From contig CADCKW010000001.1 in the NCBI GenBank assembly GCA_902802115.1, forward strand, positions 72,409 to 136,408: a DNA stretch of 64,000 nt. Reading direction: 5' to 3'. The DNA is from an uncultured Pseudomonadota bacterium. Lineage in GTDB: Bacteria; Pseudomonadota; Alphaproteobacteria; Rs-D84. Within the stretch, counting starts at the first letter, position 1. Every line of letters starts with the position of its first letter. This document shows positions 1 through 64,000 of the stretch, piece by piece. The translations under genes were made by a program, and so were the position numbers. The notes below the pieces were generated by a model. It was not told the DNA's origin. It saw nothing but the letters and a program-made list of their open reading frames with translations, and searched no databases.

Positions 1-1290
1 AATCTTGCCATTTTCCAAAACATTCGGCAACAGTTGCATCGAAAAACCTGTCTGCAAATCCGCCTGATCAACGGTACTGGATTCGACAGTTGTAAAGTTG
101 CGCGATTCGAAACGTTTAATATATCCGGTTGATGTCATGTTGCTGACCGGGGCAACACGATTATTACGCGTTGTCACACCAACATTTGTCACCAAAGATA
201 CCTTGCCCTGCTTTGCCAAAGCCTCAATCAATCCAGCACTGCCCGCGCCACGCGCCAACGAACCGTTCATAATTTGGTCATTGGTATATGCACCAGATAC
301 AACACTGCCATTTTCCATGTGTGTTGCACCGGTTGTCGCCGACAAAGTATTTGACAAAACCGCAATGTTCATCGAACTGGCACCAACCGCCGCCAAATTA
401 TTCTTTGGATTTGCAACAATATTCAACCCAGATGTCGAATTAATCGCCGCCGCCAGATTCAAACCAAATGCCGAATCGTTAGAAATCGAAACTTGCAACA
501 CTTTGACATCGATTGTCACCAATTGTGACAAACGTTTGTTTTGACGTTCGACATATTCACTGATACGCGACAACACAGACGGTGGCGCGGTCGCAGTGAT
601 GGTTCCCAAACTGCGCGATACTGTAAATCCAGAATTTTCTGTTTTACCAACAATCGCCGTCAAGGCCTTTTCAACCTCGTCCCACTCTTTCATTGTTGTT
701 TCCAAAACGACCTGGCCAGAATTATCCGATTGCACAGCCGTTTGATATGAAATATCTGTTCCCAATGCATATAATGTAAATGTGCGCGTTTCTGTTTCAT
801 AAAACACGATTGCGTTTTTATCATAATACCACAGTAAATCTAAATCTGTTGCGACCTGGGACAACAAACCCGACAATTTGCCAGTATATGCGACATTTAT
901 TGTCTTCTTTAATTTTTCACTGTTGATTTGTTTATCGATTTTAACCGGGATTCCCGTCACAGAATTGATATTATTTGCCAAAACCTGTAATGTCACAGGT
1001 TCGTCCAACAAAATTGTTATACCCGTATCGGTTTCAAATTGCGCCGGCAAGTTATTACGATGTTCCAAAGAAATTGATTTATTACCCAACCAAACACCTT
1101 CGGACATAGAAACCGTATCGCCACTGGCAACCTTGGCGCGTGGATTTTTTGCCATTTCAAATGCATCATACGCATTAACAAAATCTTGATCCACCGTCGC
1201 AGACACCTTGGCAGACTGTTCACGCGCACACGCGGCCAGCATCAGTCCCAAACATGCGAATACAAAAACTTTTTTTAACAATGCTCTCAT
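1..1290 (-). CDS. Lipoprotein secretin, PilN/TcpC-like (type IVb pilus outer-membrane secretin). The 3' part runs off the window start.
   Basis: The reverse-strand ATG at 1288-1290 gives MRALLKKVFVFACLGLMLAACAREQ, with an LAAC lipobox. I translated the frame open down to position 1. The C-terminal stretch (…KQGKVSLVTNVGVTTRNNRVAPV…FTTVESSTVDQADLQTGFSMQLLPNVLENGKI) has the pattern of a secretin domain. The listed + ORF 98..544 is its antisense shadow. Confidence 0.6.
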   Translation of the reverse strand, partial: MRALLKKVFVFACLGLMLAACAREQSAKVSATVDQDFVNAYDAFEMAKNPRAKVASGDTVSMSEGVWLGNKSISLEHRNNLPAQFETDTGITILLDEPVTLQVLANNINSVTGIPVKIDKQINSEKLKKTINVAYTGKLSGLLSQVATDLDLLWYYDKNAIVFYETETRTFTLYALGTDISYQTAVQSDNSGQVVLETTMKEWDEVEKALTAIVGKTENSGFTVSRSLGTITATAPPSVLSRISEYVERQNKRLSQLVTIDVKVLQVSISNDSAFGLNLAAAINSTSGLNIVANPKNNLAAVGASSMNIAVLSNTLSATTGATHMENGSVVSGAYTNDQIMNGSLARGAGSAGLIEALAKQGKVSLVTNVGVTTRNNRVAPVSNMTSTGYIKRFESRNFTTVESSTVDQADLQTGFSMQLLPNVLENGKI

Positions 1291-1334
1291 ATTTATACTC
1301 CCATAAAAACCAAGTGTGGCGAACACAGATTCAA

Positions 1335-2195
1335 CTATTCTTCATTTGTGGAAATTACCAAAACCAAATTACCCTTGTAAAATTTGGCGTATGGCACCGG
1401 TGTTGCGCGACCAAAATTACGCACCAGCGCAGATGCAACATCCATAAAACGTCCCTTGAATACCGCAGATGCCTCTATTGGATATTCGCGCGATGTACTC
1501 CACACCAAATCCCAGCCTTCTTTATCGCACCAATCTTGTAAAACCTCACGCAGTGTCTGGCCACTGGCAACCACCCAAGAACGCACCGCATCAGGTTGTG
1601 ATTTTGGTGCCTCGGCATCACTTTGCACGCCAATCTCGGTAATTTCGGCCTCGCTATCCATTTCATTAAATACCGCGTCCATTGCCTTGTTACGTTTTGT
1701 GCAATTTTTACGACCGCTACGCGAAACCGCCAAAACATTACCGCCGTCATCTTCCATTACATCACGACGCAATAATGGCATTTCTGCCCCATTTTCACAT
1801 TCATCATCAAATCCCATTGGGATATTATTTCCATGCAACATATTTGCACCACCGGTCCAACCAGTTCCATTAAAATCGAAACTGTTATCAACAACCATAT
1901 CATCACCAATTTTGGAAACAATACGAATATTATCACTGTTTTTTGCCCCTGGTGCATCATCGCAATTTACCGTCACATCGGCATCAGAACCCGCCAAAGG
2001 CCACGCAGGAACATTTTCATATGAATTCGCGACCGGCGCCACATTATCACGTTCGGTCTGTCGTGCAGAATTATCAGCAGCACGATATTCGTTTGTAAAA
2101 ACCTCAGACGTGGTGACCTGGGGTAAATATTCATCGGCAAAACAATAGCCCGCCGCAGTTGCAAACATTGCAAAAATCAAAAACTTACGAAACAT
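1335..2195 (-). CDS. PilL/TcpQ-like type IVb pilus biogenesis protein (secreted)
   Basis: 286-aa ORF with an N-terminal signal peptide (MFRKFLIFAMFATAAGYCFA|DEY). The C-terminus (WVVASGQTLREVLQDWCDKEGWDLVW…YPIEASAVFKGRFMDVASALVRNF…YKGNLVLVI) matches the TcpQ/PilL C-terminal domain pattern. It lies immediately upstream of the secretin gene, as in R64/ICE pilL-pilN. An AAGGA RBS sits 7 nt before the ATG. Confidence 0.55.
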   Translation of the reverse strand: MFRKFLIFAMFATAAGYCFADEYLPQVTTSEVFTNEYRAADNSARQTERDNVAPVANSYENVPAWPLAGSDADVTVNCDDAPGAKNSDNIRIVSKIGDDMVVDNSFDFNGTGWTGGANMLHGNNIPMGFDDECENGAEMPLLRRDVMEDDGGNVLAVSRSGRKNCTKRNKAMDAVFNEMDSEAEITEIGVQSDAEAPKSQPDAVRSWVVASGQTLREVLQDWCDKEGWDLVWSTSREYPIEASAVFKGRFMDVASALVRNFGRATPVPYAKFYKGNLVLVISTNEE

Positions 2196-2360
2196 TTAAA
2201 GGTCCTTTCTTTCAATCTAGATATTGTCATTATAACAACTTCACCGAATCTGTGCAAGACCAAAAAAGCCTAAAATTATGTTTTTATTCTATATATTATA
2301 TAAAAACACACGAATCGAAAAAAGTATGTTATACTTATGTTGTAATTTCAGGAGTTTGAT

Positions 2361-2903
2361 ATGCAAAATACAATAATTTTAACTTTATCCACATTAACAT
2401 TTATCGGGGTTATCGCGACATTTATAATAATGATGAAATTGAGTAATAAAATCAGTGATATTACCAACACTTTGACATATCAATATAATATGATTATGAA
2501 AATTCAATCAACATTGAAAAATAAAAACGCAACAAATGCGGTGGCTGAAAATGCCGAAATTATTTATTCAGATTTATTACAAAACTTAATTCCAATTATG
2601 GCGGCATTGGACACAATGCCACGCAACACAACCGAACACCCATTGTGGCGCGCACTGGGTGGCATTATGGACGAATACGCAAAAAATCCATTTGCATTGG
2701 AAAAATTGCGTCGTTGTATTAAACTGGACAGTAATATCGCCCACAATGTAAATAACTATATCGCACGCGCAAATAAATTATTGCAGTATTTAACAACCAC
2801 AGAACCCGATGGTATTTTATCATCAACATTTACAGACGGCCTGTTGGGACAATCATTAACATTTTTCGGTCAGGCCCAACAACTTGCAGAAAGCGGTGAT
2901 TAA
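2361..2903 (+). CDS. Hypothetical membrane-anchored protein
   Basis: 180-aa ORF. An AGGAG RBS (caggagtttgatATG) precedes it. It has an N-terminal TM helix. Its stop is adjacent to the sufB start. Confidence 0.5.
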   Translation: MQNTIILTLSTLTFIGVIATFIIMMKLSNKISDITNTLTYQYNMIMKIQSTLKNKNATNAVAENAEIIYSDLLQNLIPIMAALDTMPRNTTEHPLWRALGGIMDEYAKNPFALEKLRRCIKLDSNIAHNVNNYIARANKLLQYLTTTEPDGILSSTFTDGLLGQSLTFFGQAQQLAESGD

Positions 2904-2905
2904 AT

Positions 2906-4234
2906 TTGAAACTGGATACAAAACTTATTTGTGAAATATCTGCTTTACGTCATGAACCAAAATGGCTGACTGATTGGCGACTTGCTGCATTTGAAAATTG
3001 GAAAAAAATGATTGAGCCACATTGGGCCGAAATAAATTACAACCCAATCGATTATGATTCTTTTGATTATTACGCAACACAAAAACCCATAGATAATTCA
3101 GATTTGGCAGACACATATAAAAAAATGAACTTGCCAGATGCCGAACAGCGCGCCTTATTGGGTATGGCAACCGACACTGTTATCGACAGTCAATCTGTGC
3201 ATACATCTTTCAGCGACGAATTATCAAAACTGGGGATTATATTTTTACCTTTTTCCCAGGCTGTCATTCAATACCCAGATTTAGTAAAAAAATATTTAGG
3301 TTCTGTGGTTCCGTCAAACGATAACTTTTTTGCAGCACTAAATTCTGCTGTATTTTCAGACGGCACATTTGTTTATGTCCCACCACATACAAAATGCCCT
3401 ATTGATTTGGCCAGTTATTTTAGAATTGAAACCGCAAAAATTGGACAATTTGAACGCACACTGATTATCGCAGACCATGGCGCCGAACTCAGTTATATGG
3501 AAGGTTGCAGTGCCCCGCGTCGCCCAAACCATCAATTACACAGTGGGGTTGTTGAAATCGTTGTAATGGACGATGCACATGTCAAATACGCGACTGTCCA
3601 AAATTGGTATGCCGGAAAAACAGTTGGTAAAAAATCTGTGGGTGGAATTTTAAACTTTGTCACAAAACGCGGCAAATGCGAAAATAACGCAACACTTGAT
3701 TGGACCCAGGTCGAAATCGGTTCCAGTATGACATGGAAATACCCATCAACGATTTTATCCGGAAACAATGCGCATAGCGACTTTTACTCACTAACAATTA
3801 CACGCGGCGCACAACAATCTGATACAGGAACAAAAATGATTCATATTGGGAATAATTCTGTATCAAACATTGTGTCGTATGGTGTGGCATTGGATAATTC
3901 AAAGCAAACATTTCGCAGTCTGGTAAATTTCACAGGACAAAACTGCACAAATGCGTCCAAATGCGACACTACAATTATTGGTCCTGACGCAATCGCAAAC
4001 ACAATTCCAACAATTATTCATACCAACAACTTGAATCACCAATCGCACGAGGCAACAACCGGCACAATTGATGCCGCCACCCTGTTTTATCTGGAACAAT
4101 CAGGTCTGGACACCGATACCGCAATTGCACTGATTATCGGCGCAACTGCAAATCCTATTTTAAACAGATTACCGATGGAATTCTTGGTTGAATCCAAACA
4201 ACTGATACAAATGGCAATACACCAAGGGGAATAA
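2906..4234 (+). CDS. sufB: Fe-S cluster assembly protein SufB
   Basis: 442 aa with characteristic SufB/SufD-family motifs (…ADHGAELSYMEGCSAPRRP…VQNWYAGK…). It is followed directly by sufC. The start is a TTG at 2906, which is uncertain. Confidence 0.85.
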   Translation: MKLDTKLICEISALRHEPKWLTDWRLAAFENWKKMIEPHWAEINYNPIDYDSFDYYATQKPIDNSDLADTYKKMNLPDAEQRALLGMATDTVIDSQSVHTSFSDELSKLGIIFLPFSQAVIQYPDLVKKYLGSVVPSNDNFFAALNSAVFSDGTFVYVPPHTKCPIDLASYFRIETAKIGQFERTLIIADHGAELSYMEGCSAPRRPNHQLHSGVVEIVVMDDAHVKYATVQNWYAGKTVGKKSVGGILNFVTKRGKCENNATLDWTQVEIGSSMTWKYPSTILSGNNAHSDFYSLTITRGAQQSDTGTKMIHIGNNSVSNIVSYGVALDNSKQTFRSLVNFTGQNCTNASKCDTTIIGPDAIANTIPTIIHTNNLNHQSHEATTGTIDAATLFYLEQSGLDTDTAIALIIGATANPILNRLPMEFLVESKQLIQMAIHQGE

Positions 4235-4237
4235 AAA

Positions 4238-4912
4238 ATGCTGGAAATAAAAAATCTATCTGTATCATACGGCGACAAAGTTTTACTGGAAAATATCAAC
4301 ATGTCTGTTGAACATGGCGCACGCCATTTGTTAAGTGGCCATAACGGTTCTGGTAAATCTACATTGGTTCAAACAATCGCCGGGAATCCAGAATACACAA
4401 TTCAAAACGGACAAATTATTTTCAACAATATCGACATAACAAATGAAAATTCGACGCGGCGCGCATTATTAGGAATTTTTCTGGGCGCACAAAACGTCCC
4501 TGAAATTCCCGGGTTATCCGTTATGTCTTTTTTTAAACACACCGTTGCGGCCCATAAACATTTTAATACCGGTCAAGATTTATCCATGGGCGAATTTATG
4601 GAAATGATGGAAAATGCACGCAACAAATTAAACATTCCACGCGATTGGTTAAACCGCAGTATGAACGTTGGTTTTTCTGGTGGGGAACGAAAACGTTTAA
4701 TGTTATTAAGGCTGATTTTGACCAAACCAAAATTTGCAATATTGGACGAACCTGATTCTGGGGCTGATATGGAAACGCAACAACAAATTGCAAATACAAT
4801 TCATGATATGCCCAACACAACTTTCATGTTTATCAGTCACCAAGAAGCATTTACAAAATTGATTTCACCAACCGAAATAACAACATTGGAAAAAGGAAAA
4901 ATAAAACAATAA
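4238..4912 (+). CDS. sufC: Fe-S cluster assembly ATPase SufC
   Basis: 224-aa ABC ATPase (Walker A GHNGSGKST, signature FSGGERKR, Walker B ILDEPDSG). It is 3 nt after the sufB stop. Confidence 0.85.
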   Translation: MLEIKNLSVSYGDKVLLENINMSVEHGARHLLSGHNGSGKSTLVQTIAGNPEYTIQNGQIIFNNIDITNENSTRRALLGIFLGAQNVPEIPGLSVMSFFKHTVAAHKHFNTGQDLSMGEFMEMMENARNKLNIPRDWLNRSMNVGFSGGERKRLMLLRLILTKPKFAILDEPDSGADMETQQQIANTIHDMPNTTFMFISHQEAFTKLISPTEITTLEKGKIKQ

Positions 4913-4920
4913 AAAACGCG

Positions 4921-4955
4921 CCCTGTCCCACGAAGCCTTGGCGAAGTGGGATACG
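4921..4955. repeat. Short hairpin repeat, CCAC-gaag…cgaag-GTGG family, copy 1
   Basis: The sequence ctgtCCCACgaagccttggcgaagTGGGAtac lies 3' of sufC. It shares a motif with the copies at 6038-6070 and 6113-6175. Confidence 0.5.
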
Positions 4956-4988
4956 CATTAAAACCAATAAAAAAAGGAGGCAACCAAC

Positions 4989-6035
4989 ATGACAAACGGA
5001 ATAATTGTTTTCACCGGAATTGTGATATTATTATGGTTCGGTCGTTCCATACTGATACCATTATTGGTGGCAATATTTTTATGGTATTTGATAAATGCAA
5101 TTGCTGCATATTTTCGTAAAATTTTACCATTTAGTTATTGTGTAAAAAATTGTCCAACATTTTGGCCAGGATTTTTTAACATATTATCAATATTATTATC
5201 CGCAACCAGTTTATGTTGGCTGCTTTATGCATTTGCAACACAAATAAATCCAATGTTTTCAGAATTCGTCGCACGAATTCCTGAAATACAATCTAAATTA
5301 ATATCATTCAGCACATATCTGTTTCATCAACTGGGATTAACATTTGATATCAATATGTTCCCCAATTTGACAGACATTGTAAAAACCGTCGGTTCATCTG
5401 CGGCAAACATCGCGACATCATTTGGTATGATATTGATTTACATTTTGTTTTTATTTGTGGAACAAAGCACATTTCATAAAAAATTAAACAATCTATTTGA
5501 ATCAAAATCCAAAACAAACAAATTCAAATTTATTATCGACAGTTTTGATAAAAACATGAAAAAATATTTATTTGTAAAAACCATTATTGCCGCTGCGACC
5601 GGAATTGGCGCATATATATGGTTGCGAATAATAGGATTGGAATTTGCAGGTGTTTGGGCATTTTTAGTATTCATCATGAATTACATACCAACAATTGGTT
5701 CGATTGTGGCATGTGCCATGCCGATTCTATACGCACTGATTTCGGGAGATTCTGTAAATTTACCAATATTAACCGCTGGCGGATTAATTGCGTTGGAAAT
5801 ATTATTTGGCAATATTTTGGATCCAAAATTTATGGGAAAAACATTAAATTTATCCACATTGGCAATATTAATAAATCTGGTATTTTGGGGATTATTGTGG
5901 GGAATCGCGGGAATGTTTTTCAGCGTTCCTATTTTGGCGGCAATATTCATTATCACCGCACAGTTTGATTCAACCCGTTGGATTGCTGTATTGTTATCAA
6001 CAGACGGTCAAATTCCAGAAAAAACCGAAGATTAA
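4989..6035 (+). CDS. AI-2E family (PerM/YhhT-like, UPF0118) membrane transporter
   Basis: 348-aa polytopic membrane protein. Its length and hydropathy pattern fit the AI-2E family. An AAAGGAGG RBS lies upstream. Confidence 0.6.
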   Translation: MTNGIIVFTGIVILLWFGRSILIPLLVAIFLWYLINAIAAYFRKILPFSYCVKNCPTFWPGFFNILSILLSATSLCWLLYAFATQINPMFSEFVARIPEIQSKLISFSTYLFHQLGLTFDINMFPNLTDIVKTVGSSAANIATSFGMILIYILFLFVEQSTFHKKLNNLFESKSKTNKFKFIIDSFDKNMKKYLFVKTIIAAATGIGAYIWLRIIGLEFAGVWAFLVFIMNYIPTIGSIVACAMPILYALISGDSVNLPILTAGGLIALEILFGNILDPKFMGKTLNLSTLAILINLVFWGLLWGIAGMFFSVPILAAIFIITAQFDSTRWIAVLLSTDGQIPEKTED

Positions 6036-6037
6036 CC

Positions 6038-6070
6038 TGTTCCACGAAGTTTTAACGAAGTGGAAAAAAA
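6038..6070. repeat. Short hairpin repeat, CCAC-gaag…cgaag-GTGG family, copy 2
   Basis: The hairpin is tgTTCCACgaagttttaacgaaGTGGAAaaaaa, with a 6-bp stem and a loop gaagttttaacgaa. Confidence 0.5.
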
Positions 6071-6087
6071 TTCGTTCTATATGCATT

Positions 6088-6114
6088 AAATCCGCCATAT
6101 TGGCGGATTTTCAT
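6088..6114 (+). terminator. Putative rho-independent terminator after the AI-2E transporter gene
   Basis: The hairpin aaatccgccatattggcggattt is followed by a short T-run. Confidence 0.5.
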
Positions 6115-6175
6115 TGTCCCACGAAGCCCTTGTCACATGAAGTTTTAACGAAGTGTGATTGGCGAAGTGGGATTA
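6113..6175. repeat. Short hairpin repeat, CCAC-gaag…cgaag-GTGG family, copy 3 (nested)
   Basis: The outer hairpin tgTCCCACgaagcc…ggcgaagTGGGAtt contains an inner copy cacatgaagttttaacgaagtgtg. Confidence 0.5.
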
Positions 6176-6619
6176 TTGTCTGTTAATTATTGCAATTGCA
6201 TTTTCCAAAATTACACGCGCAGATTGCGAATCTAAATTTTGTTTTATATCCACACGACGCACCCGCCCCATAGATTCTTGGGCAGATGCCGACGACAAAG
6301 TTTCGTCCAACAAACAAATAGGAACATCAATTGTTTGTGACAAAGAATCTGCAAATGCACGCACCATTTTTGTTGTATCTGAATCTGTGCCATCAATACG
6401 CAACGGCAAACCAATAACAACACCGGTTGCATGTTCGGTATTTATAATCGAAGATATTTTTTGAACCAAATCGTCATTTCCAGCCGCCAAAACAACGGGT
6501 CGCACAAACACAAAATCGCGATTTTCATCACTGACCGCGACCCCTGTCCTACGTGCGCCCCAATCAACACCAACAATTCGTCCTTTTTTAGAAAAATCCT
6601 TGAAATCAGGCAAAATCAT
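6173..6619 (-). CDS. ruvX: Holliday-junction resolvase-like / pre-16S rRNA nuclease YqgF (RuvX)
   Basis: 148 aa. The N-terminus GRIVGVDWGARRTGVAVSD matches the YqgF family. Confidence 0.8.
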   Translation of the reverse strand: MILPDFKDFSKKGRIVGVDWGARRTGVAVSDENRDFVFVRPVVLAAGNDDLVQKISSIINTEHATGVVIGLPLRIDGTDSDTTKMVRAFADSLSQTIDVPICLLDETLSSASAQESMGRVRRVDIKQNLDSQSARVILENAIAIINRQ

Positions 6620-6656
6620 AGTATAATTCCTTTACTTTAACAATATAGGATTGAAA

Positions 6657-6953
6657 ATGGCATTTAGCAAGCAACAATTACAAAAATTCGCAGACTTGAT
6701 TAAAATTGAAATCACTGACGAAAAACTGGAACAAATGAACATCGACAGTGTTGTTGATTGGTTAAACAAATTACAAAAAATCGATACAACGGGCGTTAAA
6801 CCATTATTAAACCCCAGCGAACACGATTTACCAATGCGTGCCGATGTTGTGACCGAACCAAATATGCGCGATAAAATATTGGCAAATTCACCTGACAAGG
6901 CCGGCGTATCACGCGGATATTTTGCAGTACCAAAAGTCATGGACGCAGATTAA
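6657..6953 (+). CDS. gatC: Glutamyl-tRNA(Gln) amidotransferase subunit C
   Basis: About 98 aa with a GatC-like sequence (MAFSKQQLQKFADLIKIEITDEKLEQ…LPMRADVVTEP). An AGGA RBS is 8 nt before the ATG at 6657; the ORF track starts at 6651. Confidence 0.8.
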   Translation: MAFSKQQLQKFADLIKIEITDEKLEQMNIDSVVDWLNKLQKIDTTGVKPLLNPSEHDLPMRADVVTEPNMRDKILANSPDKAGVSRGYFAVPKVMDAD

Positions 6954-6965
6954 AAGGATATTAAA

Positions 6966-7340
6966 ATGGCAAAAAAGTCAAATGTACATTTAAAAACAGT
7001 TGAACACATCTATGGATTGTCTGGTGCGCAACCATGTGGCCATTTATCTGCTGATGAAATTAATGATTTAATTGAACAAATCAAAAATGCAAAAATTCCA
7101 TTTGAATCTTGCATAATATCAATGTCTGTCGATTTGTCACAATATTTCTGCAATATGAAAATATTCAAACTGGCATCCAAATCAGAACATTTAACAATCA
7201 ACCTTAACACATGCAAAAAATGTGGGATACATAAACAAATACATTGTCCAAAACAAATTGCATCAGGTAAATGCCAAGAAGAAATTGTAATAGATTTAAT
7301 TGGCAAAAAATTATTCGCTGATAAATATCAAGGAAAATAA
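6966..7340 (+). CDS. Cys-rich paralog A (domain X), unknown function
   Basis: 124 aa with an AAGGA RBS. The C-terminus CKKCGIHKQIHCPKQIASGKCQEEIVIDLIGKKLFADKYQGK is shared with gene B. Confidence 0.6.
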   Translation: MAKKSNVHLKTVEHIYGLSGAQPCGHLSADEINDLIEQIKNAKIPFESCIISMSVDLSQYFCNMKIFKLASKSEHLTINLNTCKKCGIHKQIHCPKQIASGKCQEEIVIDLIGKKLFADKYQGK

Positions 7341-7344
7341 GGTT

Positions 7345-7758
7345 ATGGCAACGAAAAAAGACAATGTTTTTTTAAAAATCAAAGATAGTAAAAATGGACC
7401 ACATTTTTACTCATGTGGTTACATGTCTACTGACACCATCAAAAAATTATATTCGGAACTCCGTTGCACACTTTCTTTACATGATGTAAAACAATTAAAC
7501 GGACATTGCGCACACATAGAATCTGCACAGATTACAACAACATCAATAGAGATAAAAACTTTCAAAGGCAATCGATCCAGGGTTTCTTACAAATTAGAAA
7601 TTGTTTTAAACAACCCTTGTCCACATGTTCCTTGTTGTGATGTTTTACATCCAAAATGGGATTGTTTAAATTGCATTGCAAAAGGGAAATGCCAAGATGA
7701 GATGATAATAAAGTTACTAGGTAAAAAATTATTTGCTGAAAAATATCAAGGAAAATAA
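7345..7758 (+). CDS. Cys-rich paralog B (domain X), unknown function
   Basis: 137 aa from the ATG at 7345; the ORF track gives a longer alternative start at 7300. The RBS aagga comes from the KYQGK codons of gene A. The C-terminus is CPHVPCCDVLHPKWDCLNCIAKGKCQDEMIIKLLGKKLFAEKYQGK. Confidence 0.6.
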   Translation: MATKKDNVFLKIKDSKNGPHFYSCGYMSTDTIKKLYSELRCTLSLHDVKQLNGHCAHIESAQITTTSIEIKTFKGNRSRVSYKLEIVLNNPCPHVPCCDVLHPKWDCLNCIAKGKCQDEMIIKLLGKKLFAEKYQGK

Positions 7759-7760
7759 AA

Positions 7761-8045
7761 ATGCAACACAGAATTACACAACAAGTAAAAATTTGTCCAT
7801 TGGATTCATTCTTGAATGTTCGTGAACACAATGGTCCCGATACCCCATACCAATTGGAAGTATATCATTCAGATAAAAGTCCAACCAAAAATATTGGTGC
7901 GATATCACATTATTCTGGAAAATATTCATATGCCATTGGAACACCTGTTGATGTAAAACCGCATGTCACAGTAAATATGGGCTGCTGGCTGACCAATGTA
8001 ATTATGAATGAATGTTTAAAAAATTACATCCGCGGACAATACTAA
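7761..8045 (+). CDS. Paralog C (domain Y), unknown function
   Basis: 94 aa. It is homologous to the C-terminal half of D (PLD…Y.E.Y..DKSP…SY.IG..V.V). Its RBS is supplied by gene B's terminal codons. Confidence 0.55.
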   Translation: MQHRITQQVKICPLDSFLNVREHNGPDTPYQLEVYHSDKSPTKNIGAISHYSGKYSYAIGTPVDVKPHVTVNMGCWLTNVIMNECLKNYIRGQY

Positions 8046-8067
8046 GAAAAAAATAGGAATCAAAAAA

Positions 8068-8742
8068 ATGCCAAAAGAAAACAATAATGTTTTTTTACAA
8101 ACAAAAGATTTATCCAAGACATACGAACACGAATGTGGCACATGGTCTTTGGAACAAATGCGATCTTTTCAAGATTCTTTAGCTGGTAAAGAAATCCCCA
8201 GAACATCTTGTTTGTTTGGTATAAACACCACATTAAATCGCACAGGTCATACCGCACGAGTTTACAAAATGCCAAGCGGTTTTAATCTGGAACCAATTAC
8301 AGAAAAATTAACTATACATGTAAATCCAGATATCGTAAATTGCCCATGTCACGTAAATGGTCCCCAAGAATGTTTGAAATGTATTGCATCGGGCAAATGT
8401 CCTGATAAATTCGTTCAAGATACATTTGCCTGTGAACTGTTTCCTCATTTATATGTCCAAGAACAAACTATAACAAAAATAGACAACTATATCCAGCCCC
8501 TGGACGGACTACGCAATTTTTGTTCTGATTCCAAAGAGGCCGTATACCAATATGAATATTATCTCACAGATAAAAGTCCAAACGAACACGTTATAGCATT
8601 AACACAATATACAGGACATCATTCGTACAAAATCGGTGACCATGTAATGGTTCAAAAGCTTATACCAATATCTTTCGGATTATACGATAAAAACCGTATA
8701 TTGACTGATGTCGTAAAAAAACGTTTTGGCATAGATAGATAA
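8068..8742 (+). CDS. Paralog D (fused domains X+Y), unknown function
   Basis: 224 aa. The N-terminus resembles A and B (NVFLQTKD…, CPCHVNGPQECLKCIASGKCPDK). The C-terminus resembles C. An AGGAA RBS precedes it. Confidence 0.6.
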   Translation: MPKENNNVFLQTKDLSKTYEHECGTWSLEQMRSFQDSLAGKEIPRTSCLFGINTTLNRTGHTARVYKMPSGFNLEPITEKLTIHVNPDIVNCPCHVNGPQECLKCIASGKCPDKFVQDTFACELFPHLYVQEQTITKIDNYIQPLDGLRNFCSDSKEAVYQYEYYLTDKSPNEHVIALTQYTGHHSYKIGDHVMVQKLIPISFGLYDKNRILTDVVKKRFGIDR

Positions 8743-8765
8743 AAAACAAAAATAGGAAGAAAGAA

Positions 8766-10235
8766 ATGATTGATTTAACGATTGTTGAAGCACTAAAAAA
8801 ATTAAAATCGCGTGAAATATCTGCGACCGAATTAACACGTGCGCATTTAAACCGTATCGAAAAATTCGGGGGCGAATTAAATTGCTATATCACAACAACC
8901 CCTGAACGCGCGTTAAGCGATGCAGCGGCGGCTGATGAACGTTATTCACGTGGCACTGCGCGCGTTTTGGACGGTATTCCAATCGCGATGAAGGATTTAT
9001 TTGCAACATGTGGTATTCGCACAACGGCGGCATCACACATGCTGGAAAATTTTGTTCCAGAATATGAATCAACAATTTCACAAAAATATATTGATGCTGG
9101 AACGGTCCTGTTGGGCAAGGCAAACCTGGACGAATTCGCAATGGGCACATTTTCCAAAACTTCCTATTTTGGTGCCCCGGTCAGTCCATGGCAACGCAGT
9201 CGCAGACTCACCGCCGGCGGTTCATCAGGTGGAACAACATCTGCGGTGGCTGGCGGTCTTGCCATGGGCGGCACCGGTACCGACACAGGTGGTTCGATTC
9301 GTTTTCCTGCATCTATTACTGGATTGGTTGGTGTAAAACCAACATACGGTTTATGTTCTCGTTGGGGTTGTATCGCATTTGCATCAAGTCTGGATACCCC
9401 GGGACCAATCGCACGCACCGTTGATGATGCTGCCATTTTATTATCAATTATGGCGGGCCATGATGAAAAAGATTCAACCAGCAGCCCAAATCAAAATTTT
9501 CATATATCGGGCGAATTGGAACCAATCTTGGGCAATGGCAAAAAATTGCGCGTTGGCATAATCAAAGAATTCAAAGATGTTGAAATATCACCTGATATGA
9601 AACGCATATTTGATGCAAGAATTCGCGATTTAGAATCCGCTGGCGCAGAAATAGTCGAAGTTTCAATTCCAAATATTTTGGACGCATTGGCGGCATATTA
9701 CATAATTGCCCCGGCCGAGGCTTCATCAAACCTGGCACGCTATGACGGTGTTCGTTATGGTTTGCGCGTCGAAGGCAAAGATATTTACGATACATACAAA
9801 AAGACGCGTGCTGCTGGCTTTGGCGAGGAAGTACAACGCCGTATGATTATTGGAACCGCGGTTTTATCTTCGGAATCATACGATGTGTATTTTATGCAGG
9901 CCGCACGCGTTCGTCGTTTAATTGCAGATGCTTTCAATCGTGCATTTGAACAATGTGACTTGATTGTATGCCCGGCGGGCGCATCAACCGCACAACCACT
10001 GGACGCAGATTTGTCCCCATTGGAATATTACGCATTGGATTTATTTACCGTTGCCATGAATTTGGCAGGTGTCCCTGCGGTCAGCGTTCCGGCTGGCATG
10101 GCGGAAAATGGTTTGCCATTGGGAATGCAGGTTGTAGGGCGCCGTTTTGACGATTTACGCGCATTGCAATTGGCAAAACATATCCAAGAATTCAGCGGTG
10201 TTGATAATCGTCCAACAAAAATCATGGGTGAATAA
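8766..10235 (+). CDS. gatA: Glutamyl-tRNA(Gln) amidotransferase subunit A (amidase family)
   Basis: 489 aa with the amidase signature (GGSSGG…GTDTGGSIR) and the GatA pattern. Confidence 0.9.
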   Translation: MIDLTIVEALKKLKSREISATELTRAHLNRIEKFGGELNCYITTTPERALSDAAAADERYSRGTARVLDGIPIAMKDLFATCGIRTTAASHMLENFVPEYESTISQKYIDAGTVLLGKANLDEFAMGTFSKTSYFGAPVSPWQRSRRLTAGGSSGGTTSAVAGGLAMGGTGTDTGGSIRFPASITGLVGVKPTYGLCSRWGCIAFASSLDTPGPIARTVDDAAILLSIMAGHDEKDSTSSPNQNFHISGELEPILGNGKKLRVGIIKEFKDVEISPDMKRIFDARIRDLESAGAEIVEVSIPNILDALAAYYIIAPAEASSNLARYDGVRYGLRVEGKDIYDTYKKTRAAGFGEEVQRRMIIGTAVLSSESYDVYFMQAARVRRLIADAFNRAFEQCDLIVCPAGASTAQPLDADLSPLEYYALDLFTVAMNLAGVPAVSVPAGMAENGLPLGMQVVGRRFDDLRALQLAKHIQEFSGVDNRPTKIMGE

Positions 10236-10276
10236 TCAAATGAAAAAAATGTTGGGAAAAAATGAGTATAAAAAAA

Positions 10277-10352
10277 TGGTGGCCAGAAGTGGAATCGAAC
10301 CACTGACACAGGGATTTTCAGTCCCTTGCTCTACCAACTGAGCTATCTGGCC
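10277..10352 (-). tRNA. tRNA-Phe (GAA)
   Basis: The reverse complement folds as a cloverleaf: GGCCAGA-TA-GCTC-AGTTGGTA-GAGC-A-AGGGA-CTGAAAA-TCCCT-GTGTC-AGTGG-TTCGATT-CCACT-TCTGGCC-ACCA. The anticodon is GAA and the CCA is encoded. Confidence 0.85.
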
Positions 10353-10406
10353 ATCCGCAGGGGAAATATTAAAGTATAAAAAAACAAAAAGCAAGGAAAA
10401 ATAAAA

Positions 10407-11930
10407 ATGTATACAATAAAAGGCAAAACAGGTGATTGGGAAGTAGTTGTTGGTTTGGAAACTCATATAGAGGTTTTATCCAACAGTAAAATTTTCAGTG
10501 GTGCGTCCGCAAATTACAATCCAACAATCGCCCCCAATACCCATGTATCATTTGTTGATGCGGCTATGCCAGGCATGTTGCCAGTATTGAACGAATATTG
10601 CGTTGATCAGGCCATTAAATTTGGTTTGGGTATCAATGCAGAAATTTCACGCGTCAGCCGTTTTGCCCGCAAACAATATTTTTACCCTGACCTGCCCCAA
10701 GGATATCAAATTTCGCAACCGGCGGACGAACCACCCGTTGTCGGTCGCGGTTGGGTTGAAATCATCGGCGATGACGGTAATCCCAAAAAGATTTTAATCG
10801 AACGCGCACATTTGGAACAGGACGCGGCAAAAAACAAACATGATATGCACCCAACAAAATCATTTGTTGATTTGAATCGTTCTGGGGTCACATTATTGGA
10901 AATCGTGACATTTTTAGATGTAAAAAATTCAGAAAACAATTCATATATTTCGTCCCCTGACGAAGCCGAACAATATTTGCGTAAAATTCGTGAAATCGCG
11001 CGCGCATTGGGCGTATCCAAGGCAAATATGGAAGAAGGTTCCATGCGTGCCGACGTCAATGTTTCTGTCCGCCGCGCGGGCTCCAAAAAATTTGGAACAC
11101 GCACAGAAACAAAAAACATGGTATCATTTAAATTTATCAAAAACGCCATTGAATACGAGGCAAACCGCCAAGTAGAACTGTTGGAATCCGGCGGCACCGT
11201 CACCCAAGACACTATGCGTTATAACCAAGCCGACGGGACCACATCTGTCCTGCGCAGCAAAGAAGACGCGTTGGATTATCGTTATTTCCCAGACCCAGAT
11301 TTATTGCCATTGGTTATAACCGACGAACGCATTGAACGTATCCGTAAAACAATGCCAGAATTGCCAGAGGCAACACGCGCACGCTATATCAACACATACG
11401 GATTAAACGAATATGATGCGGCACGTTTAACCGAAACAACCGATATTTCACATTGGTTTGATACAGCGGTTGGCAACAAAGCCGAACGTGCCAAACCAAT
11501 TGCAAACTGGATGATTAGTGAATTGTTTGCACACCCTGAAAACTATGATATTACAAATACGGTGCGCGAACGTGATGCGGACGAACCACGCATTATCACA
11601 CCTGAAAATATTGCCGAATTGGTTGATATGATTGGGGCATCCGAAATCAACGGCAAACAGGCCAAAGAAATATTTATCAAAATGTTAGACGGCGAAACCG
11701 GCACACCACATGAAATTGCCGACAAATTTGGTATGAAACAAATGACAGATACCGGCGCCATTGAAAAAATCATTGATGATGTTTTATCACAAAATGCATC
11801 TCAGGTTGAACAATATAAATCTGGCAAGGTTGGATTGTTTGGATTCTTTGTTGGTGCCGTCATGCGTGCAACCGGTGGCAAGGCAAACCCAGGTGTCGTA
11901 AATGAAATTTTGAAAAAGAAGTTGGGTTAA
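10407..11930 (+). CDS. gatB: Glutamyl-tRNA(Gln) amidotransferase subunit B
   Basis: 507 aa with GatB/GatE-family sequence throughout (…WEVVVGLETHIEV…). Confidence 0.9.
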   Translation: MYTIKGKTGDWEVVVGLETHIEVLSNSKIFSGASANYNPTIAPNTHVSFVDAAMPGMLPVLNEYCVDQAIKFGLGINAEISRVSRFARKQYFYPDLPQGYQISQPADEPPVVGRGWVEIIGDDGNPKKILIERAHLEQDAAKNKHDMHPTKSFVDLNRSGVTLLEIVTFLDVKNSENNSYISSPDEAEQYLRKIREIARALGVSKANMEEGSMRADVNVSVRRAGSKKFGTRTETKNMVSFKFIKNAIEYEANRQVELLESGGTVTQDTMRYNQADGTTSVLRSKEDALDYRYFPDPDLLPLVITDERIERIRKTMPELPEATRARYINTYGLNEYDAARLTETTDISHWFDTAVGNKAERAKPIANWMISELFAHPENYDITNTVRERDADEPRIITPENIAELVDMIGASEINGKQAKEIFIKMLDGETGTPHEIADKFGMKQMTDTGAIEKIIDDVLSQNASQVEQYKSGKVGLFGFFVGAVMRATGGKANPGVVNEILKKKLG

Positions 11931-11936
11931 ACAACA

Positions 11937-13235
11937 ATGGCAAAAAAATTTTATATAAAAACTTTTGGTTGCCAAATGAACGTTTATGATGGATTGCGTA
12001 TCGCCGCAATGTTGGAACATCATGGACTCGAAAGCACAGACAATGTCGCCGATGCAGACATAATTTTATTAAACACATGCGCGGTTCGTGCCAAGGCAAC
12101 CGATAAAGTATATTCTGCATTGGGACGCATACGACGCGCAAAAAAACCAGATGCAATATATGGCATTGTTGGTTGCGTTGCACGCGAATCTGGTGCCGAT
12201 GCATTTCGTAAAATCCGCGATTTGAATTTTGTTTTGGGGCCACAAAGTTATCATAAATTGCCTGAAATAATTAAAAATCCAGATAGTAAATTACTGGACA
12301 TTGATTTGGGTGGTTTGGAAAAATTTGATGAATTACCACCAATAACTAAATCACCATTTGTCGCATATATTCCTGTCCAGGAAGGTTGCAATCATTGTTG
12401 TACATATTGCATTGTGCCTTTCACGCGTGGTCGCGAAATATCCAGACCATATAACGATATTTTGGCGGAAACAATGCATGCAGCCGCCGTTGGCGCAATT
12501 GAAATTTGTTTTATCGGTCAAAATGTAAATGGATATAAATACACCGATGAAAATGGAAAAACATATCGTTTATCAGACCTGATAAAACAAACTGCAAAAA
12601 TTGATTCTGTGAAACGAATTCGTTTTACGTCCAGTTATCCAACCGAAATGACAGATGATTTAATTGAACTATTTAAAACCGAATCAAAATTATTACCATT
12701 TTTGAACATGCCAATTCAAAGTGGTTCTAATAATATTTTACAAAAAATGAATCGTCAATATAATCTGGACGAATATATAACAATAATAAATAAATTCAAA
12801 ATTGCCCGTCCAGACATACAAATTTCCAGTGATTTTATCGTTGGTTTTCCTGGCGAAACGAATACTGATTTTGAACAAACCGTCGATATAGCCAAGCAGA
12901 TTAAATACATAAATTCTTATTCATTTAAATATTCGCCCCGGCCTCATACTGCGGCGGCAATTATGCAAAATCAAATTCCAGAAAACATAAAAAGCGAACG
13001 TTTAATAAAACTGGACGCGGTATTGAACGATATTCAACGCGAGTTTAATTTATCATGCCAAGATAAAGTTTTTGATTGCTTATACGAAGGTGCTGATAAA
13101 ACTGGTACAAAACAAATTTATCGCACCCCATATATGCAGCCATGTATTGTTGAAACGGATAATCCAACCCCAATGGCACGCATAAAAATCACATCTGGAA
13201 ACAAATCATGCCTGCATGGAAAAATTGTTGATTAA
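11937..13235 (+). CDS. miaB: Radical-SAM methylthiotransferase, MiaB/RimO family
   Basis: 432 aa. It has the N-terminal MTTase Cys pattern (FGCQMN…NTCAVR…GCV) and the radical-SAM CxxxCxxC motif (CNHCCTYC). Confidence 0.8.
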   Translation: MAKKFYIKTFGCQMNVYDGLRIAAMLEHHGLESTDNVADADIILLNTCAVRAKATDKVYSALGRIRRAKKPDAIYGIVGCVARESGADAFRKIRDLNFVLGPQSYHKLPEIIKNPDSKLLDIDLGGLEKFDELPPITKSPFVAYIPVQEGCNHCCTYCIVPFTRGREISRPYNDILAETMHAAAVGAIEICFIGQNVNGYKYTDENGKTYRLSDLIKQTAKIDSVKRIRFTSSYPTEMTDDLIELFKTESKLLPFLNMPIQSGSNNILQKMNRQYNLDEYITIINKFKIARPDIQISSDFIVGFPGETNTDFEQTVDIAKQIKYINSYSFKYSPRPHTAAAIMQNQIPENIKSERLIKLDAVLNDIQREFNLSCQDKVFDCLYEGADKTGTKQIYRTPYMQPCIVETDNPTPMARIKITSGNKSCLHGKIVD

Positions 13236-14518
13236 AAAGCAAGTTTAACATTTGCAGAAAATTTACCAGTCCAACCAAAATCTGTATCAACCACACCGAT
13301 TGATATGCCACCACCAATTTTATCAGCAACCGTCCATATTGCTAAATCAATCGCGGCATCTAAATACCCGGCTGAATTTATACCGCCACGTAAATTATAT
13401 GAATATGATACACCGTCCATAAAATATTTAAATCCAACATCTGTTCCTGTATGCAACAAATACATATTATCATGCGCATTTGAAATTTTTACATCATTTG
13501 CACTAATTCCAACAAACGGTGATAAAAATAAACCTGATTCAAAATTAAATTTTGCACCAATATCTGTTCCAAAATAATATCCAACCACATTTGGATTGTT
13601 ATTTGATGATGTTTTTATTTTTGCAAAACTTAAACCACCAACACCGCGCACAAACATAACATCATTTAATTCATATAACACACGCAGATTTCCACCATAT
13701 ATCGCATAATCAAAATCATCAACCCCATACTTGAATTCTGCCCCAGATAAATATGCCGTTGCCCCGACAAACAACCGACCGGCAACTTTGGCGCCAGAAT
13801 TCAAACGCAAACCAATTCCATTAAAATCCGATGCGTTATAATAATCAGGTGCCACAGATAAAAAATAATCATCAACAAAATCAAACTTTGCAAATAACTC
13901 GTGTTGATTTATCGCCGATACAGGTCGCAATAATACCGATGGCGTATATTGCAACATTGAATCAATACCTGTCAAACCCGCAGACACCTGGTGTGATGCC
14001 AAATATGATGCCGAATAGCGACGATTTATACACCTACCCGAACCACCGTCACATGCACCCCACTCATACACAAAATCGTTTGATGGATTTGCTTCTTCTA
14101 TATCAGGCGCCCTATTCCAACTTAAATTATGAAAAACAACCAAATCATTTTGTTCGCCATTTATCCCGTTCAAGAAAGGTTCTTGGAATCGAAACACAAC
14201 ATTATCGTTTTGAATTGATAAATCTGTATTAAAATCATTATCTGTTAAAAACGACCCATCAACCAACAATGCAATTCTTTGCGAACCGCCATCTATTTTC
14301 AAAACAGTCGCACCAATGTTATCCAGAGCACTCAATGAATATCCACTACCACCTATGATAACAACCTCTTCATTTACTGGCCGAGATAACGAATCTAAAT
14401 CTGCTGGACTTTCAATTGGCGGAACGAAACCAAACACAGCACGTGTGATAAATAATTCAACCGCCATACAAGATGCCAACATTACATATCTCATATAATA
14501 AAGTCTAATAAAGCACAA
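13232..14518 (-). CDS. Outer-membrane beta-barrel protein (hypothetical)
   Basis: 428 aa ending …NVKLAF (C-terminal Phe). It shows alternating-hydrophobic beta-strand patterns and a signal peptide. The start is uncertain; an alternative ATG is at 14494. Confidence 0.55.
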   Translation of the reverse strand: MCFIRLYYMRYVMLASCMAVELFITRAVFGFVPPIESPADLDSLSRPVNEEVVIIGGSGYSLSALDNIGATVLKIDGGSQRIALLVDGSFLTDNDFNTDLSIQNDNVVFRFQEPFLNGINGEQNDLVVFHNLSWNRAPDIEEANPSNDFVYEWGACDGGSGRCINRRYSASYLASHQVSAGLTGIDSMLQYTPSVLLRPVSAINQHELFAKFDFVDDYFLSVAPDYYNASDFNGIGLRLNSGAKVAGRLFVGATAYLSGAEFKYGVDDFDYAIYGGNLRVLYELNDVMFVRGVGGLSFAKIKTSSNNNPNVVGYYFGTDIGAKFNFESGLFLSPFVGISANDVKISNAHDNMYLLHTGTDVGFKYFMDGVSYSYNLRGGINSAGYLDAAIDLAIWTVADKIGGGISIGVVDTDFGWTGKFSANVKLAF

Positions 14519-14649
14519 TCACAAAACAAAGGAAAAAATTCCTAAAAAAACATTGGGCATCTAAACCTATATAAAACACGACATTTCTTTGATACGATTA
14601 AAGTATCGACACAGAAAGAAACAAACAAAAAACTCAAAAAGGAGAAAAC

Positions 14650-15252
14650 ATGAAAAAACTTGCTATTTCTACACTTGCTGTATTAATCGCATGCCCTGCA
14701 TTTGCGGGCCAACATTGCAACGACAGTTTTTGGAGTGATTTAGACCCATATATTGCGTTGCGTGGCGGTATTGGATATACCAATACAAACTATAATTTTG
14801 ATGGACAAAAAGAATCTATCGCCGATATGGTTTTGGACGGACGCGTTGCTTTGGGTATTCAAATGCACAAATTATACCGGACAGAACTTGAATGGGCAAT
14901 CTATGGCGATGCCAAAGACAACGCAGACTTTGGTGCCGCAACAGATGTGGAAGTAAAAACAAAATTACAAACATTGTTGTTAAATACATACATGGATTTG
15001 GGTTCTTATAACATTGTTCGCCCATACATTGGTTTGGGTGCCGGTGTTGGATTTACAGAAATCGGTCGTTCCGGTGCAACAATCGAACAACACACCGATG
15101 ACAAAGGTGGTTTTGCCGCTGGTGCAATATTGGGTATGACTTTTGACATGGACCAATTTGCGATTGATGTTGCAACCAGATACACATATGTTGATGTCCA
15201 GGCTGGATTGCATAACTTTGGTGCCGATGTTGGTGTCAGATTTATGTTCTAA
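14650..15252 (+). CDS. Small outer-membrane beta-barrel protein (OmpW/Opa-like)
   Basis: 200 aa with a signal peptide (MKKLAISTLAVLIACPAFA) and a C-terminus …GVRFMF. A GGAG RBS precedes it. Confidence 0.6.
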   Translation: MKKLAISTLAVLIACPAFAGQHCNDSFWSDLDPYIALRGGIGYTNTNYNFDGQKESIADMVLDGRVALGIQMHKLYRTELEWAIYGDAKDNADFGAATDVEVKTKLQTLLLNTYMDLGSYNIVRPYIGLGAGVGFTEIGRSGATIEQHTDDKGGFAAGAILGMTFDMDQFAIDVATRYTYVDVQAGLHNFGADVGVRFMF

Positions 15253-15277
15253 AAAAAACATCATAAAAAAATATTTT

Positions 15278-15308
15278 CCCATACAGATTTGTATGGGTTT
15301 TTATTTTA
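15278..15308 (+). terminator. Rho-independent terminator
   Basis: The hairpin cccatacagatttgtatggg is followed by tttttatttta. Confidence 0.7.
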
Positions 15309-15323
15309 TACAAAACACAAAAT

Positions 15324-15347
15324 AAAAAAACCGACCAAATTGGTCGG
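15324..15347 (-). terminator. Rho-independent terminator for the minus-strand gene 15370..15723
   Basis: The hairpin ccgaccaaattggtcgg has an A-run on the plus strand, which is a U-run in the minus transcript. Confidence 0.6.
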
Positions 15348-15369
15348 CATAACATTTAATCAATATTTT

Positions 15370-15723
15370 TTATAATCTGGCCAATGCCAATTTATTCAAC
15401 AGCCCAGATTCTATATCGGTCAATAAAGATACCATACCTTGATTAACTTCTTCGTTGGCAACCGCGCGTTCAATATATTCAATCAACTGAACACATTTTT
15501 TTACAATATCCAATTCAACAAATTTTGGATTTAAAATCCCAGCTTTGAAAATACTTTTATCTTCGGTTGCCATAAAATAACGTTCTGCAATTTTATCAAC
15601 CCAATCATCAATATCTTCACTCAATCTGTCGAACAACAAATGACGCGAATAATCATCTGTGGTCCAATGATTTATTTTACAAGAATATTTTAATGCAATT
15701 AAATGCTGAATCAATTCATACAT
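15370..15723 (-). CDS. Hypothetical protein
   Basis: 117-aa ORF between two terminators. A GGAGG-like RBS lies upstream (aaaggaggaaaatATG). Confidence 0.45.
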   Translation of the reverse strand: MYELIQHLIALKYSCKINHWTTDDYSRHLLFDRLSEDIDDWVDKIAERYFMATEDKSIFKAGILNPKFVELDIVKKCVQLIEYIERAVANEEVNQGMVSLLTDIESGLLNKLALARL

Positions 15724-15914
15724 ATTTTCCTCCTTTGTGTTTTACACATAAAAAAATTAAATCTTTTATATATAAAACAAAACAGGACAATATTCAAAAA
15801 ACATCGCTATACGCATTGTTTCTGGGATTTTCTAGGCAATCATACCTAACGCAAATTAAATTTTTTATTATAAAATAGTTTTGTATTTCATATAAAAAAC
15901 CAAAGGAGAAAAAT

Positions 15915-16457
15915 ATGAAAAAAATACTTAAACTATTATCTGCATTGGCTGTGATAGTGACTGTTGCAGGCTGCACAAATACAAATGAATACAACCATAA
16001 AAAACATTATTACAACGACGAACAGATTTGCACAAAATGTGGCAAGAAAAATTGCGAACACAAAAAACATTATTACAACGACAAACATAAAAACAAATTA
16101 TATTCAAAAATGTACACTCGCAACAATCATGGCGAAGCCAGTGAAATCGGTTATGTTAAATTCTATGATATCGACAGCGGTGTAAAAATGGTCGTAAATG
16201 TTGATAAATTGCGCGATGATATCGATTACACAACAAAAATATATCAATGCAAAGATGCGAAATGCACCAACCCAGACACATGTTGCAAAGAAACAACAAT
16301 GTCTTTGGAAATGCCTTTGACACGTAAAAACAAAAAATCCCCAATGCTGCAAGAAACATTTATTATCAAAAATATAAACACCAATCACTTGCAAGGCGCA
16401 ACAATATTCTTTGAACGCGACAAAGGATATCGTGCCGCATGGGGATTTTTGGATTAA
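15915..16457 (+). CDS. Lipoprotein with HKKHYYND repeats (hypothetical)
   Basis: 180 aa with a lipobox (VAGC) and an AAAGGAG RBS. It has internal His/Tyr-rich direct repeats (NHKKHYYNDEQICTKCGKKNCEHKKHYYNDKHKN). Confidence 0.55.
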   Translation: MKKILKLLSALAVIVTVAGCTNTNEYNHKKHYYNDEQICTKCGKKNCEHKKHYYNDKHKNKLYSKMYTRNNHGEASEIGYVKFYDIDSGVKMVVNVDKLRDDIDYTTKIYQCKDAKCTNPDTCCKETTMSLEMPLTRKNKKSPMLQETFIIKNINTNHLQGATIFFERDKGYRAAWGFLD

Positions 16458-16467
16458 AAATAACCAC

Positions 16468-16500
16468 AAAAAAACAGTCGCAAATGCGACTGTTTTTTTA
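16468..16500. terminator. Bidirectional rho-independent terminator
   Basis: The hairpin cagtcgcaaatgcgactg is flanked by A-run and T-run, between convergent genes. Confidence 0.7.
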
Positions 16501-19128
16501 TTTGATAAACATCTTGCGAATCAAATCCAACGGTATAACCAAACAAGCCAATTCAAATATCAATCGCCATTGTGCATATGTCAAAGGTACAACACTAAAC
16601 ACACCACCACCATATTCAACAATTGCAACCGTCCCCAAAACAATTATTGCACCAATAAATAAAAACATTGGATTTTTATGTAAATCACGCAACAAGTGCA
16701 TATCATCAACACGCACATTAAATCCATTAAATGCCGCCATCAACATAATCAACGCAAATCGCGCAGTTAAATTTACCAATTCGTTATCACCAAATACATT
16801 TTCCACAGACGGTACAAACAGCAACGCAAAAATAATTCCAAATTCAATACAACTGGCAAAAATTCGCAATGATGTTTTCCATGAAAACAATGACGTGCCC
16901 TTTTTTGATGGTGGCACCATCATATATTCTGGTTTGGCGGGTTCAGCACCAAATGCCAAAGAATTCAAACTGTCCATAACAATATTTATCACCAAAATTT
17001 GAACTGCGACAAATGCCGGGAAACCAAAAACAATTGGATAAAACAAACTCAAAATCACCAACATTAAATTTATCGGCATTTGAAACATTAAAAATTTAGT
17101 CACATTATTCAAGAAAGTTCGACCAAACAACACCGCGTCTGTAATAGATACAAAATTATCATCTGTAATTATGATATCGCCCGCCTCTTTACAAACATCT
17201 GTCCCTGAACCCATTGCAAAGCCGACATCTGCACGTTTTAATGCGGGTGCATCATTTGTTCCATCGCCACACATACCGATACACAAATTCATTTCTTGGG
17301 CAATTTTAACCAATCTCAATTTTGTTCGTGGCACAGCGCGTGCAACAACTTTGATTTTATACAGATTCTTTTTTATTTCCGCATCTGTCATCAAATCTAA
17401 TTCATGTGCAGTTAAAACCATATCATCAGGATTAACGACAATCCCTGTATCCACACCAATCGCACGCGCCGTATCCAAAATATCACCTGTCATCATAATA
17501 ACATGAATTCCAGCCCTGTGCATACGCGCCACAGCACTGGGGACTTCGCGACGAACATCATCACGAATACTGACCAAGGATATCAAAGTTAAATTATCCG
17601 GCAATTTTTTATTCAATGTTTTATTTGGACAATATGCCAATGCCAAAACACGTTTTGCCTGGCGTGCATTATCACGTATAATTTCTATCATTTTATTTTT
17701 ATTTATCTTGTGTGCAACACCATTAACATCGATATATTTTGTCACATGTTCTAAAATAATTTCTGGCGCACCTGTGTATAAAGTAAATTGTTTTGAATCC
17801 ACGCGTCGCATAATACGCACCGCCGAAAATTTATTAGCACTGTCGAACGGAATTTTATCCAAAGGTTTAATATCACGAAAAACCGCATGCACCAAATGTG
17901 ATTTTGGATTTAATGCAGATAACAAAGCACGTTGAGTGCTGGTTCCACCAGAAATTTTACCATTATCATCATATGTTGCACCCGTATTAAATAAAATATC
18001 TGCGGCAATAAATCGTGCCACTAGCAAATCAGTATCAAAACCAACCTGACTGCCATCGCCCAGATAATTAGTAATAGGAATTAAATTTCCATATGTCAAA
18101 GTTCCTGTTTTATCAGTGCATAAAATTTGAATATTCCCAGCTTCTGGAATTTTATGCGTATTTTTTGCCAACACATTATGCCGTATCATATTACGCGCAT
18201 TTTGTGCGATAATCATAGTGATAATAAACGGCAATCCTTCGGGAACAGCCGCCACAACAATTGTTAATGCAACAACCAATGCCATTAAAATTTGATGCAA
18301 TACAACCAATAGTCCCTGGGACAAAAACATATTTATACCGCCCGCATGCACCACAGAATCAGCCAACAACACAATTGCAACAATCCCGCCACCGATATAA
18401 CCAAACCAACCTATTTTTTGTGCCAATTTATCTAATTTAATATCCAAATCTGTTTTTACTTCATCTATATCACGCATAGCCAATAAAGTTTGTGCATTTT
18501 CCGTATTAACACCAACACGCGTGACCCGCATATAACATTCACCACTTTGCACAGTTGTACCACTGAACAACAAATTTTGACTGACATAATCTTCGGCGGT
18601 AATTTGTGCCGCACCATTATAACGAAAATTTTTTATTGGCGATTTTGGACATTCTTCACTTTCACCATTTAATACCGAATTATTCACATTTATTTCACCA
18701 TCAATAATATAACCATCGGCCGGCACAGTTTCCCCTGATTGCAAAAACACAATATCACCAACAACAATATCAACTGTATTTATTGTTTTCTTTCTGGAAT
18801 CACGCAATACAATTGCGTGTCGCATTGCCGTTTTATTTTTTAAATCGATTGAATATTTTTGCGCCCGCAACTTTGTAATTGTGCCAATAACCCCAACACA
18901 AACCAAAACCACCCCAACACCAATTGGTTCCGCATAGCCACCAACACCAACCATTGCCAAGACCAAAAACAACCCCAGCATAAACAATAAAATCACATTG
19001 ATTTTATCATCAAACATTTCCAACAAAAAACGCCATGCCGTCTTGGGTTTTACCCCAGGCACGACATTTTCACCATATTTATTTCTGTTTTGCGCAACCT
19101 GTGCCGATGTCAAACCAACGATTTTCAT
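16498..19128 (-). CDS. Cation-transporting P-type ATPase (P2-type, Ca2+/Mg2+-like)
   Basis: About 876 aa with motifs CTDKTGTLT, TGD and GDGTNDAPAL, and 10 predicted TM segments. The start is probably the ATG at 19128 (MKIVGLTSAQ…), preceded by a GGGGGGA RBS. The ORF track extends it to 19140. Confidence 0.85.
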   Translation of the reverse strand: MKIVGLTSAQVAQNRNKYGENVVPGVKPKTAWRFLLEMFDDKINVILLFMLGLFLVLAMVGVGGYAEPIGVGVVLVCVGVIGTITKLRAQKYSIDLKNKTAMRHAIVLRDSRKKTINTVDIVVGDIVFLQSGETVPADGYIIDGEINVNNSVLNGESEECPKSPIKNFRYNGAAQITAEDYVSQNLLFSGTTVQSGECYMRVTRVGVNTENAQTLLAMRDIDEVKTDLDIKLDKLAQKIGWFGYIGGGIVAIVLLADSVVHAGGINMFLSQGLLVVLHQILMALVVALTIVVAAVPEGLPFIITMIIAQNARNMIRHNVLAKNTHKIPEAGNIQILCTDKTGTLTYGNLIPITNYLGDGSQVGFDTDLLVARFIAADILFNTGATYDDNGKISGGTSTQRALLSALNPKSHLVHAVFRDIKPLDKIPFDSANKFSAVRIMRRVDSKQFTLYTGAPEIILEHVTKYIDVNGVAHKINKNKMIEIIRDNARQAKRVLALAYCPNKTLNKKLPDNLTLISLVSIRDDVRREVPSAVARMHRAGIHVIMMTGDILDTARAIGVDTGIVVNPDDMVLTAHELDLMTDAEIKKNLYKIKVVARAVPRTKLRLVKIAQEMNLCIGMCGDGTNDAPALKRADVGFAMGSGTDVCKEAGDIIITDDNFVSITDAVLFGRTFLNNVTKFLMFQMPINLMLVILSLFYPIVFGFPAFVAVQILVINIVMDSLNSLAFGAEPAKPEYMMVPPSKKGTSLFSWKTSLRIFASCIEFGIIFALLFVPSVENVFGDNELVNLTARFALIMLMAAFNGFNVRVDDMHLLRDLHKNPMFLFIGAIIVLGTVAIVEYGGGVFSVVPLTYAQWRLIFELACLVIPLDLIRKMFIK

Positions 19129-19190
19129 ATATCCCCCCATGCAAAAATTAACAAATACATTGTATCACAAAAGCAAGAGTCAATAAACAC

Positions 19191-19227
19191 AAAAAAGGCC
19201 GTGACAAATAACGCCACCGGCCTTTTT
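19191..19227. terminator. Putative bidirectional terminator
   Basis: The stem aaaaaaGGCCG…(16-nt loop)…CGGCCttttt sits downstream of the OmpA-like gene. Confidence 0.45.
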
Positions 19228-19253
19228 ATCCTTAATAAAACTAACCTTGTTCT

Positions 19254-19391
19254 TTATAAACCGTTGTCAGAGCCTGTTAAATCGATTCCACGGTCTTTGA
19301 ACATTTCAACCAAATTGATAGGCTCCAAATTTTGTTGTTTTACCATCATCGTAGCCTTTGCCAAATTCAGTTTCTTTTTTACGTCTGTCAT
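19254..19391 (-). CDS. Small hypothetical protein (45 aa)
   Basis: It encodes MTDVKKKLNLAKATMMVKQQNLEPINLVEMFKDRGIDLTGSDNGL. An AAGAGG RBS is 7 nt upstream. It is below the ORF-track size cutoff. Confidence 0.3.
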   Translation of the reverse strand: MTDVKKKLNLAKATMMVKQQNLEPINLVEMFKDRGIDLTGSDNGL

Positions 19392-19480
19392 CTTTTTGCC
19401 TCTTAAAAAATCTCTCTGGCAACCGTTAATTTACACTAATAAATTCTTTTTGTCAAGTATTTATTAGTTTTTTATTACGA

Positions 19481-20986
19481 TTACATTCCGCAATCCAGAC
19501 ATTCTTCCCCTATTTCCTGGATTTCTGCGTCACCATCGGTCACAACAGCGATTGGGACAACCTTGCCTGGTTCGGTGTAATGCGTTTCTTTGACAACGCG
19601 CACACGACGATTTTGGGCATTTGGCACACCATCAGCCGTTGGAACTTTCAAATCTTCTTCACCTGCGGAAACCGCGACAATTTGACTTGCAGGGATTCCG
19701 TATTGAATCAGCATTTTCTGGACAGCCTCGGCTCTGCGACCACCCAATGCATAATTATAACTGTTGCTGCCAGATGTATCCGTATGACCAACCACAGAAA
19801 CCTTTATATTTTTATTTGTCTGGGTTGCGGTCGCCAATTCACGAATCAACGCATCATATTCAGGTTTGATAATGGCTTTGTTAAAGTCAAAATGAACTTC
19901 GAATATCTCTTCCATTACATGTTGTGTTGGTTCCAATGGAATCTGTTGGACTTTAATAACAGCCTTTTCATCGTTTGGTTTCAATGCGTCCAAACGGTCA
20001 TTGATGGCCTTGATTTCTGCACGCATAGCCATCATCATATTGATAAACTCGTCACGGGTGACAACTTCTTCGCCTAATGTTGGATCTTGGTTACATGGGC
20101 ATGTTTCCACCGCCGGTTCATTATCTGGAACATTTATTACAACAGGACGACCTGTATTGCAGTCACATTTTGACCCATTACTTGAATTCACCGCGACAGT
20201 ATTACCACTGTTGGAAACATGTTTATCGCCACCATAGATATTTTGGTTAAACACCATCGGCGCACCATTACCCACAGGCACAGTTTGCACCAAATTTGCC
20301 GGAACATTAACATTATTTACAATCACGATACCGTCACGTGGATACGATGCCCCACCCACAGTTTTCAAAGAACGTGTATCTGGATAAAATTCTTTCTTAT
20401 TAATTTCGATTGTTGCAGGTTTTTCCGCCGCGCGTTTTGCAACCTTGCAACCACCACTTTTACAATTACGCAACACGTCCATTGCCGCGATAAAACGGTC
20501 ATGACATTGATGCGCAGTTTCCTCCTGGGCGGTTGATTCCGCAGACAACCAACAATCAAATTTCGCCTGTGCCTCGGCTGCAACATCTGGACGATTTTCT
20601 GTGGCATCATTTTTGAATTCTTCAATCATGTCATTATATGCCATTTGCAACATTTCAGCAGTTGCCTCGTCATCGATTGGCCAATTTCCCACAGTTTCCG
20701 GGAACGGTGTTTCCCCTGAAAAAGCCGTCACAGCCTTTTGCGCAAACAATTCACCCATTTCCGGATAACCCGATGTCCGCGCATTATAAATTGCATAAGA
20801 CCGATAATTCATCGCCAACTGATTCAAAAAAGAATCCTGATGTGGTGCCGAATAAACATCTAAACCTTCGACATAATCAACTGTTGGGGTTGATACATCT
20901 TCATAACGATTATCGGTTCCTGCGCATGCCGTCAAAGCCGACACCAAAGCCAAACCAAAAACACGTGAAAATATTTTGTTTGCCAT
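19481..20986 (-). CDS. OmpA-family lipoprotein (peptidoglycan-associated)
   Basis: 501 aa with a lipobox (LTAC). The C-terminal OmpA-like domain is …VVGHTDTSGSNSYNYALGGRRAEAV…NRRVRVV. There are Cys-rich segments in the middle. Confidence 0.75.
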   Translation of the reverse strand: MANKIFSRVFGLALVSALTACAGTDNRYEDVSTPTVDYVEGLDVYSAPHQDSFLNQLAMNYRSYAIYNARTSGYPEMGELFAQKAVTAFSGETPFPETVGNWPIDDEATAEMLQMAYNDMIEEFKNDATENRPDVAAEAQAKFDCWLSAESTAQEETAHQCHDRFIAAMDVLRNCKSGGCKVAKRAAEKPATIEINKKEFYPDTRSLKTVGGASYPRDGIVIVNNVNVPANLVQTVPVGNGAPMVFNQNIYGGDKHVSNSGNTVAVNSSNGSKCDCNTGRPVVINVPDNEPAVETCPCNQDPTLGEEVVTRDEFINMMMAMRAEIKAINDRLDALKPNDEKAVIKVQQIPLEPTQHVMEEIFEVHFDFNKAIIKPEYDALIRELATATQTNKNIKVSVVGHTDTSGSNSYNYALGGRRAEAVQKMLIQYGIPASQIVAVSAGEEDLKVPTADGVPNAQNRRVRVVKETHYTEPGKVVPIAVVTDGDAEIQEIGEECLDCGM

Positions 20987-21082
20987 AATTCCTTCCTTTG
21001 TATTTAATCCCTTGTATTATACTATTTTTTTGTCAGTCAGTAAAGCAGAAAAAAACAACGAAAATAATTAGCAATTACTATA

Positions 21083-21330
21083 TACAAAACGTACATAAAC
21101 GAGCCACCAACAGTTCGTTCATCGGGTGATTTTTAGATAAATAATGGTGCAGATGCGCAGTTGATGGCGAGTGCCGTGTACAAAACGTACATAAACGAGC
21201 CATCAACAGTTCGTTCAACGAAAGATTTTTAGATAAATAATGGTGCAGATGCGAAGATAAAAACGAGCGTAATGTACAAGTGCTACATGAGCGAGTTTTT
21301 ATCAAGCAGATGTGCCATTATTTATCTAAA
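21083..21330. repeat. Array of structured hairpin repeats (family R, 1 truncated + 2 full units)
   Basis: The units are ggtgcagatgcgcag-STEM-gagtg.cgtgtacaa.gctacataaacgag-STEM'-…. The stem sequences differ between units but stay complementary (ttgatggc/gccatcaa; gataaaaac/gtttttatc). The outer arm tttttagataaataatgg/ccattatttatctaaaaa overlaps the stop of gene 21318..22142. Confidence 0.7.
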
Positions 21331-22142
21331 AATTGGGTGACTGTGGGTGCAAGTGACCCTATCCCAGATAACCCACCACCACTGGTGAGCCCCCCAACCG
21401 CCTGCATAATACTGCCGGTGTTGGTTTTTTGACCCGCATTGGAAATGGTTGTGGTTAAAAATGAAGCATATGCCTCGCGATTGCGTTTAGTAATATTTTC
21501 AGGCGAACACTTTTCCATTTTTTCCATCATTTTACCATACATGGTTGCCTCGTCATTGGTATAATCCACAACGGTAAAATCAATTGCACCAAAAACTTTA
21601 TATATATTTGATTTATATTTTTGTTTGGACGACGCACATGTTGGCATGCCATCGGCACAATAATATCCATACGAAGCCTTTGGATAACCTTCCCAAATCA
21701 TACCCTTATCAGTCTCACCAGACTGACCAAAAAATTCAGTACAAGGTTCAATAGAATTTGTTGTCGCAACCACCTTTAAATCATCAGCATAGGTATTATT
21801 ACCATCACACCTTTGTCCAGACGTCACAGTTTTAAACATACTATCTGCGGTCACCGCACCGGCCTTGGCATATTCTTTGACCATATTATTAACCCAGTTA
21901 ATTTCTGTGGCCGTCGGCACACACTCTGCCGCCAATTCTTTTTGTTGCTTGGTCAAAGCCGACACATTGGACACCAATCCAATAACGCCTGGCAACAATG
22001 ACCCCGATGTTATACTTTCCAAACCCGATGTTTCTTGTTTTTTAACATTTGATGCTTTTTTGACCTGAAAATCAGCCGCATTGGCAACAACACCACACAT
22101 GCAGACAATCAATCCCATTAAAAAAGAAATTTTTTTTCTCAT
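21318..22142 (-). CDS. Secreted hypothetical protein
   Basis: 274 aa with a signal peptide (…VVANA|ADF). It contains several Cys residues. Its last codons and stop lie within the repeat arm. Confidence 0.5.
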   Translation of the reverse strand: MRKKISFLMGLIVCMCGVVANAADFQVKKASNVKKQETSGLESITSGSLLPGVIGLVSNVSALTKQQKELAAECVPTATEINWVNNMVKEYAKAGAVTADSMFKTVTSGQRCDGNNTYADDLKVVATTNSIEPCTEFFGQSGETDKGMIWEGYPKASYGYYCADGMPTCASSKQKYKSNIYKVFGAIDFTVVDYTNDEATMYGKMMEKMEKCSPENITKRNREAYASFLTTTISNAGQKTNTGSIMQAVGGLTSGGGLSGIGSLAPTVTQFLDK

Positions 22143-22229
22143 CTCCGTATGCGAACATTATATCATAAAAAAATTCATGAATAAATATAAAAATTGCTTT
22201 TTTAATTATGTTATGCAACCATTTACCCG

Positions 22230-22709
22230 ATGACACAAGATAACAGAACATTTATCATTTTCAAAAAACACCGGCGTTTTACCCGTCTGTGGCAGTTTTT
22301 ATTCACAGGTTGGGGATTGGTTATGGTCGCCGCACTGGCCGCCGGCGCGGTATTTACAAAGCAGTTAATTTGGACACCGATATCTGCAATAAGCATGGTC
22401 GATATTGCCAGCAACCAATTTAAAATGACAAATGCAAATTTTGCAGGCATTGACCACCAAGGCCAACCTTTTTCAATTCATGCAAAAATTGGTCGCCAAG
22501 AATATTCACGTCCTGATATAATATTTATGGAATCTGTAAATGGAACAACCGTCCGTATTGTTGATGGCAAACACATAACCGATAAAATTCGTGCAAACTC
22601 GGCAGAATTCAATCAATCGAATCGTGATTTGCGATTAATTGGAAACGTCCATATTGATTCCAGCAACGGCGACAAAGCCCAAACACAAGAAATGGTGATA
22701 AAATTATGA
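22230..22709 (+). CDS. LptC-like LPS export protein (membrane-anchored)
   Basis: 159 aa with a single N-terminal TM segment (LWQFLFTGWGLVMVAALAAGAV). It overlaps the start of lptB. Confidence 0.5.
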   Translation: MTQDNRTFIIFKKHRRFTRLWQFLFTGWGLVMVAALAAGAVFTKQLIWTPISAISMVDIASNQFKMTNANFAGIDHQGQPFSIHAKIGRQEYSRPDIIFMESVNGTTVRIVDGKHITDKIRANSAEFNQSNRDLRLIGNVHIDSSNGDKAQTQEMVIKL

Positions 22710-23434
22710 AACAATCTGTATTACGCGTTGAACATTTATCTAAAAATTACGGCAAACGAACAGTTATTCGCGATATATCAATGATTGTTCGCCAAGGCGA
22801 ATCTGTGGGATTATTGGGGCCAAACGGTGCTGGAAAAACTACTGCGTTTTATTGCATAACAGGTCAATTAAATGCAACATCTGGTCAAATATTTTTAAAT
22901 TCCCAAGATATAACACACCTGCCATTTTATCAAAGGGCGCGTTTGCATATTGGATATCTGCCCCAAGAAAACAGTGTATTTCGCGGATTAACCGTCGAAC
23001 AAAACATTATGGCAATATTAGAAGTTGTCGAACCATCACGCAAAAAACGTATTGAAAAATTAGAATCATTATTAAATGAATTTTCGATTTCTCATTTACG
23101 CACCAGTCCTGCAACTGCATTATCTGGTGGCGAACGTCGTCGTGTTGAAATTGCACGCGCATTGGCAAACGACCCAAAATTTATATTATTGGACGAACCA
23201 TTTGCCGGCATTGACCCAATCGCCGTAAATGAAATTCGTGATTTGGTATCACAATTAAAAGACAGAGGCTTGGGTGTAATTATCACCGACCACAATGTTC
23301 GCGAAACATTGGGCATCACCGACCGCAGTTATGTTTTACACGATGGAAAAATTTTAAAACATGGCACCGCCCGCGAAATCACCGCCGACGAACAGGTAAA
23401 AAAAGTATATCTGGGCGAAAATTTCAGCATGTAA
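22706..23434 (+). CDS. lptB: LPS export ABC transporter ATP-binding protein LptB
   Basis: 242 aa with Walker A GPNGAGKTT, the signature LSGGERRR and Walker B LLDEPFAG. It has the LptB-type C-terminus. Confidence 0.8.
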   Translation: MKQSVLRVEHLSKNYGKRTVIRDISMIVRQGESVGLLGPNGAGKTTAFYCITGQLNATSGQIFLNSQDITHLPFYQRARLHIGYLPQENSVFRGLTVEQNIMAILEVVEPSRKKRIEKLESLLNEFSISHLRTSPATALSGGERRRVEIARALANDPKFILLDEPFAGIDPIAVNEIRDLVSQLKDRGLGVIITDHNVRETLGITDRSYVLHDGKILKHGTAREITADEQVKKVYLGENFSM

Positions 23435-23462
23435 AAAAACCCCGAAAATTCGGGATTTTTTT
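23434..23462. terminator. Bidirectional rho-independent terminator
   Basis: The hairpin aaaaaaaccccgaaaattcgggattttttt sits between lptB and the convergent gene. Confidence 0.7.
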
Positions 23463-24228
23463 ACATCAAATCTTTATAGGCAAATAATGGAATATCATAT
23501 AAATCACCATAATCTGCATATATTTTCTCTGACACTTTTAAAACATTATCTATATTACCGGTATAAAAATTCGTATCTGTTATTTTTTTGAATGCTTCTT
23601 TTACTCTGGAATCCGCAACACAACAATATTTTCCTGGGATATTATCAAACACTTTTTGACAGCGCAATTCACGCAAAATCAAAGGAATTTTTATTAACAT
23701 TGCCTTGTTGCCATAACCCAATCCTTGTATAGAATTCATATATACGGCAAATTGCCTCCAATCCCGTTCTGTATGATTTTCATTTAGTTTTTTATAAATA
23801 TCATTCCAATTTTTCAACAACACTTTTAAACTATCTATAACATCATTGCGAACCGAAAACTTTTTACGCAATTCATTAACCAATCTTCCTTCAAATTGGT
23901 TTATATCAAAATTCTCTCTAATGCGCGCCACAACATTAACAATACTATCATCTATTTTATTGTTTCCAACCAAAGCACCAATTAAAAAAGCGGCATTTTC
24001 AAATGGACCGGGTCTTGACCACACAGACGCCATAAAAAACAACAAAAACAAATCGTATTCTTTATGTAAATTTAATTTGATATTCTCTGTATCCCCTTTT
24101 CTTCTAAAACCAAAATCAGCAACCCAGCCACGATACTTATTTTCATTATCTATATTTATATATGCCAACCCATTTGGATTATCGCTTTTTCTAGCTATTG
24201 TTTTTTGAATCAATTCTTGTTTTGTCAT
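23461..24228 (-). CDS. Hypothetical protein next to tRNA-Lys
   Basis: 255-aa ORF with no family I recognise. It lies immediately downstream of tRNA-Lys on the same strand. Confidence 0.5.
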   Translation of the reverse strand: MTKQELIQKTIARKSDNPNGLAYINIDNENKYRGWVADFGFRRKGDTENIKLNLHKEYDLFLLFFMASVWSRPGPFENAAFLIGALVGNNKIDDSIVNVVARIRENFDINQFEGRLVNELRKKFSVRNDVIDSLKVLLKNWNDIYKKLNENHTERDWRQFAVYMNSIQGLGYGNKAMLIKIPLILRELRCQKVFDNIPGKYCCVADSRVKEAFKKITDTNFYTGNIDNVLKVSEKIYADYGDLYDIPLFAYKDLM

Positions 24229-24281
24229 TATTATTATCCCTAACTAAAAAAACAAACGACCCTGTGGGCCGTTAATTTTTT

Positions 24282-24357
24282 TGGTGGACGCACAGGGACT
24301 CGAACCCTGGACCCACTGATTAAGAGTCAGTTGCTCTACCAACTGAGCTATGCATCC
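24282..24357 (-). tRNA. tRNA-Lys (CTT)
   Basis: The reverse complement is GGATGCA-TA-GCTC-AGTTGGTA-GAGC-A-ACTGA-CTCTTAA-TCAGT-GGGTC-CAGGG-TTCGAGT-CCCTG-TGCGTCC-ACCA. The anticodon is CTT. Confidence 0.85.
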
Positions 24358-24413
24358 AAAACTTAAAACAGATGAAATTATATTATAAAATATCACAAAA
24401 TCAAGTTTTTACT

Positions 24414-25952
24414 TTATTTTTTTAAATAATTCACTGGATTATATGCGCGTGTTCCCTTACGAATTTCAAAATGCAACTGTGGTCTATCAACCTTGCCTGA
24501 CTGACCAACCGTCCCAATTTTTTGCCCAACAACAACGGTTGCACCACGACGCACACTCATTGTATCCATATGTGCATAGACCGTCATAAAACCATCACTA
24601 TGTTGAATAATAATTAAATTTCCCATACCTTTGACTTCATTTCCAGCATACGCAACAAAACCATTTTCCGCCGCCATAACTTTTGCGCCCTTGGTTCCTG
24701 CAATATTAATACCATCATTAACCAAACCATTTGGCTTTGAACCAAACCCAGATAAAATTTTGCCACGCAAAGGCCATGAAAATTTAGATGCCGATCGCGC
24801 TGCCAAAGTCTTGGTTGTGCGTTGTTTGGTTGTCTTTTTGGTTTCCACCCCAGATGTTGTTTTGGTTGTTGTTTTAGATGTTTGTTTTTTTGTCCCAGTT
24901 TTTGTATCTTTCACAGTCGCCTTGGTGTTTTTCGCGGTTGTTTTTGTTGAAACCTTTTCTGTTTTTGCATTTACCTTTTTTGATGTATCCACCTTTTTGG
25001 TCGCATCTACTTTTTTAACATCTGTCTTTTTAACCTCTGTCTTCTTCACAGATTCCGGCACAGTTTTTTTCACATCCGTTTTTTTATTATCAACCTTTGT
25101 GGTGGCGGGCTTTAACGATTGCGACTTTGATTGCGTATTTGCCCCAGACATCTTGGTTTCAACCTGTGGTTTAACCGCCACACGCACTGGTGCATTATAT
25201 TTCGGTACAGACAAAACATCTGGGACTTTTATTTTTTGCCCAACCGACAAAGTAAATGGCGCAGATATTTTATTCAACACCGCCAAATCATTTACCGGCA
25301 CCGAATATTTACGCGAAATAGAATACAATGTATCACCCGATGCCACCGTCACATCACGCAACGGCGCACGCATTGTTTCCGGCACTTTTTCATCATCATT
25401 TAATTTTTTAACCTGGGGCACTGATTCTGTTTTTTTATCTTCGACTTTTTTTGATTGTGGCTTTTCTGCCTCCGCCTTTGTTTCTACTTTATCATCAACA
25501 ACTGGTTTTCCCGCAACATAATCTGGGATTTTTAAATCTTGAACATCGGTATCCGGCGCATAACCATATTCATTGATTTCTGTATCTGTTGTATCAGGTT
25601 CTTCTTTGTTATCTGGTTCATCGACAGATTCTTCATCATCTGGCATACCGACATCATCGTCCGCGACATCTGTGTCTTGGGCCGGCATTGTGTAATCATC
25701 AGCCGGCGAATATAAAACATAATCTTGTTCGGTCACATCACCATTACCATATTCGGTCGCCGATGCATAAACACCATAATCCGCCACAGCCGTTTTATAA
25801 ATTTCACTGTCTGGTTCCGCCAACAATGTTGGATACCGCGTGGAAATAAAATCACCAACATCATCAGGAATAGATGCTATTTTTGGCTGTAAATCACAGC
25901 CCGCAACAACAGCGATTATACCAACGAAAAAAATCCCAAAAAACCTTTTCAT
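24414..25952 (-). CDS. nlpD: NlpD-like lipoprotein: LysM + M23 peptidase with a long low-complexity linker
   Basis: 512 aa with a lipobox (VAGC). The LysM region is DTLYSISRKYSVPVNDLAVLN. There is an acidic D/E tract and a K/T-rich repeat tract. The C-terminal M23 domain is …GINIAGTKGAKVMAAENGFVAYAG…IIIQHSDGFMTVYAHM…. Confidence 0.8.
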   Translation of the reverse strand: MKRFFGIFFVGIIAVVAGCDLQPKIASIPDDVGDFISTRYPTLLAEPDSEIYKTAVADYGVYASATEYGNGDVTEQDYVLYSPADDYTMPAQDTDVADDDVGMPDDEESVDEPDNKEEPDTTDTEINEYGYAPDTDVQDLKIPDYVAGKPVVDDKVETKAEAEKPQSKKVEDKKTESVPQVKKLNDDEKVPETMRAPLRDVTVASGDTLYSISRKYSVPVNDLAVLNKISAPFTLSVGQKIKVPDVLSVPKYNAPVRVAVKPQVETKMSGANTQSKSQSLKPATTKVDNKKTDVKKTVPESVKKTEVKKTDVKKVDATKKVDTSKKVNAKTEKVSTKTTAKNTKATVKDTKTGTKKQTSKTTTKTTSGVETKKTTKQRTTKTLAARSASKFSWPLRGKILSGFGSKPNGLVNDGINIAGTKGAKVMAAENGFVAYAGNEVKGMGNLIIIQHSDGFMTVYAHMDTMSVRRGATVVVGQKIGTVGQSGKVDRPQLHFEIRKGTRAYNPVNYLKK

Positions 25953-25989
25953 CGCTAACGATTATATCATATTTTAATCGACAAATAAA

Positions 25990-26709
25990 TTATTTGTTGG
26001 TGTCCCCACGCATAAACAAAACACTTATTTCAAACAAAGCCCACATTGGCACAGCCAACAAAATCTGGGACACAACATCTGGAGGGGTCAAAACCGCCGC
26101 GGCAACAACTATTAAAATAATTGCATATCGGCGCATAGCCACAACACGCGCACGCGACAAAACCCCTATTCTGTTCAACAAAATCATAATCACAGGTAAT
26201 TGAAATGCGATTCCAAAAACCTTTAATAAACGAATTGCAAATGTCAAATAATCACGAACGGCTGGCAAAATAATTGCTGGCACAGATGATGATTGATTTA
26301 ATTCTATGAAAAATCCAAATACGAACGGAAATAAAACATAGAAAGCAAATCCAGCCCCAATCAAAAATAATATTGGCGATGCAATCATTATTGGCCAAAT
26401 AAAATTCTTTTCATTTTTCTTTAATCCTGGGGCAACAAAAGCCCACACATGCCATAACGCAACCGGTATCGACAACAATATTGCAACCGTCACAGACAAC
26501 GACAACCGTATCATTAAACCGTCTGTTATCCCGTTATATAACAAATTTCCGTTCCAAATTTTCAGCAATGGTTTTGTTAAAAATTCTTGGACGCATGGCG
26601 CAACATACCACCCCAAAACAAAGAACACCAAAAATATAAAAACGCACCACAAAAATCGCCGGCGCAATTCTGCAAAATGTTCCATCAAAGTCATTTTTTT
26701 ATTATTCAT
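25990..26709 (-). CDS. tatC: Twin-arginine translocase subunit TatC
   Basis: 239 aa with 6 TM segments. The N-terminus (LMEHFAELRRRFLWCV) and the overall pattern fit TatC. Confidence 0.85.
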   Translation of the reverse strand: MNNKKMTLMEHFAELRRRFLWCVFIFLVFFVLGWYVAPCVQEFLTKPLLKIWNGNLLYNGITDGLMIRLSLSVTVAILLSIPVALWHVWAFVAPGLKKNEKNFIWPIMIASPILFLIGAGFAFYVLFPFVFGFFIELNQSSSVPAIILPAVRDYLTFAIRLLKVFGIAFQLPVIMILLNRIGVLSRARVVAMRRYAIILIVVAAAVLTPPDVVSQILLAVPMWALFEISVLFMRGDTNK

Positions 26710-26990
26710 TTTTTCGCTGTTTTCTTGCGTCCGCGTGTTTTTTTAATCGGTGTTGAAAAATCGTTCAACATATCATTTGTTGTTGTATTTATTATATCGT
26801 TTATAGGTTTTTCTAAATCTATTTGGTCTTTGATTTTATCGGTTGCATCTGTAATTTGCCAAATAATTTTACGAATATATTTTATCACACGCGCCAAAAA
26901 ACGTGCCACATCAGGCCAATATTTTACCGGCACAACCAAAATTGCGACAATCAATATTACTAAAAATTCAGCCCAACTGATACCAAACAT
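26706..26990 (-). CDS. tatB: Twin-arginine translocase subunit TatB-like
   Basis: 94 aa. The N-terminal TM helix MFGISWAEFLVILIVAILVV is followed by an amphipathic charged tail. Its stop overlaps the tatC start. Confidence 0.65.
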   Translation of the reverse strand: MFGISWAEFLVILIVAILVVPVKYWPDVARFLARVIKYIRKIIWQITDATDKIKDQIDLEKPINDIINTTTNDMLNDFSTPIKKTRGRKKTAKK

Positions 26991-26992
26991 TT

Positions 26993-27607
26993 TTAATCAT
27001 AAAAATCATCTGTGGCGGCATTACTGATTGTTTTATGCCGACCTATTTGGAAATAACTTTTTTCAAAATCTGTTTTTGGTTTTAAATTACGAAAAACAAC
27101 ATCAGTGCTGACCCCGGTTGCATCTGTCACCGTCCAAGATTTTAATTTAACCGGCGATTTATCAAACACGACCGTCATATGTCCCAAACCCTTGTTATCA
27201 CGCATATACATATTTAACGCAAAAGAATTTTTTTCTTCAAAAGTATCTGTCACAACAATATCTGCATTTTGCAAATCTATATTTTTACGCACCAAAATTC
27301 CCGCGGGCGTACTGGTCAATGGCACAGTTGTAATTTGGTCTAATGTTTTATCATAGAAATATAAATCTTTACCATCTGCAATCAATTGAATTGGTGCGTT
27401 TTTATAATCCAAACGGACGCGTCCTGGGCGCAACATAGAAAACAAACCACGTGCAACTTTGCCTTTGGACGTTTGCATAAAATCGCCCGTCAATCCGGTC
27501 ACAGAATTTAAATATTTTTCAGCCGCCGCGACATATTTTTTATCCACCTCTGCATTTGCAGACACCGCCACAAACATTGCAAAAATCACAACAAATAATT
27601 TTTTCAT
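26993..27607 (-). CDS. lolA: Outer-membrane lipoprotein carrier LolA-like
   Basis: About 204 aa from the ATG at 27607 (MKKLFVV…), preceded by an AGGGGG RBS. It has a signal peptide, and its length and beta-rich pattern fit LolA. The ORF track extends it to a TTG at 27616. Confidence 0.55.
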   Translation of the reverse strand: MKKLFVVIFAMFVAVSANAEVDKKYVAAAEKYLNSVTGLTGDFMQTSKGKVARGLFSMLRPGRVRLDYKNAPIQLIADGKDLYFYDKTLDQITTVPLTSTPAGILVRKNIDLQNADIVVTDTFEEKNSFALNMYMRDNKGLGHMTVVFDKSPVKLKSWTVTDATGVSTDVVFRNLKPKTDFEKSYFQIGRHKTISNAATDDFYD

Positions 27608-27612
27608 CTCTA

Positions 27613-28578
27613 TCAAGCCCCCTTGAATAATTCTATTACACGTTGTTTTACATTTTCCAAACTGTCATTAACAACCGCCCCAGATGCGCATATATGACCA
27701 CCACCACCCAGTTTTTCAGCAATTTTATTTACTGGCAAAAATTTACTGCGCAACGATACACCGATTTGGTTTTCTTTTTGTTGTTTTAACAAAACGATAT
27801 ATTCGATACCTTTAATCTGTCCCAACAAAGACAAAGCCGTTTCACCGCGTCCATCTAAATTTTTATATGCCGCCGAATCAACGGTCGCAATTACCAATCT
27901 GTTATGATAATAAAATTCAGCATCTGCGACAACACGCGCCTCGGTTTGAATTGTTTTACGTGGTTTATGACTTAATAATTCTAATTGTCTTTGGATATCA
28001 ACACCTTTATCGACCAATTCAGCCATAATTCGCAAAGAACGACCATCTTTGGCATATTTAAAATTACCTGTATCGGTTAAAATTCCAATTGCCAACAGGT
28101 TTAAAACCTTGTCATCATATTCCCAGCCAGCATCAATCATCAAATCATAAATCAAACATGTTGTTGCCGCCGCAGTTTCATCATCAATACATAAATTTCC
28201 AATTTTTTCATCGTTTTTATGATGATCAATTTCAACCAAGAATTTTGCCGAATCCAGCGCACCACGCGTTCCACCAATATTGCGTGTTGTTCCATAATCC
28301 ATCAAAACCGCCAAATCAAAAGGTTGTGACAAATCAACCTGTTCAAAATAATGCGCACGCCCACGCAAAGAAATATAGCGAAAAGATTCTGGCACATTAC
28401 CATCATAGACACACACACTATCCTTGCCATAATTCAAATAAATTAACTGGTACAAAGCCAACACAGAACACAAGGCATCACCATCAGGATTTTTATGTGC
28501 CGTCAGCAAAATTGAATTTGCTGATTTTATTTTTTCAATTAAAATTTTTGTTTCTTGTTTCATTTTACCTAACCGCAA
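27613..28578 (-). CDS. nrnA: DHH/DHHA1 phosphoesterase (NrnA-like oligoribonuclease/pAp phosphatase)
   Basis: 321 aa with the DHH motif region (…HKNPDGDALCS…EIDHH…) and a C-terminal DHHA1 (GGGH). Confidence 0.7.
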   Translation of the reverse strand: MRLGKMKQETKILIEKIKSANSILLTAHKNPDGDALCSVLALYQLIYLNYGKDSVCVYDGNVPESFRYISLRGRAHYFEQVDLSQPFDLAVLMDYGTTRNIGGTRGALDSAKFLVEIDHHKNDEKIGNLCIDDETAAATTCLIYDLMIDAGWEYDDKVLNLLAIGILTDTGNFKYAKDGRSLRIMAELVDKGVDIQRQLELLSHKPRKTIQTEARVVADAEFYYHNRLVIATVDSAAYKNLDGRGETALSLLGQIKGIEYIVLLKQQKENQIGVSLRSKFLPVNKIAEKLGGGGHICASGAVVNDSLENVKQRVIELFKGA

Positions 28579-30349
28579 TATCTTCTAATACAAATTGAGC
28601 CGTATGCCGTCCGTTAAACTCATTATCTTTTAACCGCCCCAGCATAGATATTGTAGTGTTTGTATTCGCATCGTCCAGTAAAAAATTACCAACCGGTGTT
28701 CCAACCAAATTAAACCCAACAAATGCCAGAGATGTTCCCAGCGAGGTTTTTACAGACCCCCGAATATGCGAACCATTTCCCATAATCGTTGCATAATGCA
28801 ATATCGCACCATTTAACACCAATTCTGGTTCAGGATTTCCCTGACCAAATGGTGCCAACACAGCCAATTTTTGCACCAAAGACATATTTGCACCACTGGC
28901 ATCTATTTCTGCATCAACCATAACCTCTGGGACTATTTTACTATTACCCAACTGGTCTATAACTGATGCTTCTAAAAAATCACGAAATTCTTGTTCTTTG
29001 TCCGCCGGCAAAGAAAATCCTGCTGCGGCGGCATGTCCGCCACCTTCGGTCACGATACCACGTGCCAGCGCATCATGGATAATCCGTCCCAAATCAACAT
29101 TTGCAACCGATCGCCCTGACCCATTTATAACCCCGTCTATCTTGGTTGCCACACACGAAGGCCGATTGTATTTATCTTTTAATCGTCCAGCAATAATTCC
29201 CATAACCCCACCATGCCAATTATCGCCACATACAAACAAACTGCATCGACCATCTGCACAACATTGTTCTGCCTGGGAAACCGCACCCAACATGATTGCA
29301 TTTTGAATATCAATACGGTCTTTATTCATTTGGTCTAATTTTTCCGCCAGCGCACGCGCCACCAACGGATTATCAGTCAGCAACAATTCCAACGCAGGCT
29401 TTGCTGAATCCAAACGACCGGCGGCATTCAAGCGCGGTCCCAATACAAAACCTGAAACATACACAGATGCACCTTTGACCCCGGCAACATCCATCAATAT
29501 ACGCAAACCTAAATTTTTACGTCCGTCCATAACACGCAATCCGGTTGATACAAACGCACGATTTAATCCAACCAATGGCATAGTATCGCAAATTGTTCCC
29601 AACGCGACCAAATCCATATAATCCATCAAGTTTATTTGTGACTGTAATTCGCAAACAGTTCCATTTGAACAATTACGCAATTCACGATTAACCGCAACCA
29701 AAGTCAAAAATGCAACACCAACACCCGCCAAATAATCCAACCCAGATGTATCATCAACACGTTTAGGATTCACAACCGCATCGGCATTTGGCAAAACATT
29801 ATCAGGCGAATGGTGATCTGTCACAACAACGGTCAAACCATGCGATTTTGCGTATTCAACCTCGGCCACACAACTGATGCCACAATCAACAGTCACTAAA
29901 ACCGTTGCCCCAGAATTTATCAATTCATCAATGGCACCCGTATTCAAACCATAACCTTCACCGTCCCTGGTTGGAACATGCCAAACAACATCTACATTCA
30001 AAGAACGCAAGAATTTTACAAATATCGCGGTTGATGTAATCCCATCAACATCATAATCACCATAAACCGCAATTTTACGATGCGAACAAATTGCCTCGGC
30101 AATTATCTTGGCCGCACGTTCCATATCATTTAAAACAAATGGGTCTGGCATATATTCTTTGATTGTTGGTGCCAAAAACATTTCAATTTCTGCATCACCA
30201 ACCAAACCACGACCTGCCAAAATATTTTTAACCAACGCATCAGCAAAATTCGCAGTTTCACCAAAATCTATACCATGCTCCATCACCCATGCTTGACCCA
30301 GCAGGGACTTTTCAACTAACTTTTTCACGCTATACTCTTTTCTTATCAA
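28565..30349 (-). CDS. recJ: Single-stranded-DNA-specific exonuclease RecJ
   Basis: 594 aa with DHH motifs (VYGDYDVDGITS…VTVDCG…VVVTDHH) and a RecJ OB-fold C-terminus. Confidence 0.85.
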   Translation of the reverse strand: MIRKEYSVKKLVEKSLLGQAWVMEHGIDFGETANFADALVKNILAGRGLVGDAEIEMFLAPTIKEYMPDPFVLNDMERAAKIIAEAICSHRKIAVYGDYDVDGITSTAIFVKFLRSLNVDVVWHVPTRDGEGYGLNTGAIDELINSGATVLVTVDCGISCVAEVEYAKSHGLTVVVTDHHSPDNVLPNADAVVNPKRVDDTSGLDYLAGVGVAFLTLVAVNRELRNCSNGTVCELQSQINLMDYMDLVALGTICDTMPLVGLNRAFVSTGLRVMDGRKNLGLRILMDVAGVKGASVYVSGFVLGPRLNAAGRLDSAKPALELLLTDNPLVARALAEKLDQMNKDRIDIQNAIMLGAVSQAEQCCADGRCSLFVCGDNWHGGVMGIIAGRLKDKYNRPSCVATKIDGVINGSGRSVANVDLGRIIHDALARGIVTEGGGHAAAAGFSLPADKEQEFRDFLEASVIDQLGNSKIVPEVMVDAEIDASGANMSLVQKLAVLAPFGQGNPEPELVLNGAILHYATIMGNGSHIRGSVKTSLGTSLAFVGFNLVGTPVGNFLLDDANTNTTISMLGRLKDNEFNGRHTAQFVLEDIAVR

Positions 30350-30367
30350 ATATATTATAGCGGAAAT

Positions 30368-32032
30368 TTATTCAAATATCAACGGCAGGATTCCATCAAG
30401 TATTTTTTCAGCAGTCGGCACAGAATTTTGTGATGCGGTTCGCCAACCACCTGTTTCTGCAATAGCCTGGGGTTCGTCCAAAGTCACCATTATAATATAT
30501 TGTGGTGCATCGGCTGGGAAAATACCAACAAACGTTGTCATATTGCGTTTTTTATCAATAACACCATTTATACGTTTTTCTGCGGTTCCTGTTTTTCCAC
30601 CAATTTTAATTCCATTAATACGCGTTAATTTTCCACTGGTTTCTTCGACAACGCGCACCATATTTTCGCGCAATTTTGCAGATATCTTTTCATCTAAGAC
30701 ACGTTCGCCTTTGATACGACCAACATCGCGTTTTCGTATTGTTGGGTTGATATAAATACCACCATTTGTGACAGCATTAACCCCCAACAATAAATGCATA
30801 GGTGTGACGGCCACCGTATGTCCAAACGAAGCAGATGCGATATCGGTAATTCCCCATTTTTTTGGAAAAATAGGATGTTCCGTTTTACCAAAATCCAAAC
30901 TTAATTTTTCGTCCAAATGCAAACGATGAAAAAATCTGGCCTGGGCACCTTCGGGAAATTTTTCTGCGATTTGCACACTGCCAACATTACAAGAATGAAC
31001 CATCACATCATCAACACCCATCCAATCTTGTTTAAATTTTGTGACATCATGAAACGTATGAATATATTTACCACTTTTGGTTCTTAAAATATATGGTTTT
31101 GCGACATAATACCGCCCACCAATATTATTTTCATACGCAATCGCGGTATTAAATATCTTGAACACAGACCCCATTTCCAACACATCGCGCATTTGTTTAA
31201 ATCTGCGATTTTCAATCGGGTACCACGACACATGTTCTGGGTCATAATCCGGCAAAGACACCATAGCCAAAATTTCACCTGTGCGTGAATTCATCAAAGT
31301 TCCCATTGCGGCCTTGGCATGATATTTTTGTACCGCTTCGGATAAACGACTGTGGAATTGTTCTTGAATTCTGGCGTCCAAAGACAAACGCAAAGGGTCG
31401 CGATTTTCACGCAAATACGAATCAAATATTTGTTCGGCACCGTCCAAGCCTTCGCCTTCTTTGCCGACAAAACCAACGATATGCGCAAACAAATTGTGTT
31501 TTGGATAAACGCGTCTTTGTTCTGTGACCATTTCCAAACCACTCAAACTGTGTTTAGGTTGTTTTTTTAATCGCGCGTCCGCAATCGATTGTTGTATTGC
31601 CGTTTTCAAAGCATCAATTTCACTTTGTGTTGCCTTTTCACGCAAAACAACATACTTACCTTGGCGAATAAATTCATACACCTGATTCACAGAATATTGA
31701 TATGGAAAAACATTATGAATTGTTTGTGCCACCGCATCTGCATCAACAACAAATTTAGAAACCAACTGCACCTTAGCACTCATAACATTTTTTGCCAGTT
31801 TTACACCATTTCTATCTTCGATATCTGCGCGTGTGACAACCCATTCACCATCAACAGATGTGCCACCTTTCTTGTCGGTCCCAATAATTCCATAATATAA
31901 AGTCTTGGCAAAGAACAAAGCAAACACCAGGTATATTCCACCCAACAACCAACGCAATCTCACACGTTCTGTATCGCGGCGTTTTGTCACACGTCTTTTA
32001 GATTTATAAACATCACTTCCTAATTCGAACAT
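30368..32032 (-). CDS. ftsI: Penicillin-binding protein (class B transpeptidase, FtsI/PBP2-like)
   Basis: 554 aa with an N-terminal TM anchor and the transpeptidase motifs SVFK, SCN and KTGT. It lies downstream of an ftsL-like gene. Confidence 0.8.
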   Translation of the reverse strand: MFELGSDVYKSKRRVTKRRDTERVRLRWLLGGIYLVFALFFAKTLYYGIIGTDKKGGTSVDGEWVVTRADIEDRNGVKLAKNVMSAKVQLVSKFVVDADAVAQTIHNVFPYQYSVNQVYEFIRQGKYVVLREKATQSEIDALKTAIQQSIADARLKKQPKHSLSGLEMVTEQRRVYPKHNLFAHIVGFVGKEGEGLDGAEQIFDSYLRENRDPLRLSLDARIQEQFHSRLSEAVQKYHAKAAMGTLMNSRTGEILAMVSLPDYDPEHVSWYPIENRRFKQMRDVLEMGSVFKIFNTAIAYENNIGGRYYVAKPYILRTKSGKYIHTFHDVTKFKQDWMGVDDVMVHSCNVGSVQIAEKFPEGAQARFFHRLHLDEKLSLDFGKTEHPIFPKKWGITDIASASFGHTVAVTPMHLLLGVNAVTNGGIYINPTIRKRDVGRIKGERVLDEKISAKLRENMVRVVEETSGKLTRINGIKIGGKTGTAEKRINGVIDKKRNMTTFVGIFPADAPQYIIMVTLDEPQAIAETGGWRTASQNSVPTAEKILDGILPLIFE

Positions 32033-32034
32033 AA

Positions 32035-32358
32035 TTATTGCTTCCTTAATGGTAAATCATCGACATCTGTGTATTTTTTAAAACCGATTATTTCAACACG
32101 TGGGACAACCGCCATAACACTATTTTGCAAATATTCTGCATTTATCATAGATTCAAATTTTGCCTGGGACACTGCAATTTGTTGTTGTGTTTTTACAATT
32201 TCTGCATTGGTATAATTTAATGTTCGTCTTTGTATTCTGTTTGCCACCTGTAATGCGACCATAACAAACACGCACCCAGCCAATGCCCAAACACCAATTT
32301 TAAACATTTTCTGTTCTTCGTTCATATCCGTCCCCTCGCCAGAATAGTATTTTATCAT
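32035..32358 (-). CDS. FtsL-like cell division protein
   Basis: 107 aa with a single TM segment and a coiled-coil. It sits immediately upstream of the PBP gene. Confidence 0.45.
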   Translation of the reverse strand: MIKYYSGEGTDMNEEQKMFKIGVWALAGCVFVMVALQVANRIQRRTLNYTNAEIVKTQQQIAVSQAKFESMINAEYLQNSVMAVVPRVEIIGFKKYTDVDDLPLRKQ

Positions 32359-32720
32359 AAATTTTGTAAAAAACTAATCATAGAATTTACCCCAGACAAT
32401 CTGGCGGCACCCAAATTCAATTTCAGGCCCAAAAACTCGCCCATTAAATCCATTTCACGTATCTGGGTTAGTGTTTTTGAATCAACCATTGCCAACAATA
32501 TCGCCAACACACCACGCACAATCGCCGAATCAGCAACACCATAAAACCGACCATCTGGGCCAACACATATTTCAACATGCGATGCACAACCCGTAATTTC
32601 ATGACATTGGGCACTTTGTGGCACAGATTCCAATTCGCGACCAAAATCCATAACCAATTCTAATTTATCCACAGGATTGTCCAACGAATTTAAAAGATTT
32701 TTCATTTTTTCATATTGCAT
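32355..32720 (-). CDS. sufE: Cysteine desulfuration protein SufE-like
   Basis: 121 aa with the conserved GCASHV cysteine region. It lies downstream of sufS and the DUF59 gene. Confidence 0.7.
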   Translation of the reverse strand: MQYEKMKNLLNSLDNPVDKLELVMDFGRELESVPQSAQCHEITGCASHVEICVGPDGRFYGVADSAIVRGVLAILLAMVDSKTLTQIREMDLMGEFLGLKLNLGAARLSGVNSMISFLQNL

Positions 32721-32726
32721 AACTAA

Positions 32727-33041
32727 TTACCAACCCATATTTGTTAAATCTAATTCCAAACGCGCCTCGTCTGTCATACGCGATAAATCCCACGCAGGTT
32801 CCCAAACCAATTTAACCTCTGCGTTTTTAACACCTGGAACATTTGACAAGACCTGTTTTACCTGTGCCAATAATTCTTCCATCATTGGACATGTTGGACT
32901 GGTAAAAGTCATAGTTATCGCAACATTATCATCATCTATGTTAATATCATACACCAAACCCATATCCCAAATATTCACAGGAATTTCTGGGTCAAACACT
33001 GTTTTCAAAGCATTTATAACATCATCACGATTTACTGTCAT
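32727..33041 (-). CDS. DUF59/MIP18-family Fe-S assembly protein (SufT-like)
   Basis: 104 aa. The TSPTCP motif region and the …VFDPEIPVNIWDMGLVY… pattern fit the family. Confidence 0.7.
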   Translation of the reverse strand: MTVNRDDVINALKTVFDPEIPVNIWDMGLVYDINIDDDNVAITMTFTSPTCPMMEELLAQVKQVLSNVPGVKNAEVKLVWEPAWDLSRMTDEARLELDLTNMGW

Positions 33042-34189
33042 TTTATAATCTTTTTTACAACCGATATAAACTTATTTGCGTCCGCCAATGTGTTCCATGG
33101 ACCAACAGACACACGTATTGAACCATCAATATTCATTGCATGATGAATCCACGATGCGCACATATTACCAACACGCAGACATATTCCATTTGCCCCCGCC
33201 AAAGTTCCAAAATCCAACACATGCATATCATCAATTACAAAAGACAAAACCGCCGCATCACGTGATGATAAAATTTTAATACGTTTAATTTTTTGCAATT
33301 CATCATACATATATTGAATTAATTTCAAATCAGGACGTGATTTTTCTAATTCATCAATCGCAACCGCCAGCCCAGAAATCTGGGTCAATGGCAAAGTACC
33401 TGACTCGAACTTATCAGGCGCATTATTCCAGATTGGAATATTATCATCGACACGCAACACCATACCGCCACCAAATTTGTCCGGCATATATTTATCAGCA
33501 TCTTTGATATATAAAACACCGATACCTGTATCTGCACCAATTTTATGTCCCGAAAAAACCAAGAAATCACAATCCCACGCACGCACATCTATTTTTTTAT
33601 GCACGATATATTGCGTTGCATCAACAATAGTTATAACATTTGGATTTTTATGCCGGGCGACGCGAATAATTTCCGCGACATCTTGGGGCATACCCAATAC
33701 ATTTGACATCGCAGTTATAACCAATATGTCTGTTTTTGGTATAGAATCGATTTTAATATTAAAATCATCATCTAAATCATATACAGATAGTTGTTTAATT
33801 TTTTTATTTGTTATCGCATCTTGCCATGGCAACCGCGCCGAATGATGTTCCAAATTCGATACCGCCACAGAAAAATCTGTCATAATAAAATTACGTGCAA
33901 TTATATTAACGATTCTATTTAAACCATCAGTTGCGTTTGCCGTCCAAACAATCTGTGATTCGGTTGCATTTATAAAACTGGCCACCCTTTTGCGTGAAAT
34001 TGCAACCATATCATCAACCGCCACCGCACGTGCGCAGACCCCCCGCCCCGCATTAGCATAGCGATTACGCAGGAAATCCGCCTGATTTTGAATTACAGAT
34101 TCAGGCTTTAAAAAACTTGCCGCGGCATCAAAATATACGATTTCGTTCATATATAAAAATCCTTGCATTTCACAAAGATTATAATACAC
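33038..34189 (-). CDS. sufS: Cysteine desulfurase (aminotransferase class V, SufS/CsdA-like)
   Basis: 383 aa with a PLP-lysine region (FSGHKIGADTGIGVL) and a class-V fold pattern. Confidence 0.8.
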   Translation of the reverse strand: MYYNLCEMQGFLYMNEIVYFDAAASFLKPESVIQNQADFLRNRYANAGRGVCARAVAVDDMVAISRKRVASFINATESQIVWTANATDGLNRIVNIIARNFIMTDFSVAVSNLEHHSARLPWQDAITNKKIKQLSVYDLDDDFNIKIDSIPKTDILVITAMSNVLGMPQDVAEIIRVARHKNPNVITIVDATQYIVHKKIDVRAWDCDFLVFSGHKIGADTGIGVLYIKDADKYMPDKFGGGMVLRVDDNIPIWNNAPDKFESGTLPLTQISGLAVAIDELEKSRPDLKLIQYMYDELQKIKRIKILSSRDAAVLSFVIDDMHVLDFGTLAGANGICLRVGNMCASWIHHAMNIDGSIRVSVGPWNTLADANKFISVVKKIIK

Positions 34190-34223
34190 TCAAACCAAAT
34201 ATCAACAACCCAAGGAGAAAAAA

Positions 34224-34541
34224 ATGGCTTTACAACATGCAACAGACGAGAATTTTCAAAACACAATTCAAAATGGATTAACATTGGTGGATTTCTGGGC
34301 AACATGGTGTGGTCCATGCCGTATGTTTGGTCCAATTTTCGAATCTGTATCCGAAAAGGTTCCTGATGTTAATTTCGTTAAATTCGAAGTTGATGAAACC
34401 AATCGTGCAACACCAACAAAATTTGGTATCCGCAGCATTCCCAGTGTCCTGGCATTCCGCGATGGCAATTTGATTGAGGCCCGCACAGGTTTAATGGACG
34501 AAGAAACCGTTATTGCATGGATTAAAGAATTACAATCCTAA
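34224..34541 (+). CDS. trxA: Thioredoxin
   Basis: 105 aa with the WCGPC active site. A GGAG RBS precedes it. Confidence 0.9.
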   Translation: MALQHATDENFQNTIQNGLTLVDFWATWCGPCRMFGPIFESVSEKVPDVNFVKFEVDETNRATPTKFGIRSIPSVLAFRDGNLIEARTGLMDEETVIAWIKELQS

Positions 34542-34568
34542 GGAAAAACAAAACCAAAAGGTAAAAAA

Positions 34569-34997
34569 ATGGCAAAACAAGATTACAAAACACTGGAATT
34601 ACCTGCAAAATACGTTCCAAAGAAAAGCGAAGAATACATGTGCTTGGAACAACGCGCGTATTTCTATCAAATTTTGATGGCACAAAAACAAGAAATAACC
34701 GATGGCAATTCGGGTGTTTTGAACACCGTTCGTGGTGCTGATTCAAATGATAACGGTGGCGGTGGCGACGATGCAGACAACGCATCACAAGAACAGGCAT
34801 TAACAATGAATCTGCGCATGACCGAACGCGACAATAACTTATTAAAGAAAATCGATGCCGCATTGGAAAGATTAGAAAATGGGACATTTGGATTCAGTGT
34901 TATATCCGGCGAAGAAATTGGTATTTCGCGTATGTTGGCACGTCCATTGGCAACAATGACTGTCGAAGAACAGGAAGAATACGAATCCAGAAAATAA
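34569..34997 (+). CDS. dksA: DksA/TraR-family transcription factor lacking the Cys4 zinc finger
   Basis: 142 aa with a coiled-coil and conserved DksA Asp residues (…DSNDNGGGGDDAD…). The C-terminus GFSVISGEEIGISRMLARPLATMTVEEQEEYE aligns to the DksA zinc-finger region but has no Cys. Confidence 0.65.
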   Translation: MAKQDYKTLELPAKYVPKKSEEYMCLEQRAYFYQILMAQKQEITDGNSGVLNTVRGADSNDNGGGGDDADNASQEQALTMNLRMTERDNNLLKKIDAALERLENGTFGFSVISGEEIGISRMLARPLATMTVEEQEEYESRK

Positions 34998-35087
34998 ACA
35001 ATCGTTATGTGATATCAAACAATCGGGTTATATTTTATAACCCGTTTTTTTATAAAAAAAGAAACAGAAACACCCAAGGAATGTGAA

Positions 35088-35417
35088 TTATTCAATCCAC
35101 ATATTGACCAAAGCGGTTCCATTTTCACCACCAGATCTGACCTTGGATGTTCTGTTTGCGTCTGTCCAACCAATAGTTGCCACCTCTTTATTAGAAGAGG
35201 TTTGAACTGTGGTTGTTTGGGGATTTTGAGACAGAGTTACAGAGGAATTAGTACCAGTATTTTTAATGACGACATTACCTGACTCGCGCTTAATCGTACT
35301 ATCGACATAAGACGTAGAAGCCAGTTGCGTATCCGCAGCCATGGCAAAATTGCCACAAACAGCGCAAAAAACGCAAGAAAACAACAAAAATTTGGATATT
35401 GTTGCTCTCAGTCTCAT
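35088..35417 (-). CDS. Small secreted Thr/Ser-rich hypothetical protein
   Basis: 109 aa with a signal peptide. Confidence 0.45.
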   Translation of the reverse strand: MRLRATISKFLLFSCVFCAVCGNFAMAADTQLASTSYVDSTIKRESGNVVIKNTGTNSSVTLSQNPQTTTVQTSSNKEVATIGWTDANRTSKVRSGGENGTALVNMWIE

Positions 35418-35482
35418 TATTACTTTTTCCCCTTAATCAAAAGGGTAGTAAAAATAATAAAACTGACGCAAGCACAAAAATA

Positions 35483-35716
35483 CTATTTTTGCTTTTTATT
35501 ATTGACTTTTTTATAAGTCTTTGTTTTTGCGGTCGTTTTTTTTACATGCGATTTGTCATTTTTATCATCTTTTTTGGCAGAATCTCTCATTTCGCGTTTA
35601 AACACATTTACGCCATCTGCCAGATTTTTCATCATGCCTGGTATAGATTTATGACCAAACAAAATGACCAGCAAAACAACAATAACCAGTATTTCCATCC
35701 AACCTAATCTTCCCAT
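35483..35716 (-). CDS. tatA: Twin-arginine translocase subunit TatA/E
   Basis: 77 aa. The sequence is MGRLGWMEILVIVVLLVILFGHKSIPGMMKNLADGVNVFKRE, which is the classic TatA N-terminus. Confidence 0.75.
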   Translation of the reverse strand: MGRLGWMEILVIVVLLVILFGHKSIPGMMKNLADGVNVFKREMRDSAKKDDKNDKSHVKKTTAKTKTYKKVNNKKQK

Positions 35717-35731
35717 ATTTGCCCCCTTTTA

Positions 35732-36529
35732 TTATTTGGCCACATAACAATCCAATCCATCAGATTTTGCATTACGGCAAAAACCATTTGCATCACTGCT
35801 GTTATTAAACGCGACACGCAAACGATATGTTGTCCGTCCATCTTTCAACACCGATGCCAAAACAACGAACTGTTTGCCAGCAAACAAACTGCTGTGCGCC
35901 GCGCGAATTTTTTTGCCCGCCGCATTTGCCGCATCACGCGTAGCATAAGAACCAAATTGCACATACCACGCTGCCCCAGATTTTGCGACAGTTTTTTGAG
36001 CCGCCGGCTTATTCACTGACTTTGGTGCAGGTTTGGCCACTGGTTTTTGTTGAACAACAGGTTTTGGCGCAGGTGCCGCATCAACCTTGTTTGGATTAAA
36101 TACAACCTCGCGTCTATCTTGCACAACGCGCACATCTGGTTCTGGGTTGGCCGCAACCTGTTGGGGTTGTGGTTGTGCCTGAACCTGAACAGGTGGCATT
36201 GGCATAGGTTTTGGTTCCACACGCACATTATCAGGCACCTGTAAAGGTTGCTGATTTGCGTCCATCACCGGTGCCGATGGCATTGGCATATCGCCACCAT
36301 CAACGACAACCTCTGGTTCGGCATCTAAATCAATTTCTACGGACGAAGACGGTGTGCCAGACACAGTCCGCACAATAATATATGTTGCCAGCGCAATAAC
36401 AACCAACCCTATTCCCAATAACAACCAAGGTTTCCGGGGACGTGGGCTAACAAACGCGGCCTCTGGCAAAGAATCAGATGCGTCTGCATCTAAATCCAAT
36501 AAATCTAAATTTGTATTATCTTCGTTCAT
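35732..36529 (-). CDS. SPOR-domain cell-division protein (FtsN/DedD-like)
   Basis: 265 aa with an N-terminal TM segment and a Pro/Gln-rich linker. The C-terminal SPOR domain is AWYVQFGSYATRDAANAAGKKI…RLRVAFNNSSDANGFC. Confidence 0.7.
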   Translation of the reverse strand: MNEDNTNLDLLDLDADASDSLPEAAFVSPRPRKPWLLLGIGLVVIALATYIIVRTVSGTPSSSVEIDLDAEPEVVVDGGDMPMPSAPVMDANQQPLQVPDNVRVEPKPMPMPPVQVQAQPQPQQVAANPEPDVRVVQDRREVVFNPNKVDAAPAPKPVVQQKPVAKPAPKSVNKPAAQKTVAKSGAAWYVQFGSYATRDAANAAGKKIRAAHSSLFAGKQFVVLASVLKDGRTTYRLRVAFNNSSDANGFCRNAKSDGLDCYVAK

Positions 36530-36609
36530 AAAAAACTCCCTTAGAATTTCTTTTATCTAAGGGATATTATATCACAAAAAACACACTAAAACAAATACAG
36601 ATATCATTT

Positions 36610-36750
36610 TTATTTTGGTTGTGCTCCAAAATGTGGTGGCACAATCAATTTTTGGTTTTGTTCTACAATCGGTTCAACCTCGCAATTACAACAACCGGCA
36701 ACCGCCGCCACTGACAAAACCGCCAAACAAATCAACAAAGCTTTTTTCAT
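36610..36750 (-). CDS. Small lipoprotein (46 aa), hypothetical
   Basis: It encodes MKKALLICLAVLSVAAVAGCCNCEVEPIVEQNQKLIVPPHFGAQPK with a lipobox AGC. An AAGGA RBS is 7 nt upstream. Confidence 0.35.
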   Translation of the reverse strand: MKKALLICLAVLSVAAVAGCCNCEVEPIVEQNQKLIVPPHFGAQPK

Positions 36751-36780
36751 CTCTTTTCCTTTTAATCTTAAAACTATTTA

Positions 36781-36877
36781 AAAAAATAACGAGACAGATG
36801 CGCAGTTGTTTATGAGTGCGGTGTAGAACTGCTACATAAACGAATAAACAACAAGCAGATGCCCTTTATTTTTTTAA
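36781..36877. repeat. Structured hairpin repeat (family R), solo unit
   Basis: The unit is aaaaataacgagacagatgcgcag-ttgtttat-gagtgcggtgtagaactgctacataaacgaa-taaacaa-caagcagatgccctttattttt. It has the conserved core and covarying inner and outer stems. Confidence 0.7.
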
Positions 36878-36912
36878 ATTATGCCCCAATCAATCGATTG
36901 GGGCAATAACTT

Positions 36913-38646
36913 TTATGCAGGCATCTTTACCGCATCAACCATTTGGCGAACAAAATCATTTAATGCCACAACCTCTTGGGCATCAATACCCAATTTACGC
37001 AAAGTGACCGTTTTATCATTTTGTTCTTTTTCACCAACAACGGCAATAATCGGCGTTTTTGCCAAAGACAATTCGCGAATCTTGTAATTAACCTTTTCGT
37101 CACGCAAATCTGCACGTGCATAAACACCCGCATCACGCAAATCTGCAACAATAGAATCTGCGTATTCACGATATTTTTCAGATACAGGAACCACAACAAC
37201 TGGCTCTGGACTCAACCACAATGGTAAATTACCACCCGTTGATTCCAACAAAACACCAAAGAATCGTTCAATTGACCCCAATAAAGCACGATGCAACATT
37301 ATTGGACGATGTTTTTCACCATCTTCGCCAATATAAGACAAATCAAATCTTTCTGGCAAATTCATATCTAATTGCACAGTTCCACACTGCCAAACACGCC
37401 CCATAGAATCCTTCAAATAATTATCAATTTTTGGACCATAGAACGCAGCATCATTTTCTGCAATTTCATATTCAATACCATTGGCATCCAATGCATGCTT
37501 TAACGCACCTTCGGCTTTATCCCACACCTCGTCAGAACCAATACGGAATTCAGAAAGCGGACGCGTTGCCAATTTCATCATGATTTTTTCAAATCCAAAT
37601 TTGTTGTAAATATCTTTGATAAAACGCAACACTTTCACAACTTCATCTTCCAGTTGTTCTTCGGTACAGAAAATATGTGCATCGTCTTGGGTAAATTCAC
37701 GCACACGCATCAAACCAGACAAACCACCGGCGGCCTCGTAACGACAAACTTTACCAAATTCAGCCAAATACAAAGGCAAATCTTTATATGATTTAATACC
37801 CTGACCAAATACTAACATACCGCCCGGACAAGACATAGGTTTGACACAAAACACTTTGCCATCTTGGGTCGTTCCGGAATAATTATGCGCGCCATATTTC
37901 GCCCAGTGCCCAGAACGTTCCCACAAACAACGATCCATAATAGATGGCGTTGATATTTCTAAATACCCTGCTCGTTCTTGACGCATACGCAAATATTCAA
38001 TCAAACGGCGATAAACTTTAAATCCCTTGTCATGCCAAAACACCGCACCTGGCGCATATTCAGGTTCAAAATGGAACAAATCCATTTCCTTGCCCAATTT
38101 ACGGTTATCGCGTTTTGCGGCCTCTTCTTGCATTTTCAAGAATTCGTCTAATTCTTCTTTGCTGGCAAATGCATCAACATAGATTCTTTGCAGCATTTTG
38201 TTTTTAGAATCCCCCTTCCAATATGCACCTGCAACGGAACGAATTTTGAAAGCATCGCGTGGTAAATCTTTGGAACTTTCCACGTGTGGCCCGCGACACA
38301 AATCCGTAAAATCACGAAAAGAATACACAGACAATTTTTCGCCATTGGCGTCATACTCATTTAACCATTCCATTTTATATGGTTGGTCATGGAACAACTC
38401 TTTGGCTTCCTCTAAACTCACGATTCGTTGTTCGAAACGACCATTTGATTTAATCAAATCGCGCATTTCTTTTTCAATTTTTTCAAAATCATCTTCACTG
38501 AATCTGTAATCGGTATCAAAATCATAATAAAATCCGTTTTCAATAGCCGGACCACCCGCAAATTTAATATCTGGGTGCAATTTTTTAACCGCCGCCGCCA
38601 TAACGTGTGCCAACGAATGACGAATCAATTCAATAGGATAAGACAT
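36913..38646 (-). CDS. thrS: Threonine--tRNA ligase
   Basis: 577 aa. The N-terminus …HSLAHVMAAAVKKLHP… is the ThrRS second/editing domain. It has class II aaRS motifs and an anticodon-binding C-terminus. Confidence 0.9.
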   Translation of the reverse strand: MSYPIELIRHSLAHVMAAAVKKLHPDIKFAGGPAIENGFYYDFDTDYRFSEDDFEKIEKEMRDLIKSNGRFEQRIVSLEEAKELFHDQPYKMEWLNEYDANGEKLSVYSFRDFTDLCRGPHVESSKDLPRDAFKIRSVAGAYWKGDSKNKMLQRIYVDAFASKEELDEFLKMQEEAAKRDNRKLGKEMDLFHFEPEYAPGAVFWHDKGFKVYRRLIEYLRMRQERAGYLEISTPSIMDRCLWERSGHWAKYGAHNYSGTTQDGKVFCVKPMSCPGGMLVFGQGIKSYKDLPLYLAEFGKVCRYEAAGGLSGLMRVREFTQDDAHIFCTEEQLEDEVVKVLRFIKDIYNKFGFEKIMMKLATRPLSEFRIGSDEVWDKAEGALKHALDANGIEYEIAENDAAFYGPKIDNYLKDSMGRVWQCGTVQLDMNLPERFDLSYIGEDGEKHRPIMLHRALLGSIERFFGVLLESTGGNLPLWLSPEPVVVVPVSEKYREYADSIVADLRDAGVYARADLRDEKVNYKIRELSLAKTPIIAVVGEKEQNDKTVTLRKLGIDAQEVVALNDFVRQMVDAVKMPA

Positions 38647-38845
38647 ATTAACTACCTCTAACTTTATTTATATTTGTTTAATTTTTTTGAAACTGTTTTT
38701 GATTATAATACGCACCATTTTTTAGTGCAAGCAGAACCCTTAGACCCCCGCGGGGGTTGTGCAAGTCAAAGTAGTAAAGAATATTTTTTTCAACAACATG
38801 CCACTATTTTAAGACTTTATATATTAAAAGTCAATACCATGATAT

Positions 38846-38872
38846 AAAAAAAGCGGGAAAACCGCTTTTTTT
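38846..38872 (-). terminator. Rho-independent terminator after the hemolysin-III gene
   Basis: The hairpin aaaaaaagcgggaaaaccgcttttttt is palindromic with A-run and T-run. Confidence 0.65.
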
Positions 38873-39650
38873 ATATTAAACATGCAACTGTTGGGAAATC
38901 GATAATACTGCCATACAGGACGGCAAAAAAGAAACATACCGACCCACCAATAACAAACAAATGCCACAACGCATGCGAAAAACGCATACGGCGCCACAGA
39001 TAAAATATTACACCAATCGAATAAGACAAACCACCCGCCAACACAAACCACATTCCGCGATGCGATATTGTTTGAATCATTGCAGGCAAAATCCACAACA
39101 ACGCCCAACCCATAATTAAATATAAAATAACGACCCATTTTGGTTGCTGTTTGGGATTTTTAAACTTCATGATTGCGCCAAAAATAACAATAGCCCACAA
39201 CACACCAAACATAGACCACCCCAACCCCATATGATGACATCTATTTAAATTCACCAATAAAAACGGTGTATATGTTCCGGCAATTAACGCATAAATAGCG
39301 ATACTGTCCCAAACCTCGAAAAAGCACTCACTCTTTTCGCCAATCATCGCATGACACATTGTTGAACCAAAATATAAAAAGAACATTGTTGCACCAAATA
39401 AAGAACACGACACAACCGCCCACACATTATGATACAACACCGCATAGGCAACCAACATCGCCAGTCCCGCAATTGCAAGTCCAATACCAATTCCATGCGT
39501 TAAAATATTCAATACCGATTCACTATGCGTCACCGGTCTTTCCCAACGGAACAAACCAGTCGCCCGCAATACACGCAACAAAGTCGATGCATGTGAATCT
39601 TTTTTAACAGCACGCAATTTTGCTTTTATATCTCTCTTTGATTTTGTCAT
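38871..39650 (-). CDS. Hemolysin III / PAQR-family membrane protein
   Basis: 259 aa with 7 TM segments and conserved His residues (…HGIGIG…, HLFV…) typical of YqfA/Hly-III. Confidence 0.75.
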   Translation of the reverse strand: MTKSKRDIKAKLRAVKKDSHASTLLRVLRATGLFRWERPVTHSESVLNILTHGIGIGLAIAGLAMLVAYAVLYHNVWAVVSCSLFGATMFFLYFGSTMCHAMIGEKSECFFEVWDSIAIYALIAGTYTPFLLVNLNRCHHMGLGWSMFGVLWAIVIFGAIMKFKNPKQQPKWVVILYLIMGWALLWILPAMIQTISHRGMWFVLAGGLSYSIGVIFYLWRRMRFSHALWHLFVIGGSVCFFFAVLYGSIIDFPTVACLI

Positions 39651-39651
39651 T

Positions 39652-41229
39652 TTATTTCAATGCTCCCTTCACTCTTTCTATGACTCTATCTTTACCCATC
39701 ACTTGCATGATTGAATACAAATCCGGTGTATTTGTGCGACCTGTTAATGCAACACGCAAATTCATTGCAACATCGCCATTTTTAACACCCGCATTGACCG
39801 CAATCGCGACAATTTTATTCCACCAAGAATCTTTATCATCATTAATATCAAATGTTGATAAAAACGCATTTAACACATCTGCATTAAATTCAAATTCACG
39901 ATTTGGTTGGAATAAATTATCCCAAAAATAAGCAACCTCTTCTAATGTCTGGCGCCATGTAATAAAATCTTTACGAATACGTTTTGGATTATCGCGTTCA
40001 ATAGATAAAACATTACGCAAATATTGCACATCGGCAACCTGGTCTTTACGCACAGAATCCGCATAATTTTGCGCCCAATCAATAACATTTTTAACCAATG
40101 TATCCACAGGCATCTGTGCAATATTTTCTTTGGCCCACCACTCTAATTTTTTCATATCAAATAATGCCCCAGACATTGGAATTTTTTTCGGTTTGAATTC
40201 ATAATCCCAAATAGATTTAACCGCACCTTTTAATTTTGCTTCTTCGTATCCAGACGCAATAATATTAAACAAATATTCCAATACCGCATTGGTTGGCCAC
40301 CCATCAGCCAATAAATTTGCAACATTAGATTCTGGGTCATGCCGCTTTGATAACTTACGTTGTTTTCCTGATTCCGCATCAATTGTATCCAATGTCGATG
40401 TATGGATATAAAGTGGCGGTGCCCAACCCATCATACGAAATAATTGATAATGCAACGGCAAAGACGACAACCACTCTGCCCCGCGCACAACATGTGTAGT
40501 GTGCATAAAATGATCATCACACAAATGCGCAAAATGATATGTTGGCAAACCATCATTTGATTTAATCAAAACCAAATCTTCATTATTTTCTGGGAAAGAA
40601 ATAGAACCACGAACCGCATCTTTACAAAAAATACGTTGTGCCGGATTACCCGTTGAATACAAACGAATCGATGGAACCTCACCTTTATCCAAATGCGCAA
40701 TAATATCTTCGTCTGTTAAATCGCGGTCGCGTGCAAATTCACCATATATCCCGGTTGGAAAGCCCGCCGCGGTTTGACGATTACGTATATCTTCCATTTC
40801 GTCCGCTGTTAAAAAACAAGGATATGCCAATCCCCGCGCCAACAAATCAGCCACCACCGAATGATAAATATCGCGGCGTTGTGACTGAAAATATGGTCCA
40901 TATTTTTCATCATTATTATAAGCAAGTCCAAATTTACTCAATGAATCTATAATAATTTTTACCGCATCAGCAACTTCGCGTTTAGTATCTGTATCTTCAA
41001 TGCGCAACATAAACACACCACCTGATTGTTGTGCTAATTTTGAGTTTATCAAAACCTGATATAAACCACCAATATGCATAAATCCAGTTGGACTGGGTGC
41101 GAATCGGGTGACAAAAGCCCCCTCTGGCAAATCGCGAGGTGGGAATTTTTCTTCCAATTCATGCAATGTATATTTTGGTTTTCCGCCCAAAACCCGTTCA
41201 ATTAATTCTGGTTTTAATCCATTACGCAT
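39652..41229 (-). CDS. gltX: Glutamate--tRNA ligase
   Basis: 525 aa with class I motifs HIGG (FAPSPTGFMHIGG) and KLSKR. Confidence 0.85.
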   Translation of the reverse strand: MRNGLKPELIERVLGGKPKYTLHELEEKFPPRDLPEGAFVTRFAPSPTGFMHIGGLYQVLINSKLAQQSGGVFMLRIEDTDTKREVADAVKIIIDSLSKFGLAYNNDEKYGPYFQSQRRDIYHSVVADLLARGLAYPCFLTADEMEDIRNRQTAAGFPTGIYGEFARDRDLTDEDIIAHLDKGEVPSIRLYSTGNPAQRIFCKDAVRGSISFPENNEDLVLIKSNDGLPTYHFAHLCDDHFMHTTHVVRGAEWLSSLPLHYQLFRMMGWAPPLYIHTSTLDTIDAESGKQRKLSKRHDPESNVANLLADGWPTNAVLEYLFNIIASGYEEAKLKGAVKSIWDYEFKPKKIPMSGALFDMKKLEWWAKENIAQMPVDTLVKNVIDWAQNYADSVRKDQVADVQYLRNVLSIERDNPKRIRKDFITWRQTLEEVAYFWDNLFQPNREFEFNADVLNAFLSTFDINDDKDSWWNKIVAIAVNAGVKNGDVAMNLRVALTGRTNTPDLYSIMQVMGKDRVIERVKGALK

Positions 41230-41275
41230 TTTCGTTTCCCTTGTGTTTATAACTTTATGATTCTATACTAATTAT

Positions 41276-41911
41276 ATGGAAAAACAAGAAATAAGAACAT
41301 TTGGTCGCAGACACGGCAAAAAATTATCGCCACGAAAACAGTTATTATTAGAAACTGTTTTGCCGGCTTTTTTGCCAAAAAACATCAAAAATGCCGGGAA
41401 TTTAATTTTGGAAATTGGTTTTGGTAATGGCGAACATGTTCGCGATTTGGCGATTCGCAATCCTGAATCTATTATTATTGGTGCCGAACCATTTATGAAC
41501 GGTGTTGCGGCATTATTATCGGCAATAACAAACGAATCGACCAATGAAATTATGAACGAATATAAAAACATAAGAATTTGGCCAGATGATGTTCGAAAAA
41601 TGTTTAATGAATTGGACGCAAAATTTAACGAAATATGGGTTTTGCACCCTGACCCATGGCCCAAGGCGCGACACGAAAAACGCAGATTATTAAATGCAGA
41701 TTTTTTATCTGTTTTGGGAACAAAACTGATGCCAAACGGTCAAATTATCATCGGCACAGACCATTGGGAATATTTCGATTGGATTGTCGAACAAAGTAAA
41801 AAAACGGCGCTTAACGCATCGTTTCCGGCACAATCTGTAATTCATACACGATATGCAGAAAAAAATATGGCAAAAACCACAGAACCCAAATATTTAATTT
41901 TATCCAATTAA
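41276..41911 (+). CDS. trmB: tRNA (guanine-N7)-methyltransferase
   Basis: 211 aa with a SAM-binding region (LEIGFGNGEH) and TrmB pattern (…HPDPWPKARHEKRRL…). Confidence 0.85.
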   Translation: MEKQEIRTFGRRHGKKLSPRKQLLLETVLPAFLPKNIKNAGNLILEIGFGNGEHVRDLAIRNPESIIIGAEPFMNGVAALLSAITNESTNEIMNEYKNIRIWPDDVRKMFNELDAKFNEIWVLHPDPWPKARHEKRRLLNADFLSVLGTKLMPNGQIIIGTDHWEYFDWIVEQSKKTALNASFPAQSVIHTRYAEKNMAKTTEPKYLILSN

Positions 41912-42576
41912 TACGCAACAAAGAATTTTAATTTATCTATCAATTCTGGACGATTTATTTTCACCAAACGATAAACTTGTTCTGCACGTATAAAACTGGT
42001 CCCCAACATAACATGTAATTCCATATTTTGTGCCGTCCAATTTTCTAATGCACTGTAAATTCTGCCAACAAAATCAGATGTATTCATATCTTCGTGGGAC
42101 ATAATCAATAACACAGATGAGGCATGCAATTTATCTAAATCTGCGAAAACATCAGCCCAATCCAAAGGCCATATTTCAAATATATCCAACCCGATTGATA
42201 AATCTTTGTTAAAAAACAAATCATCACGCACAGCCGACAGCGATTCAGCGAATCGTTTTAAATCATTTAATTTCACAATTAATTGGGCACCTGTTGCACC
42301 CTGTTTAAAAACAGAATTAATATTAACCACCAAATTAGAAATATCATCACCTGCAACACAATCGAATCGCGAATATATTTTTATATTTGATTTTTCAACC
42401 CATGGCCAAATCACAGGAACCGATGTCGGCGATACCGATAATGCAGGCACTTTCATTTCAACCATATATTCCGCCGCCCCGGCCAATTCCGCACCATCTG
42501 GGTTATCCCCCAGCCACAAAGACACAGATTTTGCCACATCAACATTATTATCAAAAATTTCTTTTATATCTATCAT
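41908..42576 (-). CDS. Hypothetical protein
   Basis: 222-aa ORF. It is divergent from the four-gene operon at 42619. Confidence 0.45.
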   Translation of the reverse strand: MIDIKEIFDNNVDVAKSVSLWLGDNPDGAELAGAAEYMVEMKVPALSVSPTSVPVIWPWVEKSNIKIYSRFDCVAGDDISNLVVNINSVFKQGATGAQLIVKLNDLKRFAESLSAVRDDLFFNKDLSIGLDIFEIWPLDWADVFADLDKLHASSVLLIMSHEDMNTSDFVGRIYSALENWTAQNMELHVMLGTSFIRAEQVYRLVKINRPELIDKLKFFVAY

Positions 42577-42618
42577 TATGCTTTCTAGTTTATCATAAAT
42601 ATGATATAATTAAAACAA

Positions 42619-43539
42619 ATGAAATTATACGACAGATTAAATTTTTTACTATTGGGAACATTATGGATTTTGGCCATAGTGCTGATATTAAATTTTTGGT
42701 TAAATACGGCATACCGTTTTAACATGTTTTCTGCGGCACATTGGGAATATATATCAAATATCCAGGCCCAAAATCTGCCTATATCCAGTGGTTTTTATAT
42801 CGCATTTATTGTATCAATAACCATGGGAATATTGGGGTTATATTTATTATTCCGTCCAAAATTTAGAAAAATAAAATTGCCCATATCACAAAAAACTGTG
42901 ACGCAACAAACCACACCACAACAACCAATTATCAAACCCGAACAAACGGTTCAGCAACCCGCACCACTGGAACAAAAAAACGATATTCAACCGACAAACA
43001 CACAAATATCATCAAATCCAATAATGGCACAACCACCGCGTTTGCATATTCAAATGCCACAAAAAACAGTAAATCGTCCTGTCACAGCAACCCAAAACAC
43101 ACCACAACAAACAAAAAAACAAGAACCCGTTGCGCGCTATACGCATGAAATCCGGGAAATTTTTGAAAAAAATAAATTTATGGTTTTAACACCAAAACCA
43201 ATCAATCGTATTCCTTTGTCATTGATTGCAATTGGTGCAAACGAAACATTATGGATTGGCGCAACCGATATATCACACGAACAAATGAGTGATATAATAT
43301 TGACATTAAAAAATGTATTTAACGAAACACTGGAAGATATTGAAATAGATTTAAATGCATTTATAATAAACCCAACAGATACAGATTTCGTAGATGCAAT
43401 TTTGGATTTAAAAGATATTCAAGAACTAGAATCCGCAATCCAAAATATTCCAAACGAACCTGAATCTGACGAAAACGACAGTATGGACGCTTTTGCTGGA
43501 TATATTGAAACCGTTTTGACATATTTGGGAAATAAATAA
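42619..43539 (+). CDS. Membrane protein with a Gln/Pro-rich linker (hypothetical); operon gene 1 of 4
   Basis: 306 aa with 3 N-terminal TM helices, a Q/P/T-rich low-complexity segment and an acidic C-terminal domain. It overlaps the next gene by 1 nt (TAATG). Confidence 0.5.
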   Translation: MKLYDRLNFLLLGTLWILAIVLILNFWLNTAYRFNMFSAAHWEYISNIQAQNLPISSGFYIAFIVSITMGILGLYLLFRPKFRKIKLPISQKTVTQQTTPQQPIIKPEQTVQQPAPLEQKNDIQPTNTQISSNPIMAQPPRLHIQMPQKTVNRPVTATQNTPQQTKKQEPVARYTHEIREIFEKNKFMVLTPKPINRIPLSLIAIGANETLWIGATDISHEQMSDIILTLKNVFNETLEDIEIDLNAFIINPTDTDFVDAILDLKDIQELESAIQNIPNEPESDENDSMDAFAGYIETVLTYLGNK

Positions 43540-44045
43540 TGAAAATAAGTGAAACAAACGCTATTGCACGCATATCAGAACTGGGCATGGACGATATGCC
43601 CCTGATAGAATACACACCCAAACCAAAACTATTACCGAATGATTGGTTTATGCGTTATCGCGCATTATGCCACGAATTTATGGAATCTTTATCAAATTAT
43701 GCAACCGAAATCGCATTTATGAATTTATCACAAAATGAATTTATGGGGTTATTAACCGGACGTGCATTACCACGAAACACATCTATTCGGTGGCGCATAC
43801 CAATTACACTGGGTGGTGAAATGTCGATTGAAAATATGTTTTTATGCCGCACTTTTCCAAACAGTCACAGACTAGACAGATTCATAATGGAACAAACCGG
43901 CAACGAAACATTATGGTTGCCTAATCCTGAAAAGGCGGTATATATCACAACACATACGGCAACGGGCGGCACCGGCGGAAACGCAACATCTGACCGTCTG
44001 TCCCAGGTCGCCGCACAAATTGCCAAAGATAATTCATTGGGGTAA
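43539..44045 (+). CDS. Hypothetical protein with a degenerate HNH-like motif; operon gene 2 of 4
   Basis: 168 aa. The segment RWRIPITLGGEMSIENMFLCRTFPNSHRLD resembles the HNH core (HH-I-P…GG…N-L…LC…C-H…H), but the first His pair and a Cys are substituted. Confidence 0.5.
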   Translation: MKISETNAIARISELGMDDMPLIEYTPKPKLLPNDWFMRYRALCHEFMESLSNYATEIAFMNLSQNEFMGLLTGRALPRNTSIRWRIPITLGGEMSIENMFLCRTFPNSHRLDRFIMEQTGNETLWLPNPEKAVYITTHTATGGTGGNATSDRLSQVAAQIAKDNSLG

Positions 44046-44048
44046 AAC

Positions 44049-44483
44049 ATGAACCAAACAGAATTTTTAGACACAATAAAAAACAAAGGCGCATTGATTT
44101 GGGGACCATCGAACGCACGCGCCATTGAATACGCAAATTCTAATTTACAGCAAAAAAAATGTGCCATGTTTCCTAATTTTATGATTAGTTTATATACACA
44201 AACGGCTGGAATAAATTTAGGATCCGGATATATATTTGGTCCAACGGAATTACCAAATGGAAACAATTTTCCAATCCCCAGCATCACAGATATAAACACA
44301 GAAATTCAAAACATACCGGCATTGAAAAACAAAACATTATTTGGTCGCAACGATTTATTTTGGTTTGCATTTGATTCTTTTGGAACATGTTATATGTTAA
44401 GCAATATAAATGGCAGCATTTTACGCAAATACGACGACGGATATCGCGCATTATATGATTGCCTGATGGGTGGAAAAATTTAA
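44049..44483 (+). CDS. Hypothetical protein; operon gene 3 of 4
   Basis: 144-aa ORF. It is 3 nt after the previous stop, and the next gene starts immediately after its stop. Confidence 0.5.
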   Translation: MNQTEFLDTIKNKGALIWGPSNARAIEYANSNLQQKKCAMFPNFMISLYTQTAGINLGSGYIFGPTELPNGNNFPIPSITDINTEIQNIPALKNKTLFGRNDLFWFAFDSFGTCYMLSNINGSILRKYDDGYRALYDCLMGGKI

Positions 44484-44687
44484 ATGAAAAAACTATCTGT
44501 ATCTTTATCTGGACATCAAACCAGTATATCACTGGAACCTGAATTTATATTGGAATTACAGCGTATAGCCAAAAATCAAAACACATCGGTCGCGGCAATT
44601 ATTTCCAATATAGACAAAACGCGCAGTGCAAATTCAAATTTATCATCTGCAATACGCGTTTGGATTTTAAACAATATAAAAAACTAA
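44484..44687 (+). CDS. Ribbon-helix-helix domain protein (COG4321-like); operon gene 4 of 4
   Basis: 67 aa. The sequence is LSVSLSGHQTSISLEPEFILELQRIAKNQNTSVAAIISNID…NLSSAIRVWIL, which is the conserved alphaproteobacterial RHH pattern. Confidence 0.6.
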   Translation: MKKLSVSLSGHQTSISLEPEFILELQRIAKNQNTSVAAIISNIDKTRSANSNLSSAIRVWILNNIKN

Positions 44688-45367
44688 TCTTTTTGTTTGT
44701 TTTTTTGTTCTGCCAAATGTGCCAACAATATTTGGTGTGACGATTTTGGCAACTCACTCAACAAAGCATCTGCGCATTGTGATTCTGTCACGAAATCATA
44801 ATTTTTCTCCATCAAAGATATAATTGTATTATGAATTTCATCATCTGAAAATTTTCTTTTTGCCGACCAATTATATTGCATTTTATATGGAACTTTGATG
44901 GGTGACAAAGTATTTATTTTTACCCCTAATTCTGTTGCTAATTTTTTGCGCGCATCATTTGAATTAAACAAACACAAAACTGTATTACGACCATGCGCGG
45001 TTCTGCGAAATTGAATCAAAGGCATACCTTTTTCATCACGCATAGATGCCAAATCTTTATCTTTGATATCACGCACCAAATTAATAATTTTAGAAACAGG
45101 TATTTGATACAATGAAACCAATCGTATCACAGGCGTCCAATGAATATCTTGCACTGGAACTTTTTTTAAATTCACCAAATTAAACCTATTAACAAATTCA
45201 TCAAAATAATCTTTATGTAAAAAATATTGACCGTCACGAAACAAAACACGTTTGCGACCACCCCTTGTATCATAAACAGATTTTAAATTTTGTACCAATG
45301 CATCACGTGATATATCAACATTCGCCCGTATTTTGTCATAATCCAACCAAACATTAGTTTTAAACAT
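44684..45367 (-). CDS. Hypothetical protein
   Basis: 227-aa ORF, convergent with the RHH gene; the two overlap by 4 nt. Confidence 0.5.
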   Translation of the reverse strand: MFKTNVWLDYDKIRANVDISRDALVQNLKSVYDTRGGRKRVLFRDGQYFLHKDYFDEFVNRFNLVNLKKVPVQDIHWTPVIRLVSLYQIPVSKIINLVRDIKDKDLASMRDEKGMPLIQFRRTAHGRNTVLCLFNSNDARKKLATELGVKINTLSPIKVPYKMQYNWSAKRKFSDDEIHNTIISLMEKNYDFVTESQCADALLSELPKSSHQILLAHLAEQKNKQKD

Positions 45368-45408
45368 AACAACCGCCTTTTATTTTTTACAAATAACACT
45401 ATATATCT

Positions 45409-47373
45409 TTAATTACGTTTATCAAGTCTATACGCAATGAAACCGCCAAAAATTGCAATTAGAACAATTATAACAAACCACGCATCACGCCCCAACAACC
45501 TATACAAAGTCATATGGGAACCAGTTGCCACACCGTCCAACACACCAATTTGTCCAATGGGTAATTGCGATATAATTTTACCGTCCGCACCAACAAACGC
45601 ACTAATTCCAGAATAATTAGCCCTGATAACCGGAACACCCGATTCGATTGCCGCCCTGCGCACCATATCCAGATGTTGATATGTCCCCGGCGTTTTTCCA
45701 AACCAAGTATCATTTGTTATATTCACAATCGCATCAACATAATCATTTTTTACAACCGCATTTGAAAATATAATTTCATAGCAAACCGCCGGCGCAAAAA
45801 CAAAACTGGTGTTTTTATCAATACGTAAATCCATCAAACGCGCACCTTGCCCAGCCGTCAAATTTGCAGGTGTTGGAATAAATTTAATTGGACCATATTC
45901 ACCAAACGGCACCAAATGAGATTTACTGTAATAATCTAAAATATCACCATTTTCATTTGCCAAAACCAATGAATTATATACTGACGAATCATAATCAACA
46001 ACATGCGCACCAATTATCACAGGAACATTTAATTGTTTTGCAATCGGCATAAAATCATTTGGACGCAATGCAAACGGATACGATGTTTCTGGATAAATAA
46101 CAACATCAATATTGCGAACATCACCCGCCAATTTTATCAATGCATCAACACGATTTTTTGCCTGATTCAATGCGTCCGCACGCGTCATAGAAATTTTAGA
46201 TTCTTGACTGGTCACTGGTTGAACGACACGAATTCGCGTTGCACTATTACCCATATTTGATATTCCAATATTATTATATCCTGCAAACAACCCAACAACC
46301 AAAACCAGCATAAAAAACACAAACAAAAACCAATTCGCTTTGCCACCACGATTATATAATAATTGCACAGACGATGCAATCAAACCAAATATCACAAATC
46401 CTAATCCCAATGCACCAAACAACGACATAGAATTCGAAATAATTGCGCCACCCAAAGTAATATTTGCAATTGGATTCCATGGAAACCCAGTCAAAAACCA
46501 TTCACGCAACCACAACACCGCAGTTGCCGACAAAGCAAAAACCATTGGTTTTACACTATTTTCATTGTATATACATCGTGTCAATACAAATGGAATTGTG
46601 AATATAATTGCGCCAACCAATGCCAATCCAATCAATGCCGGCCCGGTCCAAATTGCAAATTGTTTTGTTAATTCCGGAACAACATATATGGAATTTAACG
46701 ACCACCAAAACATAGAAATTGAATACATGGCACCAAACGGAATCGCACGCAGCCAAACCCGCCACCAAGAAACTTTGTCATCACCCATACACAGCAACCA
46801 ATATGCCGCCCCAAATGCCAAAATTGTTATCCACCATAAATTAAAAGGCGCAAAACCCAACGATGCCAAACCACCCAGCACCCCAACCAACACATATTTC
46901 CACCATTTAAACCCAGAAACATTTTCATCAGCATACGGATTTTTAAACCCTAACTTTTTCAAAACTTTAATTTCTTTGGCCTCCATAACACGCGCCTGGG
47001 CATCAGTCAAATGATCATAACCCAACAAATGAAACATACCATGCACAACCATATGCGCCGTATGTTCAGCCACAGAAATATTCGCCGCCGCCGCTTCACG
47101 TTTTACAGTATCCAACGATATATAAATATCCCCCAACAAAATATCGTCACCCAATTCAAAAGACAAAACATTTGTTGGTTTATCCATATTACGATACATT
47201 TTATTCATCGCATGAATTTCATTATCATCAGTCAAAGTAATAGAAACCTCGGCATCACGATATTTTGCGCCAACAACCGCATTTGCAATTTTTTCAAAAT
47301 CTATATTATATTTTTTCCAACGTGAATCATTGTAATTAACATAAACTTTCATTTTTATCGCCTCTATACGCAT
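45409..47373 (-). CDS. ybeY-lnt: Fusion protein: endoribonuclease YbeY (N-terminus) + apolipoprotein N-acyltransferase Lnt (C-terminus)
   Basis: 654-aa single ORF. Residues about 1-150 carry the YbeY metal motif HGMFHLLGYDH and the C-terminal …LKKLGFKNPY. Polytopic Lnt follows directly (FAPFNLWWI…), with a CN-hydrolase domain (VVIYPE…, catalytic Cys in APAVCYEIIF). No stop separates them. Confidence 0.75.
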   Translation of the reverse strand: MRIEAIKMKVYVNYNDSRWKKYNIDFEKIANAVVGAKYRDAEVSITLTDDNEIHAMNKMYRNMDKPTNVLSFELGDDILLGDIYISLDTVKREAAAANISVAEHTAHMVVHGMFHLLGYDHLTDAQARVMEAKEIKVLKKLGFKNPYADENVSGFKWWKYVLVGVLGGLASLGFAPFNLWWITILAFGAAYWLLCMGDDKVSWWRVWLRAIPFGAMYSISMFWWSLNSIYVVPELTKQFAIWTGPALIGLALVGAIIFTIPFVLTRCIYNENSVKPMVFALSATAVLWLREWFLTGFPWNPIANITLGGAIISNSMSLFGALGLGFVIFGLIASSVQLLYNRGGKANWFLFVFFMLVLVVGLFAGYNNIGISNMGNSATRIRVVQPVTSQESKISMTRADALNQAKNRVDALIKLAGDVRNIDVVIYPETSYPFALRPNDFMPIAKQLNVPVIIGAHVVDYDSSVYNSLVLANENGDILDYYSKSHLVPFGEYGPIKFIPTPANLTAGQGARLMDLRIDKNTSFVFAPAVCYEIIFSNAVVKNDYVDAIVNITNDTWFGKTPGTYQHLDMVRRAAIESGVPVIRANYSGISAFVGADGKIISQLPIGQIGVLDGVATGSHMTLYRLLGRDAWFVIIVLIAIFGGFIAYRLDKRN

Positions 47374-47388
47374 TGATTCTGGGAATTT

Positions 47389-47754
47389 TTATTTTTTACC
47401 CAATCCAGATTTTTTTGCAATTTTCGACCTGACATTTGCATAATTTGGTGCAACAAATGGATAATCATCTGGCAATCCCCACTTTGCACGATATTGTTCA
47501 GGCGTCATATTAAATCGCCGTTTAATATATCGCCGCAACATAACATGCCACGTTCCATCTTCCAGACATTGAATTCTATCTGGTTGGACCGAATCAGCAA
47601 TTTGTTGGGGACTGACCACCGTTCCACGCAAAATTGCCCGCGCAGAATTAACCGCGTCCGCCATAGATAAATCAGGATTATTCGCCATTGCCGCCGCCGC
47701 CAGATTCGCAACAGCCAATGTAAATTCATTATTTTTCGTATTATTATTTACCAT
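47389..47754 (-). CDS. mucR: MucR/Ros-family transcriptional regulator (variant zinc-finger ligands)
   Basis: 121 aa. The sequence is …IQCLEDGTWHVML…MTPEQYRAKWGLPDDYPFVAPNYANVRSKIAKKSGLG, a hallmark MucR C-terminus. CLEDG replaces CLECG. Confidence 0.7.
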   Translation of the reverse strand: MVNNNTKNNEFTLAVANLAAAAMANNPDLSMADAVNSARAILRGTVVSPQQIADSVQPDRIQCLEDGTWHVMLRRYIKRRFNMTPEQYRAKWGLPDDYPFVAPNYANVRSKIAKKSGLGKK

Positions 47755-47826
47755 TTGCTAAAACACCTTTTATTTACTAATATTATACCACAAATAAACT
47801 ACAAATAAAACGAAAGTCAAATTATA

Positions 47827-49107
47827 ATGAAAAAAGATACCAGACCACTTGCCGATATTATGCGCCCTGCAACCATAGAAGAAGTTGTCGGGCAACAAAA
47901 TTTATTGGGTGAAAACGGATTGATACGCCGTATGGTTGATAACCACAAATTATCAAATTTAATATTATGGGGTCCCCCAGGTTGCGGTAAAACAACAATT
48001 GCACGCGCATTGGCACATTCTGTTGATATGGATTTTGTCCCGATGTCTGCGGTATTTTCTGGATCCGCCGATATAAAGAAAGCAATGGACGCGGCACGTA
48101 TGAATCGCGACATCGGTCGTGGAACACTGTTATTCATAGATGAAATTCACAGATTTAACAAAACCCAGCAAGACACATTATTGCCATATCTGGAAGACGG
48201 CACAGTTGTCTTTATCGGTGCAACAACCGAAAACCCCAGTTTTAATTTAAATAATGCATTGCTGTCACGTTGTCATGTTGGGGTTTTAACACCATTGGGC
48301 ACTGATGATTTAATGATATTACTGGACCGCGCCGAAAAATTTTTAAATAAAAAATTACCATTAACCATGGACGCAAAAATTCACTTGGCACAAATGGCTG
48401 ATGGCGACGCGCGATTTTTATTAAACACCGTTGAATATTTATCAAGCGCGAATTTTAAAAACGATTTAGACATCGATGCATTGGATAACGCAATACAAAA
48501 ACGCGCACCATTAAGTGATAAAACCGGTGACGAACATTATAATTTAATATCTGCGGTTCATAAATCTTTACGGGCCAGTGATACAGATGCGGCATTATAC
48601 TGGGTTGCACGCATGATGACATCTGGTCAAGACGCACGATACATTTTCCGTCGTCTTACCCGATTTGCAATGGAAGATGTTGGCCTGGCCGACCCAAACG
48701 CATTACAAATCGCGATTGCGGCATGGAACGCATACGAACGATTAGGCAGTCCCGAAGGCGATATTGCCTTGACTGAATTAGTTATATATTTGGGCACCGC
48801 ACCCAAAAGTACGTCCAGCGACCGCGCATTGATGGCATCATATAAATTAGCCAAACAAACAGGCAGCCTGCCCCCACCAAAAAACATTTTAAATGCACCA
48901 ACAAAAATGATGCGCGATATGGGATATGGCGCAGGATACATTTACGAACCCGACACAAAATCTGGGTTTTCTGGTCAAAATTGTTTCCCAGAAAGCATGC
49001 AACGCACAAAATTATATACACCAGTTGAACGCGGATTTGAACGTGAAATAAAAAAACGTGTTGATTATTGGGACGGATTACGCGAAAAAATAAACAATAA
49101 AAAATAA
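47827..49107 (+). CDS. rarA: Replication-associated recombination protein A (AAA+ ATPase)
   Basis: 426 aa with Walker A GPPGCGKTT, Walker B LFIDEIHRFNK and a MgsA C-terminal domain. Confidence 0.9.
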   Translation: MKKDTRPLADIMRPATIEEVVGQQNLLGENGLIRRMVDNHKLSNLILWGPPGCGKTTIARALAHSVDMDFVPMSAVFSGSADIKKAMDAARMNRDIGRGTLLFIDEIHRFNKTQQDTLLPYLEDGTVVFIGATTENPSFNLNNALLSRCHVGVLTPLGTDDLMILLDRAEKFLNKKLPLTMDAKIHLAQMADGDARFLLNTVEYLSSANFKNDLDIDALDNAIQKRAPLSDKTGDEHYNLISAVHKSLRASDTDAALYWVARMMTSGQDARYIFRRLTRFAMEDVGLADPNALQIAIAAWNAYERLGSPEGDIALTELVIYLGTAPKSTSSDRALMASYKLAKQTGSLPPPKNILNAPTKMMRDMGYGAGYIYEPDTKSGFSGQNCFPESMQRTKLYTPVERGFEREIKKRVDYWDGLREKINNKK

Positions 49108-49129
49108 CGCCAAATTGGCGTTATTTTTT
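49100..49129. terminator. Bidirectional rho-independent terminator
   Basis: The sequence aaaaataacgccaaattggcgttatttttt lies between rarA and the convergent OMP gene. Confidence 0.7.
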
Positions 49130-49853
49130 AAAACAAAATATTTAAATACATACCAACCGCAGATTCTTCGTTTTCATATTCATATGAATATGTTGCGCCA
49201 TATTGTGTTCGTCCAAATTGACGCACCAATTTGAAACGCAACCATTCGCGGTCAAAGTCAGGATTTGTCGCAACACGAATTGTTGCACCAATACCCAAAC
49301 GCCAACCATCAACCATACGAAAATATGAATCAGGCATAAAATCAATATATGACATGCCACGTGTATCATCAAAAATCCATGTTGATTTAACAGTTCCCGC
49401 CAAAGACACACCTGCCCATTGACGACCGACGCGCAATCCCGCAAAATATGTTGATTTTGCAAAGTCTGGTTCCCGCACATGACGATTACCACCAAACCGC
49501 GCACCGAACAAAACATCTGTTAAAATACGTGCCGAATTATTATCTGCCAATCCTGCACGATAAACACCGTTTAATTCAATACTGGAAAAACCGCGTTCTT
49601 TGCGTTCATGCACAAAATCGAACTGATAATGAATATTTGCACCGGCGGTCAAACGACTGTTCAAACCATATGAAAAAGCCTGACCTAAACGCAAAATATC
49701 ATTACCATAATCAACAGATGTTGTTGATAATAAATGTTCTGCGTCCAACAGATACAACATATCAGATGTATCTGCCATCAAATAATCATCATCTGCATAT
49801 GCGACGCCACACAACAAAACAGTTCCAACAAAACCACATAATAACTTTTTCAT
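49128..49853 (-). CDS. Outer-membrane beta-barrel protein (hypothetical)
   Basis: 241 aa with a signal peptide. It ends …YLNILF with a C-terminal Phe. Confidence 0.6.
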   Translation of the reverse strand: MKKLLCGFVGTVLLCGVAYADDDYLMADTSDMLYLLDAEHLLSTTSVDYGNDILRLGQAFSYGLNSRLTAGANIHYQFDFVHERKERGFSSIELNGVYRAGLADNNSARILTDVLFGARFGGNRHVREPDFAKSTYFAGLRVGRQWAGVSLAGTVKSTWIFDDTRGMSYIDFMPDSYFRMVDGWRLGIGATIRVATNPDFDREWLRFKLVRQFGRTQYGATYSYEYENEESAVGMYLNILF

Positions 49854-49872
49854 GTAAAACTATACCCGTTGT

Positions 49873-51048
49873 TTAGAATTGGAACATAACTTGCAACCCA
49901 ACCGACCATTCGCGGAATTTAGACAAATCAACATACGCATAATGTGCCGGGTCATTAAACTGTGCCGCCGTTGCAGGCAAAGTTCCATCATGCACGACCA
50001 AAGTCTTGTCATCTGCGCTGTCATACAAAGATGTTTTTGCATACAGATTCAATGCAAACCAATCATTTGGCTGCCAACCGAATGCACCTTTGATAGAAAA
50101 CTGGTCATGCCAATCATAGAAACCATATAAACCTTCAACATTTAAAGTCCAATCTTCTGCCAATACGGTCCAAACACCCATACCTAATTCGCCCATAAAA
50201 ACAGTATCTGTTGAATCGCCATAAACCAACATACCCCATTCGTTCGTGGTCAGGTTTTCCATATAATCACCATAAACATCACCGTCCATATTCACCAACC
50301 AACCGCGTGCCAAACCATAGATTGTTGATGTTGCGACTTTATACCCTGCCTTTAAATCAGCAATAAAATAATCAACACCATGTTTTTGATGTTCATAATA
50401 CCCAGATATCGTTGCAATCCAATCGTCTGTATCAACAATACGCCCCTGCAAACCCAAACCATACAGATTCAAACCATTTGATTTATATTCATCTGTACCT
50501 GCACCGGCGGTATCTGTCCATATTAATTTATCACGATTGTATTTACCCATTGCCTGCAAAGCGATACGGTCAGTCAAACCAAAACTCAAATCTTCCTTTA
50601 AAGACAATTCTTTTAATTTTCTGGCGACTTCGCCTGTGGCATTACCAAAATTATATTTACCCTCTAAATATTCACCGGTGGTCACCGAACCAAATTGAAA
50701 TTGCAAAGGCTGATAAAAAGGATTTGCAATAAAATATTTCCGCTTTGCAGATTTACGATATGTTTCACCACGAACATATGTTTGTTTATTTTCACGTGGT
50801 TTTACCTGACTATAATGACGTGGTTCATAATTTGTATTGATATTATCATACATACCCGCACGCGACGCACGTGGCGCATAATCATTAGAATAAGATTCAT
50901 ACGCACTACGATTTATACGGATAGTATCCCCATCAGAATTTGTCATATTGATACTGGAATACATAGAACTGCGGCCCGCCGCATTAACATCTGCACCAAA
51001 CGCAACACAGCCCAAAACTGCGAAAATCCCAAAAAATTTGATATTCAT
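49873..51048 (-). CDS. Outer-membrane beta-barrel protein (hypothetical)
   Basis: 391 aa with a signal peptide (…AFGADVNA). It ends …LQVMFQF and has aromatic-rich beta strands. Confidence 0.6.
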   Translation of the reverse strand: MNIKFFGIFAVLGCVAFGADVNAAGRSSMYSSINMTNSDGDTIRINRSAYESYSNDYAPRASRAGMYDNINTNYEPRHYSQVKPRENKQTYVRGETYRKSAKRKYFIANPFYQPLQFQFGSVTTGEYLEGKYNFGNATGEVARKLKELSLKEDLSFGLTDRIALQAMGKYNRDKLIWTDTAGAGTDEYKSNGLNLYGLGLQGRIVDTDDWIATISGYYEHQKHGVDYFIADLKAGYKVATSTIYGLARGWLVNMDGDVYGDYMENLTTNEWGMLVYGDSTDTVFMGELGMGVWTVLAEDWTLNVEGLYGFYDWHDQFSIKGAFGWQPNDWFALNLYAKTSLYDSADDKTLVVHDGTLPATAAQFNDPAHYAYVDLSKFREWSVGLQVMFQF

Positions 51049-51151
51049 TTAAATTCTCCTTTCCCGTCAATTATATCACATTTTACCCCAATAAAAAAGC
51101 CATAATTACATTTGAATTAAAAAGTAAAAAATAAAATATAAATATGTAAAT

Positions 51152-51443
51152 AGAACGAGGTAGATACGCAGTTATTTGCAAGTGCAGTGTACAAGCGCTA
51201 CATAAACGAGCAAATAACAAGCAAACATGCCGCCAACCCAACAGATATTAGAACGGTGTAGATGCGCAGTTGTTTGTGAGTGAAGTGTACAAATGCTACA
51301 TGAACGAACAAACAACAAGCAGATATGCCACAACAAATAAAAACAGATTTTATAACGGTGTAGATGCGACGATTCCGGCGAACGTAGTGTACAAGAGCTA
51401 CATGAGTGAGCCGGAATCAAGCAGATATGCCGTTATAAAATCT
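51152..51443. repeat. Array of three structured hairpin repeats (family R)
   Basis: Three tandem units of about 90 bp. Each has the conserved boxes gtagatgcgcag / gagtg.agtgtacaa.gctacatgaacga / caagcagatatgcc. The stems between them vary and compensate: ttatttgc/gcaaataa, ttgtttgt/acaaacaa, gattccggc/gccggaatc. In unit 3 the outer arm is ttttataacgg/ccgttataaaa. The ftsK stop codon lies in the last arm. Confidence 0.75.
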
Positions 51444-53649
51444 GGCGTTTGTTGTTGGCATCAGGCGCACTCACAATCCCTTCTTGTTCCATACGTTCCA
51501 TAAATCCAGCCGCCTTGTTATAACCAATTCCTAATCTTCGTTGCAGATATGAAATTGTTGGCTTTTTATCGCGCAAAACAATTTCTTTGGCCTGGGAATA
51601 CAAATCACCGTCCTTGGCGGCTTTAACATCTGCCGCCGATGGTGCCGCCCCAGACGCAATATCATCACCAGAATCCGTCACACCCGATGCATATTCTGGT
51701 TCGCCTTGGGAACGCAAGAAATCACCAATACGCGTTAATTCTTTATCCGAAATAAATGCACCATGAATACGTACCAAATCATGTCCAGAATCACTGTATA
51801 ACATATCACCACATGCCAATAACTGTTCTGCACCCTTTTCGCCCAATGCCGTCATTGAATCGATTACACTACGCGCATGGAAAGAAACACGTATTGGGAA
51901 ATTGGCTTTGATAACACCCGTAATGGTATTTGCGTCTGGACGCTGGGTTGCCATAATCAAATGAATACCGGCGGCACGCGCCTTTTGTGCAATTCGTTGA
52001 ACGCACATTTCAACCTCTTTACGCGCCACAGCCATCAAATCTGCGACCTCATCAATTACTATTACAATATATGGCATATCAGACAAATCGACTTCTTGGG
52101 TTTCAAACAACAATTCACCTGTTTCCTCGTCTGTGCCAATGGCAACCTGTTGAGTAATTTTCTCACCGGCCTCGCGCTTGGCGGCAACAATTTCATTATA
52201 ACTTTGAATATTACGCGCATTAACAACCTGCAACTGTTTATAACGTTCTTCCATTTCACGCACCGCCCATTTCAATGCGTTCACAGCCGCCGTCGCATCT
52301 AATTTCACAATTGGCGTAATTAAATGTGGGATATCGTCCCAAAATCCAAAATCAACACCTTTTGGGTCAATAATAATCAACTTACATTTATCAGGTGTAA
52401 AATGATACACAATAGAAGTAATTATCGATTGAACAAATACAGATTTTCCAGTTCCCGTATGTCCAGAAACCAACATATGCGGCATTTTTGCCAAATCATA
52501 ATATAATGGATTTCCACCAATATCGACTCCCAACGCCAACGGTATTTTAAAAGGCGAATTTACAAACATATCATTTTCTATTAGACTACGATATTTAACC
52601 GTTTGTGGTTTTAAATTTGCCATTTCCACACCAATCAATTGCGTTGATGGAATTGGCGCAATACGCAAAGTTTTTGTCGCCATGGCGCGCGTCATATCTT
52701 TGACAGTCTTGGTCACATCAATCAATTTTGTTCCGCTTTCCGGCAAAAATTCATACAGTGTCACAATTGGTCCTGGGCGAATACCCGTCACTTTGCCATA
52801 CACATTGTATTCTGCGAAATGTGTTTCCATAGATTCTGCTTGGGCCCTTAATTCAGGTGTCACAACCCCTTTGCCAAACACAGATTCTTCCAAAAATTCA
52901 GGGTCAGGCAATTCATATTCGCTATTTTCAACCACAACTTTTTTACGAACCGCACGTGTTTTCTTTTGCTTAGGTTTCTCTTCTTCCTCTGCTTCTTCGG
53001 TTTCTTCTTCTGCGTCTTCTTCCTCTTCATCTTCTTCACGCACAGGCAAAATATGAAATGCAGACAGCACCCAACGAATTGCGCCCCAAACCAAATGCGC
53101 AACACTAACCACATAATCCCATTTTATATGCAATAAAATTCCAGCCATCAACCCAAATCCAGCCAACGAAAGCAAACCAATAATAATCTGCCAATTACCC
53201 ATAAACGCACCAAAATCATTTGATGCAATCGCGCCAAACATACCACCAAACGAAGACCCTGGAAACACCATACCAAACCCAGCGCACCCCAAACATAACG
53301 CAATAAATCCACGCAATATATTATATTCAGGCGTTGCCATTTCATCGCGTCCGCCCATGTAATAAAAACCTGCACGCATTAAACACAAAAATAAAAATAT
53401 CATTGGAATAAAACCAAACACATATCGCATAAAACCAACGACCCACCCAAATATACCATGATTACCATATGTGCTGGAAACCGCCCAACCGTCCAGATAA
53501 GAATTATAAAACAAGGCCGATAAAATCGCCAATACACCAACGACAAACATCACCCCGCCCAACAACCGCCAAGCCAGGTCTTTCAACGCCCCAGACAATC
53601 TTTCTGGTAAAAATCTAGATTTTCCTTCCATGCCCCGATTATACCACAA
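51433..53649 (-). CDS. ftsK: DNA translocase FtsK
   Basis: 738 aa with N-terminal TM segments and an acidic E-rich linker. The motor domain has Walker A GHTGTGKS, and there is a C-terminal gamma winged-helix domain. Confidence 0.9.
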   Translation of the reverse strand: MWYNRGMEGKSRFLPERLSGALKDLAWRLLGGVMFVVGVLAILSALFYNSYLDGWAVSSTYGNHGIFGWVVGFMRYVFGFIPMIFLFLCLMRAGFYYMGGRDEMATPEYNILRGFIALCLGCAGFGMVFPGSSFGGMFGAIASNDFGAFMGNWQIIIGLLSLAGFGLMAGILLHIKWDYVVSVAHLVWGAIRWVLSAFHILPVREEDEEEEDAEEETEEAEEEEKPKQKKTRAVRKKVVVENSEYELPDPEFLEESVFGKGVVTPELRAQAESMETHFAEYNVYGKVTGIRPGPIVTLYEFLPESGTKLIDVTKTVKDMTRAMATKTLRIAPIPSTQLIGVEMANLKPQTVKYRSLIENDMFVNSPFKIPLALGVDIGGNPLYYDLAKMPHMLVSGHTGTGKSVFVQSIITSIVYHFTPDKCKLIIIDPKGVDFGFWDDIPHLITPIVKLDATAAVNALKWAVREMEERYKQLQVVNARNIQSYNEIVAAKREAGEKITQQVAIGTDEETGELLFETQEVDLSDMPYIVIVIDEVADLMAVARKEVEMCVQRIAQKARAAGIHLIMATQRPDANTITGVIKANFPIRVSFHARSVIDSMTALGEKGAEQLLACGDMLYSDSGHDLVRIHGAFISDKELTRIGDFLRSQGEPEYASGVTDSGDDIASGAAPSAADVKAAKDGDLYSQAKEIVLRDKKPTISYLQRRLGIGYNKAAGFMERMEQEGIVSAPDANNKRQIL

Positions 53650-53703
53650 AAAATCCTAAAATTAAAGGGGGACAATATAAAAAATCGGGATAATCCCGAC
53701 TTT

Positions 53704-54387
53704 CTATTTTATCCGTCTAACAATCGCCAAAACGACATCTGCGGCGACCATACCAATAAACGCACCCAATATAACATCGGTCGGCCAATGCGCACCAATT
53801 GCCACACGCGACACAGCAATCACAATTGCCAAAGTCCATGTCAGCCATTTGAAACGCGGCATTAACATACCTAACATAACCAAACCGGCAAACGATAACG
53901 CGGTATGCCCAGACGGCATAGAATTAAACCAATAATTTGTTGTAAATGGATAAAAACCGTCTAAACCCAACATATCAAAAAATCTTGGGCGCATACGACC
54001 AATAACAAACTTTAATATTTCGACAACGATGCCAGACAAACACAGCGAACACAAAACCAAAAACGCATTACTGTTTTTTAATTTTGAATACGCATCTTTG
54101 AATAAAAATTGCACATTAAACCAATGCATCTGTGTTGTTGGATTATTACGCAATTCGTATGTTTTTTTCAAATACATCAATATTGTTGCCAATAAAAATA
54201 CCGCAACCCAGACCTTGCCATCAAATATATTCGCGAACCAATGCCACAAAGTAATATCATAATTTTGCAACCATAAATATACTGGCACATCAAACCAACG
54301 AACCCCGACAATCACAGTCGCCAAAACCAAAACACTCGCCACAACCAAACGCAACCATTTAATTTTATTTTGTTTTGAAATAAACAT
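53704..54387 (-). CDS. PAP2-family lipid phosphatase
   Basis: 227 aa with the motifs KxxxxxxRP (KFVIGRMRP), PSGH, and SRVAIGAHWPTD. Confidence 0.75.
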   Translation of the reverse strand: MFISKQNKIKWLRLVVASVLVLATVIVGVRWFDVPVYLWLQNYDITLWHWFANIFDGKVWVAVFLLATILMYLKKTYELRNNPTTQMHWFNVQFLFKDAYSKLKNSNAFLVLCSLCLSGIVVEILKFVIGRMRPRFFDMLGLDGFYPFTTNYWFNSMPSGHTALSFAGLVMLGMLMPRFKWLTWTLAIVIAVSRVAIGAHWPTDVILGAFIGMVAADVVLAIVRRIK

Positions 54388-54396
54388 ATAAATCCC

Positions 54397-55866
54397 CTAT
54401 TCTGCGATTAACCTGTTATAAACAGTTTTATCAGTTAATATTTTTGTTGCAACCGCCATCGACATCATATCTTCATCATCACCACTGGTAATAACTGGAC
54501 ACCCACGACGCACAGATGCAACATTTACTTTATCATCTTTATTAAAATCCTGAATTTTAAAATCGTTATTTATAACATTTACAAAGAACGCGTTTTGCTG
54601 TTTGCTTGACCGAATATTAGACAAACAAACAATCGGGAAAATACCGCGTCCGTCCAATGCATATCCCCCCACAGATTTAATAGACTTATTTAATAATTCC
54701 AACGCACCGCCATTTGATAAATCAATACGGGTTGCAATACGTGCCGCACCTGCCGTAGGTGTTCCAACCAAAACCCCGCGGCCATTTTCATAAATTGCCG
54801 ATGCCAAACCTTCGGCTGTGCCACGCGTGGTATTAGATGTCAAAACGACAATATTTGCATCAGTCACCGCATCACCACCCGGGACATATTCAACATCTTC
54901 GCCAGCGGTTTGTGACACACGCATAACAGGTTTTGCCCCCATAAACAATCCAGCCATTTTTGTTGCAGCTTTGGCATCAGTCCCAGATGCCGCACGCAAA
55001 TCTAAAATAATACCATCAATATTTTTATATTTTGCCAATGCCTCATTAACAATATTTGTGGCATTATCCGTCATTTCATTAACAACAATTTCCAACAAAC
55101 CACCCTTATCAATTGGTCGATAAATAATATCAGCGTCCGCCAACACAATTGTTGCACGACGCAACACAACATTACGATTTCCAGATGGTGTTAATAAATG
55201 CAACTTGGCAGTTCCACTATTTAAACCTTGAAAAACAGAATCCAATTCTGTATCTGTCATTTTTGAAACATCGCGTCCATTAACAACATCAATTAAATCG
55301 CCAACCTTTATTCCCGCCATATCCGCAGGCGAGCCTTGAACAATCGCACCAACACGAAAATCACCATTATTTTCGCGCCAGCCTGACAGACCAACACTGG
55401 TTAAAATACGATTACCTGAATTATTTAAAATTGTTTCACGCGATATATATTTTCCAGACTCATCAATTCCTTGCATTAATGCCGCAACTGCGCGTTCATA
55501 AATTTCTTCATTTGATAAAGCCGCCAACCCAGAATCACGCGCACGCATTTTATCAATCAATGATGTTGTAATTTTTCCGTATTGCAACCAATCACCCTTT
55601 TGTGGTTGTTGATAATTTCCAACAATAGAATCACGCCACACTAAAATAATTCTATCATCTGTTGCCGCCAAATGTGCATGGGGACTTAAATTTTCCAAAC
55701 CTTCGATAACTACACCGATATTTTTTCCACCCCATTGCACAGAATCTAATTTTTCATAAATTTCTGCAAAAATATTCACAGATTTTTCTGGCATACCGGA
55801 ATCTGCATACGCAGAAAAAACGGTCAATGCAAAAAGCCCAGAAAAAATTATATGTGCAAATTTCAT
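54397..55866 (-). CDS. ctpA: C-terminal processing peptidase (S41) with PDZ domain
   Basis: About 489 aa from the ATG at 55866 (MKFAHIIFSGLFALTVFSAYA signal). A GGAGGAA RBS is 7 nt upstream. It has a PDZ domain (GDFRVGAIVQGSPADMAGIKVGDLI) and S41 motifs. The ORF track extends it to 55950. Confidence 0.8.
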   Translation of the reverse strand: MKFAHIIFSGLFALTVFSAYADSGMPEKSVNIFAEIYEKLDSVQWGGKNIGVVIEGLENLSPHAHLAATDDRIILVWRDSIVGNYQQPQKGDWLQYGKITTSLIDKMRARDSGLAALSNEEIYERAVAALMQGIDESGKYISRETILNNSGNRILTSVGLSGWRENNGDFRVGAIVQGSPADMAGIKVGDLIDVVNGRDVSKMTDTELDSVFQGLNSGTAKLHLLTPSGNRNVVLRRATIVLADADIIYRPIDKGGLLEIVVNEMTDNATNIVNEALAKYKNIDGIILDLRAASGTDAKAATKMAGLFMGAKPVMRVSQTAGEDVEYVPGGDAVTDANIVVLTSNTTRGTAEGLASAIYENGRGVLVGTPTAGAARIATRIDLSNGGALELLNKSIKSVGGYALDGRGIFPIVCLSNIRSSKQQNAFFVNVINNDFKIQDFNKDDKVNVASVRRGCPVITSGDDEDMMSMAVATKILTDKTVYNRLIAE

Positions 55867-55906
55867 TTTATTCCTCCCTTTACTCTCTTTACATTGACCG
55901 ACATTA

Positions 55907-56779
55907 TTAATATTTTGTTTCACGCAAATTAAAGTGATACAAAATAACATTAGAAATATAAATAGATGTTAATGTTCCCATAACGACACTGAAAGTCATT
56001 GCAATTGCGAAATCACGCAACATCACACCACCAAAGGCATACAAACCAACCATCGCCAATATGGTTGAAATACTGGTCATCAATGTTCTGCGCATCATTT
56101 CATTAACAGACAAATCAATTAAATCGTTCATTGGCATTTTATGATATTTTTGGATATTTTCATCGATACGGTCATAATTAACAACTTTATCGTTAATAGA
56201 ATAACCAATACCCATCAAAATAACCGCGATTGCCGTCTGGTTGAATTCCAATCCTGTGACAGAAAAGAATCCAAACATCAACACAAAGTCCAACAACAAC
56301 GACACAAAGGAACCAACCGCATAACCACCGCGATAACGAATCCAAATATATACACTCATCAACACAAATGAAACCAATACCGCCAAAATACCGCCACGAA
56401 CCAGTTCGCCACCGATTTTTGGTCCAACAATTTGCACCTGGGAATATGTCACATTATCACCCAAAATATTTTTAATTTCCGTCACACGTGCATTTTGTTG
56501 TGCATCGGTAGAACCTTTGGGCAAACCAACACGTACCAACACAGAACCACCATCAACGACCTGTAATTCTGGTTTAAATTCAGCCAAAGCCACACGCATT
56601 TTATCAATGGTATATTCGGCATTTGTGGGCTGAACCTCCATCGAAATTCCCCCAGAAAAATCGATACCGTAATTCAGTCCTTTAAAACACAAAGACAAAA
56701 TCGACAATAAAACCAACGCGCCAGAAATCCAATAGGATAACTTACGATATTTCATAAAGTGTAAATTCATCAGCCCCAC
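55907..56779 (-). CDS. secF: Protein translocase subunit SecF
   Basis: 290 aa with the SecF pattern (GIDFSGG…) and 6 TM segments. It lies directly downstream of secD. Confidence 0.85.
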   Translation of the reverse strand: MGLMNLHFMKYRKLSYWISGALVLLSILSLCFKGLNYGIDFSGGISMEVQPTNAEYTIDKMRVALAEFKPELQVVDGGSVLVRVGLPKGSTDAQQNARVTEIKNILGDNVTYSQVQIVGPKIGGELVRGGILAVLVSFVLMSVYIWIRYRGGYAVGSFVSLLLDFVLMFGFFSVTGLEFNQTAIAVILMGIGYSINDKVVNYDRIDENIQKYHKMPMNDLIDLSVNEMMRRTLMTSISTILAMVGLYAFGGVMLRDFAIAMTFSVVMGTLTSIYISNVILYHFNLRETKY

Positions 56780-56781
56780 CT

Positions 56782-58341
56782 TTATTTATTTTTAATAAAA
56801 CCAATTTTTTTATTTTTCGCATTCATATACCAATCAATCAAAACACGCGACAACACCAAACATGTAAATAAAGTAGTTATCACACCGATTGATAAAGTGA
56901 CCGCAAAACCACGAATTGGACCCGCGCCAAATTCAAACAAAATCAGCGAGCAAATCAAATTCGTTAAATTACCGTCCATAACTGTTTTGACAGAACGCGA
57001 AAATCCCATATCAACGGCACGTAATGTCGGCACACCGGCACGAACCTCATCACGAATACGTTCATACGGCAAAATGTTCGCATCAACCGCCATACCCAAT
57101 GTCAAAACGATACCCGCGATACCCGGCAAAGTCAGTGTTGCACCCAACAACGCCGATACACCAACAATCATCGCCAAATTAACCAACAATACAATATCGG
57201 CAAAGACACCAAATAATCCATACACCAATATCATAAACACAATAATAAACAACACACCAACCGCCGAACCGATTTTACCAGATGCAATTGTATCAGCACC
57301 CAATCCAGCACCAACTGTGCGTTCTTCGATAACCGTCAATGGTGCCGGCAACGCACCACTGCGCAACAATACCGCCAAATCTTTTGCGCCCTGTAAAGTA
57401 AATCCACCAGATATTTGACCACGACCACCAGGGATCGGTTCGCGAATATTTGGCGCCGACAAAACCTTGCCGTCCAACACAATTGCAAATCTTTCATTTA
57501 CGTGTTCTGTGGTCAATTTTGCGAAACGACGCGCGCCCGATGCATCAAACACAGTCGTCACAACCGGCATATTATTTTGGTCAAAATCCGCCTGGGAATC
57601 TTTCAAAGATTCACCAGAAACCTCGACATGCGAATACACAGGAACCAACTGTTCTGGATTTTCCATATATGGCAAAAATACAGTTCCAGCCGGCGCACGT
57701 TTCGACGCCAATTGTTCAGAACTAACATTTTCATTTACCAAATGAAAAGTCATTTTTGCAGTTTGTCCAATCAATTCCTTGATACGTTCTGGGTTATCAA
57801 CACCCGGTAATTGAATCAAAATATATTTTCCGCCCTGACTTTGAATAGACAGTTCTTTGGTTCCCAATGCATCAACACGACGACGAACAATTTCGATACT
57901 GCGGGTCAAAGCATCATTAACCATTTCTTGCTTTTGCTTTTCTGTATATTCAACACGAACAATATTTCCACTTGATGAAACATCAACACCGGCACCCAAC
58001 ACAGATTTCAATCTGCCTTTGGCCTTGGAAACATCGCCATTTTCACGCACAGCCAATGTAATTACACCATCAACATTACGCAGGTTTGAAAAACGAATTA
58101 TACCACGATTTCTATCCACCAATGCGGAACGAACCTCGTCATACAATTGCACAGATTTGTCTTGAAACATTTGGTCTGTATTGACCTCTAACAACAATTG
58201 TGCGCCACCTTTTAAATCCAATCCTAAATTGATTGGCCCAATCCATGATGGAAAATATTTTGCCGCACCCGGCACAAAAGTTGGCACCGCCAACAAAACA
58301 CCAAACACTGCAACAAATACAATTGCCAGTTTTTTTAACAT
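56782..58341 (-). CDS. secD: Protein translocase subunit SecD
   Basis: 519 aa with the SecD periplasmic domain and a C-terminal TM bundle (…GLDLKGGAQLLLEV…). Confidence 0.9.
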   Translation of the reverse strand: MLKKLAIVFVAVFGVLLAVPTFVPGAAKYFPSWIGPINLGLDLKGGAQLLLEVNTDQMFQDKSVQLYDEVRSALVDRNRGIIRFSNLRNVDGVITLAVRENGDVSKAKGRLKSVLGAGVDVSSSGNIVRVEYTEKQKQEMVNDALTRSIEIVRRRVDALGTKELSIQSQGGKYILIQLPGVDNPERIKELIGQTAKMTFHLVNENVSSEQLASKRAPAGTVFLPYMENPEQLVPVYSHVEVSGESLKDSQADFDQNNMPVVTTVFDASGARRFAKLTTEHVNERFAIVLDGKVLSAPNIREPIPGGRGQISGGFTLQGAKDLAVLLRSGALPAPLTVIEERTVGAGLGADTIASGKIGSAVGVLFIIVFMILVYGLFGVFADIVLLVNLAMIVGVSALLGATLTLPGIAGIVLTLGMAVDANILPYERIRDEVRAGVPTLRAVDMGFSRSVKTVMDGNLTNLICSLILFEFGAGPIRGFAVTLSIGVITTLFTCLVLSRVLIDWYMNAKNKKIGFIKNK

Positions 58342-58359
58342 AACACCACACCCTTTTTA

Positions 58360-58677
58360 TTATTTAGATTCCACACCTGCCACAGCATTTTTATTAACTT
58401 CAACAACAACGCCTTTGGCAATTTCTAATTCAATTGTTTTTTCATTGATTGATTTAATGGTTCCATAAATACCACCCGCCAACACACGCGCACCAACACG
58501 CAATGAATTCAGCATTTTTTGATATTCCGCCATACGTTTTTTCGCAGGCCGCACCATTAAAAAGTAAATAATTCCAAAAACAACCGCACAATATAACAAC
58601 AATCCTAACCAACTGCCCTGTTCGGCCGCAGCCACGTTATTTGCCATCATATTCGCAGATTCAACTGTATTTTCCAT
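58360..58677 (-). CDS. yajC: Preprotein translocase subunit YajC
   Basis: 105 aa with a single TM segment, then …MVRPAKKRMAEYQKMLNSLRVGARV…. It sits upstream of secD. Confidence 0.8.
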   Translation of the reverse strand: MENTVESANMMANNVAAAEQGSWLGLLLYCAVVFGIIYFLMVRPAKKRMAEYQKMLNSLRVGARVLAGGIYGTIKSINEKTIELEIAKGVVVEVNKNAVAGVESK

Positions 58678-58815
58678 AATTTCTCCTTTTGATTATGGTT
58701 GAAACATAGACAAAAAACCCAAAAAAGTAAAGAAAAAAAGCGGAAAGTCGCACAATCATTTTCAACAAAAAAAATTCGGCATAAAATATGCCGAACCAGA
58801 AATTAAAATTCTTAT

Positions 58816-59346
58816 TTACTGGGCATCAGCCGCAGTTGCAATTTTCATCCACGTTCTGCCATTATCGCTACTGGCTGTGGCTGGCTGATTTGCATGGTTG
58901 CCGATTGTCACATAACCACATTCATCACTGGACCCACAATTTCCAGCATACGCAGTTGATAATTTATCACGTTGCAAAACCGCAACATTTGCCTTGTTAT
59001 TTTTAATACTGGACGTGGAAATATTTGTACTGGCCGTTGCCGCCAAATTACCAACCGCAACCCCTGTAATTGTCGGTGTATCACCAACATTTGTAATAAC
59101 ATTGTTAATCGCCGCACCCTCAACAGAAGCCAATTTCGCAGTTTGCGGAACCGTTCCACGTCTATAACCATAATCGTATGTAGATGAACTGGTACTGGTA
59201 TCAACCGTTCCATCACCATATGTAATATCATAAACAGATTTACGAACAACATTTGTTGATGCCGTTTGAATTGTGGGTGCCGCATATGCACCACAGCCAA
59301 TAAACACAGCCCCAAAAAATCCAGCAAACAAAGCAATTTTCTTCAT
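58816..59346 (-). CDS. Secreted Thr/Ser-rich hypothetical protein
   Basis: 176 aa with a signal peptide (…GCGAYA|AP). An AGGAAAGGAAAATG RBS precedes it. Confidence 0.45.
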   Translation of the reverse strand: MKKIALFAGFFGAVFIGCGAYAAPTIQTASTNVVRKSVYDITYGDGTVDTSTSSSTYDYGYRRGTVPQTAKLASVEGAAINNVITNVGDTPTITGVAVGNLAATASTNISTSSIKNNKANVAVLQRDKLSTAYAGNCGSSDECGYVTIGNHANQPATASSDNGRTWMKIATAADAQ

Positions 59347-59427
59347 TTTCCTTTCCTTTCTATCTATACGATAATCCTTTATGGAAATAATGATATCATA
59401 GTTTTAAAATTTTGACAATTGAAAAAT

Positions 59428-61224
59428 TTAACTTCTTTCAAAAATAATATCTAAATCAGTTAATGGAATAATTTTATACACCGGGCGTCCATGATTACAT
59501 TGTCCGCCACGTGTGGTATTTTCAATATCACGCAACAACGCGTTCATTTGTGTAATATCTAATTTTTGCCCTGCACGCACAGAATGATGACACGCCCAAT
59601 TTGCCAATTTCAAATGCAACCTTTCATTTAATTGAACAGAATGTCCATTTGCACGCACCTCGTCTGCAATTTCATGCAACAATGTTGCCCAATTTAAATC
59701 CCAATCAGCCGGCTTTTCAAATATAGCAATTGCGGTATCCCCAAACGAATCCAATGTCAGCCCAGAATTTTTTAACTCATCTGCGATTTCCAAGACCGCC
59801 ACAACATCTTCGGCACGCATATTTACAACAATCGGGGTCAATAATGGTTGAACCTTTATTGTATGGGTCCGCACACGTTCATATGTAATACGTTCATGCG
59901 CCGCATGTTGATCAACAATAATTAAATTATCCCCAGATTCCGCCAATATATATTTATCGCCAATTTGTCCAATTGCATGTCCCAACGGTCTTTGCGCAAA
60001 CGCATCATCTGGCGAAACAATATTTTTTTCACACACAACATTTTCATCATTTAATTTTTGTTCATCAAAAAAATTTTTTACATTTGGCGACCGCACAGAC
60101 AACACATGCCGCACAGTATTTGTATCACGATTTGCCAAATTAAAATTATCATGATGCGGTGTTGCAACCGGTATATTCATTTGTTGTGGGCGTGACACAA
60201 ATTCCAAATCATGCGATACATCATTGGACAAATTATTTTGCACAACTGTCTGCAAAGTTTCCGCCAAACGATTTCTTAAATTTTTAATAATAAATGCACG
60301 CACATGCGATGGCTCTAAAAAATGAACCTCTGTCTTGGCGGGCGACACATTTACATCAACATTTGCCGGATTAAGATTTAAAAATAACGCACACAACGGA
60401 AACTCGCGCGCATGCATAACGTCCATATACGCGGCACGCAAAGCCCCAACAACAACCTTGTCTTTTACTGGTCGCGAATTCACAAATAAAAATTGATCAA
60501 CCGACGATGCCCGACGCAATGTGGGCTCTGACACAAAGCCCGTTAATGTCATATCCCCAGATTCAGATTTTGCATTAATTTCCAACATACGACCATTTAT
60601 ATCATCACCCATAACGGCAATCATACGTTCCAACAAATCTTGTCCTTTTGGGAAAAACCATTTGTTGTTTAAAACGAAACCAACGTCCCGTCGCGCCAAC
60701 GCCAAGCGTTTGATTATTTCCAAAACCGACATTGTTTCTGCGCGGTCACCACGTAAAAATTTCAATCGTGCTGGCACATTTCCAAACAAATTTTGAACTC
60801 TGATTCGTGTTCCAGAATCCCAATTAGACGGTTTTATTTCGCCCGTTGTTGCATTTAATTGCCAACCGTTTGGCTCACTGTCATTATATGTATCAATCGT
60901 CATATTGGAAACAGATGCAATTGACGGCAATGCTTCGCCACGAAACCCCATATATGTAATATTTGTTAAATCATCATCTGGTAATTTTGATGTTGCATGT
61001 CGCATTATTGATTTTGCCAAATCATCACGCACCATACCGCGCCCATTATCAACAACCGTTATCGATGTGCGTCCCCCATCAACAACATCAACAACAATTT
61101 GGTCTGCCCCCGCGTCCAGCGCATTTTCAACCAATTCTTTTACAACACTGGCTGGGTTTTCAACAACCTCGCCTGCGGCAATTTGATTCACCAAAAAATC
61201 AGGCAACACACGAACCGACATCAA
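59428..61224 (-). CDS. mutL: DNA mismatch repair protein MutL
   Basis: 598 aa. The N-terminal GHKL ATPase is (…IAAGEVVENPASVVKELVENALDAGA…). It has the C-terminal MutL dimerisation domain. Confidence 0.9.
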   Translation of the reverse strand: MMSVRVLPDFLVNQIAAGEVVENPASVVKELVENALDAGADQIVVDVVDGGRTSITVVDNGRGMVRDDLAKSIMRHATSKLPDDDLTNITYMGFRGEALPSIASVSNMTIDTYNDSEPNGWQLNATTGEIKPSNWDSGTRIRVQNLFGNVPARLKFLRGDRAETMSVLEIIKRLALARRDVGFVLNNKWFFPKGQDLLERMIAVMGDDINGRMLEINAKSESGDMTLTGFVSEPTLRRASSVDQFLFVNSRPVKDKVVVGALRAAYMDVMHAREFPLCALFLNLNPANVDVNVSPAKTEVHFLEPSHVRAFIIKNLRNRLAETLQTVVQNNLSNDVSHDLEFVSRPQQMNIPVATPHHDNFNLANRDTNTVRHVLSVRSPNVKNFFDEQKLNDENVVCEKNIVSPDDAFAQRPLGHAIGQIGDKYILAESGDNLIIVDQHAAHERITYERVRTHTIKVQPLLTPIVVNMRAEDVVAVLEIADELKNSGLTLDSFGDTAIAIFEKPADWDLNWATLLHEIADEVRANGHSVQLNERLHLKLANWACHHSVRAGQKLDITQMNALLRDIENTTRGGQCNHGRPVYKIIPLTDLDIIFERS

Positions 61225-61256
61225 AAAACCTTTCCAACCTTTTTTACCTATTATAT

Positions 61257-61727
61257 TTAGTCTTTGAATTTAACCTCGATAATTTCAAATTCTTTTTCAC
61301 CACTTGGCAATTTTACAGTGCAACAATCACCCACGCAACGTCCAATCAACGCGCGTCCCATTGGTGATGTGCAAGAAATAATTTGTCGCCCATCAGATTC
61401 AACATCAGACAAAATCCGGCACTGCATACGATTACCGTCTTCATCTTCGGCAACAACGCGCGCACCAAAAACCACTTTATCACCCGACAAACTGTCAATA
61501 TCAATAACATCAGCATTTGCAACAATACTTTCGATATATTGTATGCGTTTATCAATCTGTCTTTGTTTTTCACGTGCCGCACTGTAATCCGCATTTTCTG
61601 ACAAATCGCCCAACGACCGCGCCCATTGAACAACACGCAAAATTTCAGGTCTTTGAACCTCTTTTAAATCCTTTAATTCTTTTAACAGTGTATCAAATCC
61701 GTCCCGCGAAATTGGTTTTTTTTCCAT
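61257..61727 (-). CDS. greA: Transcription elongation factor GreA
   Basis: 156 aa from the ATG at 61727 (MEKKPISRDGFDTL…). It has a coiled-coil plus an FKBP-like C-terminus (…LGDLSENADYSAAREKQ…). The ORF track extends it to 61877. Confidence 0.85.
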   Translation of the reverse strand: MEKKPISRDGFDTLLKELKDLKEVQRPEILRVVQWARSLGDLSENADYSAAREKQRQIDKRIQYIESIVANADVIDIDSLSGDKVVFGARVVAEDEDGNRMQCRILSDVESDGRQIISCTSPMGRALIGRCVGDCCTVKLPSGEKEFEIIEVKFKD

Positions 61728-61824
61728 AACAACCACCTTTATCAACATTATTTTCAAAGCCAAATTATACACTTTCATTTTAATTTTGCAATTATCAAAT
61801 GAACAAGGTATAATTCCCAATATT

Positions 61825-62874
61825 ATGAGTATTTTATTTAGATTTTTATTACGCAAATTCTTTGGTGGCATCGGCATTATATTGCTGATTGTGTGTGGTA
61901 TTATTTATGCGGTCACATTTGTAGAACGCCTGCCATCAAACCCCGATACAATATCTGCAATAACGGACGCATGGGTGCGATTATTGGAATATATCCCCAT
62001 GTTTTTACCATTAACGGTATTTATGGGAACATTGCTGGCAATGTATAATTTAACCAAATCCAGCGAGGCTATTATTATATCCAGTGCCGGTCGGTCACCA
62101 TATCAAATTGCACGACCTTTTTTATTAGGGGCTTTTTTGGTTGGCATATTTGCAACAACGGTTATAAACCCATATTTTGTCAGTATCAGCGCAAAAAACA
62201 TAACCGACCAAGAATTACAATTGGTTGATAATACAATTTGGATTCGTGAAGAAGCCGACAATCATTTTTTAACAATGTCTGCACACGATATGCACAAAAC
62301 CAACGAAACATTGATATTTGGTGACGCAACAATATTTATCCAAGATAACAATTTCAAATTATTAAATCGTATTGAAACACAATCCGCCACATTATCTAAT
62401 GACGGAATTGCTGCACAAAATGCAACAATATGGGACACACGCGGAAACACAACACACGGCAAATGGGAAATAAAAACCAAACTGACCCCAAAAACCGTAT
62501 TGGAACGATATTTACAACCAAACCAAATTTCATTTTGGGAATTACCCGGGTTTATACATAAAATGTCTGCAATCGGTGTGCCAATGCGTGGGCATCTGGT
62601 TCAGTTTTGGACACTATTATTCTTGCCATTAACCATGGTGGCAATGGCGACATTGGGAATTGCATTTTCACAAACACGCCAACGCAGAAATTTTAATTTT
62701 GGCTTGAAATTTAGTCTGGGCATCATTACATGTTTCTTGATGTATTTTTTAATCAATACATTTAATGCCCTTGGCGCAACAGGCGCACTGCCACCGATAT
62801 TGGCGATTATTGCACCACCGATTATAATTATCGCGGCATCTGGGGCATTTATCGAACATTTTGACACGATATAA
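61825..62874 (+). CDS. LptF/LptG-family LPS export permease
   Basis: About 349 aa with the YjgP/YjgQ topology (TM bundle, periplasmic beta-jellyroll, 3 C-terminal TM segments). The start is probably the ATG at 61825 (MSILFRFLLRKFF…). Confidence 0.7.
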   Translation: MSILFRFLLRKFFGGIGIILLIVCGIIYAVTFVERLPSNPDTISAITDAWVRLLEYIPMFLPLTVFMGTLLAMYNLTKSSEAIIISSAGRSPYQIARPFLLGAFLVGIFATTVINPYFVSISAKNITDQELQLVDNTIWIREEADNHFLTMSAHDMHKTNETLIFGDATIFIQDNNFKLLNRIETQSATLSNDGIAAQNATIWDTRGNTTHGKWEIKTKLTPKTVLERYLQPNQISFWELPGFIHKMSAIGVPMRGHLVQFWTLLFLPLTMVAMATLGIAFSQTRQRRNFNFGLKFSLGIITCFLMYFLINTFNALGATGALPPILAIIAPPIIIIAASGAFIEHFDTI

Positions 62875-62888
62875 AGGGGATAAATACT

Positions 62889-63017
62889 ATGCCATTAAAG
62901 AAAAAAACAAATACAAAAAAGATATTGATTTGGTTATGTGTAATTGTATTGGTTTTATTTATGATAATGTATTTTGAACCAACAACCACACCGATTGAAT
63001 TGGAATTGTACCCATGA
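62889..63017 (+). CDS. Small membrane protein (42 aa), hypothetical
   Basis: It encodes MPLKKKTNTKKILIWLCVIVLVLFMIMYFEPTTTPIELELYP. A GGGGA RBS precedes it. Its stop overlaps the xerD start (ATGA). Confidence 0.3.
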   Translation: MPLKKKTNTKKILIWLCVIVLVLFMIMYFEPTTTPIELELYP

Positions 63018-63889
63018 ATTACATAGATGTTTTTCTTGAAGCTTTATCTGCCGAAAAAGGACGCAGCGAAAAAACAATCGCCAGTTATGAATCTGATTTA
63101 AATCTGGCAGATAGTGCATTACCAAACGGTCTGTTGAACGCAACCGATAACGATATTCAAAATTATTTATCATCTTTGACCAAAACAGAACGCGCGTCCA
63201 GTATTGCCCGCAAGGCAAGTGCCCTGCGCACATTTTATAAATTTTTAATGTTGGAAAAAATTATTCAAACAAACCCAACCAAAAATTTGGAATTACCAAA
63301 ACGCGCACGCCCATTACCAAAATTATTATCAACCGATGAAATAGATTTATTGATATCATCGGCTGGCGATATAAAAACATCTGTGCGACTGCGCGCAATG
63401 ATTGAATTATTGTATGCATCGGGGCTGCGCGTGTCTGAATTATGCGAATTACCAATGACTGCGATTTTGGGCGACCACTTACTAATTCATGGCAAAGGTG
63501 CCAAAGAACGCATGGTTCCAATGCACGCAGGCGCAATATCTGCATTACAAAAATGGTTAGATTTGCGTGATGCCCCCGATTCGAAATATGTATTTCCAGG
63601 CACCGGAAAAACCGGACATATAACACGCGATGGATTTTTTAAAATTTTAAAAAAATGCGCCGTATTGGCGGGCCTGGACCCAACTCATGTTTCGCCACAC
63701 GTCCTGCGACATTCGTTTGCATCACATTTATTGGCACATGGCGCAAACCTGCGCGCGATACAAACCATGTTGGGACACGAAGACATTTCAACAACGCAAA
63801 TTTATACACATGTTTTACCTGAACAACTGCGTGAAACGGTTGAAAATTATCACCCATTATCTAAAAAATCAAAGGACCCAGAACAATGA
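63014..63889 (+). CDS. xerD: Site-specific tyrosine recombinase XerD/XerC
   Basis: 291 aa with catalytic RHRY residues (…ELLYASGLRVSEL…HVLRHSFASHLL…TTQIYTHV). The Xer-type N-terminus is …KTIASYESDL…. Confidence 0.85.
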   Translation: MNYIDVFLEALSAEKGRSEKTIASYESDLNLADSALPNGLLNATDNDIQNYLSSLTKTERASSIARKASALRTFYKFLMLEKIIQTNPTKNLELPKRARPLPKLLSTDEIDLLISSAGDIKTSVRLRAMIELLYASGLRVSELCELPMTAILGDHLLIHGKGAKERMVPMHAGAISALQKWLDLRDAPDSKYVFPGTGKTGHITRDGFFKILKKCAVLAGLDPTHVSPHVLRHSFASHLLAHGANLRAIQTMLGHEDISTTQIYTHVLPEQLRETVENYHPLSKKSKDPEQ

Positions 63890-64000
63890 TAACAAAATGC
63901 GACCACCCAGGATGTACCAAGGCCGGCACATGTCGTGCGCCAAAAAATCGTGATTTGCGTGAATATTGGCATTTCTGTCAAAAACACGCCGCTGAATACA
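63886..64000 (+). CDS. Hypothetical Cys-rich protein, 5' partial (continues beyond the window)
   Basis: The ATG at 63886 overlaps the xerD stop (ATGA). The N-terminus is MITKCDHPGCTKAGTCRAPKNRDLREYWHFCQKHAAEY. Confidence 0.4.
   Translation, partial: MITKCDHPGCTKAGTCRAPKNRDLREYWHFCQKHAAEY

What the first reader, a model, noticed from the sequence alone, without database searches (positions are those of the whole stretch)
1..2195. Type IVb (R64/ICE-like) pilus module: PilL/TcpQ-like gene followed by a lipoprotein secretin
Seen in the sequence:
- The minus-strand ORF 1335..2195 is a secreted protein. Its C-terminus (W..SGQTLREVLQDWC.KEGWDLVW…F.G.F.D…L) matches the TcpQ/PilL domain pattern.
- The next gene, 1..1290, starts MRALLKKVFVFACLGLMLAACA with a lipobox. 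It stays open to the window edge and has a secretin-like C-terminal region.
Established knowledge: pilL immediately precedes the lipoprotein secretin pilN in the R64 thin-pilus operon and in ICE/PAPI-1-type pil clusters. TcpQ likewise precedes the lipoprotein secretin TcpC.
Inference: the window begins at the end of a type IVb pilus cluster. This could be conjugative or ICE-derived, or adhesion-related, and the remaining genes (pilO-pilV) would lie beyond position 1. That is unexpected in an otherwise streamlined housekeeping region.
Basis: partly seen in the sequence, partly recalled or inferred. Interest (0 to 1): 0.6.

Follow-up and report, generated by a model that had tools for sequence, protein, structure and literature searches.

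The report
Scattered type IVb pilus outer-membrane module
The window starts inside a real type IVb pilus outer-membrane pore gene and its ring-forming partner, but these are not the end of a mobile pilus cluster: they are a two-gene unit fixed in the core chromosome of tiny-genome gut bacteria (Candidatus Enterousia), and sister genomes carry the other pilus genes at separate loci.

Summary
Window 1335-2195(-) encodes a secreted 286-aa protein with a C-terminal TcpQ domain (Pfam 62 bits, cutoff 27). Window 1-1290(-) holds the first 430 of 542 codons of a lipoprotein secretin whose best family match is R64 PilN (type IVb).

Both proteins match the two chains of the solved EPEC BfpB-BfpG secretin complex.

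The inference is only partly right. Extending the contig shows no pilO-V beyond position 1. The secretin ends at a strong terminator. A LamG-lectin protein follows, then rpsT, plsY, dprA, dnaA and gyrB.

The pair sits in the same housekeeping synteny in 80 species of Ca. Enterousia/Rs-D84, which have genomes under 1 Mb. The secretin is as conserved as GatA/GatB (about 82% identity). There is no integrase, att site or compositional anomaly, so it is not an ICE.

The lineage does have the rest of an R64-type machine, but scattered. A pilO-pilP-ATPase-platform operon lies next to lpxC, and a probable prepilin gene lies next to uvrC. These were seen in sister genomes, not in the window's own genome.

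Verdict: an ordinary machine type in an unusual, dispersed, core-genome setting. It has not been described for this lineage. Moderate interest.

The parts
1335..2195 (-). Gene for the 286-aa secreted TcpQ/BfpG/PilL-like secretin partner (complete, stop codon included).
   Evidence: ORF. Pfam TcpQ 62.4 bits. BfpG of PDB 9u5s, E 4.7e-16. Found directly upstream of the secretin in 81 of 82 loci, 25-73 nt away.
2136..2195 (-). Signal peptide of the TcpQ-like protein (aa 1-20, MFRKFLIFAMFATAAGYCFA). It is invariant across homologues. It has no canonical lipobox (Tyr at -1).
   Evidence: Alignment A3. The reading as a Sec signal peptide is an inference from the sequence.
1701..2012 (-). Conserved middle domain of the TcpQ-like protein (aa 62-165) with three invariant cysteines. 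It has no Pfam or NCBIfam family and is restricted to this lineage. It is possibly Ig/HYR-like.
   Evidence: Alignment A3. Only 38 representative clusters among 1.84 billion proteins. 9 of 9 tested carriers also end in a TcpQ domain. Weak repeat matches occur in a giant HYR/PKD surface protein.
1593..1700 (-). Variable acidic linker (aa 166-201), with large insertions in other species.
   Evidence: Alignment A3.
1350..1583 (-). TcpQ (N0-like) domain, aa 205-282, nearly invariant. Predicted to bind the secretin.
   Evidence: The role of this domain in BfpG is taken from PMC12531336.
1291..1334 (-). 44-nt spacer between the two genes, with a GGGAG Shine-Dalgarno 8 nt before the secretin ATG. It holds no terminator, so co-transcription is inferred.
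   Evidence: Sequence. No terminator-like site in the spacer.
1..1290 (-). First 430 of 542 codons of the PilN-family lipoprotein secretin. The last 112 codons lie beyond position 1.
1228..1290 (-). Signal peptide and lipobox (L-A-A-C) of the secretin. Cys21 is invariant.
1003..1227 (-). LG-like region (aa 22-96): a helix (VDQDFVNAYDAFEMAK) and the predicted partner-binding strands (DTVSMSEGVWLGNKS). It is almost invariant in the lineage.
   Evidence: Colinear profile alignment to BfpB residues 14-96 (this stretch alone has E 0.12). Invariant columns. The function of this region in BfpB is from PMC12531336.
787..1002 (-). N0-like domain (about aa 97-168).
   Evidence: Weak matches to T3S secretin N0 and SctC N-termini. 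Aligned to BfpB 145-190.
505..699 (-). N3-like (Secretin_N-like) domain (about aa 198-262).
   Evidence: Secretin_N weak hit and TIGR02520 best stretch. Aligned to BfpB 230-300.
1..222 (-). Start of the C-terminal secretin pore domain (aa 357-430 of 357-523).
   Evidence: Pfam Secretin on the full-length protein. BfpB alignment 350-523.
2229..2256 (-). Promoter-like site (TTGCAC, 17 nt, TGT-TATAAT extended -10) in the 165-nt divergent intergenic region upstream of the TcpQ-like gene.
   Evidence: Consensus scan (10 of 12 matches with TG) and sequence. This is a pattern match only.

Best explanation
The two genes form a self-contained transcription unit: promoter, TcpQ-like gene, lipoprotein secretin gene, terminator. 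It encodes the outer-membrane module of an R64/PilN-type type IVb pilus machine.

This machine is a vertically inherited core feature of the reduced-genome gut and rumen Alphaproteobacteria Ca. Enterousia (order Rs-D84).

Proposed mechanism, by homology with the solved BfpB-BfpG complex:
1. The secretin is lipidated at Cys21 and reaches the outer membrane without a pilotin.
2. It multimerises into a gated pore.
3. The N0-like TcpQ domain of the partner binds the strands just after the secretin's N-terminal helix. This forms a 1:1 hoop around the N3 ring that stabilises the multimer.

The inner-membrane and periplasmic parts are encoded elsewhere on the chromosome. PilO, PilP, the assembly ATPase and the platform protein form an operon beside lpxK-lpxC. 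A probable prepilin gene lies beside uvrC. Together they would push a pilus through this pore.

The most likely use in an organism that lacks most biosynthesis is attachment to a partner cell or host surface.

Shown here: gene identities, operon anatomy, conservation, synteny, and the existence of the other parts in the lineage.
Inferred: complex formation, the presence of the other parts in this particular genome, pilus production, and the adhesion role.
For: Identity of the pair:
- TcpQ domain above cutoff.
- Secretin domain above cutoff, with R64 PilN as best family by a wide margin over MshL and SctC.
- Both proteins match the two chains of PDB 9u5s.
- The secretin profile is colinear with BfpB over residues 33-523, E 3.5e-44. 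The functionally tested BfpB motif I46-Y47-I48-G49 corresponds to invariant V-W-L-G (PMC12531336).
- End-to-end tblastn matches to plasmid PilN genes, 95% coverage at about 25% identity.

Operon anatomy:
- Promoter-like site, two Shine-Dalgarno sequences and a 14-bp-stem terminator right after the secretin stop.

Core-genome status and constraint:
- 311 matches in species-representative genomes.
- Same gene order GatBAC-RuvX-AI2E-SufCB-u180 / TcpQ-secretin in 80 loci.
- Median secretin identity 81.8%, against GatA 80.5, SufB 74.9 and DnaA 63.2.
- Third-position divergence about 45% against second-position about 9%.

Rest of the machine in the lineage:
- A PilO-like ORF 9 kb downstream of the secretin in Ca. 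Enterousia sp. L029.
- 36 metagenome loci with lipoprotein-PilO-PilP-ATPase-platform.
- Family scores: PAP_PilO 48.3 bits (cutoff 26.7), PilP TIGR03021 46.2 (cutoff 34.65), T2SSE 206.7, T2SSF 88.8.
- The ATPase is 35% identical to a plasmid PilQ (E 1e-92).
- A prepilin-like gene (MNQESG|RSMIEMLGVLAIMGV) lies beside uvrC in 7 of 7 species where that region is visible.
- The window's own genome has the same gyrB-dnaJ-pgsA-uvrC order leading to that spot.
Against: - None of pilO, pilP, the ATPase, the platform or the prepilin was seen in the window's own genome. About 200 kb of it and of a sister contig set were sampled without a hit.
- The pilOPQR loci could not be tied to the window's clade.
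- The secretin scores below the PilN equivalog cutoff.
- The prepilin call is weak: N_methyl 18.4 bits against a cutoff of 21.2, with an unusual Arg at +1.
- No prepilin peptidase, PilV, PilM or retraction ATPase was found in any sequence held.
- The structure model of the secretin failed (pLDDT 31), so the architecture rests on sequence alignment alone.
- A published survey of Rs-D84 genomes mentions type IV pili only for another lineage (PMC12306168).
- There is no expression or imaging data.
Confidence: 0.75

Rival explanations
1. The pair is the promoter-proximal end of one contiguous type IVb pilus cluster that continues beyond position 1 (pilO to pilV). It belongs to a conjugative plasmid-derived island or ICE inserted in a housekeeping region.
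For: - In plasmids the same two genes are followed directly by pilO2, pilP, ATPase, platform, pilin and pilV.
- 2474 of 2911 plasmid records with a PilN match are conjugative.
- VirD4 and VirB4 homologues exist elsewhere in these genomes.
Against: - The contig extension shows a terminator, a LamG protein, then rpsT-plsY-dprA-dnaA-gyrB.
- In many species the secretin is followed by rpsT within 82-500 nt.
- Synteny is identical in 80 species.
- There is no integrase or att. The nearest tRNA is the conserved tRNA-Phe between gatB and gatA.
- GC of the pair (43-45%) equals that of GatA, PlsY and DprA.
Confidence: 0.03
2. An orphan secretin. In the window's clade the inner-membrane pilus parts have been lost, and the highly conserved pore with its partner works without a pilus. 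It could serve as a gated outer-membrane conduit for exporting folded surface proteins such as the LamG-lectin paralogues, or for taking up macromolecules or metabolites. This organism lacks standard transporters.
For: - No pilus assembly gene was found in about 200 kb sampled from the window's genome and a sister contig.
- A secreted LamG protein is encoded directly downstream in this genome.
- Published genome analysis notes missing transporters and a partner-dependent lifestyle (PMC12306168).
- The secretin is more conserved than most housekeeping proteins.
Against: - Only about a fifth of the genome was sampled.
- Congeners at the same divergence carry pilOPQR and the prepilin.
- The LamG gene is absent from that slot in most species and is separated from the secretin by a terminator.
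- To my knowledge, no secretin is known to work without an inner-membrane energising platform.
Confidence: 0.12
3. The pore serves DNA uptake (a competence pilus) or cooperates with the type IV secretion system of these genomes, rather than serving adhesion.
For: - dprA lies three genes downstream of the secretin in 48 loci.
- VirB4 lies 5-8 kb upstream of pilO in 10 loci, and VirD4 is present.
- From my own knowledge, R64 and PAPI-1 type IVb pili support conjugation.
Against: - dprA is separated from the secretin by a terminator, rpsT on the opposite strand and plsY, so nothing links them beyond proximity near dnaA.
- No ComEC or ComEA was seen.
- Type IV secretion systems have their own outer-membrane core and do not use secretins (my own knowledge).
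- The function of any type IVb pilus cannot be read from these genes.
Confidence: 0.1

Closest known systems
R64 (IncI1) thin-pilus PilL/PilN and the PilN-type clusters of conjugative plasmids and PAPI-1-like ICEs. The example fetched here is Methylovorus plasmid pMsip01 (L091).
   Same: - The TcpQ-family gene lies directly upstream of a lipoprotein PilN-family secretin of the same length (559 against 542 aa), alignable end to end.
- The lineage also has PilO (PF06864), PilP (TIGR03021), a PilQ-like ATPase (35% identity) and a PilR-like platform (31%), in the same order O-P-Q-R.
   Different: - Only about 25-29% identity, and below the PilN equivalog cutoff.
- The genes are chromosomal, part of the core genome and vertically inherited, not on a mobile element.
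- The cluster is split into at least three loci interleaved with housekeeping genes.
- The partner protein carries an extra cysteine-containing domain.
- No pilV/shufflon, pilM, pilT or prepilin peptidase was seen.
- The probable prepilin has a short 6-residue leader, not the longer leader of type IVb pilins.
EPEC bundle-forming pilus BfpB-BfpG secretin complex (PDB 9u5s; PMC12531336) and its Vibrio cholerae homologue TcpC-TcpQ.
   Same: - Both proteins match the two chains by sequence (E 3.5e-44 and 4.7e-16).
- The gene order is the same, partner first and then the lipoprotein secretin.
- The domain order appears the same: lipid anchor, helix, partner-binding strands, N0, N3, pore, with no S domain.
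- The partner-binding motif is conserved in character (I-Y-I-G against V-W-L-G).
   Different: - The accessory set in the lineage is R64-like (PilO, PilP), not Bfp- or Tcp-like.
- The partner is 286 aa with an added middle domain and acidic linker, against about 130-150 aa for BfpG and TcpQ.
- The stoichiometry and pore size are unknown here.
Scattered chromosomal secretion-machine genes in reduced alphaproteobacterial genomes, such as the Rickettsiales vir homologue T4SS (comparison from my own knowledge).
   Same: The components of one envelope machine are dispersed among housekeeping genes in a small, host- or partner-dependent genome, yet remain strongly conserved.
   Different: That is a type IV secretion system. 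Here the dispersed machine is a type IVb pilus. The two are unrelated apart from VirB11/GspE-type ATPase ancestry.

Membership tests
R64/PilN-type type IVb pilus system | Outer-membrane lipoprotein secretin of the PilN family (TIGR02520). | tested here: met
   TIGR02520 is by far the best family (E 2.5e-71, 240.8 bits, four colinear stretches over the whole model). Pfam Secretin is above cutoff. The lipobox Cys is invariant. Caveat: the score is below the equivalog cutoff of 287.65, so this is a divergent member.
R64/PilN-type type IVb pilus system | TcpQ/PilL-type partner encoded next to the secretin. | tested here: met
   PF10671 62.4 bits against cutoff 27. BfpG match. Adjacent in 81 of 82 loci. 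No hit to the ICE-type conj_PilL model in NCBIfam.
R64/PilN-type type IVb pilus system | PilO (PF06864) and PilP (TIGR03021) accessory proteins. | tested here: inconclusive
   Both are above cutoff in lineage members (L093). PilO is present in Ca. Enterousia sp. L029, 9 kb from its secretin. Neither was seen in the window's own genome in the roughly 200 kb available.
R64/PilN-type type IVb pilus system | GspE-family assembly ATPase and GspF-family platform protein. | tested here: inconclusive
   T2SSE 206.7 bits and T2SSF 88.8 bits, directly after pilO-pilP, in 32 and 24 of 36 lineage loci. Not found in the window, L001, L083-L090 or L128-L130.
R64/PilN-type type IVb pilus system | Type IV prepilin with a class III signal peptide. 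| tested here: inconclusive
   A 153-154-aa ORF, MNQESG|RSMIEMLGVLAIMGV, with Glu at +5. N_methyl scores 18.4 bits against a cutoff of 21.2. tblastn to plasmid PilS and PilV N-termini gives E 0.01-0.07. It lies beside uvrC in 7 species. The equivalent spot in the window's genome lies just beyond the retrievable sequence.
R64/PilN-type type IVb pilus system | Prepilin peptidase (PilU, A24 family). | not tested
   None was noticed among the precomputed Pfam annotations of the sampled loci. No complete genome could be scanned.
R64/PilN-type type IVb pilus system | All genes in one contiguous operon, typically on a conjugative plasmid or ICE. | tested here: not met
   A terminator follows the secretin and housekeeping genes come next. 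pilOPQR and the prepilin lie at separate loci.
Integrative conjugative element / genomic island | Integrase plus att or tRNA boundary, patchy distribution, deviant composition. | tested here: not met
   No integrase lies within 10 kb on either side. The only nearby tRNA is the conserved tRNA-Phe in the gatB-gatA spacer. The pair is present with the same synteny in all 80 loci. Its GC is within the range of its neighbours.
BfpB-BfpG / TcpC-TcpQ secretin complex | Secretin with an N-terminal lipidated LG region carrying partner-binding strands, then N0, N3 and pore, with no S domain. The partner has an N0-like fold and binds 1:1. | tested here: inconclusive
   The sequence-level alignment is colinear and the key motif is conserved and invariant. 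The LG stretch alone is weak (E 0.12). The AlphaFold model was unusable (pLDDT 31). Complex formation and stoichiometry cannot be tested with these tools.
Type II secretion (GspD), Tad (RcpA), type IVa (PilQ) or MSHA (MshL) secretins | Non-lipoprotein secretin with N0-N1-N2-N3 or AMIN domains, a C-terminal S domain and a separate pilotin, in a gsp, tad or pilMNOPQ context. | tested here: not met
   There is no GspD, RcpA or PilQ family hit. MshL scores only 92 bits against 241 for PilN. The protein is itself a lipoprotein. Its neighbours are Suf genes and rpsT.

The most novel reading that the evidence does not exclude
An entire order of obligately partner-dependent gut Alphaproteobacteria with sub-megabase genomes has domesticated a plasmid/ICE-type (R64-like) type IVb pilus. 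It has fixed the pilus in the core chromosome around the replication origin and broken it into separate loci. The pilus, with a partner protein that gained a lineage-specific Ig-like domain, serves as the main organ for latching onto a partner cell. It possibly works together with the co-resident VirB4/VirD4 secretion system to obtain metabolites or DNA. This would explain why its pore is as conserved as the translation machinery.
Probability: 0.3. Interest if true: 0.72.

Novelty: new member of a known kind. Interest (0 to 1): 0.45.

Why it matters
Ca. Enterousia and the Rs-D84 order are prevalent in ruminant, horse, chicken and human guts. Their genomes are under 1 Mb and lack most biosynthesis and standard transporters. 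They are thought to live off a partner, but no attachment or exchange apparatus has been described for them. The one comparative paper I found reports type IV pili only for a different lineage (PMC12306168).

A complete-looking R64-type type IVb pilus gene set, with an outer-membrane pore as conserved as GatA/GatB, gives a concrete and testable candidate for how these cells hold on to a partner or to the mucosa.

It is also a clear example of a machine usually carried by mobile elements that has become a dispersed core-genome feature. Cluster-based annotation pipelines will miss it for exactly that reason.

For the scan itself the lesson is practical. The domain calls were right, but the expectation of a cluster next door was wrong.

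Tried and rejected
1. A motif scan for GspE/TadA Walker A, Flp and prepilin signatures over the window and 82 loci (1.5 Mb) gave only false positives in GatB. My first prepilin pattern was too strict and missed the real candidate. A tblastn with plasmid PilS/PilV later found it.

2. I sampled the genome blindly, using LamG-family paralogues as anchors for contig look-ups. This covered about 130 kb of new sequence and found no pilus gene. It did turn up VirD4. One look-up (P0019) found nothing on record.

3. The AlphaFold2 model of the secretin, from an alignment of homologues more than 80% identical, was unusable (pLDDT 31, pTM 0.21). I ran no fold search on it.

4. I tried to place the pilOPQR loci on the window's genome through shared flanking genes. 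Only paralogue matches appeared.

5. The last two look-ups extended the window's genome. One stops inside uvrC, about 1.1 kb short of where the prepilin is expected. The far end shows only housekeeping genes.

6. The 716-aa gene beyond position 1 was considered as a pilO-V substitute or secretin substrate. I rejected it as a machine part. It is a LamG/ConA-like lectin protein, absent from that slot in most species, and it lies behind a terminator.

7. The ICE/HGT hypothesis was rejected.

8. The earlier Enterousia genome paper (Begmatov 2023) is not held in the library.
Full report
**1. The observation**

The 286-aa product of window 1335-2195(-) has a signal peptide and a C-terminal TcpQ domain (PF10671, aa 205-282, E 4.2e-17, 62.4 bits, cutoff 27).

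The ORF at 1-1290(-) begins MRALLKKVFVFACLGLMLAAC and runs off the window. An identical contig (L001, ENA STEW19-1 scaffold_222) gives the whole 542-aa protein. It passes Pfam Secretin (50.2 bits, cutoff 27.5). Its best curated family is TIGR02520, the R64 PilN type IVB secretin (E 2.5e-71, 240.8 bits). MshL scores 92 bits and SctC 30 bits. The PilN score is below the equivalog cutoff of 287.65.

Against solved structures, the secretin matches BfpB and the partner matches BfpG. These are the two chains of the 17:17 EPEC complex 9u5s (PMC12531336).

**2. What lies beyond position 1**

The contig extension shows the following order:
- the last 112 codons of the secretin
- a 14-bp-stem intrinsic terminator 17 nt after the stop
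- a 716-aa gene
- rpsT(-), plsY, dprA, dnaA
- two unknown secreted proteins
- gyrB(-), dnaJ, pgsA(-), uvrC(-)

There is no pilO-V, relaxase or integrase. The only nearby tRNA is tRNA-Phe between gatB and gatA.

The 716-aa protein has no Pfam or NCBIfam match. It belongs to a multi-paralogue family confined to this lineage. Its model has three confident beta-sandwich domains (pLDDT 72.5). These match LamG/concanavalin-A-like lectin domains of neurexin, laminin, sialidases and phage tail fibres. It is a probable surface glycan-binding protein, not a pilus assembly part.

**3. Whose genome, and how fixed the pair is**

The secretin has over 120 listed homologue clusters at 81-100% identity. All come from uncultured gut or rumen Alphaproteobacteria.

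A scan of species-representative genomes found 311 matches. The 80 retrieved are named Ca. Enterousia, 'uncultured Rickettsiales UMGS', RUG and so on. These are the Rs-D84 order, with genomes under 1 Mb and a proposed partner-dependent lifestyle (PMC12306168).

In all loci the order is GatB-GatA-GatC-RuvX-AI2E-SufC-SufB-u180 on one strand, then TcpQ-like and secretin on the other (81 of 82 loci).

Downstream, 48 loci show rpsT-plsY-dprA-dnaA after a gap of 82 to 4457 nt. The LamG gene therefore occupies a variable slot.

Among the 70 more distant species, median identity to the window's proteins is:

| Protein | Median identity (%) |
|---|---|
| Secretin | 81.8 |
| GatB | 81.1 |
| GatA | 80.5 |
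| RpsT | 79.3 |
| SufB | 74.9 |
| SufC | 70.0 |
| DnaA | 63.2 |
| TcpQ-like | 61.6 |

Third codon positions differ at about 45% of sites, second positions at about 9%. GC of the pair (43-45%) matches GatA, PlsY and DprA.

This is a core, vertically inherited, strongly constrained unit, not an island.

**4. Anatomy of the pair**

A promoter-like site (TTGCAC, 17 nt, TGT-TATAAT) lies in the 165-nt divergent spacer. Both genes have Shine-Dalgarno sequences, and a 44-nt spacer separates them without a terminator.

Secretin:
- Cys21 of the lipobox is invariant.
- Residues 26-72 (a helix plus two short strands) are almost invariant.
- They align with the BfpB 'LG' region. The tested BfpG-binding motif DMVSKTDSIYIGNSSF corresponds to DTVSMSEGVWLGNKSV.
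- The rest aligns colinearly with BfpB N0, N3 and the pore. There is no extra C-terminal S domain.

Partner protein:
- an invariant signal peptide and the motif LPQVTTSEVF
- a conserved ~100-aa domain with three invariant cysteines
- a variable acidic linker
- a near-invariant TcpQ domain

The middle domain occurs in only 38 representative clusters of 1.84 billion proteins. In 9 of 9 tested carriers it comes with a C-terminal TcpQ domain. It weakly resembles repeats in a giant HYR/PKD surface protein.

**5. Is there a pilus?**

Nothing pilus-like is in the 64-kb window, which holds only housekeeping genes.

Blind sampling of about 130 kb elsewhere found no pilus gene. It did find a VirD4-type coupling protein.

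The turning point was fetching a canonical plasmid cluster, pMsip01. Its order is TcpQ-family, PilN, PilO2, PilP, ATPase, platform, pilin, PilT-like, PilM, PilV. I used its proteins as queries, which revealed two things:
- A PilO-like ORF in Ca. Enterousia sp. L029, 9 kb downstream of its secretin, after dnaA, lpxK and lpxC.
- A 153-154-aa ORF with a prepilin-type N-terminus (MNQESG|RSMIEMLGVLAIMGV), divergent from uvrC. It lies 2.7-11 kb from the secretin in 7 of 7 species where that region is visible.

I then used the PilO fragment for the one metagenome scan, which returned 36 loci on contigs up to 935 kb. They share the conserved operon lpxK-lpxC-lipoprotein-PilO-PilP-ATPase-platform. Family scores:

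| Protein | Model | Bits | Cutoff |
|---|---|---|---|
| PilO | PAP_PilO | 48.3 | 26.7 |
| PilP | TIGR03021 | 46.2 | 34.65 |
| ATPase | T2SSE | 206.7 | 24.9 |
| Platform | T2SSF | 88.8 | 25.2 |

The ATPase is 35% identical to plasmid PilQ, and the platform 31% to PilR. VirB4 lies 5-8 kb upstream in 10 loci.

PilO and PilP are the R64-type accessory proteins.

Limits:
- None of these genes was seen in the window's own genome.
- Its gyrB-dnaJ-pgsA-uvrC order matches the species that have the prepilin just after uvrC, but the retrievable sequence ends inside uvrC.
- No prepilin peptidase, PilV, PilM or retraction ATPase was seen anywhere.
- The prepilin call is below the Pfam cutoff (18.4 against 21.2 bits).

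**6. Mechanism and rivals**

Best explanation (0.75). The pair is the outer-membrane module of a dispersed chromosomal R64-type type IVb pilus. It consists of a self-targeting lipoprotein secretin hooped by its TcpQ-like partner, as in BfpB-BfpG. An adhesion role is inferred from the lifestyle.

Rivals:
- A contiguous ICE-borne cluster (0.03, refuted).
- An orphan pore working without a pilus in this clade (0.12).
- A DNA-uptake or T4SS-linked role (0.10).

**7. Comparison and novelty**

The machine is of a known kind, and NCBI's pipeline already names some of the partner proteins as 'TcpQ family'.

What is unusual:
- Core-genome fixation in an entire reduced-genome order.
- Dispersal into at least three loci near the replication origin.
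- Conservation of the pore at the level of GatA/GatB.
- The extra domain in the partner.

I found no paper describing a pilus in this lineage.

I rate it a new member of a known kind, with interest 0.45.

Noticed in passing
L001:12854-15004 (just beyond window position 1); paralogues in L083-L090: A lineage-restricted, multi-copy family of 420-930-aa secreted proteins. Each has two LamG/ConA-like lectin domains flanking a third beta-sandwich domain and an invariant helical/Cys motif (…KQTRP..CPAGKKCLLVED…). Up to six copies occur on one 250-kb contig. In 5 of 8 places examined they sit next to a ribosomal-protein gene (rpsT, rpsL, rpsO, rpsD, rpsA). The slot after the secretin is empty in many species.
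   Followed up: partly
L084:5066-7339 (-) and L093:2324-4738 (+): Type IV secretion system components among housekeeping genes of these sub-megabase genomes. There is a VirD4/TraG-type coupling protein (757 aa), followed by a 419-aa unknown and an LpoB-domain lipoprotein. There is also a VirB4 ATPase (804 aa, TIGR00929 369 bits) 5-8 kb upstream of pilO in 10 loci. The rest of the system was not sought.
   Followed up: partly
window 6966-8742 (+), between gatC and gatA: Four small paralogous ORFs (124, 152, 94 and 224 aa) are inserted inside the gatCAB operon. Three of them (124, 152 and 224 aa) carry a related Cys-rich motif (C..C.A.GKC…), and in the 124- and 152-aa ORFs it lies at the C-terminus and ends in …GKKLFA[DE]KYQGK. 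They have no Pfam annotation. Their number and presence vary between species (6-13 of 82 loci have a match).
   Followed up: no
window 2361-2903 (+): A conserved 180-aa protein with one N-terminal transmembrane helix and no family match. It is transcribed divergently from the TcpQ-like gene and ends 2 nt before sufB. It is present in 81 of 82 loci (median 67% identity). Whether it belongs with Suf or with the pilus module is unknown.
   Followed up: no
window 21083-21279 and 51151-51405: Related tandem intergenic repeats (96-102-nt unit, 2.1-2.2 copies, about 80% alike between the two sites). Each lies just upstream of a minus-strand gene: an OmpA-family lipoprotein gene (19481-20986) and a gene for a secreted 391-aa protein that looks like an outer-membrane protein by eye (49873-51048; no family search was run on it). 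There is no Rfam family. They could be a regulatory leader or a promoter array.
   Followed up: partly
L093:9454-9870 (+), and L029:18834-19208: A conserved 124-138-aa lipoprotein is encoded directly upstream of pilO in 33 loci. It has no family match and may be an unrecognised pilus accessory protein (a PilM analogue?).
   Followed up: no
window 45409-47373 (-): A 654-aa ORF that appears to fuse a YbeY-like endoribonuclease N-terminus (…HGMFHLLGYDH…) to an apolipoprotein N-acyltransferase (Lnt)-like body. This was judged by eye only.
   Followed up: no

Follow-up and report, generated by a model that had tools for sequence, protein, structure and literature searches.

Between gatC and gatA, the bacteria of Candidatus Enterousia (Alphaproteobacteria, order Rs-D84; uncultured, from gut and rumen, with genomes under about 1 Mb) very probably carry a fixed, integrase-free hotspot in which small gene cassettes are exchanged. 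In the window, i.e. the whole stretch of 64,000 nucleotides that was analysed, this slot holds four genes (A to D), an observation of the first-pass annotation that was confirmed (Table 1). The same annotation had considered the array an unusual interruption of the gat operon. It is, however, not peculiar to this genome but a genus-wide variable slot, which was filled in 48 of the 48 related loci with both gatC and gatA (all from Ca. Enterousia), with one to five genes each in 20 architectures. The best explanation as a whole combines this hotspot with a role of the encoded proteins as intracellular metal-binding modulators, and we regard it as evenly poised between right and wrong.

Table 1. 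Coordinates of the gatC–gatA array and its flanking and internal features in the window.
Feature	Position	Strand	Description
Promoter-like site	6600..6627	+	TTGAAA-16-TATAAT, 11/12 sigma-70-like match; consensus match only
gatC	6657..6953	+	Pfam GatC, E 4.7e-13; conserved left anchor of slot
Gene A	6966..7340	+	124 aa, X-family cassette
Conserved 3' end of A	7228..7340	+	Pairs with 7646-7758 of B; candidate recombination homology
Gene B	7345..7758	+	137 aa, X-family cassette; invariant Cys C55, C97, C107, C116
Conserved 3' end of B	7646..7758	+	Partner of 7228-7340
Gene C	7761..8045	+	94 aa, Y-family cassette
Spacer with RBS upstream of D	8044..8067	+	Left edge of exchanged D tract
Gene D	8068..8742	+	224 aa, X-Y fusion (most likely); X part ~8068-8460, Y part ~8461-8742
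Spacer with RBS upstream of gatA	8743..8766	+	Resembles 8044-8067
gatA	8766..10235	+	Pfam Amidase, E 1.3e-134; conserved right anchor of slot

A to D are intact ORFs, all in the direction of gatC and gatA, and lie between these two Pfam-recognised anchors, which are conserved in related loci (70–99% amino-acid identity for gatC and 79–100% for gatA). The successive spacers from gatC through A, B, C and D to gatA measure 12, 4, 2, 22 and 23 nt, and each contains the AGGA-type RBS motif that had been noted before every gene. The operon-like arrangement also stood up, given a consensus promoter match and the lack of a terminator: the best promoter-like site upstream of gatC is presumed to be the promoter of gatC and the array, and no + strand terminator-like site was found before the end of gatA. 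Compared with shuffled sequence, there is a slight excess of promoter-like sites (30 versus 20.8 ± 4.4), so that internal promoters are possible. Transcription of the array would start from the predicted gatC promoter, and translation would rely on each gene's own RBS, part of which would fall within the conserved end of the cassette before it. The sole match in an Rfam scan of positions 6000–10500 was a tRNA-Phe, and no further copies of A to D were found by tblastn within the 64-kb window.

Three families, mutually unrelated by profile–profile comparison, share the slot. As had been proposed, A, B and the N-terminal half of D are paralogues (family X; BLASTP E-values of 1e-14 for A and B, 3e-11 for A and D, and 3e-9 for B and D) and C is homologous to the C-terminal half of D (family Y; pairwise BLASTP E-value of 2e-12), while the third family, Z, is found in relatives, as is a gene resembling the C-terminal domain of the RNA polymerase alpha subunit (alpha-CTD). 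D is matched by both HMMs (X, 4e-32; Y, 7e-29) and its junction, LFPHLYVQEQTITK, lines up with the tail of an X protein running into the start of a Y protein. The B and C pair, in different frames, 2 nt apart and collinear with D, had been interpreted as a split version of it. This was not borne out by an exhaustive profile search (a word-indexed protein search with D gave just two clusters), in which most of the 112 cluster representatives are X-only or Y-only. Since stand-alone X and Y are common and fused forms rare, D is most likely a fusion, which would have arisen from an adjacent X–Y gene pair and would imply that the two families work jointly. The alignments comprise 86 sequences for X and 22 members for Y, and identity between cassette paralogues is 25–40%. 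The picture of clade-restricted, fast-diverging proteins is supported, with the correction that the families extend beyond this genome, members being present in relatives. As anticipated, A to D belong to no described family, no significant match being found in Pfam, NCBIfam, PHROGs, PADLOC and PDB profile searches. There was no match either for Z in Pfam and PADLOC, for A, B, C, D and two Z proteins in PADLOC at E ≤ 1, or for X, Y and Z profiles among PDB sequences; scattered single Pfam matches among members of the three alignments were rejected, and the gatC–gatA array was not found in literature searches.

The content of the slot varies even between close relatives. Arrays of X, of Z-X-Z and of X-Y-Z occur on contigs with an identical GatC protein; A and B are lacking in strains whose gatA is 96% identical; A is missing from strains L001 and L002; and in L005 the slot consists of D alone. 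The position, by comparison, is stable. gatC and gatA, whose ordinary linkage had been left in question, are linked in all relatives sampled; loci retrieved by gatC alone, hence with no bias toward X, were all occupied (15/15); the smallest gap between the two genes among the 48 loci is 342 nt; and the neighbours in the window and in ~50 related loci are sufBD, sufC, an AI-2E transporter gene, ruvX, gatA, gatB and miaB. In the gatC-gatA-pfkA-gatB operon of Mycobacterium tuberculosis the gat genes are not contiguous either, but the interruption there is a fixed housekeeping gene rather than a variable array. The fixed position would be explained if the cassettes supplied GatCAB, or the transamidosome (which amidates Glu-tRNA-Gln and Asp-tRNA-Asn), with accessory subunits or regulators. 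This would be consistent with the 48/48 occupancy, with a spacing tight enough for translational coupling and with the expectation that genome reduction removes useless genes. It is nevertheless very improbable, because no family is universal (X-only, Y-only and mixed arrays were all found), copy number ranges from one to five with paralogues as dissimilar as noted above, cassettes move between species, and in other lineages X lies after ftsH or next to gyrA. For the same reasons of composition, copy number and location, a GatCAB subunit as such was rejected. With X genes of other lineages located after ftsH, beside gyrA and at further places away from the gat operon, the link of X to gatCAB is positional.

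Exchange between species is indicated by cassettes that are far less diverged than their flanks. Nucleotide identity reaches 95% or more in 23 cassette pairs (X, Y, Z and XY) from loci with gatA no more than 90% identical; cassettes 95–98% identical are shared by species with gatA 83–87% identical, and cassette dS is 0.06–0.17 where gatA and gatC, compared between the same loci, give 0.67–0.81. Gene A, which is 98.1% and 97.3% identical in nucleotides to the X genes of L013 and L014, respectively (gatC, 85%; gatA, 84–85%), and has a dS of 0.06–0.09 versus 0.67–0.81 for gatA, has apparently been exchanged recently between species. D is 97.3% identical in nucleotides to its equivalent in L029 (gatA, 84%); identity to L029 rises from 50% to 98% at the spacer upstream of D (8044-8067) and the exchanged tract stops ~15–45 nt inside gatA, while the high-identity tract shared with L013 ends at the 3' end of A (7228-7340). 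In these two tracts, which were analysed in detail, the edges are sharp and coincide with gene boundaries or conserved cassette ends.

Such ends could provide the homology required. The tails of A and B have aaatatcaaggaaaataa in common, and identity between the two genes is 76% over the final 113 nt, compared with 57% across all codons that can be aligned. In line with the proposal that a shared tail doubles as the RBS of the next gene, this segment of A (7228-7340) encodes a C-terminal Cys/helix module together with the RBS of the following gene. Repeats had been reported to be lacking around the array. This holds for inverted repeats in 6600-8800, which are only 14–15 nt long and all confined to coding sequence, but not for D, which is flanked by two 24-nt spacers (8044-8067 and 8743-8766) that are 79% alike. 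Judging from the two tract analyses, homologous recombination would add, remove and swap cassettes, with gatC, gatA and both conserved ends (5' and 3') of X genes as its anchors. A fixed position, conserved flanks, strain-variable content and an interior far less diverged than the flanks after transfer are also seen in core-flanked hypervariable loci that are exchanged through homologous recombination (capsule/O-antigen or defence-island hotspots). Here, however, the units are single tiny genes with breakpoints at gene boundaries within the array, the flanks encode subunits of one essential enzyme and the contents match no known defence or surface family.

In organisation, the array resembles integron cassettes, which are likewise small, co-directional and packed ORFs of often unknown function and are gained, lost and reordered singly as units. 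Integron cassettes are promoterless and expressed from an upstream promoter; in the array, the one strong promoter-like site lies upstream of gatC, with no terminator after it, and the genes may be expressed from there. However, the spacers of the array measure 2–23 nt, while attC is an imperfect inverted repeat of ~57–141 nt, neither IntI nor attI was found nearby in the window and ~50 related loci, and the array sits inside an essential operon, exchange occurring apparently through ordinary homology in gatC, gatA and cassette ends. An integron was therefore rejected (no attC, no IntI), as was a prophage or plasmid remnant, since a viral-contig scan and phage and plasmid tblastn searches were without match; the initial statement that integrases and transposases are lacking holds for the neighbouring ORFs scanned with Pfam. 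That the genes might be what is left of one or two older genes in decay, or of a mobile element (integron, prophage or transposon), is largely refuted and has a negligible probability. The collinearity of B and C with D, in separate frames 2 nt apart, could be read as decay, but C shows strong purifying selection and stand-alone X and Y prevail across the 112 clusters; for a mobile remnant, one would expect attC-sized spacers or inverted repeats, an integrase or transposase domain in neighbouring ORFs, or a viral-contig, phage or plasmid match, and none was found.

With a dN/dS of 0.02–0.6, the cassettes evolve under purifying selection and the genes are functional. Values for C against its orthologues are 0.02–0.13, the comparison with a strain variant giving a dN of 0.004 for a dS of 0.217, while D has a raised ratio (0.58). 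These figures led us to reject pseudogene fragments, and with them the frameshift debris of a single decayed gene that had been envisaged as an alternative.

What the cassettes encode can be approached through X, in which four Cys are invariant in 85–86 of 86 sequences, with no conserved His, and the C-terminal 40 residues hold 15 of 25 conserved columns. The four Cys (C55, C97, C107 and C116 in B) stand singly, at intervals of 42, 10 and 9 positions. Zinc ribbons, which X had been suggested to resemble, and classical zinc fingers bind metal and have two CxxC-type knuckles. The C-x2-C motif described initially is only partly conserved: both Cys are present in B and D, but A reads C-P-K-Q, and the second Cys is replaced by N in 58 of 86 X sequences. 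The predicted structure of X (pLDDT 90, as against 35 for an AlphaFold2 model of D from a 5-sequence alignment) is an alpha/beta domain plus a Cys module, and X pairs a conserved scaffold with a variable beta-hairpin. The model has no significant match to solved structures. Four Alba DNA/RNA-binding proteins are among its best Foldseek matches, all of which fall short of significance. Per 100 aa, X carries a net charge of +3.7, Y of +2.2 and Z of +6.5, versus a median of -0.8 for housekeeping proteins of the window. This basic charge would fit contact with nucleic acid, but it might reflect binding to any acidic partner.

The suggestion that the proteins are secreted or disulfide-rich was not upheld. 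N-termini are polar (MAKKSN..., MATKKDN...), and Kyte–Doolittle analysis of X, Y and Z revealed neither a hydrophobic N-terminus nor a membrane segment, the top 15-residue means being at most 1.65, 1.37 and 1.89, respectively, so that Sec-dependent secretion and extracytoplasmic disulfides are unlikely; Sec-secreted disulfide-rich proteins were rejected on these grounds of hydrophobicity. X, Y and Z could still be effectors delivered into a host or partner cell, for instance to its nucleus, if the basic C-terminal tails were a secretion signal and the N-terminus of Z (KKRK...RTRKEKRTKR) a nuclear localisation signal. We consider this improbable: there is no signal peptide, the only secretion genes seen in the window are Sec, Tat and one TcpQ-like ORF, the bias toward basic tails is modest and lacking in Z, and constitutive co-expression with an essential operon would be unusual for effectors.

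A link with transcription is hinted at in two relatives (L047 and L023), the association with alpha-CTD being confined to these two loci and absent from genes A to D of the window. The L047 array includes a stand-alone RNA_pol_A_CTD gene of 130 aa (E 1.4e-8; 34.8 bits against a PF03118 cut-off of 23.8). In L023, a 296-aa protein has an X domain flanked by RNA_pol_A_CTD-like domains, of which the N-terminal one scores 20.8 bits, under the 23.8 cut-off, and the C-terminal region aligns weakly with the L047 protein (E 0.012). The WhiB-like (Wbl) proteins of Actinobacteria are RNA-polymerase-associated metalloproteins, all-helical, with a C-xn-C-x2-C-x5-C motif and a G[V/I]WGG turn. X resembles them in being small, clade-restricted and multi-paralogous, with four invariant Cys and a basic C-terminal tail, which suggests a functional analogy given the alpha-CTD fusions. 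It differs in taxon, Cys spacing (C-x41-C-x9-C-x8-C), the lack of a GVWGG turn and its alpha/beta plus Cys module architecture, and none of the 86 X members has a Pfam match at E ≤ 0.01. In the reading we favour, X, Y and Z proteins would act within the cell as modulators that carry a metal (Zn or Fe-S) and contact nucleic acid or RNA polymerase, and their strain-specific repertoire would point to a role in conflict or niche adaptation rather than in tRNA transamidation. This functional part is tentative and somewhat doubtful.

The small cytoplasmic X, Y and Z proteins might instead be orphan immunity or antitoxin-like proteins that neutralise toxins of competitors or phages, their genes being collected and swapped as in the orphan immunity-gene arrays, or acquired interbacterial defence clusters, that Ross et al. 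reportedly described in 2019. Like these, the cassettes are small, diverse, horizontally transferred and variable between strains and in copy number, with no conserved catalytic residues; the raised dN/dS of D (0.58) and the pairing in X of a conserved scaffold with a variable beta-hairpin would fit as well. We nevertheless consider this unlikely, since no toxin gene or domain lies nearby in ~60 loci, no recombinase or mobile element accompanies the genes, no Pfam immunity/antitoxin or PADLOC match was found, and basic proteins tied to DNA-binding-type domains such as the alpha-CTD-like fusion are atypical of immunity proteins. A toxin/immunity-type array, as initially suggested, is likewise at odds with the failure to detect any toxin, immunity or defence family in Pfam, NCBIfam and PADLOC, and X-only, Y-only and mixed arrays show no conserved two-gene pairing of the kind seen in toxin–antitoxin or immunity modules. 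Small genes between conserved essential genes, variably present and more similar than their flanks, are also encountered in phages, where free-standing homing endonuclease genes spread by 'intronless homing'. The cassettes show this same pattern, but they have no HNH, GIY-YIG or LAGLIDADG domain (no Pfam match) and no conserved catalytic set of His, Asp or Glu, the four Cys being the only invariant residues of X.

Genomes below 1 Mb are expected to lose dispensable DNA, yet every sampled Ca. Enterousia keeps, diversifies and trades these genes in an essential translation operon, and their persistence suggests that strong selection maintains a function not recognised so far in this widespread gut and rumen lineage. 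In its most far-reaching form, which we hold to be decidedly unlikely, the array would be an operon-embedded, integrase-free cassette system (possibly the first example) whose conserved first and last codons serve as recombination sites, and in which Cys4 metalloproteins of novel fold, with Y and Z partners, reprogramme transcription, either through the bacterium's own RNA polymerase or, after export, in the host or partner on which this bacterium of less than 1 Mb would obligately depend. More immediately, the slot offers a natural setting for studying how single genes recombine when no dedicated recombinase is involved, as well as a marker for typing strains of the genus, and the three new families, of which X is confidently modelled and resembles no solved structure, are targets for structural and binding work. 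Against the functional reading we favour, the slot is never empty despite a strong deletion bias, which could mean a housekeeping function and would fit poorly with a 'conflict' role.

The feature picked out by the first-pass annotation, an array of cysteine-rich paralogous genes inside the gatCAB operon, is real and unusual, and the outline drawn of it was reasonable but is revised here in several ways. Four co-directional open reading frames, A to D, indeed lie between gatC and gatA (see table), in a window with a G+C content of 38.7%. They are separated by spacers of 2-23 nt with an AGGA-type motif at each, the only strong promoter-like match (11/12) is upstream of gatC (6600-6627), and no terminator-like site was found on the + strand before the end of gatA. 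The proposed paralogy was upheld by BLASTP (E values of 1e-14 to 3e-9): A matches B (1e-14), the N-terminal half of D matches A (3e-11) and B (3e-9), together defining family X, and its C-terminal half matches C (2e-12), defining family Y. The C-x2-C motif ascribed to A, B and D fails in A, where the second cysteine is a glutamine. No further copies of these genes were found elsewhere within the 64 kb.

Features of the gatC-gatA array (window coordinates)
Feature	Position	Remark
gatC	6657-6953	upstream of A-D
A	6966-7340	co-directional with B, C, D
B	7345-7758	co-directional with A, C, D
C	7761-8045	co-directional with A, B, D
D	8068-8742	co-directional with A, B, C
gatA	8766-10235	downstream of A-D

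That A-D belong to no known family was borne out in Pfam, NCBIfam, PHROGs and PADLOC, none of which gave a match, and a word-indexed search with D returned one 99% cluster, one 81% cluster and nothing more. An exhaustive profile search over 1.84 billion cluster representatives, on the other hand, found 112 relatives; the families are thus new to databases, yet present beyond the window genome. Most of these relatives are stand-alone, A/B-like X proteins of about 120-145 aa, while the rest include stand-alone, C-like Y proteins of about 87-107 aa, rare D-like fusions (P0001, P0016 and P0032) and a single X-X tandem fusion (P0100). The LIGKKLFADKY tail of A and B, with its short basic end, is a hallmark throughout the X family, which rules it out as the scar of a local duplication. 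The earlier suggestion that B and C are a split version of D most probably has to be reversed, since stand-alone forms are common among the 112 relatives and fused forms rare. At its junction (LFPHLY-VQEQ-TITK) D reads collinearly from the tail of an X protein into the start of a Y protein, and it would most simply be a fusion of a neighbouring X-Y pair, a direction that we infer from the wide spread and diversity of separate X and Y genes. At the B/C junction (7747-7763), B ends in GGA AAA TAA and C begins 2 nt on in the -1 frame, a spacing also seen in L025 and L058; it is tempting to speculate that tRNA-Lys might slip by -1 on the run of A at the B stop codon and so allow read-through into C, yielding a D-like X-Y fusion.

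The outline also needed a third family, Z, which shares the gatC-gatA slot in relatives; profile-profile comparison found X, Y and Z mutually unrelated. All 48 loci with both gatC and gatA hold one to five genes in this slot, including the 15 that were retrieved via gatC alone and are therefore unbiased for X. The 48 loci display 20 architectures, among them X, XX, XXX, Y, YX, XY-fusion, XZ, ZX, XYZ, ZXZ, XXZZ and Z-X-Z-XY, the window being X-X-Y-XY. Content differs even between close relatives: contigs encoding an identical GatC carry X, Z-X-Z or X-Y-Z, loci with gatA 98-99% identical carry Y or Y-X, and strains of the window species (gatA 96% identical in nucleotides) have gatC-C-D-gatA, from which A and B are absent through a precise indel. 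D stands alone in a relative whose GatA protein is 92% identical. It is thus well supported that the slot is a genus-wide cassette hotspot. Scanning a single genome for each species gave 15 loci, all from uncultured gut/rumen Alphaproteobacteria, named Candidatus Enterousia included; the families are lineage-specific as proposed, although not private to this genome. A GatC search gave hundreds of proteins (79-97% identical), some named Ca. Enterousia, and a metagenome scan added 21 loci. In published work the genus of Ca. Enterousia (order Rs-D84) is described as having genomes below about 1 Mb and is predicted to live as an obligate symbiont or parasite (PMC12306168); no description of this array was found in the searchable literature.

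Nei-Gojobori estimates of dN/dS were 0.02-0.13 for C, 0.04-0.36 for A and 0.13-0.58 for D (0.06-0.12 for gatA and gatC), and the ORFs are therefore not debris such as frameshift fragments of one decayed gene. In the same genome pairs, cassette dS was 4-14 times below that of the flanks, e.g. 0.059 for D against 0.81 for gatA between the window and L029, and 0.06-0.09 for A against 0.67-0.81 between the window and L013/L014. With all loci taken together, 23 pairs of cassettes, of the types X, Y, Z and XY, were at least 95% identical in nucleotides, with gatA at 83-87.5%. Sliding-window identity revealed sharp tract edges, the D tract running from the spacer upstream of its start codon to about 15-45 nt inside gatA and the A tract from the start codon to a conserved 3' motif. 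That cassettes are functional and cross species boundaries is thus well supported. Cassette ends are also similar to each other (76% identity between A and B over their last 113 nt and between B and D over their first 42 nt, 79% between the two spacers flanking D). Since near-identical cassettes with sharp edges and similar ends recur across species, they would be gained, lost and swapped by homologous recombination anchored in gatC, gatA and the conserved cassette ends. No integrase was found, as already noted in the first pass, nor were attC-sized spacers at the array, relatives of it in viral contigs, or phage or plasmid matches.

Might the cassettes, given their position, be GatCAB accessory factors? 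X-only and Y-only arrays both occur, and X is also found away from the operon, beside gyrA or in a different setting (L022, L036) and, in another lineage (GCA_045648945.1), directly after tilS-ftsH and before an MBL-fold hydrolase gene (L061 4001-7649, L062 798-4220). Past the latter gene, L061 has another X together with an ORF of 95 aa, and L062 one unrelated 212-aa ORF, which gives this stretch the look of a second variable region embedded in an operon. The tie to GatCAB is therefore one of position, and an accessory role is very improbable.

In 86 X sequences, four cysteines (C55, C97, C107 and C116 in B numbering) are invariant in 85-86, D118, G114 and Y134 are nearly so, there is no conserved histidine, and 15 of the 25 conserved columns fall within the final 40 residues. 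A confident AlphaFold2 model built on this alignment (pLDDT 90.5, pTM 0.83) shows a pair of strands and a pair of helices, followed by a long variable β-hairpin (57-89) and a Cys-containing helical module. All three families are distinctly basic: net charge per 100 aa is +3.7 for X, +2.2 for Y and +6.5 for Z, against a median of -0.8 for housekeeping proteins of the window. In one array a 296-aa protein (L023 2552-3442) carries α-CTD-like helix-hairpin-helix segments on both sides of an X domain (hhalign probability 97%), and in another a bona fide RNA_pol_A_CTD domain (PF03118, E value 1.4e-8) is encoded by a stand-alone 130-aa cassette (L047 5234-5626). These features, together with the lack of hydrophobic segments in X, Y and Z, favour a protein that is soluble, stays inside the cell, binds metal and makes contact with nucleic acid or RNA polymerase. 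On the favoured but tentative reading, the cassettes may encode intracellular modulators, strain-specific in their repertoire, that bind metal as well as nucleic acid or RNA polymerase. An orphan-immunity-like role is rather doubtful, the toxin-immunity pairing once suggested having found no support whatsoever. Less probable still are exported effectors: X, Y and Z have no hydrophobic segments, which leaves the proposed secretion, at least by Sec, unsupported.

Variability extends beyond this slot. A Y-family gene lies between ruvX and gatC in three loci (L014 4620-4928, L024 1207-1518, L029 2592-2930), so the variable zone continues past gatC on its ruvX side. The gap between gatA and gatB contains an antisense tRNA-Phe(GAA) gene (10277-10352, - strand), a second interruption of the operon, kept in position in 7/7 related loci checked (L008, L009, L013, L015, L018, L019 and L033). 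An ORF over this region (L009 7849-8052, L055 5661-5864) contains the peptide KMVARSGIEPL twice, a hint that the tRNA-Phe gene may have been duplicated in part, the kind of trace that an integrating element would leave. ORFs with no known identity occupy the gatA-gatB gap of L015 (8674-9198), L019 (7769-8464), L033 (7468-8169) and L044 (6750-7292), and more such ORFs lie between gatB and miaB, a gap of 6 nt in the window, in L008 (10273-10695), L009 (9649-10071), L013 (9556-9978), L015 (10869-11366), L018 (10301-11088) and L059 (7607-7987). These unrelated gap genes of relatives belong to families of 126-233 aa, several of which have a basic tail at the C-terminus, and the whole gatC-miaB region seems dotted with variable slots. 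In a subset of relatives, L044-L052 and L059, sufC is separated from the AI-2E transporter gene by an additional gene of 282-294 aa (locus coordinates of about 1069-1960), absent from the window, whose product in L059 looks like a multi-pass membrane protein.

Elsewhere in the window, a 428-aa ORF without Pfam match (13232-14518, - strand) diverges much faster than its neighbours (23-54% identity against 69-86% for MiaB in the same loci). An ORF at 1335-2195 (- strand) has a TcpQ domain (toxin-co-regulated pilus/secretin-associated, E value 4e-17), the sole pilus/secretion hint among window ORFs scanned with Pfam. Finally, a 654-aa ORF (45409-47373, - strand) joins an N-terminal YbeY endoribonuclease to apolipoprotein N-acyltransferase (Lnt) domains, an apparent gene fusion or read-through.

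Follow-up and report, generated by a model that had tools for sequence, protein, structure and literature searches.

When a palindromic repeat overlaps the end of a gene, which of the two has supplied the sequence that they share? The question arises in a 64,000-nt stretch of DNA from an uncultured alphaproteobacterium (contig CADCKW010000001.1, positions 72,409 to 136,408; hereafter the window), where an array of hairpin repeats, locus A, covers the stop codon of a gene for a secreted protein. The first-pass annotation of this locus left two alternatives standing: either the element had inserted into the 3′-end of the gene and now supplies its terminus, or about 20 bp of flanking gene sequence had been joined to the repeat unit.

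The array between a gene end and a promoter

Locus A (window 21083-21333) consists of one truncated and two full hairpin-repeat units with a period of 96, as had been read from the sequence at the outset, although the window and most of its relatives are metagenome assemblies and the exact unit number is provisional. Tandem Repeats Finder gives a period of 96, 2.1 copies and 85% matches for 21083-21279, and a repeat search places two 96-nt copies in register. The stems first described, and an arm present twice in direct and once in inverted orientation across the codons for ...QFLDK*, were recovered by the repeat search and by translation. The 19-nt arm is direct at 21129 and 21225 and inverted at 21315-21333; the inverted copy had been placed 3 nt too far to the left, at 21312-21330. 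Inverted arms of 28 nt are found at 21129-21156 and 21225-21252 versus 21306-21333. The core of a unit measures approximately 78 nt, and a full unit with its outer stem approximately 105 nt. The core motif GTGTACAANNGCTACATRARCGA occurs six times in the window, where 0.01 occurrences are expected, and a covariance model run without filters over the whole window reveals exactly three loci, all on the plus strand. The features are as follows.

21016..21044, minus strand: promoter-like site of the downstream OmpA-family gene, kept in filled and empty orthologous loci
21078..21305, minus strand: 75-aa ORF from translation of the array, spurious
21083..21128, plus strand: truncated unit A0, with the right apex half, right inner-stem arm GCCACCAA and spacer CAGTTCGTTCATCGGGTG only
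21129..21147, plus strand: L-arm copy 1, ATTTTTAGATAAATAATGG, inverted duplicate of the last 5 codons and stop of gene 21318..22142
21148..21224, plus strand: unit A1, with TGCAGATGCGCAG, inner stem and apex core (21176-21198)
21160-21168/21199-21207, plus strand: inner stem of unit A1, GTTGATGGC/GCCATCAAC
21225..21243, plus strand: L-arm copy 2, same sequence as copy 1; pairs with 21315-21333, closing the outer stem of A2
21244..21314, plus strand: core of unit A2, with TGCAGATGCGAA, inner stem, apex (21272-21294), then AAGCAGATGTG
21256-21264/21295-21303, plus strand: inner stem of unit A2, GATAAAAAC/GTTTTTATC
21315..21333, minus strand: R arm CCATTATTTATCTAAAAAT, native gene 3′-end (Q F L D K stop) plus 3 nt
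21318-21320, minus strand: stop of gene 21318..22142, read as the reverse complement
21318..22142, minus strand: anchoring gene, 274-aa signal-peptide protein with the conserved C-terminus ...APTVTQFLDK
36795..36870, plus strand: locus C, one unit only, downstream of the ThrRS gene (thrS) and its terminator-like hairpin
51140..51444, plus strand: locus B, three units B1-B3, with the native FtsK stop (...KRQIL*) under the R arm

The gene-proximal unit A2 begins at the TA of the TAA stop codon of the anchoring gene and, both arms included, has a folding energy of -49.1 kcal/mol (z = -10.8). The right side of unit A1 reads CAGTTCGTTCAACGAAAG instead of the canonical CAAGCAGATRTGCC, so that pairing is possible for its inner hairpin only. 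The truncated unit A0 is also present in independent assemblies (L128/L129). Since the promoter-like site at 21016..21044 is conserved, the array sits between the stop codon and the promoter of the OmpA-family gene. The 75-aa ORF, which the first-pass annotation had set aside as an artefact, is still best regarded as one, because it has no Pfam match and is internally repetitive, no gene is called in the array spacer at any orthologous locus, and the array is variable or absent there.

Gene ends, arms and unit numbers

The C-termini of the anchoring protein were compared among more than 40 homologues, and all end in ...(A/V)(T/I/L)QF(L/F)DK, down to approximately 40% identity. The synteny LptB, LptC, anchoring gene, OmpA-family gene, P-type ATPase holds in all orthologous loci that were fetched. 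Among them are element-free syntenic orthologues (L121/L122, L125 and L126; 57-59% identity), which still end QF[LF]DK*; at the empty sites in L121, L125 and L126 this ending is followed by approximately 20 nt leading to the conserved OmpA-gene promoter. Native gene sequence thus makes up the arm at 21315-21333, which the orthologue comparison proposed at the outset identifies as gene-derived rather than element-derived. The two direct arm copies are shown by the alignments to be inverted duplicates of the gene end, with the gene as donor. Of the two original alternatives, the first, in which the element supplies the terminus of the gene, is refuted by these repeat-free orthologues; the second gains support, with the refinement that the copied flank is inverted and makes up the hairpin's outer stem. 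Insertion into a palindrome that was already in place was also considered and rejected, as none of the three empty sites has a stop-centred palindrome; that of L121 has a single off-centre 8-bp palindrome.

The far arm follows the gene even at synonymous positions. In the window it is a perfect 19-nt complement of the gene end A TTT TTA GAT AAA TAA TGG, and in L123 (75% identity) a perfect complement of A TTC TTG GAT AAA TAA TG, such that TTT TTA is matched by TAAAAA in the former and TTC TTG by CAAGAA in the latter. L124 carries what amounts to a fossil arm, in which a TTGG-type sequence is retained although the gene reads TTTTAG.

The anchoring protein itself has no Pfam domain. Its gene is always found between lptC and the OmpA-family gene, a position which suggests an uncharacterised family of envelope proteins; the protein has a Gly/Ser-rich tail, ...GGLTSGGGLSGIGSLAPTVTQFLDK. 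Between the OmpA-family gene and the P-type ATPase gene lies a 45-aa ORF (19254..19391, minus strand) with no Pfam match. A gene of 45-48 aa is called at the same position in L118, L119, L121 and L122, and the ORF probably encodes a real small protein.

The array at locus A differs between strains, comprising 1, 1.5 or 2.5 units, plus chimeric half-units. Orthologous sites are filled in the window, L118, L120, L123, L124 and L128-131 and empty in L121, L125 and L126. The more closely related arrays are these, with the identity of the anchoring protein to that of the window.

L127, 99%: TTGATGGC-type half beside the gene; contig ends within the array
L128/L129, 96%: A2, with arm and truncated A0, lacking one 96-bp repeat relative to the window
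L130/L131, 92%: single intact A2, far arm decayed
L118, 87%: TTGATGGC-type half beside the gene; chimeric, with GATAAAAAC on one side and GCCATCAA on the other

Unit number is, thus, polymorphic among strains whose proteins are 92-99% identical. Insertion at the end of this gene has also happened more than once, since three registers are found there: that of the window and, in other lineages, that of L150/L155, where the element begins a few nucleotides past the same secreted-protein stop, ATAAATAA of the gene being part of the arm; and that of L136, where it begins approximately 18 nt downstream of the gene end. The polymorphism and the three registers agree with the earlier description of the element as mobile or duplicative.

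Locus B repeats the arrangement beside ftsK. Each spacer with its left arm is an inverted copy of up to approximately 30 nt of the ftsK 3′-end, and these copies diverge increasingly with distance from ftsK (GCCAACAACAAACGCCAGATTTTATAACGG vs GCCACAACAAATAAAAACAGATTTTATAACGG). FtsK ends ...KR[HQ]IL* in more than 40 homologues of this clade, and its R arm is, hence, native as at locus A. Like the 75-aa ORF, an 82-aa ORF (51172..51420, minus strand) spanning the array is an artefact of translation. The FtsK proteins of the gut/rumen clade (P0051-P0170) end exactly at ...KR[HQ]IL, whereas those of other Alphaproteobacteria run 10-20 residues beyond the equivalent GKREIL. Unit number varies here too: in the relative L109 the ftsK locus has two units, the first a B1-left/B3-right chimera, and on other metagenomic contigs it has one unit (L139) or at least three (L146). 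Chimeric units are the expected product of deletion between the conserved apices of adjacent units. Across the two loci the comparison shows that unit number changes between strains and that half-units have been exchanged at the conserved apex. The inner-stem type ATTCCGGC is shared by unit B3, L100 and L141, and the recurrence of inner-stem types across genomes indicates sublineages of the element.

Locus C is the only locus in the window where the element lies away from a stop codon; a GC-rich hairpin, gccccaatcaatcgattggggc (36882-36905), separates the unit from the thrS stop, and the same arrangement is found in L082 and L149.

The repeat family, its orientation and its possible origin

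An exact-pattern scan of one genome per species returned at least 117 stretches, and among the matches listed approximately 55 are clearly the same element. The carriers are alphaproteobacterial MAGs, including rumen and gut RGIG, RUG and UBA bins, Rhizomicrobium, Micavibrio-like organisms and Kiloniella. All copies have the apex GAGYG-NNR-TGTAS-AANNN-STACA-T-RARYGA, in a hairpin totalling approximately 105 nt. Each unit is composed of this conserved apical module and conserved purine-rich internal loops, split by complementary stems of free sequence; every copy has at least one hypervariable stem, yet it is always paired. In the gut clade 91.6% of cells pair, as against 73% when shuffled and at most 43% with slid partners, and 22 of the 33 pairs have changes on both sides (132 doubly-changed cells). 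Covarying pairs in the two soil clades number 11/37 and 27/33. Two copies in MAG RBC027 (L053 6038-6169 and L115 6689-6820) carry a further small hairpin to either side of the apex (ggttgctagcgacagcgtagcaac and gttcatagcgacagcgtatgaac), and on the predicted fold this variant would be branched rather than linear.

The ends of the element form a conserved imperfect terminal inverted repeat, AYGGYRYAGATGCG / CAAGCAGATRTGCCRT, with ends ATAAYGG / CCRTTAT. Gut-clade termini read TA|AYGG...CCRT|TA and many soil copies TA[GAGC...GCTC]TA or TA[GGCGCG...CGCGCC]TA, while several soil copies have no TA on the left. Since the outermost pair taken from the minimum free energy fold proved too noisy, the arms were measured by banded arm extension; beyond ...GATRTGCC the gut-clade arm extends for 18-22 nt irrespective of where the stop codon lies.

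Searches of the window and 15 related loci against Rfam 15 at the gathering threshold revealed tRNAs and rRNAs only, and permissive settings added one chance-level match (ES003, E = 0.9). No copies were found in IMG/VR or among PLSDB plasmids, no element halves split around a gene were found in 155 loci, and neither a transposase nor a parent element for the family was found in those loci, IMG/VR or PLSDB. A literature search by keyword and motif sequence found no published description. The family is apparently uncatalogued, large and spread across the Alphaproteobacteria. That the apex is conserved throughout whole orders, and in situ among orthologues of 66-99% identity, suggests a function beyond selfish spread.

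Copies were oriented with GAGCGA reading 5′-3′. The right-hand ORF is then almost always on the opposite strand, and the left neighbour shows no preferred orientation or distance. At approximately 27 of the 43 loci having such a convergent ORF its stop codon lies 34-38 nt from the core, which puts it at the base of the hairpin; these stops are TAG (18), TAA (8) and TGA (1), with TAG predominating in the soil clades. In the gut clade the stop is at the hairpin base (arm position ~17-21), 7 nt in, or intermediate. At loci A and B it is 7 nt in, inside the conserved CCRTTAT, and the outer 12-15 bp of the stem are coding. The pattern of termini fits insertion at the TA of a TAA or TAG stop, whereby the first base of the element would restore the stop codon; as TA is absent on one side in some soil copies, a TA target-site duplication is not proven.

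In 52 of 58 instances, among them all 21 of the gut clade, GAGCGA is on the C-rich strand. The window has a GC skew of approximately -0.2 and its genes are mostly on the minus strand. Since genes lie mostly on the leading strand, orientation by replication is confounded with orientation by gene. On the plus strand the skew is approximately 0 to -0.1 over the first 16 kb, where genes are on the plus strand, and approximately -0.2 over 16000-64000, where they are on the minus strand; the sign does not change across the window, which shows no evident origin or terminus.

Every conserved non-Watson-Crick position is a tandem G.A or a G.U on the GAGCGA strand, the one antisense to the anchored gene; among them are GAGCGA, which flanks the apex on both sides, and GCAGATGC, which lies lower down, again on both. 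This strand folds 6.6 kcal/mol better on average, and in 53 of 59 instances, an asymmetry attributable to the tandem G.A loops; the G.U counts of the two strands (145 vs 161) are uninformative as to which is folded. At locus A the only promoter-like site found is on the minus strand, downstream of the array, no sigma-70-like promoter was found on the plus strand at locus A or B, and 20900-21450 contains no classical intrinsic terminator (GC-rich stem and T run); soil-clade copies likewise have no T run. The upstream gene is the only evident source of transcription, in the sense opposite to the GAGCGA strand. The location of the G.A and G.U positions on the antisense strand fits poorly with a function in the sense 3′-UTR.

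The array is probably made up of a non-autonomous REP/MITE-like hairpin repeat that lands on stop codons, has its outer stem templated by the flank, recombines within arrays and forms a hairpin in the 3′-UTR. The core element would transpose to the TA dinucleotides of TAA and TAG stops, its first base restoring the stop codon. The outer stem may then arise, and stay perfect, through intrastrand template switching (quasipalindrome correction) in the course of replication, when the nascent strand would fold on the hairpin and copy the gene end; with synthesis running from gene to element, the gene end would be the natural template. There is documentation both of template-switch mutations by which inverted repeats become perfect or longer (PMC7202029, PMC8604942, PMC3820800) and of MITEs of approximately 100-150 bp with TA termini and RNA hairpins (PMC2229807). 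Array length would rise and fall through slippage, or through unequal recombination between the 19-nt arms and between the conserved cores. Transcription of the array as the upstream gene's 3′-UTR is predicted to yield a long RNA hairpin, which near the stop codon might be a 3′-end barrier, a block to 3′-exonucleases, or a site for RNase III or other processing. It could also stall ribosomes by analogy with REPs situated no more than 15 nt from a stop, for which such an effect is reported, as cited in PMC12306157 and PMC5082802. The conserved loops are putatively a protein-binding site.

The near-constant arm length is not predicted by sporadic template switching, and an insertion mechanism or selection is possible. 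An unlikely but more radical proposal is that the element itself writes a fixed-length inverted copy of its flank at the stop codon, an "inverted target-site duplication" reaching approximately 13-15 nt beyond the TA, perhaps through snap-back priming from the element's 3′-end on the terminal codons of the gene. This would explain why arm length is constant whatever the stop position, why arms match the local synonymous codons, why every unit of an array possesses a gene-end copy of its own, and why orientation is strict. The class-wide apex, one strand of which has three tandem G.A motifs, would then be the putative recognition site of a dedicated protein, and the family an unrecognised kind of mobile or host-installed element.

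A rather less likely alternative is a host-selected cis-regulatory RNA, in which the hairpin would sequester the stop and last codons and thereby tune termination, stalling or RNase III cleavage, the complementarity of the arms being held by ordinary compensatory selection. The apex and loop motifs are indeed kept at the orthologous locus where proteins are only 66-75% identical and the stems diverge with compensation, the stop codon is at the hairpin base across clades, and the ribosome stalling just mentioned for REPs within 15 nt of a stop (again as cited in PMC12306157 and PMC5082802) would be a precedent. Yet chimeric units with non-complementary stems persist (L118, and the first unit, U1, of L109), three fairly close orthologues lack the element, the anchored genes are unrelated in function (FtsK, ThrRS, secreted protein), and the purine-rich non-canonical pairs favour the antisense strand. 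A further alternative is a single-stranded DNA element mobilised or recognised by an enzyme of HUH type, such as those of IS200/IS605 or RAYT, inserting 3′ of an (A/T)TAR-like target and oriented by the direction of replication. Strict strand asymmetry, the position of the GAGCGA strand on the C-rich (lagging-sequence) strand in the 52/58 instances, the lack of any clear direct target duplication, and the stability of tandem G.A pairs in DNA hairpins all speak for such an element; we nevertheless think it quite unlikely, for gene anchoring explains the orientation equally well, genes being mostly leading-strand, the G.A-rich strand is the leading-strand template and not the exposed lagging-strand template, and no Y1/HUH gene was identified within the loci examined.

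Small antisense RNA genes, transcribed from the plus strand and convergent with the secreted-protein gene, would account for the better folding of that strand (by 6.6 kcal/mol on average, 53/59), for the conserved G.U pairs at the base of the apical stem, and for a -10-like TATAAY that many gut-clade copies have in their conserved left end. They are very unlikely given that loci A and B have no sigma-70-like plus-strand promoter, left flanks are locus-specific, soil-clade copies are without the -10-like motif, and G.U counts are equal overall on the two strands (145 vs 161). Scarcely credible, finally, is insertion into the coding region with the element supplying the last residues and the stop. 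The conserved end of the element, ATAAYGG, does contain TAA, stops are found in every frame of the arm, and in the soil clades, where the hairpin-base stop is mostly TAG, a stop supplied by the element is possible; but QFLDK* and KR[HQ]IL* are native in element-free or distant homologues, and at loci A and B the empty orthologous sites refute it.

Relation to known systems

The stop-landing, flank-templated hairpin repeat that we prefer is best filed among the bacterial palindromic interspersed repeats, where its gene-templated outer stem and its anchoring to stop codons are unusual. It is outside every family tested, namely Rfam, REP/REPIN, CIR (by description), attC and terminators; CRISPR, type III toxin-antitoxin RNA arrays and attC were rejected on anatomy. 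If confirmed, it is an abundant structured element, with approximately one locus per 20 kb in the window, common to poorly studied alphaproteobacterial lineages (gut and rumen MAGs, Rhizomicrobium, Micavibrio-like) and absent from catalogues of RNA families and repeats. It gives rise to spurious ORF calls and breaks short-read assemblies. It also provides a natural example of a palindrome recruiting coding sequence as an arm, the non-coding arm following synonymous changes, and could be used in the study of template switching and of the effects of stop-adjacent hairpins on mRNA fate.

Several MITE features are present, namely a short non-coding unit, terminal inverted repeats, and both filled and empty sites. 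Correia/NEMIS of Neisseria and RUP of Streptococcus pneumoniae are likewise non-coding units of approximately 100-150 bp with terminal inverted repeats, TA termini and long stem-loop transcripts, dense in intergenic regions beside genes and with filled and empty sites between relatives (PMC2229807). The present element has no sequence similarity to them. Its copies share only loops and apex, with two hypervariable stems; its outer stem can be templated from the neighbouring gene; it is strictly oriented, stop-anchored and conserved class-wide rather than genus-wide; and no parent IS has been identified for it. REP/BIME and REPIN sequences are also abundant 3′-UTR palindromes, often in arrays and vertically persistent, and they can sit a few nucleotides from stop codons and affect translation or mRNA decay (PMC12306157, PMC5082802). 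REPs are, however, 20-40 nt long with a conserved stem sequence, and REPINs are two inverted REPs with a variable middle, whereas here the middle is conserved and the stems vary, the GTAG-type definition of REPs does not apply, and no RAYT was found within the loci examined. The CIR/Bru-RS repeats of Caulobacter and Brucella are closer in host and size, being approximately 110 bp, intergenic, shared between alphaproteobacterial genera and with TA termini; CIR is described (PMC2229807) as two arms and a linker with a conserved GANTC in the terminal loop. By that description they differ from the single hairpin with a TGTAS-AANNN-STACA apex seen here, and GANTC is conserved in none of the three clade alignments.

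Integron attC sites are likewise hairpins defined by structure that directly follow or overlap the stop codon of the preceding ORF, are strand-specific, and vary in their stems while pairing is kept. Their conserved parts are the basal R/L boxes, RYYYAAC / GTTRRRY, with a variable apex, whereas in the present element it is the apex that is conserved, and its ends read ATAAYGG / CCRTTAT, in which GTTATAA fails to match GTTRRRY; moreover, the units do not bound cassettes, and the genes to which they are anchored belong to the core set (ftsK, thrS). Rickettsia palindromic elements (RPE) are inserted in frame within ORFs and are translated. By description they differ from the present element, which lies after the stop codon and in which only the native last codons join the stem. 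Quasipalindrome template-switch mutagenesis would explain arm-to-arm copying and palindromes that are perfected or extended (PMC7202029, PMC8604942, PMC3820800), but it is a mutational process and not a family of elements, and by itself it leaves the constant arm length unexplained.

Br-REP1/2 of Bradyrhizobium have a different architecture and different motifs by description (PMC5082802). One inner-stem type, GATTCCGGC/GCCGGAATC, which occurs in unit B3 (51369-51376/51410-51417), L100, L141, L143 and L154, nevertheless resembles the Br-REP1 core CCGGAATCTCGAGATTCCGG (PMC5082802), a likeness that may be coincidence or may reflect a shared module. The same stem type creates GANTC sites.
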